NCBI GenBank assembly: GCA_963731745.1
Contig: CAVSWT010000032.1
Coordinates: forward strand, 35,369 to 99,368
Direction of reading: 5' to 3'
Source: an uncultured Ignavibacteriales bacterium
GTDB lineage: Bacteria > Bacteroidota > Ignavibacteria > Ignavibacteriales > Ignavibacteriaceae
DNA length: 64,000 nt
Shown: positions 1 to 64,000 of the stretch, in pieces
Position numbering within the stretch: position 1 is the first letter of the stretch
Layout: the number at the start of each line of letters is the position of its first letter
Translations under genes and position numbers: made by a program
The notes under the pieces: model-generated
What the model was told of the DNA's origin: nothing
What the model saw: only the letters and a program-made list of their open reading frames with translations
Databases searched by the model: none

Positions 1-1003
1 TTTCGTTTGGAATGAAAAGATTTGTATATCTTCTATTGTCATAATTTATGTCATCATCTTCAATTTCAGCCAACACATCAACAAAGCCTGTTGCCTTAAC
101 ATCTGTTTCCATTGTTAACACTTTAGTCTCTTTTGGATTGAGAGAAATACTTTGCTGTCCGCTTCTTTCACCATTAATGAATAATGATACCACTAAGTTT
201 TCTACATTTTTTGAAGAATAATTTGTAACCGTAATATTAAAACTTACAGGTTTGTTCTTTTCAAAAATCTGAGTATTGGTTTTTAATTCATCAATACCAA
301 CATTAAATATTTCTTTGCCTGAATAGTTGAATGTATAAAGATTTATTTTGTCATTAAGTAGTCCGCTCAAATCAGAAAGTGATTTTTCGTCTGCGAATAA
401 CCTGGATTGAAAATCAGAAAAAATATAAATTTCTTTATTAAAATTTTGAGAAGTTGAAAGTATTTGTCCTGCATTTACAATTGCATTATGAAGCATTCCG
501 CTTGAATAAGAAATTTGAGCTTCTTCTACTTTTTTTTCCAAATCATTTAAATTTGAGGTAAGCTTTATTTGTTCATCCGGATTTGAAACTAAAACCAAAG
601 CTGCGTCATCGCCTTCCTGCAGATGTTGAATTAAATTTTTAATTGCTTCTTTAGCCTGATTAAAGTACGAACCTTTCTGATCAATAATAGACATGCTGAA
701 CGTATTATCTAATATAAAAACGGAAGTCGTTTTTGCCGCTGATGTTGTTCCGCCAATTGCAACACCTCTTAAAGTTGGACGTGCAAATGCTGTAACTAAA
801 AAAAGTATAATCAAAACTCTTAATGCAAGTAATAACCATTGCTTCACTTTAATTTTTCTAATTTTATTTTTCTGCAGTTCCTTTAAAAACCTTAAAGTGC
901 TAAATTCAACTTTTTTTAATTTTCGAAGATTAAATAGATGAATTAAGATTGGAATTGATGCAGCTAAAAGTCCAAATAAAACAGCGGGATTTAAAAAAAT
1001 CAT
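1..1003 (-). CDS. VWA-domain protein with BatA-like N-terminal double-transmembrane anchor (C-terminal part lies outside the window)
   Basis: I translated the minus strand by hand from the ATG at 1003..1001, and it stays open to position 1. It begins MIFLNPAVLFGLLAASIPILIHLFNLRKLKKVEFSTLRFL (BatA-type start), followed by FILDNTFSMS (MIDAS-like DxTxS). It is absent from the ORF track because the window edge truncates it. Confidence 0.7.
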   Translation of the reverse strand, partial: MIFLNPAVLFGLLAASIPILIHLFNLRKLKKVEFSTLRFLKELQKNKIRKIKVKQWLLLALRVLIILFLVTAFARPTLRGVAIGGTTSAAKTTSVFILDNTFSMSIIDQKGSYFNQAKEAIKNLIQHLQEGDDAALVLVSNPDEQIKLTSNLNDLEKKVEEAQISYSSGMLHNAIVNAGQILSTSQNFNKEIYIFSDFQSRLFADEKSLSDLSGLLNDKINLYTFNYSGKEIFNVGIDELKTNTQIFEKNKPVSFNITVTNYSSKNVENLVVSLFINGERSGQQSISLNPKETKVLTMETDVKATGFVDVLAEIEDDDINYDNRRYTNLFIPNE

Positions 1004-1189
1004 AAATAACAGAGTTCTTAAATAAATAAAATTTTGTTTGTTTTGATTACAATTCTCGCTTAAATCGAAATCAAATAACAATAAGATTCAATCAATAATA
1101 AAATAAATAAGCGAGAAGAAAAAATTAAATTGAAATATTAATAATTAACCTATAATTTGAGGTGCAAATTAATTATTAAAGGCATTAAA

Positions 1190-2824
1190 ATGAATAGCAG
1201 ATATTTATACCTCAAAATCCTGATTTCATTATTAATTATTTTATTTATGGTTGGCTGTGGAAATTCTCCTGAATATACAATTGTGAAAGGAAAAGTTTTA
1301 GCAAGCGACAATCAACCGCTTTTAAAAGCAGATGTCAGCTTAAATTATACAACCGGCGGCAAACCCATTAAAACTGTAGAAGTCGGTAAAGACGGCAATT
1401 ATCAAATTCAAATTAAAGAAGAAGGAATTTTTGCACTAACTTTTTCAGGAGTTAATCACACCTCTTTGTCTGTCCCAATTTTGAATGACAAAAAAGAAGT
1501 GATAGAACTAAATGTAAAATTACAAAAATACAATTACACAGATAAATTTGAAGATGTAAATATCATTGGGGACTTTAATAATTTTAATTTCAGAACTGCA
1601 AAAAGAATGACTAAACAGGACAATGGAACATTTACTGCAGAAATTAATACTGATAAAGATTCATTAGCGTATCAATTACTTGGTGCAGAAAAAACCGGAA
1701 GAAGCATAAATGGAACACAAACAGATGAATATGTTTACGACGGCGGAGGCGATTACAGATCAGTAGTTGCTGTAAAAGGAGGAAAAGTAAAAATTGTTTT
1801 TGATCCTTCTAAAATAACAAAAGATGATTCTAAACCAGAAACTGTATTTAAGAATGATGAAAGGCAGGCTAAATTATATTCACTAAAAAAAGAACTCGAT
1901 TCAAGAGAACAAACTTATAGGCAGGAATCTGCTAAAAATCCTGGAGTAAAACCGAATATAGATTTCACAAATAAATTTTCAGAGATTAAAAGGCAAATCG
2001 AATCAGCCACAGATCATTTTGAAAGAAATCTTCAATTTATAAATTATCTTCATCTTGCAAATTTAACCGGCAATATTCCTGAGAAGGAAATTATTTCAAA
2101 AGCTTTTATCGAAATTGAACCCTCATCATATCTTTGGAGTATAGATCCAACAGTTTTGGATTTAACACTACAGCAAAACGAAAAGAACAAATATGATTTT
2201 GTTGATAAAGTAATAAATCAAAATAAAGACGATGGAGTTGTTGCCTATCTGCTTTATATTAAAATGGATGAAGCACAGAGTACAGGTAATATACAAGATG
2301 CAAAATTATATCATGGCAAACTGATAAATAAATTTGCCGACACTCCATTTGGTAAATATGCAAAGAAAGTTGTTATTGATGATAAAATAATTGCGGGAAA
2401 ACCAATCCCAAGTTTTGCAGTAAAATCCTTGACTGATCCAAAACAAATTTTCAGTGATAAAAACATGAAGGGCAAGGTTTACTTAGTAGATTTTTGGGCC
2501 ACCTGGTGTCATCCATGCATTGGTGAAATGCCATATCTTCATGAAGCATATAAAAAATATCACGATAAAGGATTTGATATTCTCAGTCTTTCTTTCGATC
2601 AGCAGCAGACAGACATTAATAAATTCCGAAATAATAAATGGAAGATGCCGTGGGAACATAGTTTTGTAGTCAATGGATTTAACAGTGATTTAGCAAAAGA
2701 ATTTCAAGTTGACGGCATTCCAAAACCGATTTTAGTTGATAAAAACGGAAATATTATAGCCACGCAAAATCAAGTTAGAGGTCAAAATTTATTAGATGAA
2801 CTGGATAGAATATTTGCCAATTAA
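1190..2824 (+). CDS. Lipoprotein with a C-terminal TlpA/thioredoxin-like thiol-disulfide oxidoreductase domain and a long N-terminal extension
   Basis: Signal peptide plus lipobox FMVGC. C-terminal VYLVDFWATWCHPCIGEMPYL (WCxxC thioredoxin fold). N-terminal region has KGKVL..DVSL..GKDGNYQIQ (carboxypeptidase-regulatory-like) and IIGDFNNFNF..M..GTF (CBM48/E-set-like). The ATG at 1190 is preferred over the track's TTG at 1157. Confidence 0.8.
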   Translation: MNSRYLYLKILISLLIILFMVGCGNSPEYTIVKGKVLASDNQPLLKADVSLNYTTGGKPIKTVEVGKDGNYQIQIKEEGIFALTFSGVNHTSLSVPILNDKKEVIELNVKLQKYNYTDKFEDVNIIGDFNNFNFRTAKRMTKQDNGTFTAEINTDKDSLAYQLLGAEKTGRSINGTQTDEYVYDGGGDYRSVVAVKGGKVKIVFDPSKITKDDSKPETVFKNDERQAKLYSLKKELDSREQTYRQESAKNPGVKPNIDFTNKFSEIKRQIESATDHFERNLQFINYLHLANLTGNIPEKEIISKAFIEIEPSSYLWSIDPTVLDLTLQQNEKNKYDFVDKVINQNKDDGVVAYLLYIKMDEAQSTGNIQDAKLYHGKLINKFADTPFGKYAKKVVIDDKIIAGKPIPSFAVKSLTDPKQIFSDKNMKGKVYLVDFWATWCHPCIGEMPYLHEAYKKYHDKGFDILSLSFDQQQTDINKFRNNKWKMPWEHSFVVNGFNSDLAKEFQVDGIPKPILVDKNGNIIATQNQVRGQNLLDELDRIFAN

Positions 2825-2918
2825 AAAATCATTAAATTAATATATTTACAAAATAACAGGGGCTGAAATTTTTTAATTTAAAAATAATTTTTTGTTATAA
2901 AATAATATAAATAGCGGT

Positions 2919-3383
2919 ATGGGCGAAGTACTTAAAAATAGAATAAAGCAATCAAAATTTGAAAGTGAAGCTCAGGAAGTTACACTAAACCTATTAGTCG
3001 CTGCCAACTATGTTCGTACAAAACATGAAGAGATTTGTTATAAGTATAAAATTACTTTGTCTCAATATAATGTTTTAAGAATATTAAAAGGCGCTTATCC
3101 GGATGGTTATCCAAGATTCGATATCATACAAAGAATGTTAGACCCAAGCCCTGATGTTACAAGACTAATAGATAAATTGGATAAAGAAAAATTGGTTGAA
3201 AGATTCACTTCAAATGAAGATAGAAGGCTTTCAATTTCCAAAATAACAAAAAAAGGGATTCAACTCTTAGAAGATATGAAACCAGCTATTACTGCTATGG
3301 ACAATCTTATTGCCTCAAAATTATCTATGGAAGATTGTAAAAAATTATCCGCATTATGTGAAAATTTGTACAAAGAAGATTAA
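2919..3383 (+). CDS. MarR-family winged-helix transcriptional regulator
   Basis: 154 aa. The pattern LSQYNVLRIL...DVTRLIDKLDKEKLVER..SNEDRRL is typical of the MarR wHTH. Confidence 0.75.
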   Translation: MGEVLKNRIKQSKFESEAQEVTLNLLVAANYVRTKHEEICYKYKITLSQYNVLRILKGAYPDGYPRFDIIQRMLDPSPDVTRLIDKLDKEKLVERFTSNEDRRLSISKITKKGIQLLEDMKPAITAMDNLIASKLSMEDCKKLSALCENLYKED

Positions 3384-3495
3384 AAATAAATTTTGCATCA
3401 TTAATTTTTTATGATACAAACTTCATATTCAACTGACCAAGGGATATGAATTACATTTATAAGTATGGCAAAATAAATTGATCTACTCGTAAATG

Positions 3496-3534
3496 AAAAA
3501 GGCTGTTCAATAAAATATTGAACAGCCTTTTTTG
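3496..3534. terminator. Bidirectional rho-independent terminator between convergent genes
   Basis: aaaaaGGCTGTTCAAtaaaataTTGAACAGCCttttt: a perfect 10-bp stem with A-run and T-run flanks, lying between the MarR gene (+) and the aconitase gene (-). Confidence 0.6.
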
Positions 3535-3548
3535 TAAATGAAGTAATA

Positions 3549-5810
3549 TTAATCTTTATTTTTTTGAGCGATAAGATTCAATGCACTGCCTGCTTTAAAC
3601 CATTCGATTTGTGCGGAATTAAAGGTATGATTTAATAAAATTTCCTCTTTTGAACCATCATTATGCTTTACAGTCATTTTAACTTGTTTTTCAGGCGCAA
3701 TAGAAGATACATGTAAATCAATTTTATCATCTTCTTTAATTTTGTCATAATCGGCAGGATTAGCAAAAGTTAATGGAAGCATGCCTTGCTTCTTCAAATT
3801 GGTTTCATGAATTCTTGCAAAACTTTTAACAATGATTGCTCTTCCACCTAAGAATCTCGGTTCCATTGCAGCATGTTCGCGGCTGGAACCTTCACCATAA
3901 TTTTCATCACCAATTACAACCCAATCATGTCCGTGTTTTTTATATGATCGCGCAACTTCAGGCACGGATTTATAATCACCTGTATAAATGTTTTTAACTT
4001 TTCCAGCATCATTAGTATAAGCGTTTATAGCACCGATAAACATATTATTCGAAATATTATCCAAGTGCCCTCTAAATCTTAACCAAGGTCCAGCCATAGA
4101 AATATGATCGGTAGTGCATTTACCTTTGGCTTTTAGCAGCACAGGCAAATCAACTAAATCCTTTCCGCTCCATTTCTTAAAAGGCTGTAATAATTGAAGT
4201 CTTTCACTCTCAGGTTTTACAACAACTTCTATCTTCGATCCATCTTTAGCCGGGGCAACGAATCCATCTTCACCTTTATCAAAACCCGTAGGAGGTAATT
4301 CTTCACCTGTTGGAGGTTCTAATTTTACTTTTTCACCTTTTTCATTTTCTAATTCATCAGTCAACGGATTGAATGAAAGTTTTCCGGCGATGGCTAATGC
4401 AGTAGTTATTTCGGGACTTGCTACAAATGCCAGGGTTTCAGGATTTCCATCATTTCTTTTTGCAAAATTTCTATTGAAAGAAGTTACAATTGTATTTTTT
4501 TCACCCGTTTTAATATCCACTCTTTTCCACATTCCTATACATGGTCCGCAAGCATTAGCTAAAACAAGTCCTCCAAAATCACTCAAAGTTTTTAATTGAC
4601 CATCACGTTCGATGGTTGCTCTAACTTGTTCTGAACCCGGTGTTATAGTAAACTGAGACTTTGCTTTTAAACCTTTTGACAACGCCTGTTTAGCAATATT
4701 TGTCGAACGGTCAATATCTTCGTAAGATGAATTAGTACAGCTTCCTATTAATGCAACCCTTATGTTATCAGGAAAATCCATTTCTTTTACAGCATCTTTC
4801 ATTTTAGAAATAGGGATTGCTTTATCTGGAGTAAACGGTCCATTTAAATGCGGTTCTAATTCGCTTAAATTTATTTCAATTACTTGATCATAATATTTAT
4901 TAGGATCGGCAAAAACTTCTTTATCAGCGACTAATTCATCTGCCAAACCCTCCGCCAATGCAGCGACATCTGCCCTTCCAGTAATTCTTAAATATGCTGA
5001 CATTTTTTCATCGAATGGGAAAATTGAAGTGGTAGCACCAATCTCGGCGCCCATATTACAAATTGTTCCTTTACCCGTACATGAAATTGTTGTGGTTCCT
5101 TCTCCAAAGTATTCGACTATTGCACCAGTACCGCCTTTAACAGTTAATATTCCGGCCAGCTTTAATATTATATCTTTGGCTGAAGTCCAGCCAGACATTT
5201 TTCCTGTCAGTTTAATACCAATCAATTTTGGCCATTTCAATTCCCATGGCATTCCAGCCATAACATCAACTGCATCAGCTCCTCCAACACCAATTGCAAT
5301 CATTCCTAATCCTCCGGCGTTTGGAGTGTGCGAATCTGTTCCAATCATCATCCCGCCTGGAAATGCATAATTTTCCAGTACAACTTGGTGAATAATTCCA
5401 GCACCAGGTTTCCAGAAACCAATTCCATATTTTCGGGAAATACTTTCTAAAAAATCATAAACTTCCCTATTCTCTTCTGTTGCTCTAAGTAAATCATCTT
5501 TAGCACCAACTTGAGCTTGAATTAAATGATCACAATGTACAGTAGATGGTACCGCCGTTTCTTTTTTGTTTGCTGACATAAATTGCAGCAAAGCCATTTG
5601 AGCAGTTGCGTCCTGCATTGCAACACGATCTGGAGCTAAATCAGCATAATCTTTTCCTTTTTTCATTTCAGATTTAACTGGATCCCATAGATGTGTGTAC
5701 AATACTTTTTCAGCATAAGTTAACGGTCTATTTAAGGTTTTTCTTATAGCTATAAGTTTTTCTCTGAATTCAGAATAATTCTTTTTTATCATTTCGATGT
5801 TTGCGGCCAT
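3549..5810 (-). CDS. acnA: Aconitate hydratase (roughly 750-aa mitochondrial-type aconitase)
   Basis: 753 aa. Fe-S ligand contexts IGTDSHT, GSCTNSS and NACGPCIG are present, along with the swivel-domain motif [15 protein letters not shown]. Confidence 0.95.
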
Positions 5811-5975
5811 GATTTATCCTTAATTTTAAAAATTTATTTTTTAATGAATGTTCTTAAAATACTAAAATAAGAATAAATTTGCGTAACCAATTTTTATATC
5901 TTAAATAAGATTTTATTATGTTTATTTTAATTTTAATTTACCTTTTAAATTGAATTTGGTTGTGGAGATTAATTA

Positions 5976-7370
5976 ATGAAAAAAACATCCATCTTAGTTG
6001 TAGATGATGAAGAAAATTATTTAATGATTTTAAAAGAATTATTGCATGAAGAAGGATACGATGAAGTAATCACTGAAAATAGATCAAGAAATGTATTATC
6101 AATTTTAAAGAATAACGATATTGATCTTATTTTATGTGATATAAATATGCCTGAAATGGATGGCTTAGAACTGCTTGAAGAGGTGTCACAGTCCTTTCCC
6201 AAGATTCCAATGATTATGATAACAGGAATGGATGATGTGGAAACAGCTTTAAAAGCCATTAAACTGGGAGCTTATTATTACATCACAAAACCACCGGATA
6301 CTGATAAATTATTTCTTACTATTAAAAGAGCTTTAGAACAGAGATTGCTTGAACTTGAAAGAGATTCGCTTAGATCTTCGTCGATAAATTCAGATAACAA
6401 AAAATTAATTTTTCAAGATATTATTACTGATTCACCTGTGATGTTTAAAGTTTTTGAACTTGTAGAAATTTTTGCTCCTACAAATGAGACTGTTTTAATT
6501 ATGGGTGAAACCGGAACCGGCAAAGATTTGATAGCAAATAAAATTCATGAACTTTCACCCAGAAAGGACAAACAATTTGTTGTTGTAAATTTAGCCTCAA
6601 TAAGCTCTTCTCTATTTGAAAGTGAATTGTTTGGCCATAAAAAAGGCTCATTTACAGGGGCCTTAAATGAAAAAATTGGTTATTTCGAAGAAGCAAATGG
6701 AGGAACTATTTTTTTAGATGAAATAGGAGAGCTTCCTTTCGAATTACAAGGTAAATTATTGAGAGCAATACAATACAGTGAGATATACAGAATTGGAAAC
6801 CCTAAGCCAATTAAATTAGATATTCGAATAATCGCTGCTACTAACAGGGACCTCGCTGAAGATGTAAATAATAAAAAATTTAGAGCGGATCTATATTACA
6901 GGCTAAATAGAGGATTTATAAAATTACCACCACTTAGAAAAAGAGGTGACGATGTTATACTTCTAGCGAAATTTTTCTTAGAAATTGGAAATACCACATA
7001 CTCTAAAAATATACCGGGCTTTACCGATACATTATTAAATTCACTCAAAAAATATAGCTATCCGGGCAATGTTCGAGAACTTGAAAATCTCATTCTAAAT
7101 TCAGTTGCAAAAAGTGATGATTTTAAACCTATAGATAAGATAAACTTTGATTCCAATAATTTGAAAATTAATCTTAATGAAGCAGATGCAGATGAATTTC
7201 AAACCGGTGAAATTAATTTATTATCAATAGAAGATGCGGTAAAAAAGCATATTAAAAATATAATGAAATATGCAGATGGAAATGTTCAAAAAGCTGCTGT
7301 GATTTTAGGTGTAAGTGAACGAACATTGCAAAGAAGATTACAACAAATGAGAAATGAGTCTACCGCCTAA
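5976..7370 (+). CDS. Sigma-54-dependent response regulator (NtrC/Fis family)
   Basis: Receiver domain (ILVVDDE..LILCDINMPEMDG..ITKP). AAA+ sigma-54 interaction domain (GETGTGKD, ESELFGHKKGSFTGA, TIFLDEIGE, YPGNVRELEN). C-terminal Fis-type HTH (AAVILGVSERTLQRRL). Confidence 0.9.
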   Translation: MKKTSILVVDDEENYLMILKELLHEEGYDEVITENRSRNVLSILKNNDIDLILCDINMPEMDGLELLEEVSQSFPKIPMIMITGMDDVETALKAIKLGAYYYITKPPDTDKLFLTIKRALEQRLLELERDSLRSSSINSDNKKLIFQDIITDSPVMFKVFELVEIFAPTNETVLIMGETGTGKDLIANKIHELSPRKDKQFVVVNLASISSSLFESELFGHKKGSFTGALNEKIGYFEEANGGTIFLDEIGELPFELQGKLLRAIQYSEIYRIGNPKPIKLDIRIIAATNRDLAEDVNNKKFRADLYYRLNRGFIKLPPLRKRGDDVILLAKFFLEIGNTTYSKNIPGFTDTLLNSLKKYSYPGNVRELENLILNSVAKSDDFKPIDKINFDSNNLKINLNEADADEFQTGEINLLSIEDAVKKHIKNIMKYADGNVQKAAVILGVSERTLQRRLQQMRNESTA

Positions 7371-7394
7371 AAAGCATATTTTGTCATTAGCGCC

Positions 7395-7423
7395 AAAAAT
7401 GACGTCATTTTTGACGTTTGACA
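7395..7423. promoter_or_regulatory. Candidate enhancer (UAS): 18-bp perfect palindrome plus extra TGAC(G/A) half-sites
   Basis: AAAAATGACGTCATTTTT occupies 7395..7412, followed by TGACG (7412) and TGACA (7419). A TGTCA lies at 7382. The palindrome is centred about 85 bp upstream of the -24 element at 7488. Confidence 0.4.
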
Positions 7424-7486
7424 CTTTCTAATTATAAAACTCCCTCTAAAACCTTATAAAATTAAACCTTCTACCGATTTACCGTA

Positions 7487-7502
7487 CGGCATATTAGTTG
7501 CG
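7487..7502 (+). promoter_or_regulatory. Candidate sigma-54 (-24/-12) promoter
   Basis: cGGCATattagTTGCg has GG at 7488-7489 and GC at 7500-7501. This is exactly the consensus TGGCAC-N5-TTGC spacing. It lies about 35 nt upstream of the ATG at 7536. Confidence 0.5.
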
Positions 7503-7535
7503 AATATTAACATAAAGTTTATATAGGAGTCAAAA

Positions 7536-7736
7536 ATGTCATTTATTCTTCTCTATGTTTTATTTGGAATTTTAGTCGGTGCCGTAAGTCTGTATTTCTT
7601 AAAATCTTCACCTAATGGATGGGAAGATAGTGAAGGATTTCACTATGGGAACCTGGGTGAAAATGAAATACAGCAAACTCAAATTGTTAAAGCTAAACCA
7701 GTTAGTGAATTAGGATACAAACTAAGACAAGTTTAG
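7536..7736 (+). CDS. Small membrane protein (66 aa), hypothetical
   Basis: AGGAG RBS 7 nt upstream. N-terminal TM helix ILLYVLFGILVGAVSLYFL. Sits immediately downstream of the sigma-54 promoter candidate. Confidence 0.5.
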   Translation: MSFILLYVLFGILVGAVSLYFLKSSPNGWEDSEGFHYGNLGENEIQQTQIVKAKPVSELGYKLRQV

Positions 7737-7770
7737 CATTTATTCTAAAATCTAATCTACTTGATAATAA

Positions 7771-7950
7771 ATGAAACAGTTAAGTTATATTGATAGAAAT
7801 CAGGAAGAATGGTCAATTGAAAAGGGAGACTGGCTAGGCTTTCAATATGAAGATGACAAAATTCAAAAAAACAAAGAAATGAAGAGGAAAATATTTGTTG
7901 TTCTTCTACTATTACCGGTTCTAATTCTACTAACCACGATTACTCTTTAA
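7771..7950 (+). CDS. Possible tail-anchored micro-protein (59 aa)
   Basis: Translated by hand as MKQLSYIDRNQEEWSIEKGDWLGFQYEDDKIQKNKEMKRKIFVVLLLLPVLILLTTITL*. It is below the ORF-track size cut-off and has no clear RBS. Confidence 0.3.
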   Translation: MKQLSYIDRNQEEWSIEKGDWLGFQYEDDKIQKNKEMKRKIFVVLLLLPVLILLTTITL

Positions 7951-8035
7951 ATTCGTTCGTTTTTAGTTCTAACAAAATAAAGTAAGTAATTATTAAGAAT
8001 AAATTATACTAGATATAATTTAGGAGATAATTTAT

Positions 8036-8293
8036 ATGCAAAATATAACTCCAATTTCCAAAGAGGAACTATACAATGAATGTTTGGACTTCTGCTTGCC
8101 AGTTAATCGTTCAGACAACGTAAACACACTTAAGAATTATCTTACGGCTGCTTATGATGAAGTAAAAGTATTTGATGATACAATTCAGAATCCGACTCCT
8201 GACGCTTTTAACCTAGATGAAGAACCCATTTATATAGGAAAGAAAAGAATAAATTTTGGATATTTATTAAGCAGAATCTTCTCACTTTTTTGA
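8036..8293 (+). CDS. Hypothetical protein (85 aa)
   Basis: ORF with an AGGAGA RBS. I recognise no motif. Confidence 0.3.
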   Translation: MQNITPISKEELYNECLDFCLPVNRSDNVNTLKNYLTAAYDEVKVFDDTIQNPTPDAFNLDEEPIYIGKKRINFGYLLSRIFSLF

Positions 8294-8294
8294 T

Positions 8295-8669
8295 CTATAA
8301 AGAAATATCATCGTTTCTAATAAATAATAGAATCGATGAATGCGGAACGATTAAAAACTTCTCTTTTTCAAATTCAATTTCAAAAGCTTCCTTCCTTAAA
8401 AAAATTGCCAAATCTCCTACTTTAGCCTGTAACGGAATATATTTTACTGGTTCTTTAGTTTCTTTCCAAGGTTCATCCTCGATATTTACAGCAGTAGCAT
8501 ATCCAGGACCAACTTTAATTACATAACCACTTTGAATTTTTTCTTTCTCCACAACCCCGGGAGGAAGGAATAAACCAGTATCGGTTTTGTTTACTTGTTC
8601 CTCAGGCCTAATGAGTACTTTATCGCCAACTACTATAAATTTTTCGATGTTATTCAATTGTAATTCCAA
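8295..8669 (-). CDS. GroES/Cpn10-like family protein (stand-alone, divergent)
   Basis: The pattern VVGDKVLIRPEE..KTDTGLFLP....QSGYVIKVGPG....PL.AKVGDLAIF....FLIV..SSIL mirrors the GroES fold signature. No groEL is adjacent. Confidence 0.55.
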   Translation of the reverse strand: MELQLNNIEKFIVVGDKVLIRPEEQVNKTDTGLFLPPGVVEKEKIQSGYVIKVGPGYATAVNIEDEPWKETKEPVKYIPLQAKVGDLAIFLRKEAFEIEFEKEKFLIVPHSSILLFIRNDDISL

Positions 8670-8847
8670 ATTGATTCTCTTTAGTAAAAATTATTTTAAA
8701 ACTATATTAAAAATATAAAATATTTTGTGAAATGTTAATTCATAGATTATGACTTACAATTAACATTCATATTGAATTCATTTAATGGTTTTCTAAAAGC
8801 ATTTAACTATTTTTATTATCGGAATTCAAAAAAGCATTTATAAAAAA

Positions 8848-10101
8848 ATGAAAAAAGTATTATTCATAACATATTTTTGGCCGCCTTCCGGCAAGGCATC
8901 TGTTCACTGGCCTTTAAATATGATAAAATATTTACCTGAATTTGATTGTGATCCATCTGTATTAACTGTCGAAATGGACAATTTTTCTCATCCAGATGAA
9001 AGCCTCTTAAAAGAAATCAACCAAAATTTAAAAGTAAAAAAGTCTAAATCATCTGAACCCTTTAATCTTTATAGAAGATTTATTGGGAAAAAAAAGGACG
9101 AACCATTAATTGCATCAGAGACAATTTCTTTAGTAAATAAAAAATTCAGTCATCGGTTATCAATCTGGATAAGGATGAATTTATTTATCCCGGATGCACG
9201 AATAGGTTGGTATTTTTCAGCAATTAAAGAAGGAAAAAAATTCTTAAATGGTTACAAGCATGACGCAATCATTACTATAGGCCCTCCCCACTCTGCTCAT
9301 TTAATCGGGAAAAAATTAAGTAAGATTTTTAAAATTCCCCATGTCCCTGTATTTATTGATCCCTGGACAAATATAATTTACTATAAAGATTTTAAGAGAA
9401 GTAAATTAACTTTAAAAATAGATAATTACTTAGAAAAAAAAGTCTTAGGAAATGCCGATAAAGTTGTTTTTGTAACCAAAACAATGAAGAAGGATTATGA
9501 TGAAAAATACCCTAATATTAAAACTAAATCTCACGTACTTTATTGGGGTTATAATGAGGAAAAGTTTATAAAAAAAGAAAAAACTTTTTTTGGCGACGAA
9601 AAGATAATCCTACATGCGGGGAATATTTTTGATTATCAAAATCCAAAAAAATTTTGGGAACAAATAAAATTAGAAATACAAAAAGGTAACAATCTTAAGT
9701 TAAGATTTATAGGAACGGTTAGTCCTGAGATTAAACAATCGATACATATGGCTGGTTTGGATGATGTTACTAATTATTTGGGATTTCTACTATATGATCA
9801 ATTGATCGATGAACTGTTGAATGCTTCTTATTTATTAGTTTGTGCTACTGAACCTCGACATGTTCCTGGTAAAATATTTGAATATTTAAGAACCGGCAAT
9901 CCAATTATAGCTTTTGGAGATGACAATAAAGAAGTAGAACAAATCTTAAGGGAATCAAATGCAGGAATGATTTTCAAATACTCGGATGATGCCCATGAAT
10001 TTTTTATAACTGCTAAAAATTTCAAAACAGATTTAGATTTTGTGAAGCAATTTGATAGAAAAAATATAGCAAAAGAATTAAGTGAAATATTAAAGAGTTA
10101 A
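8848..10101 (+). CDS. Glycosyltransferase (GT-B fold, GT4-like)
   Basis: 417 aa. N-terminal KKVLFITYFWPPSGKAS and C-terminal EPRHVPGKIFEYLRTGNPIIAFG are typical of a GT-B C-terminal domain (E-x7-E-like region). Confidence 0.65.
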   Translation: MKKVLFITYFWPPSGKASVHWPLNMIKYLPEFDCDPSVLTVEMDNFSHPDESLLKEINQNLKVKKSKSSEPFNLYRRFIGKKKDEPLIASETISLVNKKFSHRLSIWIRMNLFIPDARIGWYFSAIKEGKKFLNGYKHDAIITIGPPHSAHLIGKKLSKIFKIPHVPVFIDPWTNIIYYKDFKRSKLTLKIDNYLEKKVLGNADKVVFVTKTMKKDYDEKYPNIKTKSHVLYWGYNEEKFIKKEKTFFGDEKIILHAGNIFDYQNPKKFWEQIKLEIQKGNNLKLRFIGTVSPEIKQSIHMAGLDDVTNYLGFLLYDQLIDELLNASYLLVCATEPRHVPGKIFEYLRTGNPIIAFGDDNKEVEQILRESNAGMIFKYSDDAHEFFITAKNFKTDLDFVKQFDRKNIAKELSEILKS

Positions 10102-10153
10102 GACTTATATAAATCTTAACTCTTCTTAAAATAAAAAGAAGGACACTTTTAGA

Positions 10154-11458
10154 TTAAAACTTATTAAAAGTTAAAAATCCTATCTTCGTAGGATATGCTG
10201 AACTATTATAATACACCCGATAATTATTATCTGTTTTTATCAAGCAAGGGGAAATTGGACGTGAAGTCCAGTTATTTGCTGAATTTTTACCAGTAAAAAA
10301 AGGATTGTCATTATCTTTTTTCCAATGAATACCATCTATAGAAGTAGCTTTGCCAAACCCCATATCATAATCTGAATAGTTCATGTATATCATTTTAAAT
10401 ATACCAGATTCATAAATTACTGAAACTGAAAAAGTTCCTGTCCCCTCCCAATTTTCTGTGGCATAAAGAATTGGATTTCCTTGGTATTTATTCCAACGTA
10501 TTCCATCTACAGAAGTTGCTAAACCTTCACGGAAGCCACTTGATATTGAATATCCATGGTAATACATGTAATAAATACTGTCTCTTTTGACTAAAGAATT
10601 TGAATTGATACTATTTTCCCATCCACTTCCGTAGCTAATAACAGGTGAAGGATATCTCTCCCAATGTATACCATCTGTTGAAGTCGCTAAACCAATTTGT
10701 CCTTGTTGATGAGCCTCGATAGCTCCACTATAATACATTTTATATACACCATTTTCCTTGATTACAGGTCCAGACGATACATATCCCTCATCCCAACTTC
10801 CTTCAATATAACTTGGTTCAAGAACTGGTTCTTCGCTTATTTTCTTCCATGAAATTCCATCATTGGACTCTGCATATCCTACTGATCCCACTCCACTATT
10901 CTCCAGATTTTTGTACCACATTTTGTAGGTACCATTCTCAATTAATAATCTGGGATATTGTACGCCTTGAATTCCATAATTTGATCCAGAATTTGTGAGC
11001 ACAGGATTATTTATATAATCTGTCCAGGTATAACTAGGTGACTCTCCCCAGGAAACAAAAATATAGACACTGCCAGTTCCATTTGCTGTCGGCACTAAAG
11101 TTAAATTAATTTCTGTTAAAATATTAGCTTTGACATTTACATCACTCTCTCCTGTATAAATTACGATGCTATCTTTATTTATTGCATCTACCTTTAAATG
11201 CCATGCCCCGGCAGCAATTGATTGAAAAGAGATATCGGCAGTTGAATCTGAAAGTAAATTCAGGGAACTAATTAAAGTTTCGAAATTGTCTCTGGTTAAA
11301 TAAGCTATTACGGCAACTACATCGGATGGTGCATTTAATTTGTCAATCTTAAATAAAATACTTCCACTTGAAGAATCAGATGAAGTTACGATGGTATCTT
11401 TTGAGCAGCCAAATGATAATAATATTAAAATAATATATAATACGATCGAAACTTTCAT
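10154..11458 (-). CDS. Lipoprotein: N-terminal Ig-like domain plus five-bladed beta-propeller glycoside-hydrolase-like domain (GH43/GH130-like), paralog 1
   Basis: Lipobox LLSFGC. Five repeats of the blade pattern ..YKMWY.G ... G.A.S.DGI.W.K...NP... The ATG at 11458 (MKVS...) is preferred over the track start. Confidence 0.7.
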   Translation of the reverse strand: MKVSIVLYIILILLSFGCSKDTIVTSSDSSSGSILFKIDKLNAPSDVVAVIAYLTRDNFETLISSLNLLSDSTADISFQSIAAGAWHLKVDAINKDSIVIYTGESDVNVKANILTEINLTLVPTANGTGSVYIFVSWGESPSYTWTDYINNPVLTNSGSNYGIQGVQYPRLLIENGTYKMWYKNLENSGVGSVGYAESNDGISWKKISEEPVLEPSYIEGSWDEGYVSSGPVIKENGVYKMYYSGAIEAHQQGQIGLATSTDGIHWERYPSPVISYGSGWENSINSNSLVKRDSIYYMYYHGYSISSGFREGLATSVDGIRWNKYQGNPILYATENWEGTGTFSVSVIYESGIFKMIYMNYSDYDMGFGKATSIDGIHWKKDNDNPFFTGKNSANNWTSRPISPCLIKTDNNYRVYYNSSAYPTKIGFLTFNKF

Positions 11459-11553
11459 TATTCTACCCCACAAAATGTTTATTTTTAGTTATAATTTTAA
11501 TTTTTTATCAAATTATAATTCTGTTTATTATTCTAATATTATCAACAAAAAAT

Positions 11554-12867
11554 CTAATTTAATTTTCTAGTCACACAGATCGACCAATTTGAATTATTGA
11601 AATCAATTCCGGTATAATAAATCCTGCTTTCATTATCAATTTTAATAAAGGATGGAAAGGAAATCTTTAACCAATTATTATTACAATCCGCTGTGCTAAA
11701 AAATGGATTACTTGAATTTTTTACCCAATTAAAGCCATCTTTAGAAAAAGCAAACCCAAATCCTGTATTTGATTGAGTTTGTTGCACTGAACCTTGATAA
11801 ACCATCTCAAACTGATCATTCTCATAAATTACAGAAGGAAAGCCAACACCACTTCCCTCCCAAGTTTTATCATAAGTCATAATAGGGTTACCTGAATATC
11901 TTTCCCAATTATATCCATCTTGAGAAGTTGCTACTCCGATTTTACAGTTGTACCCTAAACCGCCTGTATAGAATAAATAATAAATTCCATTTCTCTTCAC
12001 GATAGATTGAGGCCTTATAGCATAATCCCAATCCTTACCACTCAAAACTGGATTGCCATTATATTTTTCCCAATGAATTCCATCAGAAGATGTAGCTAAT
12101 CCAACTGGCCAAATTCCGTATTGATCTTTCCATCCTGAATAATACATTTTATAAATGCCATTTTCCTTTATCACTGGTCCTGGAGCAACATGATGGGAAT
12201 CCCACTCACTTTGAGTATCAGGATATAAAATAGGATATTCACTATATTTTATCCACGTTAATCCATCTGCAGAATAAGCATAATATCCGTAAGCTGAACC
12301 ATTTGCACCTATGCCAGCATACCACATTTTATATTCATTGTCTTCCATTAGTATAAAACTTGATCCAACTCCATATTCGTCATAAGTTGAACTATCTTTA
12401 GTAACAATGGGATTATTTATGAAGTCAGTCCAATTAGATTTTTGATCCTCCCAAGAGACATAAATATATACACTGCCGGTGCCGCTACCTGTTGGTGTTA
12501 ATATCAAGTGCACCTCTTTTAATACATTCTCTTCGATATTTATGTCGCTCTCTCCAGTATAAAGTGTAATACTATCTTTATTTATTGCATCAACTTTTAA
12601 ATGCCATGCTCCTATTGGAATTGATTGAAACGAAATATCTGCTGTTGAATCCGATAATAAATTTAAATAGCCTGTAAACGTTTCATAATTTTCTCTCGAT
12701 AAATAAGCAATTACTGCAACCACATCAGCAGGTGCATTTGTTTTGTCAATTTTAAATGAAACGCTACCATTTGAAGAATCAGTATTTGAAGAAACAACAT
12801 TAGTTTTGGAACAACCAACTACCAAAAGTAATAGTAGAATATTGTAGATTATAATTGATGATTTCAT
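11554..12867 (-). CDS. Lipoprotein: Ig-like plus five-bladed beta-propeller GH-like domain, paralog 2
   Basis: Lipobox LLVVGC. Colinear with paralog 1; shared blocks include APxDVVAVIAYL, LNLLSDSTADISFQSI, AWHLKVDAINKDS and GLATSxDGIHWE. Confidence 0.7.
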   Translation of the reverse strand: MKSSIIIYNILLLLLVVGCSKTNVVSSNTDSSNGSVSFKIDKTNAPADVVAVIAYLSRENYETFTGYLNLLSDSTADISFQSIPIGAWHLKVDAINKDSITLYTGESDINIEENVLKEVHLILTPTGSGTGSVYIYVSWEDQKSNWTDFINNPIVTKDSSTYDEYGVGSSFILMEDNEYKMWYAGIGANGSAYGYYAYSADGLTWIKYSEYPILYPDTQSEWDSHHVAPGPVIKENGIYKMYYSGWKDQYGIWPVGLATSSDGIHWEKYNGNPVLSGKDWDYAIRPQSIVKRNGIYYLFYTGGLGYNCKIGVATSQDGYNWERYSGNPIMTYDKTWEGSGVGFPSVIYENDQFEMVYQGSVQQTQSNTGFGFAFSKDGFNWVKNSSNPFFSTADCNNNWLKISFPSFIKIDNESRIYYTGIDFNNSNWSICVTRKLN

Positions 12868-12927
12868 AGGTTTATGCCTTATTTAATTGGCTTAAAAAAT
12901 CTAATAAAATTATAAAAATAAACATGC

Positions 12928-14228
12928 TTATTTATATATCATACCTATTGCTTGATCATAACCATTCATGTTACCGGTGTAATAAATTCTGTACTGCCCA
13001 TTAATCTTTCTCCAGTTGGGATAAGCAATTTTGTTACACCAATTATTATGTACATTTCCTAATACAAAAATTGGATTTTTAGAATCTTTGGACCAATGAA
13101 TGCCATCTGCTGAATAGGCTATACCAAATCCGTTTGCTAAGGCATTCATAAAAACCATTTTGTATTGATTGTCATCATAAATTACCGACGCGTTCGCCAC
13201 TCCCATTGACTCCCAAATTTTATCAGCCTTTAAAATTGGATTTCCCTCAAATTTAAAAAAATGAACTCCATCCTCAGAAATTGCTAACCTAATATCATAT
13301 ACCGGATAATTTCTTGAACTATAATAAAGTAAATATTTGTTATTAACTTTAATAATATCTGTTGGACCAATCTGATATTCAGAGGAGTCAGCATACAAAA
13401 CAGGAGTAGAATATTTTTCCCATTTTATTCCATCTTGTGAAGTAGCTAATCCAATGTTCCACTTACCATATTGATCGGAGAATCCCAAATAATACATTTT
13501 ATATTCATTAGCATCTTTAATTATGGCACCGCTTTGAACATGAAGAAAATCCCACGAATTATTCAATCCATATTCAATTGAAGGAATATTATAATTGGCT
13601 TTCCAATATATACCGTTTGAAGATTCAGCGTACCAAATATCTGAAATTGCGGAATTATATAAATTTGTATACCACATTTTGTATTTGCCATTTTCAAATA
13701 ATACTTTGGAATGAAGTATACTGTTAGCTGAATTAGGACTTTGGGAAACAGTAAAAATTGGATTTCCAGGATAATCAGTCCATGAAATATTTTGTGAATT
13801 TCCCCAAGTAACGTAAATGTATACGTTTCCGGTATTGCTGCCATTATTCGTGGGAATTAAAGCTAAACTTATTTGAGTTAAAATATTTTCCTGAACTAAT
13901 ACATCGCTCTCTCCAGAATAAATCACAACACTATCTTTATCGATAGCATCAACTTTTAAATACCATGTGCCGATCGGAATGGATTGAAATGAAATATCTG
14001 CTGTTGAATCTGATAATAAATTTAAATAGCCATGTAAACGTTTCATAATTTTCTCTATTGAAGATAGGCAATAACTGCAACTACATCAGAAGGTGCATTT
14101 GCTTTATCTATACTAAATGATATGCTCCCATGGGAATTATCAGTATTGGATGAGATAATATTATCCTTAGAACAACCCATTGCTAATATTAACATTAGGA
14201 AAAAGGATAGAACAATTGAAGATTTCAT
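12928..14228 (-). pseudogene. Paralog 3 of the beta-propeller lipoprotein, split by two 1-nt insertions near codon 57
   Basis: The 5' fragment 14228..14055 encodes MKSSIVLSFFLMLILAMGCSKDNIISSNTDNSHGSISFSIDKANAPSDVVAVIAYLQ*. The body (12928..14046) resumes at ..GYLNLLSDSTADISFQSIPIG in another frame. DNA alignment to paralog 2 shows CTTCAATAGAGAAAATTATG versus TTATCGAGAGAAAATTATG, and ACATGGC versus ACAGGC. Confidence 0.65.
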
Positions 14229-14373
14229 AGATGAGCCTCCCTTTTGAAAGAATTGCTTTTAATCAATAACCTTTAAAAAAATTACTAATAATTAAGAACC
14301 AGAAAATATTTTTTCAGCCACTTTGAGTTAACTTTTGGAAATTATTTTGATAATTCATTTATTGCATTTGATA

Positions 14374-16713
14374 TTATTTTAGAAGTAACATTTTTTTAAC
14401 GGTGCTATATGATTCTGAACCATCTGTTGGATTAGCGAGCAATGAATAAAAATAAATTCCAGAAGCCAAATTACTTCCATCCCATTTAAATTGATGAGTC
14501 CCTTTTACTTGAGCATTAAGATTGAAACTATTAATTACCTGTCCCAAAACGTTAAAAATTGTAATCTTAACTCTGCTTTCTTTTAATAACGAAAATGAAA
14601 TCATTGTTGTAGGATTAAATGGATTGGGATAATTTTGAAACAATTCAAAATGATTTATAGTCTTCTCATTTTTTTTGATTCCTGTAATCACTGTTTGTTG
14701 ATCACCGGTTCTTTGATTGTTTCCTAAATAAGTTGGCCATTCTAAATTGATAGTTGAAGTCTTTTCATCAGTAGTATTTGATATAATTTTCATGACATAG
14801 ACAGATCCGTAAGTAGTACTGGCAAGCAATAAATTATTTTTTGTTACCAAAGTCGGAGCTGATACGGGACCGTCTGTTTTCAAATACCATTTTACAGAAC
14901 CCTCAGTACTGAATGCAAAAATATATCCGGCATCATTCCCAACAAATATTGAAGAGCCATCTGGTGAAATTGAAGCTGTGCTTTTTATTGATGCCTTGGT
15001 ATTATACTTCCAAATTAAATCTCCAGTCTTAGAGATTGAATAAAAATATCCATCACTTGAACCAATAAAAATTTGACCATTCTCACCAATTATCGGCGCT
15101 GAATAAACTCCACCGTTCGTATCAAATTTCCATAGGAATTCGCCATCTTCATTTAATTTATAAATTGTCCCATCTTTCGATCCAATTACAACATTATGAT
15201 CCGTACCAATAGCAGGAGAAGCTACTATTTCATCTGAAGTCAAATATTTCCAAAGTGAATCGCCATCAACTGAAACACAGTAAATCCTTTTATCTTTACT
15301 TCCAAAGTATACCCTGCCATTATTGCTAATAACCGGCGACGCCACCAACTCATCACCTGTCTGAAAACTCCATTTAATTTTACCATCATAGGTTAATGCA
15401 AAGAGTCTTCCAGTAGTTAATCCAACTAGAATTTCATTGTTTTTATAAAATGTAGGGGAAGATACAACAACACCGCCCATTGCTATATCCCAGTTAGGCT
15501 CACCATGACTATTAAATGAATATAATCTGGTATCTGAAGAAGTAACAAATATATTGTTTCCATCACTTACGGTTACTGTGGACTGAATATCTCCTCCGGT
15601 TAAAAAAGTCCACTTAATATTTCCTAAAGAATCGAATTGATAAACTCTATCATCAGCTGAACTAATAAAAAAAGTATTTTCATCTAATTCACTTATTGCA
15701 GAATATATTGGTCCCTTTGTATAAAGTTTTGCTGCGTAAACTGAGATTAAACTAGAGTCAGTGCTAACAGCGCCAGAATCATTTCTAACAGTCAAAGTAA
15801 GATATTGACTACCAGTTGGCAGACTAACTGTTGGGTTAATTCCACTAGCCAAAGTATCTAGTCCAACAGACCAAGTATAAGATAAATTTTCACCAGTGCT
15901 TAAGCTAGCATCAACTTGATTGGTTGCAATTCCAGAAAATGAATCATCTATCCAAACACTCTGAGCATTTATAATTGCATGAACTGTATTATTTGGAAAC
16001 CATTCGGCTCCATATATAATCCCGTTATTTCCATTACCACTAATATCGTGGATAATGTTTCCTTCGCCTTCAGTCATTGGCCAATACGCAACTAAACCCT
16101 GTTCATTTTGCGGGAAAAGAGTTTTATTCATTTTTTCCTGAATTTCTGCTTGACTTAATGCCCTATTCCAAAGTTGGAAGTCCTCTAAGTATCCAAAAAA
16201 GGTAAATGGATTAGACCAAGGATAAGTCCCAATCAATAGGCTATTATTATCTGGTTTAATATATCCAGTTGCAGTTAAAGCACTTTCTAAATTTCCATTT
16301 ATATAAAGTTTAAAGTTGCTATCTGGAAGATTACTTTCGTAAGTGAGCGCAATATGATACCATTTATTGATTTCTATACTGCTTTGAGAGTATATATGAG
16401 TATAATCATCTAAAAATAATGTCCCTCTAATTTTATTATCCTCAGTTGTTTTTATTCCATAATAGTTTTGCCAAACGTCACCGCGCCATAAAACAGTCTG
16501 GCCTCCTATCTCTTTTGTTTTCATCCAAATTTGAATTGTAATCGAAGTTTCGGGTGTGAATAAAATACTATTTTTGCAATCGACTCTACTATCTATACCA
16601 TTAAAAAAGAGACAAGTTTTTGAAGGCTGTGCAAAAGATGATACGCTCAATAAAAAATTTGTAATAAGAATTATTATAAAGCTAATTAAAGGTTTGCTCC
16701 CATTTGCTTTCAT
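14374..16713 (-). CDS. Secreted LamG/ConA-like lectin domain plus Ig-like domain plus PQQ-type beta-propeller repeats, with a T9SS C-terminal sorting domain
   Basis: Signal peptide. N-terminal LamG-like region (LFFNGIDSRVDC...FKLYINGNL..LSQAEI). Repeated G.I.W.F/Y...G.I.SSP/SAP blades (PQQ/BamB-like). C-terminus FELFQNYPNPFNPTTMISFSL...SGIYFYSL matches a T9SS CTD. The ATG at 16713 is preferred over the TTG at 16746. Confidence 0.75.
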   Translation of the reverse strand: MKANGSKPLISFIIILITNFLLSVSSFAQPSKTCLFFNGIDSRVDCKNSILFTPETSITIQIWMKTKEIGGQTVLWRGDVWQNYYGIKTTEDNKIRGTLFLDDYTHIYSQSSIEINKWYHIALTYESNLPDSNFKLYINGNLESALTATGYIKPDNNSLLIGTYPWSNPFTFFGYLEDFQLWNRALSQAEIQEKMNKTLFPQNEQGLVAYWPMTEGEGNIIHDISGNGNNGIIYGAEWFPNNTVHAIINAQSVWIDDSFSGIATNQVDASLSTGENLSYTWSVGLDTLASGINPTVSLPTGSQYLTLTVRNDSGAVSTDSSLISVYAAKLYTKGPIYSAISELDENTFFISSADDRVYQFDSLGNIKWTFLTGGDIQSTVTVSDGNNIFVTSSDTRLYSFNSHGEPNWDIAMGGVVVSSPTFYKNNEILVGLTTGRLFALTYDGKIKWSFQTGDELVASPVISNNGRVYFGSKDKRIYCVSVDGDSLWKYLTSDEIVASPAIGTDHNVVIGSKDGTIYKLNEDGEFLWKFDTNGGVYSAPIIGENGQIFIGSSDGYFYSISKTGDLIWKYNTKASIKSTASISPDGSSIFVGNDAGYIFAFSTEGSVKWYLKTDGPVSAPTLVTKNNLLLASTTYGSVYVMKIISNTTDEKTSTINLEWPTYLGNNQRTGDQQTVITGIKKNEKTINHFELFQNYPNPFNPTTMISFSLLKESRVKITIFNVLGQVINSFNLNAQVKGTHQFKWDGSNLASGIYFYSLLANPTDGSESYSTVKKMLLLK

Positions 16714-16780
16714 TTTAGCCCCTAAAATTTTATTGAACAACAACAATTTAATTCATTTAGTAATTTACAGCAAGAAAAAT

Positions 16781-18058
16781 TTATTTATTTATTTTAGAAT
16801 TACTTAGCGCAATGTTGTAAAGATCCAAATAACTTTCACCAATAATTTCCGGAGAGTTATTTTTTATTATATTATTTCTAGCGTTCGTAGATAAATCATT
16901 CCACTTTCCCTTATTATCAATCATCCATTTAATGCCGGTCATCAGAAGCTCAGAGTTCTTAGATTCAACTAAGTATCCATTCGTTAAATGATTTATCATA
17001 TCTGGCATTCCACCAATATTAAAAGCAATAACTGGTAATCCACAAGCAAGCGATTCCATAACCGTATTTGGATAATTATCTTCTAGTGAAGAAGAAACAA
17101 AAAAATCTGCAGCATTGTAAAATGCAACCATTTTTGCATCTGATTCTATTCTTCCGCAAAAATTAAATTTAATAGGAATTCCGGATTGCATTGATTCATC
17201 TGCACGCCCAAATACAACGATTTCAGACATATCTTTATACTCAGGATGATTAGAAATTAGTTTAATTATACTTTCCTTAAAATATTTAAATCCTTTCCGT
17301 TCGTCTTTAATGTTCATTGAACCAAAAAGGATTAACAGTTTATCTAATGGTAAATTTAATCTATTTCTTGATTCAGTTTTATCCAATTGTTTAAATAGAC
17401 TTAAATCTATTGAATAAGGAATTACATTAATATTTAAATCATTAAATAATGCACTATTTTTTGCACAATTTTTAAGCCAGTGGCTTGGGGAAACGATATT
17501 TAACTTTAATTTATCAAATATGCGTTTTTTACTTTTCCAAATTTTAAAGGAGTTATCATTAGGAGAAGAATTTTTCAAGTATGGACAACAATTACATTGG
17601 GTTATATATCTTTTACAATCATTTGCGTAATGGCATCCGCCAGTAAATGGCCACATATCATGAAGCGTCCAAAATATTGGTTTATTCAACACACTCAATT
17701 GTTCTATACTTTTTAAGGATAAAAAGCCTTCATTTATCCAATGGAAATGAAGTAAATCTGCATCTTCAATTAAATTATAACTGGATATGTCAATTCCTAC
17801 CTTTCCAAAAGAGAACCTTCCCAATTTCGTATTAGTGAATAAATACATCGGCAGTAAATCATAATAAATTCTTCTATTCGTTAAAGCATTTGAAAGCCAA
17901 GAATCAGAAATACCAAAAACATTTTTATCTAACCCAAATTTTCTCTGAACAAGCATCTTAGCTTCCACATCTACAGTATCTAATGATTTAAATATCCCAT
18001 ACCCAGCCCGGGCAGCTCCGCCTCTAATATCCGTATGGCTAACATGCACAACTTTCAT
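16781..18058 (-). CDS. Glycosyltransferase family 4-like
   Basis: 425 aa. MKVVHVSHTDIRGGAARA at the N-terminus and a GT-B C-terminal motif SSLEDNYPNTVMESLACGLPVIAFNIGGMPDMI. Confidence 0.8.
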   Translation of the reverse strand: MKVVHVSHTDIRGGAARAGYGIFKSLDTVDVEAKMLVQRKFGLDKNVFGISDSWLSNALTNRRIYYDLLPMYLFTNTKLGRFSFGKVGIDISSYNLIEDADLLHFHWINEGFLSLKSIEQLSVLNKPIFWTLHDMWPFTGGCHYANDCKRYITQCNCCPYLKNSSPNDNSFKIWKSKKRIFDKLKLNIVSPSHWLKNCAKNSALFNDLNINVIPYSIDLSLFKQLDKTESRNRLNLPLDKLLILFGSMNIKDERKGFKYFKESIIKLISNHPEYKDMSEIVVFGRADESMQSGIPIKFNFCGRIESDAKMVAFYNAADFFVSSSLEDNYPNTVMESLACGLPVIAFNIGGMPDMINHLTNGYLVESKNSELLMTGIKWMIDNKGKWNDLSTNARNNIIKNNSPEIIGESYLDLYNIALSNSKINK

Positions 18059-18780
18059 AAAACTTTTTTTGTAAATATTATATTATCGTTATAAAGATTT
18101 TTATTATTCGGTAAAATTGCGGAAACAATCAAACCGATGATTGTAAAAGGTGAAATAAAAATAAAATTAATTAACAAATTTAAATACTTATTTTTTGTAT
18201 ATAATTTATAAAAGAGGTATAGATTCCAAAACTGAAAAACTGTTTCGAGAAATTTTGTGCTTTTTTCTATTTCAATTACTTTGAATCCATTTTTTTCTAA
18301 TAGATATTTTATACCGAAACTTGAGTATCTTCCAAAATCAAAAGGCTGCTCATGTTCGTCCCAGGCAAATGGAACAGCAAACAATGCATTACCACCTTTT
18401 TTCATTACTCTATTTATTTCTGTTAAAATTTTTTCTAATTCAAAAATGTGCTCAAAAACTTCACTGCTAAAAACTGAATCAAATGATTCATCTTTAAAAG
18501 GTAAAATTTTACCATCATAGTAAATGTCTATTTCTTCCTTTTCATGCGGATGTCCGTGATCAATTACATCAACGCCTATATATTTTTCAACATCAAATAA
18601 ATTTTTATACGGCTTTGAACCACTGCCAAAATCCAGCAAAGTTCCGCTTAACCTATTCGAAAATTTATTTATTCCTTTGAACAATCCTCTTCTTATAAAG
18701 AAGAAAGGATTAATAAAAACACCTATGAATCCAGGATTAAAAGTTTGCTTTATATATATGGAGAGAAATTTATTTAACAA
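18055..18780 (-). CDS. Class I SAM-dependent methyltransferase (copy 1)
   Basis: Motif I LLDFGSGSKPY and SSEVFEHI (Methyltransf_11-like). Its stop overlaps the start of the downstream GT gene (ATGA). Confidence 0.8.
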   Translation of the reverse strand: MLNKFLSIYIKQTFNPGFIGVFINPFFFIRRGLFKGINKFSNRLSGTLLDFGSGSKPYKNLFDVEKYIGVDVIDHGHPHEKEEIDIYYDGKILPFKDESFDSVFSSEVFEHIFELEKILTEINRVMKKGGNALFAVPFAWDEHEQPFDFGRYSSFGIKYLLEKNGFKVIEIEKSTKFLETVFQFWNLYLFYKLYTKNKYLNLLINFIFISPFTIIGLIVSAILPNNKNLYNDNIIFTKKVL

Positions 18781-19387
18781 ATTCTTTATCTTCTTTGTAT
18801 GCGAAAATATTAAGTTGTAAATCCATTGAAGGTGTAATTGCGCTGGATCTATTTATGAAAGGTTTTGTTTTGTGATCATCTGATTTTATGAAATATCTAA
18901 AGTCATTTAAAGTTAAAACCTTCAGAATCTTATCAAGATGTTGCTTTGCGTTGATAAATGAATGATATTCAATAAAAATATTATCTGCTTTTTTTAGACT
19001 AGCTCCGCAATCTTCTATTACTTCAACTTCCGCACCTTCGATATCCATTTTTAGAAAATCTATTTTAGCTTCCTTGTCCAATAATTCTTTCAGTCTTACT
19101 GATTCTACTTTGGTTTTATTAGTGTTGCTATAAATGGATCCGGAGTCAGCACCTTCTGCGCCAAATTGAATTCCATCTTTATTAATCCAGATTGCTTTTG
19201 AAAATACCTCAATGTTATTAATTGAATTACTTTTCAAATTATTTTTTAAAATTTCTGCAATTGATGCATCAGCTTCGAAAGCTTTAATCCTTGCATGCGG
19301 AAAATATTTATTAAAAAAGATACAACTTGTGCCAACATTTGCACCGCAATCATAAATTATTGGTGAATTCGAAATCGTTTCAAACAT
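18770..19387 (-). CDS. FkbM-family methyltransferase, 5'-truncated duplicate copy
   Basis: IIYDCGANVGTSCIFF ... FLKMDIEGAEVEV matches the FkbM signature. The duplication junction removes the first ~17 codons of the full-length gene (21082..21033). The 52 codons after that are retained at 19388..19544 but have no start codon. Translation could begin only at the internal Met at 19387. Confidence 0.6.
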   Translation of the reverse strand: MFETISNSPIIYDCGANVGTSCIFFNKYFPHARIKAFEADASIAEILKNNLKSNSINNIEVFSKAIWINKDGIQFGAEGADSGSIYSNTNKTKVESVRLKELLDKEAKIDFLKMDIEGAEVEVIEDCGASLKKADNIFIEYHSFINAKQHLDKILKVLTLNDFRYFIKSDDHKTKPFINRSSAITPSMDLQLNIFAYKEDKEFVK

Positions 19388-19449
19388 GTAATACTGTTTA
19401 ACAAAAATTTCTTTAAACTGAAATATGAAAGAAAGACAATCTTGAACTT

Positions 19450-20268
19450 CTATATTATATTGTAGAAATTTAATTGTCTGTTTCTTATTGCGAACAGTTC
19501 GTCCATATTTAAAAAGAAGACGTACAAATTCTCTATAATATTTAATAAAACTTTTTTTGTAAATATTATATTATCGTTATAAAGATTTTTATTATTCGGT
19601 AAAATTGCGGAAACAATCAAACCGATGATTGTAAAAGGTGAAATAAAAATAAAATTAATTAACAAATTTAAATACTTATTTTTTGTATATAATTTATAAA
19701 AGAGGTATAGATTCCAAAACTGAAAAACTGTTTCGAGAAATTTTGTGCTTTTTTCTATTTCAATTACTTTGAATCCATTTTTTTCTAATAGATATTTTAT
19801 ACCGAAACTTGAGTATCTTCCAAAATCAAAAGGCTGCTCATGTTCGTCCCAGGCAAATGGAACAGCAAACAATGCATTACCACCTTTTTTCATTACTCTA
19901 TTTATTTCTGTTAAAATTTTTTCTAATTCAAAAATGTGCTCAAAAACTTCACTGCTAAAAACTGAATCAAATGATTCATCTTTAAAAGGTAAAATTTTAC
20001 CATCATAGTAAATGTCTATTTCTTCCTTTTCATGCGGATGTCCGTGATCAATTACATCAACGCCTATATATTTTTCAACATCAAATAAATTTTTATACGG
20101 CTTTGAACCACTGCCAAAATCCAGCAAAGTTCCGCTTAACCTATTCGAAAATTTATTTATTCCTTTGAACAATCCTCTTCTTATAAAGAAGAAAGGATTA
20201 ATAAAAACACCTATGAATCCAGGATTAAAAGTTTGCTTTATATATATGGAGAGAAATTTATTTAACAA
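19450..20268 (-). CDS. Class I SAM-dependent methyltransferase (copy 2) with a 31-aa read-through tail created by the duplication junction
   Basis: The first 241 aa are identical to copy 1. The native TGA is replaced at the junction (19543-19545 reads tta on the coding strand), which adds LNIIENLYVFFLNMDELFAIRNRQLNFYNII. Confidence 0.7.
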   Translation of the reverse strand: MLNKFLSIYIKQTFNPGFIGVFINPFFFIRRGLFKGINKFSNRLSGTLLDFGSGSKPYKNLFDVEKYIGVDVIDHGHPHEKEEIDIYYDGKILPFKDESFDSVFSSEVFEHIFELEKILTEINRVMKKGGNALFAVPFAWDEHEQPFDFGRYSSFGIKYLLEKNGFKVIEIEKSTKFLETVFQFWNLYLFYKLYTKNKYLNLLINFIFISPFTIIGLIVSAILPNNKNLYNDNIIFTKKVLLNIIENLYVFFLNMDELFAIRNRQLNFYNII

Positions 20269-21082
20269 ATTCTTTATCTTCTTTGTATGCGAAAATATTA
20301 AGTTGTAAATCCATTGAAGGTGTAATTGCGCTGGATCTATTTATGAAAGGTTTTGTTTTGTGATCATCTGATTTTATGAAATATCTAAAGTCATTTAAAG
20401 TTAAAACCTTCAGAATCTTATCAAGATGTTGCTTTGCGTTGATAAATGAATGATATTCAATAAAAATATTATCTGCTTTTTTTAGACTAGCTCCGCAATC
20501 TTCTATTACTTCAACTTCCGCACCTTCGATATCCATTTTTAGAAAATCTATTTTAGCTTCCTTGTCCAATAATTCTTTCAGTCTTATTGATTCTACTTTG
20601 GTTTTATTAGTGTTGCTATAAATGGATCCGGAGTCAGCACCTTCTGCGCCAAATTGAATTCCATCTTTATTAATCCAGACTGCTTTTGAAAATACCTCAA
20701 CGTTATTAATTGAATTACTTTTCAAATTATTTTTTAAAATTTCTGCAATTGATGCATCAGCTTCGAAAGCTTTAATCCTTGCATGCGGAAAATATTTATT
20801 AAAAAAGATACAACTTGTGCCAACATTTGCACCGCAATCATAAATTATTGGTGAATTCGAAATCGTTTCAAACATGTAATACTGTTTAACAAAAATTTCT
20901 TTAAACTGAAATATGAAAGAAAGACAATCTTGAACTTCTATATTATATTGTAGAAATTTAATTGTCTGTTTCTTATTGCGAACAGTTCGTCCATATTTAA
21001 AAAGAAGACGTACAAATTCTCTATAATATTTATTGGTCAAAAATAACGAAAGATTGCCTGACTTTTTCTTTAAAATATTCAT
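20258..21082 (-). CDS. FkbM-family methyltransferase (full length)
   Basis: 274 aa. Contains CGANVGTSCIFF and MDIEGAEVEV. Confidence 0.8.
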   Translation of the reverse strand: MNILKKKSGNLSLFLTNKYYREFVRLLFKYGRTVRNKKQTIKFLQYNIEVQDCLSFIFQFKEIFVKQYYMFETISNSPIIYDCGANVGTSCIFFNKYFPHARIKAFEADASIAEILKNNLKSNSINNVEVFSKAVWINKDGIQFGAEGADSGSIYSNTNKTKVESIRLKELLDKEAKIDFLKMDIEGAEVEVIEDCGASLKKADNIFIEYHSFINAKQHLDKILKVLTLNDFRYFIKSDDHKTKPFINRSSAITPSMDLQLNIFAYKEDKEFVK

Positions 21083-21085
21083 TGA

Positions 21086-22288
21086 CTAATGTCCGCATAC
21101 ATAATTAAAAGCCTCATTGTAACCATTAACAACGGTATTAATATTTATTTTCTCCAATATAATTTTTTCAGAATTTTCGCCCATAATTTTTAATTTGTTT
21201 GGATTTGCCAATAAATAATTTATTTTATCTGCGAGATCATTTTCATTATCCTCTTGAAAATACTTACCATTAAATTCATCAAAAACTAAATGTTTTTCAG
21301 TTCCATCACATACGGAACAAATTATTGGTTTCGAAAAACACATCGCTTCATTAATTGAAAGCCCTCCCATTCCTGCTAAAACATAGATTGAAGATGCCTG
21401 TAAATATTTGCCTAATTGCTTATCGTCATAAACACCGCCGACAAAAACAACGTTATTTTTTAATTCCAACTCACTTGCTAAATTTTCCAATGATTTTTTC
21501 TCAGGGCCTGAGCCTATTACAATCAATTCTGCTTGATTAAATTCAGCGTTCACTTTTTTAAAAGCCTTAATGAGAAGATCCACTTTTTTCCACTTTACGA
21601 GTCTTCCTACATGTATAATCCGAAATGGGTTTTCTGAAAGAATCGGTTCTGAATTTTGAATTTCGTTTTTAACAGAAAGTAATTTTAAAGTATCGGGGGA
21701 ATTATAGGTTATAAAAATTTTTTCCTTGGACACACCATAACTTCCTAAAACATCATACGCAGCTTCTACATAATTTACATGAGCATCAACAAGATTTAAT
21801 AAATATTTCCTAAGCAGTGTTACAAAAAAAGAACCAAGGTTGTACAAAATATAATTTGCAGATTTCAAATTTTCATCCGGTTCGGGCCTAACGTTAAAAC
21901 TTATTCCATCCCAAAATTTAGGAAGCCTAAAAGGAATATCTTTATAAATCAATTTAATATTTTTTTTCCTGATTTTACTTAAAAGAAAAATGTTAAAAAC
22001 AAAAGCCAGTATATATGGCCAGGAAATCACAATAATATCCGGATTTTCCTGTTCAATAATTTTAAAAAAATCTTTAAAAAAGTATTTTTTGTAAAAAGTT
22101 TTATATTCTTCAAGTTCAATCAGTTTGAATTCGATTCCCTGATTATCCTCATGAACACCTTCACCCATTGTTTTGCTTTTTAAAACAGGGACAACAACTG
22201 TTACATTTATTCCTTCTAAACGATTTAGCTGATTTAAAACATAATTATAATAATGCGGAAGTCCGCCGAATGTAAATAAAACCTTCAT
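21086..22288 (-). CDS. Glycosyltransferase family 4-like
   Basis: 400 aa. GT-B C-terminal pattern RIIHVGRLVKWKKVDLLIKAF...GMGGLSINEAMCFSKPIICS. Confidence 0.8.
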   Translation of the reverse strand: MKVLFTFGGLPHYYNYVLNQLNRLEGINVTVVVPVLKSKTMGEGVHEDNQGIEFKLIELEEYKTFYKKYFFKDFFKIIEQENPDIIVISWPYILAFVFNIFLLSKIRKKNIKLIYKDIPFRLPKFWDGISFNVRPEPDENLKSANYILYNLGSFFVTLLRKYLLNLVDAHVNYVEAAYDVLGSYGVSKEKIFITYNSPDTLKLLSVKNEIQNSEPILSENPFRIIHVGRLVKWKKVDLLIKAFKKVNAEFNQAELIVIGSGPEKKSLENLASELELKNNVVFVGGVYDDKQLGKYLQASSIYVLAGMGGLSINEAMCFSKPIICSVCDGTEKHLVFDEFNGKYFQEDNENDLADKINYLLANPNKLKIMGENSEKIILEKININTVVNGYNEAFNYVCGH

Positions 22289-22289
22289 G

Positions 22290-22940
22290 CTAAATGTTTA
22301 AGCAATTATTTTTTCTATAAAAAACAGAAGTATAATTATTATGACTAGTAATTGGCGACATTCCAATAAAATCAATTCTTTTAAATTCGTGTTGAATTAA
22401 ATATTCTATTGCTTCTTTATATGCAGGCCGATCGGTGTTATCAAAAATTAGAACGCCATTATCAGTTAATTTATTAATACTATACTTAGTAGAATTGACT
22501 CTATCTCTCCCATCGATTATTATCATATGAAAATTAATTTCTGAATTATTTACTTCATTTGCGTACTCACCTTCTTTTGTTAAACTTTTATGTGTGAGTG
22601 TAACATTGTCCGGAAGTTTTTTCGAAATATAATCAATCCAATTTTTATCATGCTCGACTGCTCGGATAGAATTTACTCTTGGTGCATACCATAAAGTAGA
22701 ATTACCGCAACCATATTCAAAAAGATTGAATTCTTTTTTTAGCCTTTTTTCGATAAACTTAATATATGGATAAGTGCACCAAGGAATTGGTTTTCTATCT
22801 TTATCAATTGAAGTTTTAGAATTATAGCTGTTATACCAGCCGTCTTCAATTAACGCCCCATTAAGCATTAACTGAATCGGACCTCCGATTTTTAGCGCAA
22901 TTAGAATTTTCCAAACTAAATTTTTTATTTTTCTAATCAT
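22290..22940 (-). CDS. Putative class I SAM-dependent methyltransferase
   Basis: LFEYGCGNSTLWY (motif I-like) ... IIIDGRDR ... LTDNGVLIFDN. This is a weaker call than for the other methyltransferases. Confidence 0.45.
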   Translation of the reverse strand: MIRKIKNLVWKILIALKIGGPIQLMLNGALIEDGWYNSYNSKTSIDKDRKPIPWCTYPYIKFIEKRLKKEFNLFEYGCGNSTLWYAPRVNSIRAVEHDKNWIDYISKKLPDNVTLTHKSLTKEGEYANEVNNSEINFHMIIIDGRDRVNSTKYSINKLTDNGVLIFDNTDRPAYKEAIEYLIQHEFKRIDFIGMSPITSHNNYTSVFYRKNNCLNI

Positions 22941-22953
22941 ATATCATCGTCAA

Positions 22954-24462
22954 TTACTTTTTAGATTTATTAATTTCCATATTTATATTTTCTTTCCATT
23001 TGAGTGGAGATTTCCACTTATTATAAAAGCCCTTAATACTCTCAATTTCAATAGGATCATAAAATTTAAATAACATTAGTATAAACGGAAAAATTATTAA
23101 TAAAAATATTTTTAAGGATAATCTTATTAATAAATAACTTTCATTAGATAATGTTGAAATAAAATAAAAGCCAAGTCCTAAAATAAACAACTTCGCTAAT
23201 TTTATATCCTCAAAAGGAATTTTATAAAATTTATTTGAGAAGTAATACGAACCTAGATAAAGTATTATAAATGAAAACAATGTAGTATAAGCCGCCGCTA
23301 TCATTCCTATTTTTGGTATTAATATAAAATTAAGTCCGATGTTAATAATAGCAGCGGAGGTTGTTGTAATAGCGACATATTTCGTTTCTTTTGTTAGAAA
23401 CATTCCAAGGGAAGAAATGATTCTCATCCCAAAAAAGACATAAGCTAGTGTCACTAACGGGACTATTTTATAAGCCGGCCAATAACTCGGATTTAAAGCG
23501 AATACTTTAATTATTTCCATGCTGAAAACCGAAATTGCTAACCCAACCCATACAAGTAAAAATGTAAGATAGGTCATTATCTTGCTGTAATATCTTTTAT
23601 CTCCCTCTTTCTTGTACATCTTATATGCTTGCGGCATCAACGTTAAGCTAATAGGCATTATTATAAACATATTCAAAGCACCAGCAAATCTATAACCAAG
23701 ATCATATAAACCAACCATTTCATTGTTGGTAAAATATTTAATTATGTATCTATCACTTACATTAAGAAGCATCATTGCGAGAGAGCCGAATATTAGCGGA
23801 ATGCCAAATGAAATTGAAGCAAACATAATTTTTTTATCAAATTTAAATCTCATCGATTTAAAAAGCATCGGCAGAAGTAATATTAAAATGGCTATTTCTG
23901 AAATAAGATATGAATAAAGAATTCCCAAAATTTTTAGATGAGCAAATGCGACAAAATAAGCAGTAAGGGAAATAGTTAATACTAACTTTAATATGCTGAA
24001 ACTTGTGTAAGAAATTGATCTTTCATCAGCGCGCAATTTATTTAATAAAACATTAGTTATAATCCTAGCTGAAATAATGAACAAGCTAAGTTTTAAATAA
24101 AGATAAAATTTATCCGAGATTACAATTAAACCGGAAATTTGAGGCAATATTACTTCACCTAGTAAGATAAAAATAATACAAACGCCTATAGATGAAGAAA
24201 GAATGGTAAAAAAAACTTCTTTCTTTTTGTCTGTGTATTCATCAGAATTGTTTAGCATTACCAATGCTTGACTTTGTCCAAGGTTTATCAGTTCAACAAG
24301 AATTAAGATAGTAACATCTAAAATTCCAAGTTCACCAAATTCACCTAAAGTAATGTAAGTTGTGTAAATGGGAAGTAGGATTAATCCGCTGGCTTTGGTC
24401 GCAAAATTTCCAATACTATAAATTGCAGAATGTTTTAAAAAATACTTGATGTTTTCTAACAT
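22954..24462 (-). CDS. Wzx-like oligosaccharide flippase (MOP/polysaccharide biosynthesis protein family)
   Basis: 502 aa and polytopic (about 12-14 hydrophobic helices). The N-terminus SIGNFATKASGLILLPIYT is typical of the family. Confidence 0.7.
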   Translation of the reverse strand: MLENIKYFLKHSAIYSIGNFATKASGLILLPIYTTYITLGEFGELGILDVTILILVELINLGQSQALVMLNNSDEYTDKKKEVFFTILSSSIGVCIIFILLGEVILPQISGLIVISDKFYLYLKLSLFIISARIITNVLLNKLRADERSISYTSFSILKLVLTISLTAYFVAFAHLKILGILYSYLISEIAILILLLPMLFKSMRFKFDKKIMFASISFGIPLIFGSLAMMLLNVSDRYIIKYFTNNEMVGLYDLGYRFAGALNMFIIMPISLTLMPQAYKMYKKEGDKRYYSKIMTYLTFLLVWVGLAISVFSMEIIKVFALNPSYWPAYKIVPLVTLAYVFFGMRIISSLGMFLTKETKYVAITTTSAAIINIGLNFILIPKIGMIAAAYTTLFSFIILYLGSYYFSNKFYKIPFEDIKLAKLFILGLGFYFISTLSNESYLLIRLSLKIFLLIIFPFILMLFKFYDPIEIESIKGFYNKWKSPLKWKENINMEINKSKK

Positions 24463-24532
24463 TTTTAAAACGCATTTTGACGAATTGAATTTAAGTAATT
24501 CAGGTGATGATCCTTAAATGATAAAGATAATA

Positions 24533-27085
24533 TTACACGATAACTTTTTTCCGCCGGCTGAAAATAAGAGTCAGTATTAATCCAATAACAACTAAGGAGC
24601 TTAAAACCAAAGCAACATATTTACTGATATAAAAACTTGTCGGCGCATAACTAACTTTAACATCATGCTTTCCTTGGGGAATAACCATTCCCAAATAGCC
24701 GTGATTTGTTTTATATATTTTCGTTTCATTTCCATCTACAAATGCTTTCCATCCTTTAACAAAGGTATTACCGACAAAAAGGAAATTATTTCCAATGGTC
24801 TGAACATTAAGCTCTAAATTTTCATCATTATAATTAGTAACATGCGCATAAACTGTTGAATCAATTGAATCAACTTTTAAATTTTGGTCTTCCAAATAAG
24901 CTATGTTTTTAGGGTCAAAAGAATTTGCTTTCATCGAGTTTAGAACTTCCAAACCTGGTTTTTGTTCTACGTTATTAACAAAATAAGCTCTTGGCAATGA
25001 ATTTTCATTTTGATAGACATAGCTTTTCCCATTGTCACTCAATTGCTTAAAATTAGGAAATTGAGCTGGCGGTACAGGACTTCCGGTAATTACGTATTTG
25101 ACATTAAGCATTCGCCATACAGTTTCATTAACAGGACCAACTACATCTATAATATCTTGATAAGCTCTAGGTTTAATGCCTGAATAGCCATAAAAATCTT
25201 CTGTCAGAAAATAGGCATTAAAGTTTGAGTTGTTAGTAAACGAACCTGGTGATTGATCCTGCTTTAAATTTAAAATTCTGTATGGATTTTTATCATTTTG
25301 CGCTTTAATTGTTTTAATATAATCCGGTTCCTGAAAGTAATTATCTTTTGAAAGCGGCTCGTTATATTTTGCTCCCCGACTATCGATTCGCCATAAATCA
25401 ATCAACGTCAGTAAAATTGCCGTAACGACAAACATATCTCTGCTTAAACTTTTGTTTACGTATCCAAACGCTGCCCAAAATGCGATTCCCAAAAATGCAA
25501 ATGCAAACAGCAAATCACTAACAAACATTTGACTAATATATCCTGCTAAAGCCTGAAATTGCTGTGCTAATTGCTTTTGTGAACCAGCTATAGTTTGGGA
25601 ATAATCGTTGACACGTGAAGTGAACCAGTCGGTTATTGAGCCGCTAAATAAAAGAGAAATTACAAATAAGGCTGAAAAAATCAGAGCTAAATTTTTTATA
25701 GTTTTGCCCAACTTTAAATTATTTTCTTCTCTTGCAGAAAAGATACCGAGTATTCCATATCCCGCTAAAATTGGAAAACTAAGTTGAACCAGCACTAAAA
25801 TCATGGATGGAACTCTGAACTTATTGAAGAACGGCAAATAATAAAATAATAAATCAAAAAGGATAGGAAATGTTTTTCCAAAAGAAATAAGTAAAGCTAT
25901 TCCCGAAAGTATAGTTAAAAATTGTACGAAAGGTTCTTTCCATTTTGTAAAAATTCCTAAAAGCCCCAACGCAAAAACTAATATTCCCATATAACCTACA
26001 GCTACATCCACAAATGGCATTTGTCCAAAATATGTATTTACTTCAACAGGCTGGTTTTTTGTTAATTCGCCTTTGTAAGTAGATTTTCCAAATCCATAAT
26101 ATGAAGGAACGATCATAGTTAAAATTTCGCCAGGTGAAAATGACCAGCTTGTATGATATTCATAATAATTAGATGTATTTTCTTGCTGCTTTCCACTAGC
26201 CTTATCAACTATGCTTTCAGTGCCGCGAGTAGAATATGGTGTATACTCATAGATTTGTGTGATGTTATCCATCTGAATTAAAAGAGCGATTATAACTGCC
26301 ACAACAAATACAGCAGCCGATTTGATAGTCTTGGTTCTTAATTCTGATTCCTTTTTTAAAACTGAACGTAAGAAATAGTAAATATAAAATATGCCTGCAG
26401 CAAAAAATGTATAGAAAATTATTTGTGCATGAAAGCTTTGGACAAATAGCTGCAGTGCAATTATTAAAATTAAAAAGTCCAGTAATCTAATTTTATCTTT
26501 AAATCTTAATAAGATGAGAAAAATTAAAGGATACATGCATATCGCGGTTAATTTTGTAACGTGTCCGATAAAAAGAAATACTATCAACCCTGTGCTGAAA
26601 GATGTTGCAATGGCTGCAAATAAACTAATCAAAGTATTTTTGGTTAAATGCTTCATTAAGAAGAATGAAGTCACCGCAAGTACAATTAAATAAAAGCTCC
26701 ACATTGCATAACCGACCGCAAAAAAAGATGCAAATAATGAACGTATGCTTGTAACCACAACATAGATTAAATTGAACCATTTAAAAGCTGTTCCTATTGC
26801 ATAAGCGGGCATGCCGCAAAATATTAACGGATTCCATAGAGTATAGCCTTCTCCATGATTTTCGATATATGTATGCATAGCATTAGTTGCGATGATATCG
26901 CCCGACTGAAAAGTCTTGTTGCCGAAATAGAGAGGATTTAAAAAGATTAAAAAGAGAATGATTAAAGTTAAAATCACAACCCAAACATGATGTTTTTGCG
27001 GAATAAGTTCTTCCAAATTAAATTTAGAAAGAAAGTTATCCTTGGTATTTTTTTGTGCGGCTGTTCTCTTTTTAACTTTTGTCAT
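24533..27085 (-). CDS. Large polytopic membrane protein, YfhO-like (GT-C-type extracytoplasmic glycosyltransferase candidate)
   Basis: 850 aa. About 12 N-terminal TM helices, a large soluble C-terminal domain and a final TM anchor give YfhO-like architecture. It lies two genes away from a GtrB-like GT2. Confidence 0.5.
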   Translation of the reverse strand: MTKVKKRTAAQKNTKDNFLSKFNLEELIPQKHHVWVVILTLIILFLIFLNPLYFGNKTFQSGDIIATNAMHTYIENHGEGYTLWNPLIFCGMPAYAIGTAFKWFNLIYVVVTSIRSLFASFFAVGYAMWSFYLIVLAVTSFFLMKHLTKNTLISLFAAIATSFSTGLIVFLFIGHVTKLTAICMYPLIFLILLRFKDKIRLLDFLILIIALQLFVQSFHAQIIFYTFFAAGIFYIYYFLRSVLKKESELRTKTIKSAAVFVVAVIIALLIQMDNITQIYEYTPYSTRGTESIVDKASGKQQENTSNYYEYHTSWSFSPGEILTMIVPSYYGFGKSTYKGELTKNQPVEVNTYFGQMPFVDVAVGYMGILVFALGLLGIFTKWKEPFVQFLTILSGIALLISFGKTFPILFDLLFYYLPFFNKFRVPSMILVLVQLSFPILAGYGILGIFSAREENNLKLGKTIKNLALIFSALFVISLLFSGSITDWFTSRVNDYSQTIAGSQKQLAQQFQALAGYISQMFVSDLLFAFAFLGIAFWAAFGYVNKSLSRDMFVVTAILLTLIDLWRIDSRGAKYNEPLSKDNYFQEPDYIKTIKAQNDKNPYRILNLKQDQSPGSFTNNSNFNAYFLTEDFYGYSGIKPRAYQDIIDVVGPVNETVWRMLNVKYVITGSPVPPAQFPNFKQLSDNGKSYVYQNENSLPRAYFVNNVEQKPGLEVLNSMKANSFDPKNIAYLEDQNLKVDSIDSTVYAHVTNYNDENLELNVQTIGNNFLFVGNTFVKGWKAFVDGNETKIYKTNHGYLGMVIPQGKHDVKVSYAPTSFYISKYVALVLSSLVVIGLILTLIFSRRKKVIV

Positions 27086-27095
27086 TTAATTGCAC

Positions 27096-27917
27096 CTAAA
27101 TTGAAATTTGCTTTCTTGCTATGAAATTTATTCCAGAACCTATTTTATTTTCAGATGTATAATCTAAATACATCATTAATAAGGTAAAAGGCAATGTAAC
27201 TAAGTAATAAAATGGTAGAAGTATCAAAAACAATTTGGATATATTTAACAACTGCATTGGAAATTTTATTCCAAGTCTCCAAGCCTTATCACCCCAAAAA
27301 CCATAAGTATATATTGATTGAAAAATTTTAAATCCAATAGGTTCAAGCTTTGATTTTAAATCTTCAAACGAATATCCATCCCTGGCATGTTCTCCAATAA
27401 AACTCTCTTCGTCATCTTCATGAACATCACTTCCGCCGTAAATTGAGGGAGTGTTAATCAGTAAAAATCCATCATTCTTTAATGCGTTGTAATAATTTTG
27501 AAATACTTTTACATCATCTTCAATATGTTCCATTACATCGACGCAAACAATTAGATCAAATTTATTTTTATAATTAATTTGCGTAAGGTCTTCCACTCCA
27601 AACTTTACATTTTTAATTGCCCGCTGCTTAAAAAAATCCTCAGCATCGGCAATCCATTCTTTTTTTACATCCACTGAATAAATATTATTAGGTTGTAATT
27701 TTTTTGCCATGAAGTAGGAATATTGTGCATAACCGGTACCGGCATCGTAAATACTGATATTCTTATCTTTAAAAATGTTCCTAATATTTTTAAGTTCTCT
27801 TCTAACATACCAGGAACGTAAAAACATTAAATTTAATATTTTATAAAAAAGAATTCTTAAAACGGGAATTTTTTTTATTACGGAAGCAAATACTTCTTTA
27901 ATTGGATCGTAATACAT
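27096..27917 (-). CDS. Class I SAM-dependent methyltransferase with a C-terminal membrane segment
   Basis: ISIYDAGTGYAQYSYF (motif I) and LIVCVDVMEHIEDD. Hydrophobic C-terminus LFLILLPFYYLVTLPFTLLMMYL. Confidence 0.75.
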   Translation of the reverse strand: MYYDPIKEVFASVIKKIPVLRILFYKILNLMFLRSWYVRRELKNIRNIFKDKNISIYDAGTGYAQYSYFMAKKLQPNNIYSVDVKKEWIADAEDFFKQRAIKNVKFGVEDLTQINYKNKFDLIVCVDVMEHIEDDVKVFQNYYNALKNDGFLLINTPSIYGGSDVHEDDEESFIGEHARDGYSFEDLKSKLEPIGFKIFQSIYTYGFWGDKAWRLGIKFPMQLLNISKLFLILLPFYYLVTLPFTLLMMYLDYTSENKIGSGINFIARKQISI

Positions 27918-27977
27918 AACCTCAATATATCGGAAAGAGTTTTGAATTGATTTTGTAGTTCAGGGTATAAATAATTT

Positions 27978-29084
27978 TCAGCCCTTATCTTTTATGTTGT
28001 ATTCTTTTTCATTCAGAAAATTATTTACAAGCATTTCTCCAAGTAAACCCACAGAGAAAAATTGAACACCCACGATTATTAAAAGTATACCCAAAAATAA
28101 CATTGGCCTGTTGCTTAAAGGTTGTCCCGATATCCAAAGAAATGTTAAATATCCATTTACAAAAATACCAATGACAAATGATAAAGCTCCTAAAAAGCCA
28201 AACAAGTGCATTGGCCGTTTTATGTAGCGGGTAGCAAATATTACGGTAATTAGGTCTAAAAATCCTTTGAAAAATCTGGAAATGCCAAATTTAGTTTTTC
28301 CATATCTTCTTGCATGATGTTTAACTGCTATTTCGGAAATTTTAAAACCTTGCCAATCAGCTAAAATGGGAATATAACGATGCAGCTCGCCGTAAACTTT
28401 TATATTTTCAACAACTTCTTTTCTGTAAGCTTTTAATCCGCAATTAAAATCATGAATATTAATACCGCTTAAAAGTCTGGTAACAAAATTAAAAAACTTT
28501 GACGAATGCTTTTTTATAAATGGATCATGCCTCAATTTTTTCCATCCGCTTACAACATCGTAACCTTCTTCAAGTTTCTTTATAAGATTTGGAATTTCAT
28601 TCGGATCATCCTGAAGATCAGCATCCATTGTAATTACAACATCGCCCGTGGTTTCCTTAAATCCCATATGCAATGCGGCTGATTTACCATAATTTTTTCT
28701 AAAACTTATATATTTAAATCGCTTATCCTGACGGCAAATATCTTTAATATTTTTTAACGAATTATCAGTACTGCCATCATCAACAAAAATAACTTCGAGT
28801 CCGCTGCTTAAATTTTTTACAGATTTTTTAATTTCCATTGCCAGAGGGTAAATTGATTCTTCTTCATTTAATAAAGGAACTACTACTGAGATTTTTTTAA
28901 ATGAAGAACTTTCTCGTTGCTGTTGAGAATATGACGGCTTATTATAATATCTACGCCTTCTATTATAATATGGCCTTTTTGAAGAAGATGATTTCTCAGA
29001 AGAATCATTTTTCCCTTCGTTTGGTGTCGTTTCAGATCTTATTTCCTGATCTCCTTGATTCCCGTGTTTAATATTATCTTCCAA
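27978..29084 (-). CDS. GT2 polyprenyl-phosphate glycosyltransferase (GtrB/ArnC/DPM1-like) with a disordered N-terminal extension
   Basis: ISVVVPLLNEEESI, VIFVDDGSTDNS and TMDADLQDDP (DxD), plus two C-terminal TM helices. The first ~64 aa are low-complexity S/R/Y-rich (SSSSKRPYYNRRRRYYNKPSYSQQQRESSS). Confidence 0.8.
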   Translation of the reverse strand: MEDNIKHGNQGDQEIRSETTPNEGKNDSSEKSSSSKRPYYNRRRRYYNKPSYSQQQRESSSFKKISVVVPLLNEEESIYPLAMEIKKSVKNLSSGLEVIFVDDGSTDNSLKNIKDICRQDKRFKYISFRKNYGKSAALHMGFKETTGDVVITMDADLQDDPNEIPNLIKKLEEGYDVVSGWKKLRHDPFIKKHSSKFFNFVTRLLSGINIHDFNCGLKAYRKEVVENIKVYGELHRYIPILADWQGFKISEIAVKHHARRYGKTKFGISRFFKGFLDLITVIFATRYIKRPMHLFGFLGALSFVIGIFVNGYLTFLWISGQPLSNRPMLFLGILLIIVGVQFFSVGLLGEMLVNNFLNEKEYNIKDKG

Positions 29085-29162
29085 ATGATACTCTTTTAAA
29101 AAATGTATGCCAAATTAATTGAATAATCGATTAAAAACAATTTAAGCTATTAATACATTTTA

Positions 29163-30140
29163 TCATTTAATAACAAATTTTAATAAAAATTCAGCAATTA
29201 ATTTATGACCATAATTCGAAAAGTGAATTCCGTCCGAATAAAGATATAATAATTTAGAATCGATATTTTTGTTAAAATATTTGTTTGACAAATTATATGC
29301 TTTAATTCGTTCTGAAGTTAATTTATTTACAATTAACTGTTGAGGATTTTGTGAATTTGTTTTTCTTCGCAGCTGATACTCATATGGCAAAGCTGTAAAA
29401 ATAAAATCGACACCGGATTTTTCACATAATGAATTAATTTCTGTAATAGATTTAATAGCTTTTACAAATACAGTATTAGTCGTATTATAGAATTGTTTGT
29501 CGTATTCAAAATAAGCTTTTGGCCTATCAGAAAAGATATTTTTAATAAAAATAAAAAGTCTGCTATTAAGCCTTATAGTTCTTAAAAAATCACCAAAAAA
29601 TTTTCGAAATTCACCTCCTGGCATTTTCTTGTTTATTTCAGAATCATAAAGGTCATTCAAACAATAAAATATGAATACCTTTTTTATCCTAAATTTGCTC
29701 GCTTTATTCGCCAAAAAATATTTCACGACATTTTCATAATCATAAACCGACCAGCCTATTGTTGAAGGATTTAGAATATTTATTTCAGGAAGTTTTTTGT
29801 TTATAATTGCAGCAAATGTTGAGTCATTTTCTACGCCTATTCCCATCGTTACAGAATCCCCTAAAAATAACCAGCTATCTTTAGATGTATCCACTTCGAT
29901 GCTGGATTTTCGAAATCCATTTTTATCAACATTTACTATTTTTCCATTTGAAATTCCCACTGCGCCCGGAGATAAACCAAATGAACTATAATATTCATTA
30001 TCTTTAATTAAATCTTCTGAAGTTCCTTGCGGCTGTATTTTATCATCAAATAACCTTATTAATCCCTCTGAGATTAACAGCAGAAATAGAACTACAAGTA
30101 TATTATATAAGATAATGAACGAAATTTTTTTGAATTTCAT
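29163..30140 (-). CDS. SGNH/GDSL-family hydrolase or acyl-esterase, membrane anchored
   Basis: N-terminal TM helix. Block I LFLGDSVTMG and block V DGIHFSNYGH. The ATG at 30140 is preferred over the TTG at 30197. Confidence 0.65.
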   Translation of the reverse strand: MKFKKISFIILYNILVVLFLLLISEGLIRLFDDKIQPQGTSEDLIKDNEYYSSFGLSPGAVGISNGKIVNVDKNGFRKSSIEVDTSKDSWLFLGDSVTMGIGVENDSTFAAIINKKLPEINILNPSTIGWSVYDYENVVKYFLANKASKFRIKKVFIFYCLNDLYDSEINKKMPGGEFRKFFGDFLRTIRLNSRLFIFIKNIFSDRPKAYFEYDKQFYNTTNTVFVKAIKSITEINSLCEKSGVDFIFTALPYEYQLRRKTNSQNPQQLIVNKLTSERIKAYNLSNKYFNKNIDSKLLYLYSDGIHFSNYGHKLIAEFLLKFVIK

Positions 30141-30290
30141 AATGATTTTAAAATTAAATTCTTGTAAAAATAGAAAAAAAATATCATCATTTAGCAATCT
30201 TGACTTTTTTGTATAGATTGTTTACGTTTGAAAAGAGAAAATAAATCAATATTTGTAAGAATTCTCAAATAATGTTTGTTAGGAGAATTA

Positions 30291-31739
30291 ATGAGTACAA
30301 CTGAAACTTCCACCATTGAACAATTAGCGAATAAAGAATATAAGTATGGTTTTGTAACTGAAATTGAAGCAGATAGTTTTGCTAAAGGTTTAAGTGAAAA
30401 TATAATCCGTCAGCTTTCGGCAATAAAAAACGAGCCGGAATGGATGCTTGAGTGGAGATTAAAATCATATAAACACTGGCTGACGATGAAAGAACCGCAT
30501 TGGCCGAATGTAAAGTATAATAAAATAAATTATCAAGATATCTCCTACTACTCCGCTCCTAAAAAGAAACCGAAATTAAACAGTCTTGATGAAGTTGATC
30601 CTGAAATGCTGGAGACATTTAAAAAGTTAGGAATATCATTAGACGAACAAAAAAGATTAAGCAATGTAGCTGTTGATGCTGTATTTGATTCAGTTTCTGT
30701 TGCAACTACGTTCAAAGAAACACTTGCTAAAGAAGGAATAATTTTTTGTTCAATTTCGGAAGCAATCAAAAATCATCCGGAATTGGTAAAACAATATTTG
30801 GGAAGTGTGGTTCCCTATACAGATAACTTTTTTGCAACATTAAATTCTGCGGTATTCAGTGATGGTTCTTTCGTTTATATTCCTAAAGGAGTTCGCTGCC
30901 CGATGGAGCTTTCCACTTACTTTAGAATTAACGCTGCTAATACAGGACAGTTTGAAAGAACATTAATTATTGCTGATGAAGGAGCTTATGTAAGTTATCT
31001 TGAAGGCTGCACAGCTCCAATGAGAGACGAGAATCAGCTTCACGCTGCGGTAGTGGAATTGGTTGCGCTAGATAATGCACAAATTAAATATTCAACCGTT
31101 CAAAATTGGTATGCAGGTGATAAAGAAGGCAAAGGCGGAATTTATAATTTTGTAACCAAACGTGGAGCTTGTCGCGGAATAAACTCAAAAATTTCATGGA
31201 CTCAAGTTGAAACTGGATCCGCTATTACCTGGAAATATCCAAGCTGTATTCTTCAAGGTGATAATTCAATCGGTGAATTTTATTCTGTTGCGATGACAAA
31301 TAATTATCAGCAGGCGGATACTGGTACAAAAATGATTCATATTGGAAAAAACACTAAGAGCACAATTATCTCTAAAGGAATATCAGCCGGTAAAAGTCAA
31401 AATAGTTATCGCGGCCTAGTTAGAATTATTAAGCGCGCAGATAATGCTAGGAATTTTTCACAGTGTGATTCTTTATTAATCGGAGATAGATGCGGTGCAC
31501 ATACTTTCCCCTATTTAGAAATTAATAATCCTTCTGCGCAGATAGAGCATGAAGCAACAACTTCAAAAATTGGTGAAGATCAAATTTTCTATTTAAATCA
31601 GCGCGGCATTTCTACTGAAGACGCGATAGGATTAATTGTCAACGGTTACTGTAAAGAAGTTTTTAAAGAACTGCCGATGGAGTTTGCTGTTGAAGCTCAA
31701 AAACTGTTAAGCATAAGTCTTGAAGGCAGTGTTGGATAG
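30291..31739 (+). CDS. sufB: Fe-S cluster assembly protein SufB
   Basis: AGGAGA RBS. Conserved SufB blocks [22 protein letters not shown] and [16 protein letters not shown]. Confidence 0.95.
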
Positions 31740-31840
31740 TTATGTTTTGTCGTTCCAAATTTTAATTGAAAACTATTTAATTCATAAGATGCTGAATCAA
31801 GTTCAGCATGACGGAATAAGAAAATAATTTAAGGAATAAA

Positions 31841-32611
31841 ATGTTAGAAGTTAAAAATCTATTCGTAAAAATTGAGGGAAAAGAAATATTAAAAGGTATT
31901 AATCTAAAAATAAATGCCGGCGAAGTTCATGCAATTATGGGACCGAATGGTTCAGGTAAAAGCACTTTAGCTTCCGTGCTTGCGGGAAAAGAAGAATATG
32001 AAGTAACCAAAGGTGAAGTAATATTTAACGGCAAAAATTTATTCGATCTTTCTACCGAAGATAGAGCAAGAGAAGGTATATTTTTAGCTTTTCAATATCC
32101 TGTTGAGATTCCTGGAGTGAGCAATACAAATCTTTTAAAAACAGCTCTAAATGAAATAAGAAAGTACAGAGGTGAAGAAGAATTAGATACAATGGATTTT
32201 CTTACCTTAATAAAAGATAGAATGAAATTAGTTGAATTAGACCAATCTCTGCTTAGCCGTTCTGTTAACGAAGGATTTTCCGGCGGTGAGAAAAAAAGAA
32301 ATGAAATTTTTCAGATGGCAGTGTTAGAGCCGAAGCTTTCAATTCTTGATGAAACAGATTCGGGACTTGATATTGACGCATTGAGAATTGTTGCAAACGG
32401 TGTGAATAAATTGAAGACAAAAGATACTGCAACTATAGTGGTTACGCATTATCAGCGATTGCTTAATTACATTGTGCCGGATTTTGTTCATGTGCTTTAT
32501 AATGGAAGAATAGTAAAATCAGGCGGCAAGGAATTAGCTTTTGAGCTTGAAGAAAAAGGTTATGATTGGATAAAAGAGGATAAGAACGAATTAGTTGAAT
32601 CTAATAATTAA
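31841..32611 (+). CDS. sufC: Fe-S cluster assembly ATPase SufC
   Basis: Walker A GPNGSGKST, ABC signature FSGGEKKRNEI, Walker B LSILDETDSGLD. Confidence 0.95.
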   Translation: MLEVKNLFVKIEGKEILKGINLKINAGEVHAIMGPNGSGKSTLASVLAGKEEYEVTKGEVIFNGKNLFDLSTEDRAREGIFLAFQYPVEIPGVSNTNLLKTALNEIRKYRGEEELDTMDFLTLIKDRMKLVELDQSLLSRSVNEGFSGGEKKRNEIFQMAVLEPKLSILDETDSGLDIDALRIVANGVNKLKTKDTATIVVTHYQRLLNYIVPDFVHVLYNGRIVKSGGKELAFELEEKGYDWIKEDKNELVESNN

Positions 32612-32716
32612 TGTTAAGATAAGTGTTGTACATAAACTCAATTTCTTAAAGAAATAGGTTTATAAAAAACTACTAATTTTTGTTAACAAAAAAGATTTTG
32701 GAGCTAAAATAAGAAG

Positions 32717-34033
32717 ATGAGTAATGCAGTAGAATTTAAAAATTGGTTTTTAAAAAACTTTGAGGCTTTTGAAAACAGTCTTAATGGCGAAAGTAAAAAA
32801 CCAATTCACAAAATTAGAAAAGAAGCTATCAGTGAGTTTAGTGAATTAAACTTCCCCACTCTTAAAGATGAAGAATGGAAGTACACAAATATTTCTCCTT
32901 TACTAAATCATAATTTTGTTCCTTCAAAAGGCGAAGCAAAATTATCGCAAAAAGATATCAGCAAATTTTTATTCGATAACATAAAAGACAATCATTTAGT
33001 ATTTGTGAATGGTTTTTATTCAGAAGAATTATCAAATCTTGATAAAATTACAAAAGGAGTGGTAGTTAAAAATTTATCTTCCGCAATGGAAGAGAATTCA
33101 GAAATTGTTCAAAAACATTTTGGTAAATACGCTGTTTCTAAAGGACAAATTTTTACATCTCTTAGTACGGCATTTACAAATGACGGTGCTTTTATTTATG
33201 TACCCGATGGTAAAATTGTTGAAGAACCAATTCACATAATGTTTATTACTGATTCAACGAATAAAAAAGTATTATCACAACCGCGTAATTTATTTATTGC
33301 TGGCAGGAATTCTCAAGTAACAATTATTGAACATTATTTTTCATTAGATGATTCAATTTATTTTACAAATTCTGTCACTGAATTTGTTGCAGATGAAAAT
33401 GCAATTATTGATCACATAAAACTGCAGGAAGAAAGTAAAAACGCATTTCATATTGCAAGAATGGAAGTGGGTCAAGAACGTTCAAGTAATTTTACTTCAC
33501 ATTCAATATCACTCGGAGCTTCAATCGCTCGAAATGATTTTAATTCTAAGTTTAATGATGTTGGCGGCGAGTGTATGATGAACGGTTTATTCTTAACCGA
33601 AGACTCCCAGCTTTTTGATACGCATACTTTAATTGATCATGCAAAACCTCATTGCAATAGTCACGAACATTATAAAGGTATTTTAGATGATAAATCTCGC
33701 GGAGTTTTTAACGGGAAAGTAATTGTAAGGCAGGATGCACAAAAGACAAATGCTTTTCAGGAAAATAATAATATAATTTTATCAAACGAGGCGCTTGTAA
33801 ATACCAAGCCCCAATTAGAAATTTTTGCCGACGATGTTAAATGTTCGCATGGCGCAACCATTGGTCAAATTGATGAAGAAGCAATGTTCTATTTGAATAC
33901 ACGAGGAATTGGAAAAGATGCGGCCAAAGCAATGTTAATTCATGCATTTGCAAGTGATGTTTTAACTTCAATAAAAGTTAAAGAAGTTCGCGAATATCTT
34001 GAGGTAATATTAAATAAAAAATTTGATAGCTAA
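32717..34033 (+). CDS. sufD: Fe-S cluster assembly protein SufD
   Basis: 438 aa. SufB/D beta-helix C-terminus KPQLEIFADDVKCSHGATIGQIDEEAMFYL. Position between sufC and sufS. Confidence 0.9.
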   Translation: MSNAVEFKNWFLKNFEAFENSLNGESKKPIHKIRKEAISEFSELNFPTLKDEEWKYTNISPLLNHNFVPSKGEAKLSQKDISKFLFDNIKDNHLVFVNGFYSEELSNLDKITKGVVVKNLSSAMEENSEIVQKHFGKYAVSKGQIFTSLSTAFTNDGAFIYVPDGKIVEEPIHIMFITDSTNKKVLSQPRNLFIAGRNSQVTIIEHYFSLDDSIYFTNSVTEFVADENAIIDHIKLQEESKNAFHIARMEVGQERSSNFTSHSISLGASIARNDFNSKFNDVGGECMMNGLFLTEDSQLFDTHTLIDHAKPHCNSHEHYKGILDDKSRGVFNGKVIVRQDAQKTNAFQENNNIILSNEALVNTKPQLEIFADDVKCSHGATIGQIDEEAMFYLNTRGIGKDAAKAMLIHAFASDVLTSIKVKEVREYLEVILNKKFDS

Positions 34034-34154
34034 TTCATTAAATGGTAATTATTGTCAGTCTGAATTTGTCTACGACTGATGATTTATAATCAAGTCACGT
34101 TTTGACAAACTTAATGTGACGACATCATTCTTAAATTATAAATATTTTTAAAAA

Positions 34155-35405
34155 ATGAGTATAGAAACTTCTTCAATAAATAGAATTGCTTTTGATGTAG
34201 AAAGAATCAGAAATGATTTTCCGATTTTGAAACAAAAAGTTCACAGTAAGCCATTGGTTTATTTTGACAATGCCGCAACTACTCAAAAACCACAGGCGGT
34301 TATTGATTCACTGACGAATTATTATTCAACAATAAATTCAAATATACATAGAGGAGTTCATGCTTTAAGTGAAGCGGCTACTGAGGCATTTGAAAATTCA
34401 AGAATCAAAATTCAAAGGTATATAAATGCTAAAAGCGAAAAAGAAATAATTTTTACTCGTGGTACAACTGAAGGAATAAATTTAGTTGCAAATTCTTTTG
34501 GTAAAAGTCATTTGAATGAAGGTGACGAAATTATTATTTCCGCAATGGAACATCATTCAAATATAGTCCCCTGGCAATTGCTTGCATCAGAGAAAAAATT
34601 AAATTTAAAAATAATTCCCATTAATGATGATGGTGAAATAATATTTGAAGAATTTGAAAAATTAATTTCAAATAAAACAAAATTAATTTCAGTAGTATAT
34701 GTTTCAAATTCTTTAGGCACAATAAATCCAATTGAACGGATTATTCAAACTGCTCATGCAAATAATATCCCGGTTTTAATTGATGCTGCTCAAGCTGTCA
34801 GCCACTTCCCTATAGATGTTCAAAAATTAGATTGTGACTTCCTTGCTTTTTCAGGACACAAGCTTTATGGCCCAACAGGGATTGGAGTACTTTACGGCAA
34901 ACAAGATTTATTAGAATCGATGCCTCCATTTATGGGCGGCGGAGATATGATTTCAAAAGTAACTTTTGAAAAAACTACTTTCAACGAATTGCCTTATAAA
35001 TTTGAAGCCGGCACATCGAATATTGCAGATGCAATTGGATTAGGTGCGGCGATTGATTATGTACAGAATATCGGCTTGGAAAATATTTATCATCATGAGA
35101 AAGATATTCTCGATTACGCAACAAAAGAAATTTTAAATTTAGGCAAAGTTAAATTGATTGGAACTGCAAAAAATAAAAGCGGAGTTTTATCCTTTATTAT
35201 TGAGGACATTCATCCGCATGATGTGGGTACATTTGTCGATTTTGAAGGAATTGCAATTAGAACCGGACATCATTGCACACAGCCGGTAATGGATAGGTAT
35301 AATATTCCAGCCACTTCGCGTGCATCATTTGCAATATATAATACAAGAGAAGAAGTTGATCTTTTTATTAAAGCGTTAAAAAAAGTTTCAGAGGTTTTTA
35401 ATTAA
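34155..35405 (+). CDS. sufS: Cysteine desulfurase SufS (class V aminotransferase)
   Basis: YFDNAATTQKP, PLP lysine context FSGHKLYGPTG, active-site loop RTGHHCTQP. Confidence 0.9.
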   Translation: MSIETSSINRIAFDVERIRNDFPILKQKVHSKPLVYFDNAATTQKPQAVIDSLTNYYSTINSNIHRGVHALSEAATEAFENSRIKIQRYINAKSEKEIIFTRGTTEGINLVANSFGKSHLNEGDEIIISAMEHHSNIVPWQLLASEKKLNLKIIPINDDGEIIFEEFEKLISNKTKLISVVYVSNSLGTINPIERIIQTAHANNIPVLIDAAQAVSHFPIDVQKLDCDFLAFSGHKLYGPTGIGVLYGKQDLLESMPPFMGGGDMISKVTFEKTTFNELPYKFEAGTSNIADAIGLGAAIDYVQNIGLENIYHHEKDILDYATKEILNLGKVKLIGTAKNKSGVLSFIIEDIHPHDVGTFVDFEGIAIRTGHHCTQPVMDRYNIPATSRASFAIYNTREEVDLFIKALKKVSEVFN

Positions 35406-35860
35406 TGGATGCGGAATTAAGAGAGTTGTATCAGCAAGTAATTTTAGATCATAATAAAAGTCCAAGAAATTTTAGGAAGTTAGAAAACGCAAATCATTTT
35501 GCTGAGGGCTATAATCCGTTATGCGGAGATAAAATTGATATTTATTTGTTTGTCGAAGATGATAAAGTAAAGGATATTTCTTTTCAAGGAAATGGGTGCG
35601 CTATTTCAAAAGCATCCGCATCATTGATGAGTTCAATTGTAAAAGGCAAAACAGTTAGTGAAACAAAAGAGTTGTTTGAAAAATTTCATGATTTAATTAC
35701 AGGAAAAATAGATAACGATTCTGCATTTGATACTCTTGGAAAATTGTCTGTATTCGCCGGAGTAAAAGAATTTCCATCAAGAGTAAAATGCGCTTCGCTT
35801 GCTTGGCACACAATGAATGCAGCATTGAAAAATGAAGAACAAAATGTTACGACTGAATAA
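35405..35860 (+). CDS. sufU: SUF-system NifU-family scaffold / sulfur acceptor SufU
   Basis: NPLCGDKIDI, GNGCAISKASAS and VKCASLAW (Cys/Asp ligand set). Start overlaps the sufS stop. Confidence 0.85.
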   Translation: MDAELRELYQQVILDHNKSPRNFRKLENANHFAEGYNPLCGDKIDIYLFVEDDKVKDISFQGNGCAISKASASLMSSIVKGKTVSETKELFEKFHDLITGKIDNDSAFDTLGKLSVFAGVKEFPSRVKCASLAWHTMNAALKNEEQNVTTE

Positions 35861-35885
35861 ATTTTTAAAATGAATGAATATTTAA

Positions 35886-36227
35886 ATGGAAAATGAAACA
35901 AAAGTTATGGCTGAAATAAACAAACAAGCTTTAGAAGATAGAATTATTCAGGTTTTAAAATCCTGTTACGATCCTGAAATTCCTGTAGATATTTTTGAGC
36001 TTGGTTTAATTTATGAAATTAGAATAGACAACGAAGCAAATGTTATATTAAAAATGACTTTAACATCTCCTGCTTGTCCTGTTGCCGGTTCATTGCCTGG
36101 AGAAGTCGAAAGCAAAGTTGCTTCAATTCCGGAAGTGAATAGCTGCAAGATTGAATTAGTTTGGAATCCGCCGTGGGATAAAGATATGATGTCCGAAGTC
36201 GCAAAGGTGGAATTAGGATTTATGTGA
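35886..36227 (+). CDS. sufT: SufT / DUF59 (MIP18-family) Fe-S assembly protein
   Basis: DPEIPVDIFELGLIY ... MTLTSPACPVAG is the DUF59 signature. Confidence 0.8.
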   Translation: MENETKVMAEINKQALEDRIIQVLKSCYDPEIPVDIFELGLIYEIRIDNEANVILKMTLTSPACPVAGSLPGEVESKVASIPEVNSCKIELVWNPPWDKDMMSEVAKVELGFM

Positions 36228-36248
36228 AATTAAAGTCAAAAATCAAAT

Positions 36249-36305
36249 TTCAAAAGTCAAAATAAATTTAAAAACTTTTTTGAATTTTGACCTTTGACTT
36301 TTGAA
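36249..36305 (+). terminator. Imperfect hairpin built from AAAGTCAAA(A) repeats, possible attenuator or terminator after sufT
   Basis: TTCAAAAGTCAAAAT (36249-36263) pairs with ATTTTGAC(cttt)GACTTTTGAA (36284-36305). The stem is AT-rich, so function is uncertain. Confidence 0.3.
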
Positions 36306-36357
36306 TTCATTATAGAAGTAAAAAATTAATCGATTAATAAATATAAAAGGAGTACCC

Positions 36358-36891
36358 ATGTTCAACATACTTTCTCGTCAGCCTATGTATGATCAAGATG
36401 CTGTACAGCCAATGAGAGACGAATTGGTTGCAGTTGGATTTGAAGAATTGCTAACACCCGAAAAAGTTGACGAAGCATTACAGGTAAAAGATGATAAGAC
36501 TGCTTTGGTAATGATAAACTCAGTGTGCGGATGTGCTGCGGGAAGTGCACGTCCAGGAGTTTCACTTGCACTACAAAATAATATTATCCCTGACAAACTT
36601 TATACAGTTTTTGCGGGTCAGGAAAAAGATGCAGTTGATAGAGTTCGACAAATGGTTAAAGAATATCCGCCTTCATCACCAAGTGTAGCATTATTTAAAA
36701 ATGGAGTTTTGATTTATTTCATGCAAAGATTAGATATTGAAGGCTACAATGCTCAACATATTGCAAACGAATTGATAAATGTTTTTAATGAACATTGTTC
36801 TGCAAATGGCCCTTCAATTCCTGCTGAAGCATTTGCTGAAGTACAATACGCAAAACAGTGCGGATCAAAAATTCCGCTTTATAAAGCTTAA
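36358..36891 (+). CDS. Bacilliredoxin (BrxA/BrxB, YphP/YqiW DUF1094 family) with a ~30-aa C-terminal extension
   Basis: Colinear with my recollection of B. subtilis YphP: PMRDELVAVGFEEL, INSVCGCAAGSARP (CGC redox motif), VFAGQEKDA, PSSPSVALFKNG, IEG. Confidence 0.85.
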   Translation: MFNILSRQPMYDQDAVQPMRDELVAVGFEELLTPEKVDEALQVKDDKTALVMINSVCGCAAGSARPGVSLALQNNIIPDKLYTVFAGQEKDAVDRVRQMVKEYPPSSPSVALFKNGVLIYFMQRLDIEGYNAQHIANELINVFNEHCSANGPSIPAEAFAEVQYAKQCGSKIPLYKA

Positions 36892-36992
36892 TGGTTTAAA
36901 GAATAAGCGAATGATTGGATGAGTTAAACTTATTCAATCATTCATTTTCTAAAAATAAGATTAGATTTTTTGATTTAAAAAAGTTAAAAAAA

Positions 36993-37457
36993 ATGAAATT
37001 CAGTTCACAAGAAGAATTTGGCTTAAGATGCTTGTTAAGAATTGGTAATGCGCCTAACGGATTAACAATTCCTGAAATAAGTGAGATGGAAGGAATTTCA
37101 ACTGCTCTTGCAGGCAAGCTTTTAAGGTTACTTCGATTAGGCGGATTTATTGATAGTTCCAGGGGTCAAAGCGGCGGTTACAAATTATCACGTCCCGCAG
37201 ATGAAATAATTATTGGCGAAGTTCTCGAAGTATTAGGAGGAAAGTTATTTGAATCTGGTTTTTGTGATGATCACGCCGGCACTGAAATGATTTGCACTCA
37301 CACAGTTGACTGTTCAATAAGATCATTGTGGCGAACTGTTCAAAATTTATTAGACAGTGTTTTGAGTAAAACTACTCTCCAAAATTTACTTGGAAGTGAA
37401 AACGAAGTGAAAGTTTTAGTAAATACTTTAATATCAAATGAAGAATTATCAAATTAA
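36993..37457 (+). CDS. Rrf2-family (IscR/SufR-like) transcriptional regulator with a 3-Cys cluster
   Basis: MKFSSQEEFGLRCLLRI is a typical Rrf2 start, followed by a wHTH. Cys ligand spacing is C-x9-C-x5-C (CDDHAGTEMICTHTVDC). The ATG at 36993 is preferred over the track's TTG at 36915. Confidence 0.8.
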   Translation: MKFSSQEEFGLRCLLRIGNAPNGLTIPEISEMEGISTALAGKLLRLLRLGGFIDSSRGQSGGYKLSRPADEIIIGEVLEVLGGKLFESGFCDDHAGTEMICTHTVDCSIRSLWRTVQNLLDSVLSKTTLQNLLGSENEVKVLVNTLISNEELSN

Positions 37458-37460
37458 AAA

Positions 37461-37823
37461 TTATTTTTTCTTCTTACCGGTTTTGTCACTTTCATCTTCA
37501 GGTTTTAAATATCCCTCTTTTATTAAAGCCTCATTTGATTTGTAAACCGTAATTTTAACTTCGTTAGAAAAATTAAATCCCGTTGATTCAACTTTAACTC
37601 CGTCAATTACTTTTTCCAATTTTACTGAAGCATACATTTTATCATCAGCAACTAGATCCTCATCTAATTTAGATTTCCGATCTGAGATATTTGCTAATGC
37701 CCAATACACACCTTTCTTTGCATTTTGATATGCGGTATTTATATCATCTTCCATTTTTGATTGAGAAAATGATAAAGTTGAAAAGAAGGACAAATATATT
37801 ATTGAAATAATTATTAATCTCAT
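37461..37823 (-). CDS. Small secreted protein, hypothetical
   Basis: 120 aa with signal peptide MRLIIISIIYLSFFSTLSFSQ. I recognise no motif. Confidence 0.4.
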   Translation of the reverse strand: MRLIIISIIYLSFFSTLSFSQSKMEDDINTAYQNAKKGVYWALANISDRKSKLDEDLVADDKMYASVKLEKVIDGVKVESTGFNFSNEVKITVYKSNEALIKEGYLKPEDESDKTGKKKK

Positions 37824-37917
37824 ATTACAGCCTTTCCATTAATTAAATCTAACTGAAATTTAGTATCTTAAAAATAGTCAATTCAAATTCTTTCAAATAA
37901 CTTTTTAAAATAATCTA

Positions 37918-38855
37918 ATGAAAAAAATAAATATAATTTTTGTATTCGCTAATATTTTATTATTTGCAATTTCCGGCTTTCCTCAGCAAGCTTCTGAAAC
38001 GAATAAGAAGACGCAATTTATAAAAATTGCTGAAAACTTAAATTTTCCTGAAGGGCCTGCCTGGGATGGGAAAAACAATTTGTTTGTCTCAAGCTGTTAT
38101 GGAGGTTTTATATATGAAATATCCGGCGACTCATCGTTTAAGTTTATTGATTCAACACAAAAGCCGTTTAGATTGAAACAAACAAATGGGTTAACATTTG
38201 ATGAAGATGGTAATATATTCGCTTGTGACTATGGAATAGGAGCAATCTTAAAAATTTCGCCAACTGGTAAAACTGAAATTTATGCCAATGGCTACGAAGG
38301 TAAAAAATTTAATCGTCCAAATGATTTGGCATTTGACCCGAATGGAAACCTTTATTTTACAGATCCGAAATCATACGGAAAAGATAAACCAGATGGCGTG
38401 GTTTATATGATAAATATATAAAACAAAAAATGTAATTCCTGTTGCGGAAGAACTCTGTTTTCCAAATGGGATTGCATTTTCGTTGGATGCTAAAAATTTA
38501 TTTGTTTGTGAATCAGCTCAATAATAGAATTTTAAAATTTGCTGTTGACAAAAATGGAAGACTTTCGAATAAAAATGTTTTTATCGAATTACCCGGCGGC
38601 GATCCTGACGGTATTGCATTTGATGAAAATGGAAATTTGTATGCTGCTCACTTTGGCGGCGGACATATTTTTGTTATCTCTCCAAATGGACAAATAGTTG
38701 ATTCGATTCAAACTCCTGGTAAAAAACCAAGTAATGTAGAATTCGGCGGAAAAGATTTTAAGACTTTATTCATAACTGAAGATGAAACAAATTCTGTTTA
38801 CAAAGCGAATATTGAAATTCCTGGTGCAAAGTTATTTTATTCACCCGAAGACTAA
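37918..38855 (+). pseudogene. SMP-30/gluconolactonase/LRE-like beta-propeller gene interrupted by two +1 frameshifts
   Basis: Frame 1 (37918..38421) reads ...NFPEGPAWD...NRPNDLAFDPNGNLYFTD..GVVYMINI*. Frame 2 (about 38414..38524) reads YKTKNVIPVAEELCFPNGIAFSLDAKNLFVCESAQ*. Frame 3 continues to 38855 as NRILKFAVDKNG...PDGIAFDENGNLY...PSNVEFGGKDFKTLFIT. The shifts fall in ATATATAAAAC (about 38414-38419) and CAATAATAG (about 38519-38524). Confidence 0.7.
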
Positions 38856-38984
38856 AATTTAATTTATTGCTTAACAAAGAAGTTCAATTCAAACCGACTT
38901 TTTGCATTCAGATAAATCTATAATTATTTTTGTTTCAACATTTTGATATTTTTCAGAATAATATTCTTAGCAAAGGAGAATTAA

Positions 38985-39731
38985 ATGCACAAATTAGTTT
39001 TATTACGTCACGGTGAAAGTGTTTGGAATAAAGAAAATTTATTTACTGGTTGGACAGATGTTGATTTATCCGAACAAGGATTAAAAGAAGCAAAAAGGGC
39101 CGGCCAGCAGCTTAAAAAAGATGGATATGTTTTTGATATTGCTTTTACTTCAGTATTAAAAAGAGCAATAAGAACTTTATGGATATCGCTTGATGAACTT
39201 GATATGATGTGGATTCCTGTCTACAGGAATTGGCGATTGAATGAAAGACATTACGGCGCATTACAGGGATTGAACAAAGCTCAAACTGCGGAAAAATATG
39301 GCGATGATCAGGTTAAGATTTGGCGACGAAGTTATGATACTCCCCCACCGGTTTTAGAAAAGAATGATGAAAGATATCCTGGTAATGATAGAAGATACAA
39401 AGAACTAAGTGAAAATGAGTTACCTCTTACTGAATGTTTGAAAGATACCGTGGCAAGGTTTCTCCCGCTTTGGAAAGAAACTATTGCTCCAACTATCAAA
39501 AGCGGGAAACGTGTAATTATAGCTGCACACGGAAACAGTTTACGAGCCCTGGTTAAATACCTTGATAATATATCGGAAGATGAAATTGTTAATTTAAATA
39601 TTCCTACCGGCGTTCCACTTGTTTATGAATTAGACGATGATTTAAAACCAATTAAACATTATTATTTAGGCGATCCGGAAGAAATTGCAAAAGCGGCTAA
39701 TGCAGTTGCAAATCAAGGTAAAGCAAAATAG
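38985..39731 (+). CDS. gpmA: 2,3-bisphosphoglycerate-dependent phosphoglycerate mutase
   Basis: [26 protein letters not shown] (RHGE catalytic His), RSYDTPPP and [10 protein letters not shown]. Confidence 0.95.
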
Positions 39732-39760
39732 CTGTTTCATTTATTGATCTTACAATTTTT

Positions 39761-39833
39761 AAAGATTGGCAATTAACCGTCAGAACATAAAATTAGCCTT
39801 GACTTTCAAACCCAATTTGCCAATCTTTTTTCA
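39761..39833 (+). terminator. Long-loop hairpin followed by a T-run downstream of gpmA
   Basis: AAAGATTGGCAA (39761-39772) pairs with TTGCCAATCTTT (39817-39828), followed by TTT. The 44-nt loop is atypical for a simple terminator. Confidence 0.3.
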
Positions 39834-39873
39834 GCTTTTTTATAAAATAAAGTTTATGGTGGAATTTTAATAC

Positions 39874-40929
39874 ATGCCGAAAAAATTCTTATTCATTCCG
39901 ACATTTTTAATATTTTTCTTATTTAATATTAATACAAATGCACAAACTGTAATCGCAAAATATGCCGGTGAATTTATGGCATTGGGTGTCGGCGGAAGGC
40001 CATCGGGAATGGGCGGCGCTTTTACTGCAATTGCAAATGATGCAACAGCAGGATATTATAATCCGGCGGGTTTAGCACGTTTGAACTATCCGGAAATATC
40101 GCTAATGCATTCCGAACAATTCGGCAGCTTGGTTAATTATGATTATGCGGCAGTTGCAATTCCTTTCGGCAAAGATTTAACTTTTAGCGTTAGTGGAATT
40201 AGATTAGCCGTAGATGGAATACCGGACACTAGAAATGCAATTTATGATGTGAATGGTGATGGAATTGCTGACATAAATGATGTTAATGATCCCAACTTTA
40301 GGCCTCAGACTGATTTGATTACGTATTTTAGTAATCAAGATTATGCTTTTTATTTTTCCTTTGCAAAAAGACAATCAGATAATTTTTCTTATGGCGGTAA
40401 TGTGAAAATTATCAGAAGAGATATTGGTGATGCGGGAGCTACCGGAATTGGAATTGATGTAGCAGCCTTGTATTCGCCATTAAAAGATTTTTTTGTCGGC
40501 GCAAATTTACAAGACGTAACTACAACCTTAGTTGCATGGAGCACTGGTCGAAATGAACTTATAACACCAACGTTGAAATTAGGTGCAGCTTACGGCATTG
40601 ATTTTTTAGGCGGCAAAATTACTCCAGCTTTAGATTTTGATATAAGATTTGAAAACAGACAATTCGCTTCGCAATTTAATATCGGCCCGGTTAGTTTCGA
40701 TGCACATTCAGGACTTGAATTTAATTATAAAAACATCTTCGCAATTCGCGGCGGATATTCAGATGTTAAACAGTTTACAATCGGGGCAGGTGTAAAACTT
40801 CCCAAATTGAATATCGATTATTCATTTGCACGCTTCAATGCTTCTTCATTAGACAGGTTAGATGACACTCATCGAATTTCCTTGATACTTACTTTAGAAG
40901 AGCCTAAATTTTTAAGGGATGGAATTTAG
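39874..40929 (+). CDS. Outer-membrane beta-barrel protein, PorV/PorQ-like
   Basis: Signal peptide ending NAQ. The segment GEFMALGVGGRPSGMGGAFTAIANDATAGYYNPAGLA resembles the PorV/PorQ-family N-terminal signature. Alternating beta-strand pattern through to the C-terminus. Confidence 0.45.
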   Translation: MPKKFLFIPTFLIFFLFNINTNAQTVIAKYAGEFMALGVGGRPSGMGGAFTAIANDATAGYYNPAGLARLNYPEISLMHSEQFGSLVNYDYAAVAIPFGKDLTFSVSGIRLAVDGIPDTRNAIYDVNGDGIADINDVNDPNFRPQTDLITYFSNQDYAFYFSFAKRQSDNFSYGGNVKIIRRDIGDAGATGIGIDVAALYSPLKDFFVGANLQDVTTTLVAWSTGRNELITPTLKLGAAYGIDFLGGKITPALDFDIRFENRQFASQFNIGPVSFDAHSGLEFNYKNIFAIRGGYSDVKQFTIGAGVKLPKLNIDYSFARFNASSLDRLDDTHRISLILTLEEPKFLRDGI

Positions 40930-40950
40930 CACTTATTAAGGAGATGGATA

Positions 40951-41175
40951 ATGTTTCCTGAACTCCAACCTTTAGGTAAAATATTAATTGTAGTTGGACT
41001 ATTTATAGTTGTAGTAGGGATATTTTTGTTATTTGGAGATAAGATTCCATTTCTCGGCAAGCTTCCTGGCGACATAATTATCAAAAAGAAAAATTTTACA
41101 CTCTACTTCCCTATTGTTACTTCAATCATTCTTAGCATAATAATCAGTTTGATAATTTATCTATTTAGAAAATGA
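40951..41175 (+). CDS. DUF2905-family small membrane protein
   Basis: 74 aa. LGKLPGDIIIKKKNFTLYFPIVTSIILS matches the DUF2905 core as I recall it. Confidence 0.65.
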   Translation: MFPELQPLGKILIVVGLFIVVVGIFLLFGDKIPFLGKLPGDIIIKKKNFTLYFPIVTSIILSIIISLIIYLFRK

Positions 41176-41206
41176 TACTATTGCAGTAAACTAAAGTATG
41201 CTTTTT

Positions 41207-41803
41207 TTAAGATTTAGATTTTAAATCTTCAATTTGTTTTACAAAGGTTTCTTTATCAACTAATCCAACATACTTCGCAACAATTTCTCCATTTTGATCA
41301 ATTACAATGGTAGTCGGAATTGCTTCAATTCCACCATAATCGTTTGTAACCTTTTCATCTCCATAAACAATGGGATAATTAATATTAAACTTTTCTGCAA
41401 AGGGTATGACGTCATTTTTTGTACTTGTGTCTAACGAAATGCCAATAACTCTTAAATCATTTTTGTATTTATCCTGTAAAGAAACTAAATCTGGAATCCC
41501 TCTTCTGCAGGGTCCGCACCAAGTAGCCCAAAAATCAAGAATAACTATTTTCCCATTATAATCTTTTAAGCTTACAGTTTTTCCATCAGTACTTTCCAAA
41601 GAAAAATCCGGTGCAGTTTTATCATTTTTATTAACATTGATTTGAGATGTTCTTGAATTAGATTCTGCATTATCATTTTCAGCTTTTGAATTTTTAGAAC
41701 AGCCAAATACAAACAACAGCGTTACTAAAAAGATTACAAATAATATATTATATCTTAACTTTTGCACATTGCATCCTTTCATTAGGTTACTTCTTTTTAT
41801 CAA
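41207..41803 (-). CDS. TlpA-family thiol-disulfide oxidoreductase lipoprotein
   Basis: Lipobox FVFGC. ILDFWATWCGPCRRGIP is present. Confidence 0.85.
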   Translation of the reverse strand: MIKRSNLMKGCNVQKLRYNILFVIFLVTLLFVFGCSKNSKAENDNAESNSRTSQINVNKNDKTAPDFSLESTDGKTVSLKDYNGKIVILDFWATWCGPCRRGIPDLVSLQDKYKNDLRVIGISLDTSTKNDVIPFAEKFNINYPIVYGDEKVTNDYGGIEAIPTTIVIDQNGEIVAKYVGLVDKETFVKQIEDLKSKS

Positions 41804-42044
41804 TTTGAAGATTGGGACTTATGGTTGTATCCACTTTGCTTTTTTCAGATTGTTTGTAATACGGGGGATACGGGCCAGCAGCAGGAACATCTCTCGTGTT
41901 ATTAACTATAAAGAATATTAATAGAATCACAAAAATTATAATCGTCCAAATTGTATTTTTATATTTTGGATCTATCAAATGCTTCTTTTCAATCTTTGTT
42001 TTCCCAATTTGTCTTTCTCTTGGTTTGTTATTTTTTTGAGCCAT
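41787..42044 (-). CDS. Small single-pass membrane protein, hypothetical
   Basis: 85 aa with a basic N-terminus and TM helix IWTIIIFVILLIFFIV. It overlaps the start of the TlpA gene by 17 nt, which suggests translational coupling. Confidence 0.35.
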   Translation of the reverse strand: MAQKNNKPRERQIGKTKIEKKHLIDPKYKNTIWTIIIFVILLIFFIVNNTRDVPAAGPYPPYYKQSEKSKVDTTISPNLQIDKKK

Positions 42045-42123
42045 AACTTGTTAAGTGTTCCTTAAATTGTTTTTATCTAATCGTTAAACTTAATAAATAA
42101 TGTATTATTATTCTAAACTAATG

Positions 42124-43197
42124 CTAATTAAAAAGCTTAAGCTGATTGTTGTATGAATTGATAAAATTCTTAACTTCAATACCAATTCTTTGTTTATTTA
42201 AACCATATTTCTCACAGCTCAAATAAAAAAGATTATGAATCGCTTCAGCCTGCTCGCCTTTTGCGGAAAACCTTTCACCAAATTCAGATGAATTTAATTT
42301 ACCATCTCTCATTTCTTTTATTTTATTAATTATTTTTTTCGCTCTATCGGGAAATTCTCTTTCAATCCAATCAGTAAATAAATCTTTAACTTGGTATGGA
42401 AGCCTTAACATGATGTGTCCCGCGTATAGCGCACCTCTTTCCGAGGCTGATTTTAAAATATCAGGAATCTCTTTGTCATTTAATCCGGGAATTATAGGAG
42501 CGATATTTACCCCAGTTGGTATATTATTTTTAGCCATCAGTTCAATTGTTTCAAGTCTTTTAATTGGTGATGCCGTGCGTGGTTCCATTTTTCTGCAAAG
42601 CTTTGGGTCCAAACTTGTTATAGATAATGTAACGGAAACTAATTTTTCTTTTGCCATTTCTTTTAGTATGTCAACATCTCTTTGCACTAAAAGATTTTTT
42701 GTAATGATTGAAGCGGGATTTTTGTATCTCAAACAAACTTTAAGCGCTTCACGAGTTATTTTTAATTTCCTTTCCAATGGCTGATAACAATCCGTATTAC
42801 CCGAAAACATTATCATTTTAGGAACATAATTCTTCTTTTGAAATTCTTTTTCTAAGAGGTGCGGCGCATCTAGCTTAACCATTATTTTAGTTTCAAAATC
42901 TAGTCCGGATGAGAAACCTAAAAATTCATGCGTGGGTCTGGCATAACAATAAATGCATCCATGTTCACAACCACGATAAGGATTAAAAGAGTAATCAAAT
43001 CCAACATCGGGACTGTCATTTTTTGAAATAATGCTTTTTGACTCATCCTTTAGATAAGTTGTGGGAATTTTCCTTTCAACATCTTCATCATAGAAATTAT
43101 CTATTTCATCCGATTTAAAATCATCAATAGAAAATTGTTCAAATCGATTTTTGGGATTTAAACGAGATGCTCTGCCTAATGGTTTTTGTTCAAACAT
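42124..43197 (-). CDS. Radical SAM protein (PA0069 / SplB-like family)
   Basis: CEHGCIYCYARPTHEFLG is a CxxxCxxC motif in the context typical of the PA0069 family. Confidence 0.75.
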   Translation of the reverse strand: MFEQKPLGRASRLNPKNRFEQFSIDDFKSDEIDNFYDEDVERKIPTTYLKDESKSIISKNDSPDVGFDYSFNPYRGCEHGCIYCYARPTHEFLGFSSGLDFETKIMVKLDAPHLLEKEFQKKNYVPKMIMFSGNTDCYQPLERKLKITREALKVCLRYKNPASIITKNLLVQRDVDILKEMAKEKLVSVTLSITSLDPKLCRKMEPRTASPIKRLETIELMAKNNIPTGVNIAPIIPGLNDKEIPDILKSASERGALYAGHIMLRLPYQVKDLFTDWIEREFPDRAKKIINKIKEMRDGKLNSSEFGERFSAKGEQAEAIHNLFYLSCEKYGLNKQRIGIEVKNFINSYNNQLKLFN

Positions 43198-43335
43198 ATT
43201 AATTTTTGGGAAATTTAACCCGAATATAATTATTAAAAATTAATTTTAGTGTGTTAAAAAGAATCTCTCAATTCTACTTATTATCAGCTAATTTATTATA
43301 ATTGGAGTGATTCTTAACTAAAGTTAAAAAATAAA

Positions 43336-44679
43336 ATGATTTTTGAAAAAGAAACTATCGAAATTTTAAAAAGAGCTTTAACTAAACTAGAGCATGAATT
43401 TAAATTGCCGGAAATTCCTGAAGCTGCTGATTTAGATTATGAAAAAATTGAGTCTATACTATCCGAAACTGCTGATAAATTAAAGGATAATTTTCCGTAT
43501 TTTCATCCGCTTTACGCAGGCCAAATGTTGAAACCGCCGCATCCGATTGCTCGAGCAGCATATATGCTTAGCATGTGGATAAATCCAAATAATCATGCTT
43601 TGGATGGAGGGAAAGCAAGCTCGCAAATGGAAAAAGAAGCTGTTTCAGAAATTGCAAAAATGTTTGGCTGGGAAGAACACCTTGGACATTTAACCGGAGG
43701 CGGAACTATGGCCAATTTGGAAGCCTTATGGATTTCGGGTAAACTTCATCCAAATAAAATTATAGTTGGTTCTGATCAAGCGCATTACACACATCAAAGA
43801 ATATCAGATGTTTTAAAATTGCCATTTAAAAAAATCAAATCAACTAATTGTGGGCAGATGGATATAAATGATTTAGAAAATATTTTACGAGAAGAAAAAG
43901 TTGGAACTGTCGTCGTTACAATCGGAACAACGGGAACCGGCAGTGTTGATCCTCTTTATCAAATAATTGAATTACAAAAAAAATATAAATTTAGGATTCA
44001 TGCTGATGCTGCTTACGGCGGATACTTTACACTTGCCGATAATTTGCAGAAAGAAACATCTAAAAATTATGAACTATTAAGTGAAGTTGACAGTATAGTA
44101 ATTGATCCTCATAAACACGGCCTTCAACCATACGGCTGCGGTTGTATTCTATTTAAAGATCCGTCAGTGAGTAAATTTTATTACCATGATTCCCCTTACA
44201 CTTATTATAGCTCGGAAGAAATTCATTTAGGAGAAATCAGCTTAGAATGTTCCCGTCCCGGCGCCTCCGCAGTTGGGCTTTGGGCTACACAAAAATTGCT
44301 TCCTTTAGAAAAGAACGGCGAGTTTGCAAAAGAAATTTCCAAATGCAGAGATGCGGCAAAACAAATTGTCCAAAAAATTAATAATGATGACAGATTTAAA
44401 TTAATTTTAGAACCCGAATTGGATATTGTAGTTTGGTATATACGGGCAAAAAGCACTCAAAAAATATCGGATCTGTCAAGAAAGTTTTTTAAAAAAGCAG
44501 AAAAAAATAATTTGTTTCTTTCTCTGTTGAATATTCCATCTTCAAAAATTAATTTGGATAATGTTTTAATCAATAGCGAGAATGTAACATGCTTAAGGTC
44601 ATGCTTGATGAAACCCGAACATTTAAATTGGGTTGAAGAATTATGGAATCGAATTCAAAAAACAATGGATGAGATGTGA
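43336..44679 (+). CDS. PLP-dependent group II decarboxylase-like enzyme
   Basis: GGGTMANLEAL and the PLP-lysine context SIVIDPHKHGLQPYGCG. Confidence 0.7.
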   Translation: MIFEKETIEILKRALTKLEHEFKLPEIPEAADLDYEKIESILSETADKLKDNFPYFHPLYAGQMLKPPHPIARAAYMLSMWINPNNHALDGGKASSQMEKEAVSEIAKMFGWEEHLGHLTGGGTMANLEALWISGKLHPNKIIVGSDQAHYTHQRISDVLKLPFKKIKSTNCGQMDINDLENILREEKVGTVVVTIGTTGTGSVDPLYQIIELQKKYKFRIHADAAYGGYFTLADNLQKETSKNYELLSEVDSIVIDPHKHGLQPYGCGCILFKDPSVSKFYYHDSPYTYYSSEEIHLGEISLECSRPGASAVGLWATQKLLPLEKNGEFAKEISKCRDAAKQIVQKINNDDRFKLILEPELDIVVWYIRAKSTQKISDLSRKFFKKAEKNNLFLSLLNIPSSKINLDNVLINSENVTCLRSCLMKPEHLNWVEELWNRIQKTMDEM

Positions 44680-44698
44680 TTATTTTTCTAACGAGGCA

Positions 44699-45373
44699 TT
44701 AATTTTTTATTTTCGAAATAACTTTCACAAGGCTATTTTCATTATCTGTTTTATTCTTATCATACCAGTTCAATAAATCTTCTATAACGTCTATATCATT
44801 TAGCTTATCTATCGTCTCAAAGTTTAAATTATTTAATTCAATTTTTTCGATTGTATTTTTGAATACCGAATCATTTCCCCAATTAATTCCTTCAAAAACT
44901 TTATTGAAATATTTATTCATTCCAATTAAATAGTAACCGCCGTCCTTAGAAGGTCCAATAACAATTTCATTTTTGTCCAATACTTTAAATGATTTTGTTA
45001 AAATTGTTTCTGATATATCAGGAATATCAGTTCCGATTAGAATAATTTTTTCAAAACCTAGGGTAAATACAGATTCAAAAGCATTTGCCATCTTCTCGCC
45101 AAGATCCGCTCCCAGCTGCGAATAAATTAAAAATCTTATGTCAAGCCAATCTCGCCATAACTTTTCTTCACCTTCATTTAAATAGAAAACAAAAAGTGTA
45201 TATTCATTTTCATCTAGCTTTAAACATTCCCTGATTGTATGCTCGGCTAAAAGTTTATGAATATTATATGCCGATTCATTTCCGACCGATGCGGCCAATC
45301 TTGTTTTTACTTTTCCGAATTCAGGATATCTGGTAAAAATGATTACCGCATTTTTGTTTTTTTTATGATTCAT
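44699..45373 (-). CDS. DUF2064-family (TIGR04282-like) nucleotide-diphospho-sugar transferase-fold protein
   Basis: AVIIFTRYPEFGKVKTRLA ... LGEKMANAF ... LIGTDIPD ... GPSKDGGYYLIG. Confidence 0.65.
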   Translation of the reverse strand: MNHKKNKNAVIIFTRYPEFGKVKTRLAASVGNESAYNIHKLLAEHTIRECLKLDENEYTLFVFYLNEGEEKLWRDWLDIRFLIYSQLGADLGEKMANAFESVFTLGFEKIILIGTDIPDISETILTKSFKVLDKNEIVIGPSKDGGYYLIGMNKYFNKVFEGINWGNDSVFKNTIEKIELNNLNFETIDKLNDIDVIEDLLNWYDKNKTDNENSLVKVISKIKN

Positions 45374-46052
45374 TTTTGATTTGAGAGAAAATCGTTTTCA
45401 AAATAATTATGCTCGCCATAAAAGTTCCTTTTAAGGTTCCTGTAACTTTTGATTTTCCTATTCTTTTTCTATAGCCCACAGGTATTTCTAAAATTTTATA
45501 TTTTTTCTTGGCCGCCTTAATTTGCATTTCAACGGTCCAGCCATACCATTTATCTTTCATATTTAACGATAAAAGTTTGTCAAACTTTATGGCCCTAAAC
45601 GGACCGAGATCCGTATATTTAACTTTCCAAAACGCATTAATTAAAAATCCAGCAATTATGCTTCCCACTTGCGATTGAAAAGGCAAAGAACCTTTTTCTC
45701 TTTTACCTAGAATTCTACTGCCAATTACAAAATCAAAATTGTCATTAATAATTGGATTTAAAAGAAATGAAATTTCTTTTGGATAATCGCTATAGTCACC
45801 ATCTAAAAAAACAACTATCTCACATTTTTTGGATTTGGCATATTCAATTCCTTTCAAACACGCAGCCCCGTATCCTTGAAAAGCTTCATATAAAACTGTT
45901 GCGCCGGCTTCCCTTGCCACGAAGGCTGTATTGTCAGTGGAATTATTATCAACAACTATAATTTCATTTACAATATCCGAGGGAATTTCATTTATGACTT
46001 TGGCAATTGATTTCTCTTCGTTAAAGGCCGGTATGATAGCAAAAATATTCAT
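45363..46052 (-). CDS. GT2-family glycosyltransferase
   Basis: IFAIIPAFNEEKSI, IIVVDNNSTDNT and FLDGDYSD (DxD). Overlaps the downstream DUF2064 gene by 11 nt. Confidence 0.8.
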   Translation of the reverse strand: MNIFAIIPAFNEEKSIAKVINEIPSDIVNEIIVVDNNSTDNTAFVAREAGATVLYEAFQGYGAACLKGIEYAKSKKCEIVVFLDGDYSDYPKEISFLLNPIINDNFDFVIGSRILGKREKGSLPFQSQVGSIIAGFLINAFWKVKYTDLGPFRAIKFDKLLSLNMKDKWYGWTVEMQIKAAKKKYKILEIPVGYRKRIGKSKVTGTLKGTFMASIIILKTIFSQIKNES

Positions 46053-46109
46053 TTGTCAAACAAAATCTTTACTGCTTTTTAATAATTATTTTGGAAATTA
46101 TAGGGATTG

Positions 46110-47654
46110 TTATTTAGGATTAAATGCAAAAATATGACTGCCATAACTTCTTAATTCAACATAAAGCCCTTGAGTAATGATATCAGAAACGGAGCGTTTA
46201 TATTTTTGATTGTCTAATAAATCTACCAATTCAATTTCAGGGTTTGTATTACTTGGATCAAATTTTACTCTGCATTGAGAAGTATTTTCTGAAAAATTAA
46301 TAATAGTTAATCGATAATTATTTTCCAGTCTCCATAAAAAGACAAATATATTTTCGTAACTATGGTTGTCGGGTGAAACCGGGAATGCTTTTAGTTGTAA
46401 AAATTCACCGTCGATAAAGATTCTATCTTTGGTAATCTTTAATATTTTATCATAAAATTCTTTTATCCTTTCGGATTCCTTTTCTTTTGGTTCTCTGCCA
46501 AGCTGAACCGGAAGTTTAATTTTTTTGCCTTCAAACTGACCATCATAATAAAGTTTCATTCCAGGCACCGAGCTTATTAAAATTGCTGCTGCCATGGAAG
46601 CTTGTTTTCCAAATTTTTCTATCGCTCTTTTCTCATCATGGTTTTCAATAAATCTAACAGACTTTAATTGAAAAGATAAATCAGCGTGTAAATGATTTCT
46701 TACACCTGTTAAATCGTGTGATGATAATCTATCCAATAATCTTTTATCATATGTATAGTCGAATCCTAATTGCTGCAATTGCCATTCTAAATCCCAATAT
46801 GCTTCGGCAATAAAAATAAATTCTTTGTTTTTATTTTTAACTTTTCTTATAGCATATTGCCAAAATTCTTCAGTTGGTTTATGAATATCATGTTTGTTAA
46901 TCACTCCTAGCCATGTATTTTTAAAGACGTTATTTAGCTGAAGCATTGCCATATCGCATCGAACTCCATCGCAGACTTCAGTTAACTTTAACAGTGTGTT
47001 GGTTAAAAACTCTCTAGCATTTTCATTGAAAAGATTCAACTGAATTGTATCTGTCCAGGCGGGAAATAACGGATCTCGGCCATGCGCAAAAATTTTATCT
47101 GGCTGAAGATCAGATTTGAAAAAAGTGTGTGGATCATTTTTAAATATTTCTTCATCTGCTTGAAGAAATATTTCTGGATTAGTTTGAATTAATTTAGTCC
47201 CACCACTTAAATGATTGGGAATAAAATCAAGAATTAATTTTAATCCCTCTTTATTTAAATCTGCTTTGAATTTTTTCAAATCTTCCCAGGAGCCATAATC
47301 GGGATTAACTTCATAGCTGCTTATTGAAAAAGGAGAGCCTATTACGTCTTCCTCTTTCCAATCTTTAAGTGCTTTGTTGTACGCGGAAATTAATCCAGAC
47401 TCAAAGCAGCATTCTTTAATGATGTTTTCGTCACTCGTTTTCCACATACCCATAAGCCAAAAAAAACTGATGCCTTTTTCAGCAAGAGTACGAAAATAAT
47501 TCGTCGGGATGCCTGAAATTTTTGCCTGCTCACCAAAATTTTTAATCCATAATCTAAAGTTTATTTCATAAATTTTAGGATTTATAGTACCCAATTTTTG
47601 CCTAATTTTTTTTGAAGGTGTTGTAAAAGTTACGTAATATTTAAGTATTTTCAA
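46110..47654 (-). CDS. Alpha-amylase-family (GH13-like) glycoside hydrolase
   Basis: LILDFIPNHLS (region I), GVRCDMAML (region II), FIFIAEAYWD (region III), RFIENHDEKR (region IV). Confidence 0.75.
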   Translation of the reverse strand: MKILKYYVTFTTPSKKIRQKLGTINPKIYEINFRLWIKNFGEQAKISGIPTNYFRTLAEKGISFFWLMGMWKTSDENIIKECCFESGLISAYNKALKDWKEEDVIGSPFSISSYEVNPDYGSWEDLKKFKADLNKEGLKLILDFIPNHLSGGTKLIQTNPEIFLQADEEIFKNDPHTFFKSDLQPDKIFAHGRDPLFPAWTDTIQLNLFNENAREFLTNTLLKLTEVCDGVRCDMAMLQLNNVFKNTWLGVINKHDIHKPTEEFWQYAIRKVKNKNKEFIFIAEAYWDLEWQLQQLGFDYTYDKRLLDRLSSHDLTGVRNHLHADLSFQLKSVRFIENHDEKRAIEKFGKQASMAAAILISSVPGMKLYYDGQFEGKKIKLPVQLGREPKEKESERIKEFYDKILKITKDRIFIDGEFLQLKAFPVSPDNHSYENIFVFLWRLENNYRLTIINFSENTSQCRVKFDPSNTNPEIELVDLLDNQKYKRSVSDIITQGLYVELRSYGSHIFAFNPK

Positions 47655-47895
47655 CTATTAGTTTTTAAAGAATTTTAAAATCACTGCTAAACCAACTTTT
47701 TTCACAAATTATGTTCTATTATTTCTAAAAAGATAAAATTAGAAAGATAGTTGCTATGTGGAATAATAATTGTTAAGCAATTATGATTTCATGCTTTTCA
47801 TCGTTACCTAATTAATAATTTGTGATTTAGTTATCAGATTTAAAAGTGATTAAGTTATAACTTGTTTACTTAAATTAAGAAAATTTGAGGCGTTA

Positions 47896-48843
47896 ATGAT
47901 TGAAACTAAAAAAACAGTTGAGCCAGCAATTGCTACAAAGTCGACTGGCAATGGTACCAACGGGCTAGAGGGAAAAGTAAATTATTACAAAGATGCTGCC
48001 CTTAACAAAATAAACTTTTCTGTGATTCTAAAGCCTTTGTCAATTTCTTTCGGTGCTCTTATAATATCATTTTTTCTCGACCTATCCTCCGTTCCAATTC
48101 TTGGAAATGTAACTGTTAATATTGCTAAATATTTATTCCCCACCTGGGAACCAGTGCAAGAATCTTTTGCCCCATATAGTTTTTGGTGGCTGCCTGTATT
48201 AGTATTTGTATTTTTTGTTTTCATGGCATTTTTAGCTTATAATAAACTTAAGGTTGAAATTAGCAGAACTCCCGTATCAGAAACTATAGATAGAATTATA
48301 AATTCTTACACAAGTATAGTTGACGGGCTTGCTACAGCGCTTCCATTAATTGGTGCGGCAATACTTTTAATAAGCATTAAACTTGGGGAAGAAGTCTTTC
48401 TCGGTTTGTCTGTTCCGTTTGAAATTAAAGCCTTAATAGTTTTAGCAATTGGTAAATTATTCGAACCGGTTTTAGATCAACTCGGCGTGGAGTTCCAAAA
48501 TGTAGTTACTCATGTTCATGATATCAGAGAAAAATATTATTCAGAAACTAGATATGAAGATGAACGAAGTAATATTTCTAATTTACCGGAAATATCTCTT
48601 CAAGATCTTGAACGATACAAAACCGTCTTACAACAGTCTTCAACTTTAAGCGAAAGCATGGTGAAAAATTTTAATGCTGTAAGTGTTATTCTTCAAAAAA
48701 TTAATGAAAGCCAAAGTATCACTTCTGAGAAAATTGATAAGTTGAATCAATTAACTCAATCAATAACTAACGCCGCAAAGTCACTAAGTGACGAAAAAAC
48801 TATATCCGGCTTAAAATCATTAGAATCAATCGTAAAAAAATAA
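47896..48843 (+). CDS. Polytopic membrane protein with C-terminal coiled coil; GldL/MotA-ExbB-like stator-subunit candidate
   Basis: GAGG RBS and four predicted TM helices. The last hairpin, PLIGAAILLISIKLG..FEIKALIVLAIGKLFEPV, resembles GldL TM1/TM2 (GMGAAVVIVGALFK..TEALIFALSAFEPV, recalled from memory). The C-terminal 120 aa are Q/S/K-rich helical. The CDS call is solid; the function is tentative. Confidence 0.4.
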   Translation: MIETKKTVEPAIATKSTGNGTNGLEGKVNYYKDAALNKINFSVILKPLSISFGALIISFFLDLSSVPILGNVTVNIAKYLFPTWEPVQESFAPYSFWWLPVLVFVFFVFMAFLAYNKLKVEISRTPVSETIDRIINSYTSIVDGLATALPLIGAAILLISIKLGEEVFLGLSVPFEIKALIVLAIGKLFEPVLDQLGVEFQNVVTHVHDIREKYYSETRYEDERSNISNLPEISLQDLERYKTVLQQSSTLSESMVKNFNAVSVILQKINESQSITSEKIDKLNQLTQSITNAAKSLSDEKTISGLKSLESIVKK

Positions 48844-48852
48844 AACACAACT

Positions 48853-49809
48853 ATGATTAAAAAAGAAAGAGATAGTAAATTTATTATTTACCAGGTTCTT
48901 TACATTTTCGTGATAACCGTTCTGGCGTTAAAGGGAGCTGATTTGGATTTAAGCAGAGTAGTTTCAAAAGATAAGGCTGTAGATAAAAGTGTGCGCGATT
49001 CACTTGTTGTAATGATTGATTCTCTAAACGCTCTAGGACTTAAATTCGATATTAAAATTCAAGAAAATACTCTCGAAGAAAATCAGGAATTGAAAGAGAA
49101 GATCGCATCGATGAATATGAAAATGAAAGATCTTACACAAAAAATTAAAGAAATTCCACCGGAAGTAAAAAAGGAAGAACCAAAGCCTCCTGAAAAAGAA
49201 CAAACCAGGTTGCAATTGCCAATATCAAAAAGCGAAACTTTTATTCAATATACTTGGAACGTTGCAAGAAATACAGGTAATGTACAAACAGCACTTTATG
49301 ATCCAGATAATATGAATTCACCTTTAGTAGTAATTCCACCAAACTCCGAAAAGAAGTTTAATTTAACTGACCAAACTGAAGTTATTGCAAAATTTGGAAG
49401 TCAGGAGTCTAAAATTCAGGTTGTTCCAAATAAGCCGCCTGAAATAAAAATTGAGAGAGTTACAACTAAGATGAACGCCTCGGATATTTATGTTCGGGAT
49501 TTGCAGAGAATAACTGTATTTAAAGTTACTATAGTGGATGAAAGACCGGATCAGCTTAAAATTGTTAATTCAGGACCTATATCAGTTTCTGGCCCAACAA
49601 AAGATAACAAAGGAAATTTAGTTTATAACGTTTCATTAAAAATTGCCTCTACTCAAACAAAATATGATGAGTGGATTGATCGATATGGAAACCTTCGAGA
49701 ACCTGATGGAAGATATAAAGTAAACTTTTTCTTCACTGCCACTGACCAAATATCAAAGGATCGTGTTCAAGTTGGTGACTCATTTTATTTTACTGACTTT
49801 TCTAAATAA
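48853..49809 (+). CDS. Single-pass membrane protein; short GldM/PorM-like candidate
   Basis: The N-terminus MIKKERDSKFIIYQVLYIFVITVLALK aligns without gaps to GldM residues 1-27 (..PRQKMINLMYLVFIAMLALN). Matches are a basic residue at 9, Tyr17, Ile21 and LAL at 24-26. This is followed by a K/E-rich coiled coil and a beta-rich periplasmic part. It starts 9 nt after the upstream gene. Confidence 0.4.
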   Translation: MIKKERDSKFIIYQVLYIFVITVLALKGADLDLSRVVSKDKAVDKSVRDSLVVMIDSLNALGLKFDIKIQENTLEENQELKEKIASMNMKMKDLTQKIKEIPPEVKKEEPKPPEKEQTRLQLPISKSETFIQYTWNVARNTGNVQTALYDPDNMNSPLVVIPPNSEKKFNLTDQTEVIAKFGSQESKIQVVPNKPPEIKIERVTTKMNASDIYVRDLQRITVFKVTIVDERPDQLKIVNSGPISVSGPTKDNKGNLVYNVSLKIASTQTKYDEWIDRYGNLREPDGRYKVNFFFTATDQISKDRVQVGDSFYFTDFSK

Positions 49810-49829
49810 ATTATTGCGGAAATCAAATT

Positions 49830-50960
49830 ATGAAAAATAAAGTACTGCTGCTCTTTACATTACTTGTTCTTATAGTTGCTGTAAAAACTAATGCTCAAGA
49901 GGATGAAGAAAAAATAGTTTATTATCAAATGGAACCTCTTGATGACAGTTTATTCATTCATATACAAAATGAAGTTTTCATCGATCCGCCTGATCCAAAA
50001 GCTGAAATTATCGTTGACTTAAGAGATCCAAATGACCAGACTATTTCCATTAAAGGATCACTCTACCCTTTCCTAGCTTTAACTCCTGAAACAAGAGCAA
50101 AGATTATAACTTATCCTTTTAAAATTAATTTAGAAGAAAGTGTAAACTACGGAAGTGTTTTTACTCGTGTAGTCGACAAACTGAGTCTTAAAAAAGTGTT
50201 TTCTCCACCAACATTAACACAGATTTCTTCAACTCGTTATTTCGTCAATCCTTTCTTGCAATTATTTGGCGGCGAAAGATTTGGATTGCCGTTAAAGAAT
50301 GATATAGGAATTTCATTAGGTTTGGGAACCCCCTATTCCGGTCCGCTTGAAACAAATTTTATGGAAGCTAATTTTCATATACTAGGTTTTAAAGCCGGTG
50401 CTTTTACACGAATTGACGGCTTTGTGACAATAAAAGATGTAAACAACCACAACAATTTATATGTAACGGGTGGATATCAATTCAGTTATGTGCTTCCATT
50501 CGGGAACTTTTTTGAGGTCGGATTTCAAGGTCCTTTCGACACTCCATCAGATGCAGATTATAAGAATTTTCAGCAGTATGATACATTGGGATATCATGCA
50601 AAAATTGTAGATAAAGAATATCTAGACTGGGAATTGAGATATCCAATCAGTTTACTTGGATCTACCAGAGGAAAATTTTATGTAGCAAAATATTTAGGCG
50701 AATGGCATGCCGGTTATACAGGCCGGGAGTTATCTTTGGCTGGCAGCACTTTTGATTTTCGCTTTGATGCAATGCCCAAAAGTGATGTAAGACAGCCTCA
50801 ATATGTTGTTGATTTGTTAGTTCAAAAAGTTTTCGAAACCTGGGCATTTAGTGCTTTCGCAATTGGCCCTTCAGCTATATTTTCCAGACAAGATGATGGT
50901 AATTTTGGAATCACTTCCATATTTGTAAATTTTCGTCTAAAAGTGGGGACATCATTTTAA
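49830..50960 (+). CDS. Outer-membrane beta-barrel protein, unknown family (paralog A)
   Basis: Signal peptide ..VAVKTNAQ, amphipathic beta-strand pattern and a C-terminal beta-signal FVNFRLKVGTSF*. Confidence 0.6.
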   Translation: MKNKVLLLFTLLVLIVAVKTNAQEDEEKIVYYQMEPLDDSLFIHIQNEVFIDPPDPKAEIIVDLRDPNDQTISIKGSLYPFLALTPETRAKIITYPFKINLEESVNYGSVFTRVVDKLSLKKVFSPPTLTQISSTRYFVNPFLQLFGGERFGLPLKNDIGISLGLGTPYSGPLETNFMEANFHILGFKAGAFTRIDGFVTIKDVNNHNNLYVTGGYQFSYVLPFGNFFEVGFQGPFDTPSDADYKNFQQYDTLGYHAKIVDKEYLDWELRYPISLLGSTRGKFYVAKYLGEWHAGYTGRELSLAGSTFDFRFDAMPKSDVRQPQYVVDLLVQKVFETWAFSAFAIGPSAIFSRQDDGNFGITSIFVNFRLKVGTSF

Positions 50961-51036
50961 TATAATTTTTAAGCTACAATTCGATACATTTAAAAAAGTT
51001 TGGATAAATTATTTTATCACTTAATATGGTGACACC

Positions 51037-52200
51037 TTGCAATTTAAATTTTTACAGAATTATCATTACAAAAGAATTTTTTGGATAATTTTCTTTTCAC
51101 TAATTATAATAACTAATATTACTGCTCAAGAACAAGAAAAAAATCCTGCGCTTATAAAATATTTTCAAATGGAACCATTTGATGACAGTTTATTCGTCAA
51201 AATTCAGAATGAAGTATTTATTGATCCTCCCGATCCCAAGGCCGAAATAATTGTTGACTTACGTGACCCTAATGATCAATCAGTTGCTATTAAAGGTGCA
51301 TTGTATCCTTTTTTAGCATTTACACCCGAAACACGCGCGAGAATAATAACATATCCATATAAAATAGATTTGGAAGAGGATATAAATTATGGAAGTGTAT
51401 TCACACGTGTTCTTGAAAAAATGAAATTAAGCAAAGTGATTGCACCGCCAAGCAAGGCTCAAATAAGTCCTGGACTGCAATACATCAACCCATTTTTACA
51501 AGCTTATGGCGGTGAAAGATTTGGTTTCCCAATAAAAGATGATATAGGATTTTCAGTCGGAATTGGAACTCCTTACTCAGGAATATTGGAAACAAATTTT
51601 GTTGAAGCAAATTTTCATATCGTGGGATTTAAAGGAGGAATATTTAGCTCAGTTGACGGACTTACTGAACTTAGAACAAAGAACAACCATAATAATTTAT
51701 ATACAACTTTTGGAATACAGCTTGGATACGTAGTTCCATTTGGTAATTTTTTAGAATTCAGTCTTCAAGACGTAACAAATGAACCATCTAAAAATCAACT
51801 GAATAAGTATAGTAAAAATGATACGCTTGGATATAAAGCAAAAGTTTTACAAGATACTTACTTAAGTTGGGAATTCCGTTACCCCATACAAGTATTAGGT
51901 TCAACCAGATCAAAATTCTATGTTGCTAATTATCTTAGTGAATGGCATGTCGGATATACCGGACGCGAACTTTCCTTAGGAGGAAGTACTTTTGATTTGC
52001 GTTTAGATTATATGCCGAAAAGTGATGTTCGCCAGCCTCAGTTAGTTTTTGAAGTGCTTACACAAAAACTTTTTGGAAGCTGGGCTTTTAGTGCTATCTC
52101 ATTAGGGCCTTCGGCTGTATTTGCAAATACGGATTCAGGGAATTTTGGTTTGCTGACAATTTTTGTTAATGCAAGAATAAAAGTAGGAACCTCTTTCTAA
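51037..52200 (+). CDS. Outer-membrane beta-barrel protein, unknown family (paralog B)
   Basis: Colinear with paralog A, sharing blocks QNEVFIDPPDPKAEIIVDLRDPNDQ, GGERFG.P and GYTGRELSL.GSTFD.R.D.MPKSDVRQPQ. It ends FVNARIKVGTSF*. The only in-frame start is the TTG at 51037. Confidence 0.6.
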   Translation: MQFKFLQNYHYKRIFWIIFFSLIIITNITAQEQEKNPALIKYFQMEPFDDSLFVKIQNEVFIDPPDPKAEIIVDLRDPNDQSVAIKGALYPFLAFTPETRARIITYPYKIDLEEDINYGSVFTRVLEKMKLSKVIAPPSKAQISPGLQYINPFLQAYGGERFGFPIKDDIGFSVGIGTPYSGILETNFVEANFHIVGFKGGIFSSVDGLTELRTKNNHNNLYTTFGIQLGYVVPFGNFLEFSLQDVTNEPSKNQLNKYSKNDTLGYKAKVLQDTYLSWEFRYPIQVLGSTRSKFYVANYLSEWHVGYTGRELSLGGSTFDLRLDYMPKSDVRQPQLVFEVLTQKLFGSWAFSAISLGPSAVFANTDSGNFGLLTIFVNARIKVGTSF

Positions 52201-52204
52201 TTTT

Positions 52205-52969
52205 TTATTTAAGAAATTTCGCCGCACTTTTATCAAGATACCAATCGGATTTTTCGTCTAACGAATGAACCATTGCAGCAGGATATTTATTTCCAGATGC
52301 ATGATCTGTAAATATTTCCTTTATTTTATCCGCTTTTTCTTCGCCTGAAATAAAAAATGTAACTCGCGAAGAATTATTAATTAATTCTTCCGTCATACTT
52401 ATTCGTTTCTGCCCGCTCTGAGGATGAGTCGCAACCCCAAATAAATTCTCTGCAATATGTTCAAGTTTTTGATTAGGAAATAAAGATGCCGTATGCCCAT
52501 CTGCTCCCATTCCCAATAATACCCAATCAAATTGAGGATAGTTATTTTCACTAGCAGGTAAAATCTGATTCACCAATTTTGCATATCGCGCTGCTTCGTT
52601 TACAGGATTACTTTCGCCTTTAATTCTATGAATATTATCCCGGGGTATTTTTACATTTTCAAATAATAATTGTTCTGTCATTCCAAAATTACTTTCGGGA
52701 TCATCCGGGGCAACACATCTTTCATCCACCCAAAAAATCATTAACTTATTCCAAATAATTTTTTCGGAATAAGCTGTTGTTGCCAATAACTTGAACAAAG
52801 CTTTAGGAGTACTCCCGCCAGAAATTGCTAAATAGAAATTTTCTTTTTGAGTATTTTTAAGAGCGCTTATTAATTCATCTGCAACATGAATTGCCATCGC
52901 TTGGGGGCTATCAAATATTACTAAATTTCTTTTTATTACCATTTCTTTATTTTTATTCACAATTCGCAA
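52205..52969 (-). CDS. pgl: 6-phosphogluconolactonase
   Basis: LAISGGSTPKALF and LLGMGADGHTASLFP. Overlaps the zwf stop. The true start may be the Met at 52942. Confidence 0.85.
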   Translation of the reverse strand: MRIVNKNKEMVIKRNLVIFDSPQAMAIHVADELISALKNTQKENFYLAISGGSTPKALFKLLATTAYSEKIIWNKLMIFWVDERCVAPDDPESNFGMTEQLLFENVKIPRDNIHRIKGESNPVNEAARYAKLVNQILPASENNYPQFDWVLLGMGADGHTASLFPNQKLEHIAENLFGVATHPQSGQKRISMTEELINNSSRVTFFISGEEKADKIKEIFTDHASGNKYPAAMVHSLDEKSDWYLDKSAAKFLK

Positions 52970-54507
52970 TAAAGATCTTCGTCAGTGAGATTTTTACATG
53001 GATATCGCCATTCAATATTCGGCTCATCAAATAAATCAAAAGATTCCTTTGGCCCCCAAGTGCCGGCAGGATATCCGTAAACTTTTATGTTAGGATTTTC
53101 ATTCCATGCTTCAATAATTGGATCTACAAATTTCCAACATTCTTCTACAGCATCACCACGCGTATAAAGAGTTGAATCGTTTAATAAAGCATCAAGTAAA
53201 AGTCTTTCATAAGCCGCTGGTAATTCAACTTCGGTTATATCGGAATAATGAAAATCCATATTAACTTTTTGAATTTTAAATCCGGCTCCGGGAGTTTTTA
53301 ATCCAAACTTCAATAATATACCTTCATCCGGTTGGATTCTTATTACAAGCTGATTTGTAAATTCATAATGATTATCTCTTGCGAAAAGAAAATGGGGAGT
53401 ATTTTTAAAATGAATTACTACCTCAGTCACTTTTGTTGGCAGCCTTTTACCTGCACGAATGTAAAAAGGAACTCCGCCCCATCTCCAGTTATCAATATAT
53501 AATTTTACAGCAGCAAACGTTTCAGTTTTTGAATTAGGAGATACGCCTTTTTCTCCTCTATAACCTAATAATTTTTTACCTTTAACATTGGATTCTACAT
53601 ACTGGCCTCGAACAGTAAATTTATCAACTTCCTCTTTTTTTATTGGCCGCAATGCTTGAAAAACTTTTAAGGTTTCATTTCTAATAGAATTTGCATCAAA
53701 GTTTGCAGGCGGTTCCATTGCTATAAAAGCCGCAACCTGAAGCATATGATTTTGAATCATATCTCTTAAGGCTCCAATTCCCTCATAATAACCGCCGCGG
53801 CTTTCAACGCCTATATTTTCTGCTGATGTTATTTCTACCCGTTCAATATAGTTTCTATTCCAAAGCGGTTCGAAAATTCCATTTGCGAATCTTAATACCA
53901 AAACATTTTGAACTGTTTCTTTGCCAAGATAATGATCGATTCGATAAACCTGATCTTCATCGAAAACAGAGTGAAGTTTTCTATTTAGCTCTTCAGCAGA
54001 TTGGAGATTAAAACCAAAAGGTTTTTCAACAATAATTTTTTTCTCATTGCTTTCACCATTTTTGTGAAGATTTGATTTTCGCAGTCCATCAATAATTGTA
54101 TCGTATAATTTAGGCGGTGTGGATAAATAAAATATATGTTTCCCATCTATTTTAAATTTCGAATCTAATTCTGAAAGTTTTTGTTTTAATTTTGAATAAT
54201 CATCCGGATTCTCAGTTTCAATGGAAATATAAAATATACTTTTAACAAAATTCTCAATTGTATTTTTATCTATATTTTTTCTATCTGAATATTGAATTAT
54301 ACTATCTAACATTTTCTTTCGAAAGTCTTCATCAGAATATTCACTTCTACTCACACCAAGAATTGCAAATCCGCTGCAGAACAACTTCTGGTTATAAAGT
54401 TCGAATAAGGCAGGTATTAATTTTTTTTTAGTAAGATCTCCCGAAGCACCAAAAATTACTATAATGCTATTTTCCGGAGTGTGCATATTACTGTTTTTTA
54501 ATCCCAT
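52957..54507 (-). CDS. zwf: Glucose-6-phosphate dehydrogenase
   Basis: IFGASGDLTKKKL, RIDHYLGKE (active-site signature) and MIQNHMLQV. Confidence 0.95.
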   Translation of the reverse strand: MGLKNSNMHTPENSIIVIFGASGDLTKKKLIPALFELYNQKLFCSGFAILGVSRSEYSDEDFRKKMLDSIIQYSDRKNIDKNTIENFVKSIFYISIETENPDDYSKLKQKLSELDSKFKIDGKHIFYLSTPPKLYDTIIDGLRKSNLHKNGESNEKKIIVEKPFGFNLQSAEELNRKLHSVFDEDQVYRIDHYLGKETVQNVLVLRFANGIFEPLWNRNYIERVEITSAENIGVESRGGYYEGIGALRDMIQNHMLQVAAFIAMEPPANFDANSIRNETLKVFQALRPIKKEEVDKFTVRGQYVESNVKGKKLLGYRGEKGVSPNSKTETFAAVKLYIDNWRWGGVPFYIRAGKRLPTKVTEVVIHFKNTPHFLFARDNHYEFTNQLVIRIQPDEGILLKFGLKTPGAGFKIQKVNMDFHYSDITEVELPAAYERLLLDALLNDSTLYTRGDAVEECWKFVDPIIEAWNENPNIKVYGYPAGTWGPKESFDLFDEPNIEWRYPCKNLTDEDLYCEL

Positions 54508-54516
54508 ATTTTTTCC

Positions 54517-55410
54517 TTAGTTAGATTTTACTGCATGGCCGCCAAATTCATTTCTTAACGCAGCAAGTACTTTCATTGCAAAAGATTCTTGTTCTCTTGA
54601 ACGAAATCTATTGAACAATGAAGCAGAAATTGTATGAGCAGGTACTTCAAGTTCCATAGCGGTCTCAACTGTCCAACGGCCTTCCCCGCTGTCTTCCACG
54701 TATCCTTTAATTTTAGAAAGGCCAGGATCATTTGAAAGAGCGAGAGATGCTAATTCAAGCAGCCAGGAATTTACTACGCTGCCATGCTGCCACACTTTTG
54801 AAACACCTGTTAAATTAATATTAAATTTTGACTTTTCCATTATTTCAAATCCTTCTGCAATAGACTGCATCATGCCGTATTCTATTCCGTTATGAACCAT
54901 CTTTACAAAATGCCCGGCACCATTTTCACCGCAATGGAAATAACCTTCAACAGGAGCGAGAGTTTTAAAAATTGGTTCAACATAATCTACAATTTCTTTT
55001 TCACCACCATACATCAAACAGTAACCATTTTTTAGTCCCCAAATTCCTCCGCTAACTCCGCAATCAATAAAATGAATTGCTTTTTCATTTAATAATTTTG
55101 CTCTTCGAACAGAATCTTTATAAAATGAATTTCCGCCATCAATAATTATATCATCCTTATTCAATAAAGGTATCAATGAATCAATTAAGTCGTCTATGAT
55201 TTTACCCGAAGGAACCATTAACCAAATTATTTTTCTTCCTTTTAATTTAGAAGTTAACTCCTCTAACGAGTTTGAGGCTTCTGCTCCCTTTTTTGCTACT
55301 AAATCTATTTGTTCTTTTGATTTATCAAACACAGCTACTTGATGATCTTTTAATAATCTTTCTACCATGTTGCTTCCCATTTTACCGAGACCAATCAATG
55401 CTAATTCCAT
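54517..55410 (-). CDS. gnd: 6-phosphogluconate dehydrogenase, decarboxylating (short ~300-aa form)
   Basis: LIGLGKMGSNMV (NAD(P)-binding), GVSGG and GAGHFVKMVHNGIEYG. Confidence 0.9.
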   Translation of the reverse strand: MELALIGLGKMGSNMVERLLKDHQVAVFDKSKEQIDLVAKKGAEASNSLEELTSKLKGRKIIWLMVPSGKIIDDLIDSLIPLLNKDDIIIDGGNSFYKDSVRRAKLLNEKAIHFIDCGVSGGIWGLKNGYCLMYGGEKEIVDYVEPIFKTLAPVEGYFHCGENGAGHFVKMVHNGIEYGMMQSIAEGFEIMEKSKFNINLTGVSKVWQHGSVVNSWLLELASLALSNDPGLSKIKGYVEDSGEGRWTVETAMELEVPAHTISASLFNRFRSREQESFAMKVLAALRNEFGGHAVKSN

Positions 55411-55582
55411 TTTCTATCTCCATTTTTAATTTTTTTAACTCATAAGTGTTAATGACACAAAAGTTTAATTAAAAAGTTAATTATAATAATCAATGCAAGG
55501 TTTGCTATTTAACACATTTAGTAATCTCTTAAGAATTATTTAATTTAACGATAACAACTGTCAGCAATATTTTAATTTGAAC

Positions 55583-56347
55583 ATGAAACAAATAATTATT
55601 CTTTGGTCAAGTGCAATCTTAATAACTTTTTTGGCTGGCTTTATTCAAAGCGGTCTTAGTGAGTATTATCCTATAACAGGAACTTTTGGTATTGAAGGTA
55701 AAAAGGTTTCTTACAAGTTGGAAAAATTATATAGAGGTAATGAAAATTACCACATTCAAATCTTAACAGACATAGAAGGTTTATCCGGGAAAATTTATTG
55801 GCGAGTAAAAAATTCCGGAAAATCATGGCAAGAAATTGATATGACCTCCTCAAAAAAAATATTAGAAGGTTATCTGCCCGTTTTGAAGCCCGAAAAGCAA
55901 ACAGAATATTTCATTAAAATATTTTTTAAAGGTAAAGAATATAAAATACCTGGAGACAGAATCATTTCTATAAAATTTTTAGGCAATGTACCGCCAACAA
56001 TAATGAATCTTTATACATTTTTCCTTTTATTTGGAATAGTACTAAGTACGCGAACCGGCCTGGAATACTTCAACATAAATGCTAAAACTAAAAAGTTATC
56101 TTTAATTACTTTCTTTTTCTTTTTTTCACTTGCAATAGTTATCACTCCATTTAAGTCAACTTATGAATTAAATGCCATCAATCATAGTATACCAACTATA
56201 TCCAGGCTTTATGATTTTAAATCTTTATTTATGTTAGGAATCTGGACAGTGGCTGTATTGTTTATTTTTAAATCAAAATTTTCGAAGCTGTACGCATTGA
56301 TTTTTGCTTCAGTTATAATATTAGTTTTTGTCTTATTAAAAAATTAA
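55583..56347 (+). CDS. Membrane protein, hypothetical
   Basis: N-terminal TM helix, a ~120-aa soluble segment, then 4 TM helices. I recognise no motif. The ATG at 55583 is preferred. Confidence 0.45.
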   Translation: MKQIIILWSSAILITFLAGFIQSGLSEYYPITGTFGIEGKKVSYKLEKLYRGNENYHIQILTDIEGLSGKIYWRVKNSGKSWQEIDMTSSKKILEGYLPVLKPEKQTEYFIKIFFKGKEYKIPGDRIISIKFLGNVPPTIMNLYTFFLLFGIVLSTRTGLEYFNINAKTKKLSLITFFFFFSLAIVITPFKSTYELNAINHSIPTISRLYDFKSLFMLGIWTVAVLFIFKSKFSKLYALIFASVIILVFVLLKN

Positions 56348-56352
56348 GACAT

Positions 56353-57117
56353 TTAAGTATTTAATATTTTAATTACTTCTTGAAAAATACTAGGCGTACA
56401 TGCAATTATACTATTCCCTTTCAGAGCATCATTGCCATGATAATCAGTTATAATTCCACCAGCGCCTTTTAAAATTGGAATCAATGCCATCTTATCCCAA
56501 ACCGACATTTGGGGATCGATCATTATATCAGCAAATCCGGTGGCTACAAGATAGTATCCATAACAGTCACCCCAATTTCTGTATAATTTAACTTTCCTTA
56601 TCAGCTGATCAAAGGATTTACTATTTTGATATTTTTCAATGTTCAAATGATCAGTCGTTAACAATACCGCCTCTGATAATTTATTAGTTTGTCTCACTTC
56701 TACTTTTGTATCATTTAGCTGAGCTGATAAATTATCTCCGATTAAAAATTCATTTAATATTGGCTGGTTTATGACACCGATTAATGGTTTACCATTTTTC
56801 AGCAATGCAATCAGCGTTCCGAAAGTGACACTACCATAGATAAAACTTTTAGTTCCATCGATGGGATCTAGTATCCATTCATATTCAGCGCCAGTATTGT
56901 GCTTTCCAAATTCCTCGCCTAATATTCCATGATCCGGAAATTTTTTCATGATTTCTTCCCGCATCAATTCTTCGGCATTTTTATCAGCTATAGTGACAGG
57001 AGATAGATCATTTTTGGATTCAACAGAAATTTGTTTTCTAAAATAACTCTTAATAATTTCGCCGCTTATATTTGCAAGATGCTTTGCGAACAATTTGTAT
57101 TCAGATAAGTTTTCCAT
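56353..57117 (-). CDS. Inositol monophosphatase-family phosphatase (IMPase / HisN-like)
   Basis: ILGEEFG, WILDPIDGTKSF and WGDCYGY, the metal-binding motifs of the IMPase fold. Confidence 0.85.
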   Translation of the reverse strand: MENLSEYKLFAKHLANISGEIIKSYFRKQISVESKNDLSPVTIADKNAEELMREEIMKKFPDHGILGEEFGKHNTGAEYEWILDPIDGTKSFIYGSVTFGTLIALLKNGKPLIGVINQPILNEFLIGDNLSAQLNDTKVEVRQTNKLSEAVLLTTDHLNIEKYQNSKSFDQLIRKVKLYRNWGDCYGYYLVATGFADIMIDPQMSVWDKMALIPILKGAGGIITDYHGNDALKGNSIIACTPSIFQEVIKILNT

Positions 57118-57256
57118 TTATATAAATAATTATGGATGAAAAGTTTAATAACTAAAATGATAATTAATTAGCATAAAGTCATTTGTCGTAAATTAAATTA
57201 TTGTTATCAAAATAAAACTTGAAGTGCGTTTTTAAAATAGAAAAATTGGCCAACAT

Positions 57257-57585
57257 ATGAGAACGATAATTCTAATAACAATATCAAATATTTTTATGAA
57301 CATTGCATGGTACGGCCATTTAAAATTTAAAAGTGCCCGCTTTGGATTGTAATCTTAATTAGTTGGGGAATTGCATTTTTCGAATATATATTTCAAGTTC
57401 CTGCGAATAGAATTGGCTATGGGGAATTTAATGCTGCGCAACTAAAAACTATTCAAGAAGTTATTACTTTAATTATTTTTAGTATTTTTTCAATATTTTA
57501 TTTGAATGAACAATTCCGGTGGAACTACGCCGTAGGATTCTTATTTATTGTATTAGCTGTATTTTTTATTTTTTACAAATGGTAG
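57257..57585 (+). pseudogene. DUF486 / DMT-superfamily small membrane protein with a 1-nt frameshift
   Basis: Frame 1 reads MRTIILITISNIFMNIAWYGHLKFKSARFGL* with its stop at 57350-57352. The next frame continues PLWIVILISWGIAFFEYIFQVPANRIGYGEFNAAQLKTIQEVITLIIF...FYKW*. Total span is 329 nt (not a multiple of 3). The shift falls in the A/T run TTTAAAATTTAAAAGTG. Confidence 0.6.
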
Positions 57586-57672
57586 ATATTTTTTTTATAA
57601 ACAATTTAAATAGTCTTTGGGTGATTTAATAAACATTATTATATTTGTGTCTTAAATTTTGAAATAAAACTC

Positions 57673-57759
57673 GGAGAGTTGGCAGAGTGGTTGAATGCGG
57701 CGGTCTTGAAAACCGTTAAGGATGCAAGTCCTTCCGGGGTTCGAATCCCTGACTCTCCG
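57673..57759 (+). tRNA. tRNA-Ser (anticodon UGA)
   Basis: Cloverleaf folded by hand. Acceptor stem GGAGAGT/ACTCTCC plus discriminator G. Anticodon stem GCGGT/ACCGT with loop CTTGAAA. Long variable arm. T-arm CGGGG-TTCGAAT-CCCTG. Confidence 0.9.
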
Positions 57760-57962
57760 CGACTAAAAAAAGACTCAAAATACAACATGCAAATTGTGTT
57801 TTTGAGCCTTTTTCGTATAGTCTCGTCTCTCAGATACACTCAAATACCCCCTTTTAAAACTAGGTTTGGAGACTTTTTGGAGACCTTTTTAATATCGTAC
57901 TTTTATATATTATGACAATTATAAACTGACTAGGTAAAAAATCTTTTATTTAATATTTACTA

Positions 57963-59045
57963 TTATGGAAGTAAATTCTTTAAGCTACTTACCTCTTGAT
58001 GAAGCAGTTCAGCCTTGTGGTGAGCATATATTTCAGTTTGAACAACAGACCAGTGTCCTAATAATTCTTTAACAGAATGAATAGGAACTCCATTCTGCAC
58101 GAGCATTGATGCAAAAGTATGTCTGAACTTATGCAGGTAGGCGTTCGTATTTATACCTGCTGCTTTTGCAACTTTTTTACAAACTGTAAGCAGATTTCTT
58201 TCTCGCAATTTTTTTCCAGATGGTGAACAAAATGGAAATTCAAATGCATTCGGTTTTTTATGTTCTTCAAGCAATAATTCATAAAGCAGATTATGCATTG
58301 GTATATTTCTTTCAGAATTAAATGATTTGGTCTTAAAATTTTCACTTGATCGTATATGGATCAATCGATTTTTGAAATCAATGTCATCCCAGGTTAAATT
58401 AGCCAATTCCCCAAACCTTGCGCCGGTAAACAATAATCCTAGAAACGCTTTTCTATAAGCCGAGTTCATCTGCTGCTGAAAAAATAATTTAATCTCTTCT
58501 GGAGAATAATAATCGGGTTTTTTCTTATCCACCTTTAAGTTTTTGATATGCATCATTGGACTTTGTTTGATATGTCCTTTAATAACTTCCTGATTAAATA
58601 CTGCCTTAACAGTTTGAATAAAGAAATTGATGGTTTTTGGTTTAGGCATTGCCATTTTTGAATTGTTTTTACCTCGTTCTGGTTTTTCACGAACAAGTTC
58701 ATTATAAAGCTTTGTAGCATGATCTGGGGTGAACTCATCAACATAAGTTACATTAAATACTTTTGCAACTAATTTCATTTGAGTTATAACATATTTATTT
58801 TTTTTAATTGAGGCAGGACGCAAATGTATTTTACTTGCAAGAAAATCATCAAGCGCTTGATTCATTGGATATCTTGCGGTTAACAGTTTTGCTGAAATTA
58901 GTTTCTCATCATATTTGGATTTTTCATTAGCACCATCGAATGCCTTTGCTTCAGCTTTAGTTCGAAATGTTTTTTGAATCCTGTTCCCATATTTATCTCG
59001 GGTGTCTACTTGGAATTTTCCGTTGGGTTTAGTTTTAATTGCCAT
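57963..59045 (-). CDS. Tyrosine recombinase / phage-type integrase
   Basis: N-terminal SAM-like core-binding domain. Catalytic residues in context: GARFGEL (Arg), HKFRHTFAS (H-x-x-R) and LLGHWSVVQTEIYAH (His..Tyr). Confidence 0.9.
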   Translation of the reverse strand: MAIKTKPNGKFQVDTRDKYGNRIQKTFRTKAEAKAFDGANEKSKYDEKLISAKLLTARYPMNQALDDFLASKIHLRPASIKKNKYVITQMKLVAKVFNVTYVDEFTPDHATKLYNELVREKPERGKNNSKMAMPKPKTINFFIQTVKAVFNQEVIKGHIKQSPMMHIKNLKVDKKKPDYYSPEEIKLFFQQQMNSAYRKAFLGLLFTGARFGELANLTWDDIDFKNRLIHIRSSENFKTKSFNSERNIPMHNLLYELLLEEHKKPNAFEFPFCSPSGKKLRERNLLTVCKKVAKAAGINTNAYLHKFRHTFASMLVQNGVPIHSVKELLGHWSVVQTEIYAHHKAELLHQEVSSLKNLLP

Positions 59046-59372
59046 TTAGGTTACTCCTTCTATTGTTAATCTTGCAATTTCTGTTAAATGAATTTTTGGT
59101 TTGTCTCCCAAATTGATTGTTCTAATTGATCCGGATTTTATTCGGCGACGAATGAACTCCTCCCCTACTCCAAGTATTTTTGCTGTTTCATTTGCCGTAA
59201 ATAATATTTTATCAGGGTGGTTATGAACCAGTATTTGAATGGTAGTCTTTAAATTCTCAGCATCGTTAACATTAGACAAATTTTCATTTGCCGGACAAAT
59301 AATTTGAGTCCCGTCCTTTGCAAGTAAAGTTTTTGTAGAACTTAAATGCGATATTTCTATTAACGATGCCAT
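59046..59372 (-). CDS. Excisionase-like / MerR-type HTH DNA-binding protein
   Basis: LFTANETAKILGVGEEFIRRRIKSGSIRTINLG is an HTH_17-like pattern. Its stop abuts the integrase start. Confidence 0.55.
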   Translation of the reverse strand: MASLIEISHLSSTKTLLAKDGTQIICPANENLSNVNDAENLKTTIQILVHNHPDKILFTANETAKILGVGEEFIRRRIKSGSIRTINLGDKPKIHLTEIARLTIEGVT

Positions 59373-59403
59373 AGCTTATTATAATTATCTTATACCTTTT
59401 TCA

Positions 59404-59436
59404 AAATAAAAGCCGCTGAACTTTCAGCGGCATTTT
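59404..59436 (-). terminator. Rho-independent terminator
   Basis: On the minus strand it reads aaaatGCCGCTGAAagTTCAGCGGCttttatttt. It lies 25 nt downstream of the 59461 stop and separates the orphan-gene operon from xis-int. Confidence 0.65.
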
Positions 59437-59460
59437 ATGAAATTATTTAAGTCTATTCAT

Positions 59461-60090
59461 TTAATCTTCGTCATTACTATCTTGAATGGTATTTTCATCC
59501 TCAATGCTATCCTCCAAGTTTTCATCAACTTCAGGATCGGCATTTCTAGTATTAGAATCATTAAAATATTTGTCATCTTCGTACTCAATTAGATGTAAAA
59601 TTTTAACTGCTAAAGGAGTTAACATTTCATAAATTCTAAGAACCACTTGTACAAATGTAAATTCTTCAACTTCAAATTTGTAATAATAATTAGTATCAAA
59701 ATAAAATTTGTATTCACCATTCTTTATAAAAGATAAATTGAGTAAATCCGCCATTCCTTTACTTTGTTTATAGACAAAGTTTCTGCTTTTATATAAACTG
59801 TTGATTATACCGTAGTTATCATTATGATCATAAATAGTATACAAAAATTCTACTTCATACTTTTTATTACCTTTAAATTTTACCTTCACATTAAATCTTT
59901 TTGGAACTTCTTGTGGTCCAATTGGCAATTCAAATTCAATTGTCTCATTAACATTCATTTTATAGGCAACTACTTTTAAGGTTGCTTCTGCGATTTCATC
60001 CTTTTTGAATGTACTGACTTCAGGATTTGTGGTGTCGCCATCGTCTGTTTGAGAATTATTTGTTACTTCTTTGTTTAATATATTTTCCAT
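59461..60090 (-). CDS. Hypothetical protein with acidic disordered termini
   Basis: 209 aa. Beta-rich core flanked by a D/E/T-rich N-terminus and a C-terminus reading DPEVDENLEDSIEDENTIQDSNDED. I recognise no motif. Confidence 0.5.
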   Translation of the reverse strand: MENILNKEVTNNSQTDDGDTTNPEVSTFKKDEIAEATLKVVAYKMNVNETIEFELPIGPQEVPKRFNVKVKFKGNKKYEVEFLYTIYDHNDNYGIINSLYKSRNFVYKQSKGMADLLNLSFIKNGEYKFYFDTNYYYKFEVEEFTFVQVVLRIYEMLTPLAVKILHLIEYEDDKYFNDSNTRNADPEVDENLEDSIEDENTIQDSNDED

Positions 60091-60144
60091 AACTTTTCCT
60101 TTAAATATTAGGACTGGATAAATCCAGCCCCGGTTAATGTTTAG

Positions 60145-60810
60145 TTATTTATTTTTCTCCCAGCCAAAAGTTTCTCTGATTGATCTGTAGATCTGAGTTT
60201 TCACTTGCGGATATTTATTCAATAATGAATAAGTATCTTTAAGCTCGTTTCTTAGGATCACATTCAACTGACTATTAAAGTCTTTCCCATTAATCATTGC
60301 GACGTCCTTTAACATTGCAATGCGATGATCTTTTTTCTCTTTCAACTTTCCCAGCTTAGCTAGTATATCTTTTTGGAATCCTTCAGCATTCTTCTTTATT
60401 TCTCTCTTTAAAGCAATTTGAGAATTGATAGTTTTCATTCTCCCCTTAGCAGCCCGTGAATTAGTTGTACATGCGCTGCTATACTTTTTACCCCAACTAT
60501 TCAACGCAAGTTTAGTTTTCTTTTGTTGAAGTTTGGTTAGAGTAAGCTTAGCTTTAAATGCTTTGACTTCGGGGCTTGTAAGATTTTTGATGGTAGGATC
60601 TTCTCCTTCCTTTTCGGAAGGAATTTCGATTTGTTTAGAGCTAATGATTTTCTCCAAAACTATTATTGAATCAGAGAGTTCATAATTTTGATTGAGATGG
60701 TATGAATAACTCTTCTCAATTCCATTGAATCTTTTAGGAGATAATGTTCTGTAATTATTATTATCTCCTTTCGGATCAGCTAACTTTATTTTTGGCATCT
60801 TTGCCTCCAA
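60145..60810 (-). CDS. Hypothetical lysine-rich helical protein
   Basis: 221 aa with a strong GGAGG RBS. Central K-rich helices. I recognise no motif. Confidence 0.5.
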   Translation of the reverse strand: MEAKMPKIKLADPKGDNNNYRTLSPKRFNGIEKSYSYHLNQNYELSDSIIVLEKIISSKQIEIPSEKEGEDPTIKNLTSPEVKAFKAKLTLTKLQQKKTKLALNSWGKKYSSACTTNSRAAKGRMKTINSQIALKREIKKNAEGFQKDILAKLGKLKEKKDHRIAMLKDVAMINGKDFNSQLNVILRNELKDTYSLLNKYPQVKTQIYRSIRETFGWEKNK

Positions 60811-60865
60811 ATTGATTTAACTTCTGTTATTTAGATTGAAGTTATTTTTAACTTCGACACAATGA

Positions 60866-60882
60866 GGCAATAGATATACCGC
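60866..60882 (-). promoter_or_regulatory. Candidate sigma-54 (-24/-12) promoter
   Basis: The minus strand reads tgcGGTATatctaTTGCc. GG (60880-60879) and GC (60868-60867) sit at exact consensus spacing. It lies about 57 nt upstream of the ATG at 60810. Confidence 0.4.
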
Positions 60883-60929
60883 AGAAATGATTTAAAATTT
60901 TTAGTTTTGTAACTTATTTTTGGAATTGT

Positions 60930-60957
60930 ACTTGAAGTATTTCAAGTAAACTTGAAG
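60930..60957. promoter_or_regulatory. Candidate enhancer: inverted repeat plus a third half-site
   Basis: ACTTGAA-gtat-TTCAAGT occupies 60930-60947, followed by aa-ACTTGAAG (60950-60957). It lies about 50-75 bp upstream of the -24 element and just after the stop of the EBP gene. Confidence 0.35.
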
Positions 60958-60979
60958 ATGTTAGAGTTGGCGCAAATTA

Positions 60980-62866
60980 TCAGAGGTTTAATTTCTTTTT
61001 GATCTCTCCATATTTATTATAAGCTTTGTTAAGTTTTGATTTACTGAACTGTGTTCCGTCCATGCCAACAATAACCGATGCCGATTCTTTTTTTAGAGTT
61101 TTGTTCCAATGCATATTGAAGTCATCTAAGTATAATTTCGCGATTATTGGTTCAACAAAATTATCAAGAAATTTTCCGTCTTTATCCGGCGACCAGTTAT
61201 TTAAAAATAATAGTAGTAATTCATTTAATCTTTCAAAATCTTCTTCATGATATATCGGCGTGTTCTCAATTGGTTCCTTTTTAATTTGCTCAACTTTAAT
61301 TCTAGTTTGATTTTCCGACAGACAATTAAAATATAAAATTTTCAAATACTGATTTAGCTGTCTAATATTCCCCGGCCAGTTTAGAGATTGCAAGTATTCT
61401 ACAGCGACCTCATCAATAGTGATATATCGATCTCTCTTTCGATTCAATTCCGACAGAAAAGAGTCAATCATTATTCTTATGTCTTCTGATCTTTCACGCA
61501 GTGCCGGAATCTTTATTATTCTTCCCGTGATTCTATAATAAAGATCGTCTTCAAATTCCCCCTCTTTAAATAGTTTTTTTAAATCCTTATTTGAACCAAA
61601 AATAAGCCTTACATTAGCTTGAGTTGATTTGCCTTCACCTAAAACTTCAAATTTCTTTGTACCTATAAAAGTAATTAATCCATCACGCGTTTCCTTAGTT
61701 GTTCTGTCAATCTCATCAAGAAATAAAGTACCTCCTTCAGCTCGTTTTATTTTCCCGTCATAATCTTTTATTGCTCCAGTGAAAGCTCCTTTTTTCCAGC
61801 CGAATAATTTTTGATCTAGTTTATCACTGGACAAATTACCACAATTTTGTTCTTCATAATTTTTATTATGTCGATCGCTTTCATTATGAATTATATTAGC
61901 CAACCATGATTTTCCAACACCGGTTTCACCTAAAAGCAAAATAGGAATATCGTCTTCATTTATTACTGAAAGAACGGAGCGCAATTGTTGCTTATAATTA
62001 TTATCGTTTGTTAATACTTTCTTACTTAATGATTCTAACTGCTCATCGATGGTTTTTGTTGGACTCAAAATTTTTTCTTCTGGTTGATTTAATCTGATAA
62101 CTGTCTTTTCGAATAAATTTTGTTCTTGAATGGTATCGAATAAAAATGAAAATAAAGGTTTTAGTTCTGAAGTATTATATATTGAAATCCAATATATTAG
62201 CTGGGAGACAATTAAATAAAAATAGATTTTTAATTGTTCAGTATTATTTGAATCAGTGAGAATAATTTTAAATAAATTGTTTTTACTTTCTTGTTCATAA
62301 ATAGTTATCACTACCTTTCTCAATGCAACCAACAATTTATCTATCTTATTTTCATTACCTTCGGAATTATCAAAGATAATATATATTGGTGTATCGTTAT
62401 CCTTTATACCTTGGAAAAAATTTCCCGGTGGGAAATTCTTAAACATGTTAGCATTAATTCCCTCATCTTTCAAAATATTAGGAATGGTTGTTGAATTTAT
62501 TAAGTAAATGAATGATTGAAAATTGTTCGTATCTTTATTGTTGATTATACTGATTTGTTCAAAAGCTTTAATAAAACTTTCATCTAATTTTTTTTTACCT
62601 TCTTTCAGATTTATTTTAACTTGTGTGGATTGCTCATTGTCCCCACTCGATGTAAATGACCTTAAATTATCTGCCTTAAATTCTTTGTCATTGTTGACCG
62701 TTTCAAATATTGAATCAAGCGCTTTGTTTTTGAGCTGGTTTAATTCATCAAAAACTTGTCTTTCCTCAATTGACGATATATTGAATGACTTCTTTAATTC
62801 AGTTTCAACCTCTTGAATTAGATCAAAATATCTACCTTCAGATAGTAGTTTTTGAATTTTTTCCAT
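60980..62866 (-). CDS. Sigma-54 enhancer-binding-protein-type AAA+ ATPase with an uncharacterised ~300-aa N-terminal domain
   Basis: Walker A LLGETGVGKS, intact sigma-54 contact loop FGWKKGAFTGA, Walker B TLFLDEID, LYYRI and WPGNIRQL. The C-terminal end SKSKLNKAYNKYGEI looks like a degenerate Fis-type HTH. There is no receiver, PAS or GAF pattern in residues 1-300. Confidence 0.8.
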   Translation of the reverse strand: MEKIQKLLSEGRYFDLIQEVETELKKSFNISSIEERQVFDELNQLKNKALDSIFETVNNDKEFKADNLRSFTSSGDNEQSTQVKINLKEGKKKLDESFIKAFEQISIINNKDTNNFQSFIYLINSTTIPNILKDEGINANMFKNFPPGNFFQGIKDNDTPIYIIFDNSEGNENKIDKLLVALRKVVITIYEQESKNNLFKIILTDSNNTEQLKIYFYLIVSQLIYWISIYNTSELKPLFSFLFDTIQEQNLFEKTVIRLNQPEEKILSPTKTIDEQLESLSKKVLTNDNNYKQQLRSVLSVINEDDIPILLLGETGVGKSWLANIIHNESDRHNKNYEEQNCGNLSSDKLDQKLFGWKKGAFTGAIKDYDGKIKRAEGGTLFLDEIDRTTKETRDGLITFIGTKKFEVLGEGKSTQANVRLIFGSNKDLKKLFKEGEFEDDLYYRITGRIIKIPALRERSEDIRIMIDSFLSELNRKRDRYITIDEVAVEYLQSLNWPGNIRQLNQYLKILYFNCLSENQTRIKVEQIKKEPIENTPIYHEEDFERLNELLLLFLNNWSPDKDGKFLDNFVEPIIAKLYLDDFNMHWNKTLKKESASVIVGMDGTQFSKSKLNKAYNKYGEIKKKLNL

Positions 62867-63117
62867 ATAAGTCTATGTGTTTTAGTTAATAAATTGGTTA
62901 ACAGCTTTGAAGATTCATTGAATTTTTGCAAGGGTGCTTAAATATTGATATAAAAGTTTAATTTTATTTGTAAAAATTCTCAAAAATAAAATAAGGTATA
63001 CGAATTAATTAGTCGATTATCATAGAAAACTGATAAAAAAATCTCAATTAATTAAGTAGAATTACACAATTAATCATTTTTTATTTTATTCAACTATTGT
63101 TAAAGCTTTATTTTTCA

Positions 63118-64000
63118 TTAAGTTATAAGCAAATCTCTTTCAATTAGCATAAAGCTAGCCCAATAAAAAGGATTAGGGTACATTTGCTTAAGAATTAATT
63201 GTGCTTCTCTAAATGACTCAAATTTATTATCATTGATTAACCATTTAGAATAAAATTCTGTTATAAATTCTTTAGAAATTTTGTCATCAATTTCCCACAG
63301 ACTGATAATAATAGATTTTGCTCCAGCCTTGTAAAAAGCTCTTTGTAAACTTAAATAATCTCCAGATTCTAGTTCAAAACCTAAACCCGATTGACATACA
63401 CTTAATACCACCAGTTCGCAACTTTGCAGATTCATACTTCTAATTTCGTCGGGTGTTACAACTCCATTAAAATTGATATATTCTTTTCCGTCGATGTCCA
63501 CAGAACATCCGGACAGTAATATTCCAGACATTGTATATGAATCATCTATCTTTTCAATTTGTTTTAAATTGGGTAAGAAATATCCATGCGTTGCTACATG
63601 CAAAATTGTAGGAGAATTAACATCCATAAAATTATTTTTTGAAGCATCATCGTGGATATATAATTGCACTTTCCAATTATGTCCGTTCAATAATGAAGCG
63701 ACTTCATTTACTTCATTCTTGCTTTCGGGTAATGGTTTGATTTCATAATCATTTAATTCATATACAGAATTGTATTCATTTGGAATTTTATATCCACTTT
63801 CTAAACTAACTGCTCTGTAGGCTGGGGATCCAAATAAACATGCAGTTTTTTCTAAATTATTATTTGGGATAATTCTCATGTTTATCAAATTGTTTGTATA
63901 TCTGATTTTTTTATTTAATATTAAATACTCGCCACCAGAAGACAATAATGAATCGAAATTTATAAATCTTAATGCTCCATCTGAAGATAAAAAGATTTCA
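63118..64000 (-). CDS. CHAT-domain (caspase-like) protease, C-terminal part; N-terminus lies outside the window
   Basis: The His/Cys dyad is in context: ILHVATHGYF and LVVLSVCQSGLG. By hand translation the frame stays open upstream of the track's TTG at 63945 through to position 64000 (..EIFLSSDGALRFINFDSLLSSGGEY..). Confidence 0.8.
   Translation of the reverse strand, partial: EIFLSSDGALRFINFDSLLSSGGEYLILNKKIRYTNNLINMRIIPNNNLEKTACLFGSPAYRAVSLESGYKIPNEYNSVYELNDYEIKPLPESKNEVNEVASLLNGHNWKVQLYIHDDASKNNFMDVNSPTILHVATHGYFLPNLKQIEKIDDSYTMSGILLSGCSVDIDGKEYINFNGVVTPDEIRSMNLQSCELVVLSVCQSGLGFELESGDYLSLQRAFYKAGAKSIIISLWEIDDKISKEFITEFYSKWLINDNKFESFREAQLILKQMYPNPFYWASFMLIERDLLIT

Follow-up and report, generated by a model that had tools for sequence, protein, structure and literature searches.

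What does a sigma-54 enhancer-binding ATPase (EBP) do on an integrative island, to which signal does it respond, and which genes does it switch on? EBPs are a textbook family of signal integrators, the sensor domains of which set what sigma-54 regulons respond to. The EBP considered here is a 628-aa protein encoded on the reverse strand at positions 60980..62866 (the whole open reading frame including the stop codon, as delineated by the ORF list, Pfam and homologues) of a 64,000-nucleotide stretch of DNA from an uncultured Ignavibacteriales bacterium, hereafter the window. The preliminary description of this locus held that an integrative island carries a genuine EBP core next to a CHAT protease gene, and this is borne out by the motifs, the Pfam matches and the tRNA, integrase and CHAT context, which together lie far beyond chance.

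An intact activator of a rare family

The AAA+ sigma-54 interaction domain and its lid occupy residues 288-536 (61259..62005, reverse strand), with a Pfam Sigma54_activat match over residues 288-447 (E 3.7e-46; 157.3 bits against a cut-off of 20.2) followed by AAA_lid_14 (residues 457-536). All the motifs quoted previously are present in the translation, namely, Walker A GETGVGKS (residues 313-320), the sigma-54-contacting GAFTGA loop (residues 360-365, nt 61772-61789), Walker B LFLDEID (residues 381-387) and sensor II WPGNIRQL (residues 497-504). The catalytic columns of the AAA+ core are invariant in the family alignment, and so are R445, R459, N500 and R502, which represent the arginine fingers and sensor II, across 23 sequences; the GAFTGA loop is relaxed in several members (GSFTGA, GSFTDA and, in the protein P0024, GTATDV). 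Thus, the protein combines an AAA+ core above the Pfam gathering threshold with GAFTGA and the arginine finger and sensor II residues of a bacterial EBP, and lacks HTH_8, the Fis-type helix-turn-helix that is common, although not universal, in EBPs.

Could this be the remnant of a decaying regulator that has a degenerate C-terminal region and lacks a functional target? The absence of HTH_8 would fit, and in one short Logan contig (L010), the frame is split in two. Nevertheless, this possibility is disfavoured to the point of being very hard to credit: the 628-aa frame is intact, the catalytic motifs are invariant among homologues that are only 36-45% identical (at least 14 of them full-length), every family member retains the full length of about 620 aa, and conservation extends to the cis elements described below.

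A search for relatives with the full-length alignment was dominated by generic EBPs, the locus search with the single EBP sequence retrieved nothing from genome contigs or viral contigs, and the locus search with the C-terminal alignment on metagenomes yielded two short loci. The phage and plasmid records contained AAA+-domain matches only, with no full-length relatives. The premise of the preliminary description that EBPs are normally chromosomal turned out to be weak because there is an EBP-like match in 2,638 plasmid records. We conclude that the ORF encodes a real sigma-54 activator of a rare, distinct family that is found only on tRNA-integrated islands.

Does the host possess sigma-54 for such a protein to act upon? 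The window encompasses a canonical chromosomal EBP of the REC-AAA-HTH_8 architecture (positions 5976-7370), which points, indirectly, to the use of sigma-54 by the host. No RpoN box was detected in the 1.44 Mb of DNA examined, and a literature search retrieved nothing on rpoN in Ignavibacteria.

A constant module of tRNA-integrated islands

The left boundary of the island is its integration target, a tRNA-Ser(tga) gene identified with ARAGORN (57673..57760, forward strand), which is followed on the reverse strand by a gene for a tyrosine integrase (57963..59045; Pfam Phage_integrase, E 9.4e-30) and an excisionase-like HTH_17 gene (59046..59372; Pfam HTH_17, PHROG excisionase), the arrangement of a tRNA-targeting island. 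The integrase is 52-56% identical to those of two related loci (L001 and L006), and the HTH_17 gene is conserved beside int in related loci. The related islands abut tRNA-Ser(gga), tRNA-Lys and tRNA-Thr; HTH_17 and integrase genes lie downstream in every locus with enough context, and a tRNA gene is found wherever the DNA extends to it. The adjacency to xis and int spans two integrase types that are mutually only 21-25% identical. The preliminary description had raised the possibility of a conserved neighbourhood, and homologues are indeed always island-borne and linked to the downstream gene orfA, with a CHAT gene directly upstream in 5 of the 8 loci. The cassette always stands beside xis and int on islands, mostly of Ignavibacteriota, that carry variable anti-phage defence cargo; within this family of tRNA-integrated islands, it is the module that stays constant, at the integrase-proximal end. 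The island considered here continues past the window end at position 64000.

A palindromic enhancer and a candidate sigma-54 promoter

Which genes would the EBP switch on? A 38-bp palindromic element (60930..60967, without strand), which we interpret as the enhancer (UAS), starts 12 nt after the stop codon of the EBP gene and is composed of a pair of 18-bp units, ACTTGAA-N4-TTCAAGT, with a spacing of 20 bp; the window contains a single perfect match to this unit, next to a copy with 2 mismatches. The palindrome lies just past the EBP stop codon, in register, in all 8 loci of the subgroup to which the query belongs (subgroup 1). Each family locus contains a single copy of its core, which is absent from all 83 control loci; for the palindrome, the combined shuffle P is <=3e-14 (6 loci tested). 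The candidate sigma-54 promoter cGGtatatctaTTGCc (60866..60881, reverse strand), with GG at -24 and GC at -12, follows the enhancer after 48 bp and precedes the ATG of orfA by 67 nt. Such a -24/-12 element is again present in 8 of 8 subgroup-1 loci, 48-52 bp from the enhancer and 45-67 nt from the start codon, with a combined shuffle P of 1.2e-6 (6 loci tested). Both tests consisted of a scripted scan with mononucleotide shuffles. The copy of the -24/-12 element in the window is one of the weakest, agreeing with the consensus at 7 of 12 positions (single-locus P 0.07). The same layout is seen in a locus of the second subgroup, L007 (TGGCACactgtATGCA, TGGCAC-N5-ATGCA). Candidate -24/-12 promoters with putative upstream activator sites, as expected of the target of an EBP, are found in all 8 loci.

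The protein counterpart of the palindrome would be the C-terminal domain (60983..61258, reverse strand; residues 537-628), a family-specific five-helix domain defined from the alignment and the AlphaFold2 (AF2) model. It matches no Pfam, NCBIfam or PHROG family (HTH_8 is absent), and comparison with the PDB gave neither a sequence match nor a fold match. The preliminary description took this presumed DNA-binding region to be degenerate, a view that we cannot sustain given that the domain is conserved across the family, in both subgroups, with W558, P573 and G601 invariant, is modelled at a pLDDT of 92.5, and is encoded next to a palindromic enhancer. Residues 537-628 are presumed to be a DNA-binding domain of an undescribed type, distinct from HTH_8.

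It might be argued that the palindromes are nothing but the intrinsic terminator of the EBP gene, with the EBP acting from solution without specific DNA binding, or on a distant promoter; EBPs that naturally lack a DNA-binding domain exist. Indeed, the element reads over its 38 bp as a single inverted repeat, with 12-18 of 19 pairs symmetric, the copy in L005 was flagged as terminator-like, a T-run follows the palindrome in 5 of the 8 loci, so that it could be (also) a terminator of the EBP gene, and the C-terminal domain contains no recognizable HTH. Yet the T-run is missing in the other 3 loci, and the bases are conserved beyond what pairing alone requires: ACT, TCA, TGAA and CAAGT are invariant among loci with proteins 36-57% identical and with flanks that are not alignable. 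Together with the fixed distance of 48-52 bp to the -24/-12 element and the strong conservation of the C-terminal domain, this renders the terminator-only explanation quite improbable. We favour the interpretation of the palindrome as an enhancer, under which the EBP appears to switch on the two neighbouring orphan genes, orfA and orfB.

This arrangement can be compared with the classical EBPs that have repressive N-terminal sensors, namely, NtrC1/DctD, NorR, XylR/DmpR, and PspF with PspA (reviewed in PMC7175178). The similarities include the AAA+ core, GAFTGA, a modular N-terminal control domain and tandem activator sites about 80-110 bp upstream of a -24/-12 promoter. In contrast to the classical EBPs, the enhancer here directly follows the 3' end of the gene for the activator itself, the regulon seems to be limited to a single pair of orphan genes carried by a mobile island, the presumed DNA-binding domain is of an undescribed type, and the sensor is a Macro-like fold that a helical module and a linker precede.

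The orphan gene pair

The first gene behind the candidate sigma-54 promoter, orfA (60145..60798, reverse strand; 217 aa, pI 9.9), is conserved in this position and belongs to an orphan family, with only 4 matches among 5.8 billion proteins. Homologous orfA genes are present in the window and in L001, L002, L004, L005 and L091/L092; the pI is about 10 in all members, and orfA co-occurs and co-diverges with the EBP. The second gene, orfB (59461..60090, reverse strand; 209 aa, pI 4.5), is an orphan as well and matches no family in Pfam, NCBIfam, PADLOC or PHROG; an acidic partner (pI 4.2-5.1) follows orfA in 5 of 5 loci, with sequence similarity mostly lost. Searches of PDB and Pfam with the orfA and orfB profiles returned only noise. 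The orfA-orfB unit is closed before xis by an intrinsic-terminator-like hairpin, GCCGCTGAAAGTTCAGCGGC then TTTTATTTT (59412..59431, reverse strand).

Is the pair itself the output, or do orfA and orfB simply precede the genes that matter? Under the latter scenario, the EBP would be a master activator of excision or transfer, with the sigma-54 transcript running through orfA to xis and int, and the cassette would be a regulator of the island life cycle. In favour of this possibility, the cassette always adjoins xis-int and shares its orientation, regardless of which integrase type is encoded and which tRNA gene is targeted. Furthermore, the stretch from orfA to int yielded no terminator in L001, L004 and L005, gaps of 16-22 bp separate the genes that immediately precede xis in L001, L002 and L005, and subgroup-2 relatives reside on elements with primase-helicase genes. 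Against it, a strong intrinsic terminator splits orfA/orfB from xis-int in the window, and equivalents are present after orfB in L002 and after orfA in L006; moreover, neither gene product shows any likeness to known recombination directionality or replication proteins. On balance, we regard a life-cycle regulator as rather unlikely, without dismissing it, and orfA and orfB could either act as a pair of effectors or serve to control the island life cycle.

The N-terminal region: a degenerate Macro fold

The preliminary description found no receiver, PAS, GAF, V4R or PRD domain in the N-terminal half of the protein, and no such family was matched; among the Pfam, NCBIfam and PHROG families, there is no match at all to residues 1-270. 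The N-terminus consists of three parts: residues 1-59 form a helical module, residues 61-96 a disordered linker (AF2 pLDDT <50), and residues 97-260 a domain with a degenerate Macro fold. The region was previously described as unrecognised, which holds for sequence families and does not hold for the fold, the alpha/beta part being a degenerate Macro domain by fold search.

The helical module (62690..62866, reverse strand), delineated from the AF2 model and the alignment, comprises three helices (residues 2-9, 13-24 and 33-59; pLDDT about 90). It is the best-conserved part of the N-terminus and is kept in both subgroups; a few other proteins contain it on its own, seen as short matches that cover only residues 1-60. 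The N-terminal domain is rare, with 81 matches among 1.84 billion cluster representatives; the family counts some 60 clusters in all.

The identification of the alpha/beta domain (62087..62578, reverse strand; model pLDDT 77) comes from Foldseek and profile comparison. The top PDB matches are macroH2A1.1, PARP14 macro2, YmdB and MacroD1 (E 7.6e-5 to 6e-4; TM 0.5-0.64, normalised by target), and the matches in BFVD are the alphavirus nsP3 macro domain and ADP-ribose hydrolases. The subgroup-2 profile matches PARP9 and macroH2A sequences in the PDB, weakly (E 0.01), and aligns to the query subgroup at an HH probability of 96.9%. The subgroup-1 profile retrieved no macro domain from the PDB, and the Pfam Macro family (PF01661) gave no match to the EBP at E<=0.1. 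To judge from the model, residues 97-260 are a degenerate Macro fold: the three-layer alpha/beta architecture is shared with macroH2A1.1, the PARP9/14 macro domains, YmdB, MacroD1 and viral nsP3, and several strand and loop motifs are retained by subgroup-2 relatives, whereas sequence-profile membership and the canonical ADP-ribose-contacting residues are lacking in subgroup 1. A literature search found no Macro domain fused to a sigma-54 AAA+ domain, and no paper joining macro domain, EBP and sigma-54.

So could the Macro-like domain be a direct small-molecule sensor? In other EBPs, ligand-binding sensor domains release the AAA+ domain. Here, the domain would bind ADP-ribose or a related nucleotide, for instance the product of an NADase or ADP-ribosyltransferase during infection, and free the AAA+ domain, in which case the CHAT neighbour would be incidental. 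Apart from the fold itself, this scenario can draw on subgroup 2, in which the motifs D-A-x-V, S-A-P-x-S-Y-H-I and F-F-P-L are invariant and correspond, in the alignment, to strands and loops of the binding site in the PARP9 macro domain, and on the SIR2 or TIR genes of some related islands. In subgroup 1, however, almost nothing in this domain is invariant, with only G148 nearly so, the Asn and Gly-rich loop positions are not retained, there is, as noted, no Pfam Macro match, and the NAD-related cargo is inconsistent across loci. We therefore deem direct nucleotide sensing unlikely.

The best-scoring models for the AAA+ domain are of the RtcR type (NCBIfam RtcR, 219 bits; PADLOC RtcR_PspF2, 233 bits). 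RtcR is a CARF-AAA+-HTH sigma-54 activator of the rtcBA RNA-repair operon, the sensor domain of which is controlled in part by protein partners (PMC9650030). As in RtcR, the N-terminal regulatory domain is Rossmann-like alpha/beta with no receiver, and the activator gene adjoins the operon that is predicted to be under its control. Unlike in RtcR, the C-terminal domain is of a type other than HTH_8, the gene resides on an island, its neighbours are orfA and orfB with no rtcA or rtcB, and the NCBIfam score falls far below the cut-off of 650. The preliminary description brought up the precedent of RtcR with its CARF domain, and in the query, the match to PADLOC RtcR_PspF2 at first sight extended into the N-terminus; Foldseek gives Macro domains, not CARF, which rules out a CARF identity. 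In 10 other members, the RtcR_PspF2 match starts at profile position 139 or later, that is, in the AAA+ part and its linker.

The TPR-CHAT neighbour and the linker motif

The gene directly upstream of the EBP gene, the 3' part of which is included in the window (63118..64000, running off the window end; reverse strand), encodes a TPR-CHAT protease (Pfam CHAT, E 3.6e-41) with the catalytic His (HVATHGY) and Cys (LSVCQSG) intact. Such a gene is found in this position in the window, L002, L004 and L006, and in L093, TPR and CHAT genes lie there. The window CHAT was aligned with those of L004, L002 and L006 and is orthologous to them (43.5%, 34% and 30% identity, respectively), and the identities between loci track those of the EBPs. 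Thus, TPR-CHAT is no chance neighbour of the EBP but co-evolves with it.

Within the disordered linker, the alignment reveals a short motif, [LMVFY]-R-S-[FTSV], represented by L68-R69-S70-F71 in the query (62654..62665, reverse strand). The [LMVFY]-R-S core is present in 5 of 5 EBPs with a CHAT neighbour and in 0 of 3 without one, a comparison of 8 loci in which one "no CHAT" call comes from 432 bp of upstream DNA. The motif-less EBPs each branch beside motif-bearing ones, so that the losses of the motif look independent. This co-variation suggests a protease-gated EBP, in which L68-R69-S70-F71 is a candidate for the site that the adjacent TPR-CHAT would recognise or cleave. The cassettes of L001 and L005 work without CHAT, and accordingly, CHAT cannot be the sole input. 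A literature search found nothing that links CHAT to sigma-54 activators.

The nearest parallel is the type III-E CRISPR system (Cas7-11, the TPR-CHAT protease Csx29, Csx30 and CASP-sigma), in which Csx29 cuts a flexible loop of Csx30, leading to a transcriptional response (PMC10028731). In both cases, a TPR-CHAT caspase-like protease with a His/Cys dyad is encoded beside a transcription-control protein, and in the present case, a short motif in the disordered linker of that protein co-varies with the presence of the protease. The differences are that the window CHAT scores 21 bits against the Csx29 cut-off of 300, that there are no cas genes among the called genes of related loci, and that the presumed substrate is a sigma-54 AAA+ activator rather than an inhibitor of an ECF-type sigma factor.

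Mechanism and implications

How might these components work together? By analogy with EBPs in general, the N-terminal region would restrain the ATPase until a signal arrives; the C-terminal domain would bind the palindromes, and the EBP would form a ring and use ATP to open the sigma-54 promoter. In the window and the four other loci with a TPR-CHAT gene, the signal may come from the co-encoded protease, which, as the co-variation hints, would recognise and probably cut the [LMVFY]-R-S motif in the linker. Taken as a whole, the best explanation of the locus is a functional sigma-54 activator with an enhancer and promoter for orfA/orfB and a signal delivered by CHAT, to which we assign a probability of roughly 0.6. 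The fully elaborated version can be put forward only tentatively, with less than even confidence: the cassette would be a self-contained, CRISPR-independent proteolytic switch in which the TPR arm senses an insult, most plausibly a phage, CHAT cuts the EBP linker at [LMVFY]-R-S, and the AAA+ ring fires the sigma-54 promoter, with a basic/acidic effector pair or the escape of the island as the outcome.

No description was found of the sensor architecture of this EBP, which joins a helical module, a linker and a Macro-like domain. Because the sequence itself reveals the target enhancer and promoter, the system is immediately testable. Control of excision by the EBP, if this is its role, would amount to a sigma-54-dependent mobility switch of an unusual kind. 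If, instead, gating of the EBP is the task of the protease, the protease-transcription logic of type III CRISPR would extend to sigma-54 and to CRISPR-free islands, and orfA/orfB would be the output of a new response. Should the proteolytic-switch reading prove true, the EBP would be the first sigma-54 activator known to be gated by a protease, and the cassette would represent a transcription-based response of a new class on defence islands.

The activator and its relatives

The minus-strand ORF at 60980-62866 encodes a sigma-54 enhancer-binding protein (EBP) of 628 aa with an intact AAA+ core: GETGVGKS, GAFTGA, LFLDEID and WPGNIRQL, the motifs named in the preliminary description, are all found in the translation, and Pfam places Sigma54_activat at residues 288-447 (E 3.7e-46) and AAA_lid_14 at residues 457-536. 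Residues 1-270 and 537-628 are without Pfam assignment, HTH_8 being absent as well, and the matches in NCBIfam, PADLOC and PHROGs are confined to the AAA+ part. A search of 5.8 billion proteins recovered ~14 full-length relatives (36-45% identity, 600-645 aa), which together form subgroup 1, along with a subgroup 2 in which the N-terminus looks different and the C-terminus is the same. The profile of the N-terminal 285 residues matched only 81 proteins among 1.84 billion cluster representatives, and the full-length ones are mostly ~620 aa, so this domain is essentially limited to the EBP architecture. Parts of it are present in other architectures (P0174, P0182, P0186, P0187 and P0191): six repeated stretches of the 1524-aa P0174 match profile positions 117-183, and the N-termini of several proteins with ~420-606 aa match just the 60-residue helical module. 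The named family members, all generically annotated, are from MAGs of Ignavibacteria, Ignavibacteriales and Ignavibacteriaceae, with one KSB1 MAG and one labelled 'Clostridiales' in addition. In L010 (positions 3-1069), a short Logan contig whose orfA is identical, gene calling splits the EBP frame in two (176 + 163 aa); a frameshifted allele would explain this, as would an error in sequencing.

Outside the integrative island that carries the EBP, the window consists of ordinary chromosomal DNA (zwf/gnd/pgl, aconitase, SufB, a T9SS-sorted protein). Within it lies a gene for a canonical NtrC-type EBP (5976-7370, plus strand), whose product combines Response_reg, Sigma54_activat and HTH_8 domains and has GSFTGA as its loop sequence; its presence speaks indirectly for sigma-54 use by the host. 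The minus-strand gene at 14374-16746 encodes a large beta-propeller/Laminin_G protein that carries a Por_Secre_tail (T9SS sorting) domain, consistent with a host of the FCB group (Ignavibacteriota/Bacteroidota). There is also a 100% identical direct repeat (18053-18352 and 19541-19840, spacing 1488 bp), with matching 16-mers extending to ~19505/20993, so that a gene pair of ~1.5 kb seems to have been tandemly duplicated or the assembly collapsed or expanded.

A Macro-like sensor and a family-specific C-terminus

The AlphaFold2 model of residues 1-285 (22 sequences; pLDDT 77, pTM 0.71) begins with three helices (2-59); residues 61-96 are disordered, residues 97-260 fold into an alpha/beta domain, and a linker helix comes last. 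In a Foldseek search of the PDB, Macro domains rank top (macroH2A1.1, PARP14 macro 2, YmdB, MacroD1), the macro-like N-domain of M17 aminopeptidases being among the top matches as well (E 8e-5 to 6e-4, TM 0.5-0.64 per target length), and the BFVD fold search returned alphavirus nsP3 macro domains and ADP-ribose hydrolases. The subgroup-2 profile, which aligns with the N-terminus of the query's subgroup at an HH probability of 96.9% (E 2e-10), gives weak Macro matches to PDB sequences (PARP9 macro 2, macroH2A1.1; E 0.01-0.085), with strand and loop motifs aligned. The N-terminal domain had been described as unrecognised; this holds for residues 1-270 with respect to Pfam families and no longer for the alpha/beta part, which is Macro-like, not CARF. 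A CARF identity was considered and is out: in other members the match to the PADLOC model RtcR_PspF2 starts no earlier than the AAA+ linker. Because conservation in the query's subgroup does not extend to the canonical ADP-ribose-contacting positions, G148 alone being near-invariant, we regard residues 97-260 as a predicted degenerate Macro-like fold. Subgroup 2, with its invariant motifs D-A-x-V, SAPxSYHI and FFPL, would be the better candidate for nucleotide binding.

The C-terminal region, previously taken for a degenerate DNA-binding region, proved to be otherwise. Residues 537-628 are conserved in both subgroups (W558, P573 and G601 invariant), are modelled as a five-helix bundle at pLDDT 92.5, and have no match in Pfam, PDB sequences or PDB folds; the domain is specific to this family and does not represent a decayed HTH.

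The constant core of variable islands

As had been proposed, the EBP sits on an integrative element beside a CHAT (caspase-like) protease gene: tRNA-Ser(tga) (57673-57760), a tyrosine integrase (57963-59045) and an HTH_17 excisionase-like gene (59046-59372) are followed by two ORFs without family match, the EBP and the 3' part of the CHAT gene, which extends beyond the window. The survey of homologues likewise found them island-borne and accompanied by orfA, in the same order wherever the DNA sufficed: variable cargo, EBP, orfA, 0-3 small ORFs, HTH_17, integrase and a tRNA (Ser, Lys or Thr). As this order is fixed despite cargo that differs by locus and two integrase types of only 21-25% mutual identity, the EBP cassette is the constant, integrase-proximal part of the islands. 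Subgroup-2 EBPs reside on integrase/HTH_17 elements too, one of which (L007) adds a BT4734-like/DnaB_C primase-helicase. Location on a mobile element is not in itself unusual for an EBP, contrary to the preliminary description, since 2,638 plasmid records contain EBP-like AAA+ domains; phage and plasmid collections hold no full-length relative of this EBP.

Defence-type genes dominate the cargo of four related islands: ThsB-TIR, Nmad2 and thymidylate synthase/HMUDK (HMUDK_hel) genes (L093, 832-4179), SIR2 (SIR2_2) and DUF87 (L006, 1-3271), SNF2, N6_N4 methylase, DUF8370/8371, Abi_C and ResIII (L001, 1-9474), and type I R-M (HsdR), RhuM and YgjP-like genes (L002, 1-4384).

A conserved enhancer and promoter

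The window and seven independent related loci (L001, L002, L004, L005, L006, L091, L093) all carry a 38-bp element 12-37 nt past the EBP stop codon (8/8); its consensus, ACTTGnnnnnCTTCAAGTAAACTTGAAGTAnnnCAAGT, consists of two ACTTGAA-N4-TTCAAGT units at a spacing of 20 bp. The window has a single perfect match to the 18-bp palindrome (60930-60947) and a copy with two mismatches (60950-60967). A candidate -24/-12 element follows 48-52 bp downstream (cGGtatatctaTTGCc in the window; TGGCTCactgtTTGCA and TGGCATcaggcTTGCC, for example, in other loci), and the next start codon comes 45-67 nt after it. When the first six loci were tested against shuffled sequence, the promoter had a combined P of 1.2e-6 and the palindromes one of <=3e-14; 10 family loci each contain exactly one copy of the inner core TCARGKNNAYYTGAA, against 0 of 83 other loci (~1.3 Mb). 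In the subgroup-2 locus L007, CTTGAA/TTCAAG palindromes precede TGGCACactgtATGCA. This geometry is the classical one of EBP enhancers, the sites being centred at about -84 and -104. Invariance of the bases between loci, against protein identities of just 36-57%, favours sequence-specific recognition; given a T-run after the palindrome in 5/8 loci, the element may also act as terminator of the EBP gene. Upstream of the EBP itself there is neither a sigma-54 element nor an enhancer copy. The 251-bp CHAT-EBP spacer contains TATTTTTG (62983-62990, minus strand), upstream of the EBP start, which agrees by eye with the TAnnTTTG -7 motif of Bacteroidota-type promoters.

The gene downstream of the promoter, orfA (60145-60798; 217 aa, pI 9.9), has homologues in the same place in L001, L002, L004, L005 and L091/L092, diverging in step with the EBP, and just four matches elsewhere in the whole protein collection. 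In 5/5 loci examined it is followed by an acidic protein (orfB; ~200-310 aa, pI 4.2-5.1), and neither has a match in Pfam, PHROG, PADLOC, NCBIfam or PDB. A strong intrinsic terminator ends this linked unit ahead of the excisionase-like gene (xis) in the window, L002 and L006, and none was detected up to the end of the integrase gene (int) in L001, L004 and L005; read-through into xis-int is thus possible in some islands, not as a general feature.

A linker motif that follows the protease

In the window, L002, L004, L006 and L093, a same-strand TPR-CHAT gene immediately precedes the EBP (gap 33-282 bp). In a comparison of four of these (window, L002, L004 and L006), the products are orthologous over their full length, retain the catalytic His and Cys, and co-evolve with the EBP, the identities to the window protein (43.5% for L004, 34% for L002, 30% for L006) mirroring those of the EBPs. 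The disordered, otherwise unconserved EBP linker contains a short motif, [LMVFY]-R-S-[FTSV] (L68-R69-S70-F71 in the query), in 5/5 EBPs with a CHAT neighbour, and this motif is missing in 3/3 without one: L001, L005, where a DEAD/ResIII helicase gene is upstream, and L091, with no CHAT coding sequence in 432 bp of upstream DNA. In a neighbour-joining tree each motif-less EBP adjoins a motif-bearing one, which suggests several independent losses. Simple replacement of the 5' end is argued against by two family members, P0003 and P0010 (68% identical), which keep the N-terminal helices and diverge in the linker only. The co-variation (n = 8 loci) is what would be expected if the protease recognised or cut the EBP linker. 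The nearest precedent for such hypothetical cleavage is type III-E Csx29, a TPR-CHAT protein that cuts a loop in Csx30 and thereby releases a sigma-factor-driven response (PMC10028731).

Subgroup-2 EBPs are preceded by a conserved gene of ~265 aa without family match (L007 5571-6368, overlapping the EBP start codon by 4 nt; L009 7824-8630; 37% identity between these loci), which may be this subgroup's counterpart of TPR-CHAT.

Implications

The favoured scenario is that the C-terminal domain binds the palindromes and the AAA+ ring remodels the sigma-54 holoenzyme at the orfA promoter, while the N-terminal region would keep the EBP repressed until signalled. In CHAT-bearing islands the signal might, one step further, be proteolytic, and the output might be a pair of effectors or else a switch in the island's life cycle. 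In the literature searched, neither an EBP bearing a Macro-like sensor nor a link between CHAT and sigma-54 was described. In this protein of mobile islands, a canonical EBP engine is joined to a sensor and a presumed DNA-binding part of new architecture, and a new mode of control for an EBP is plausible.
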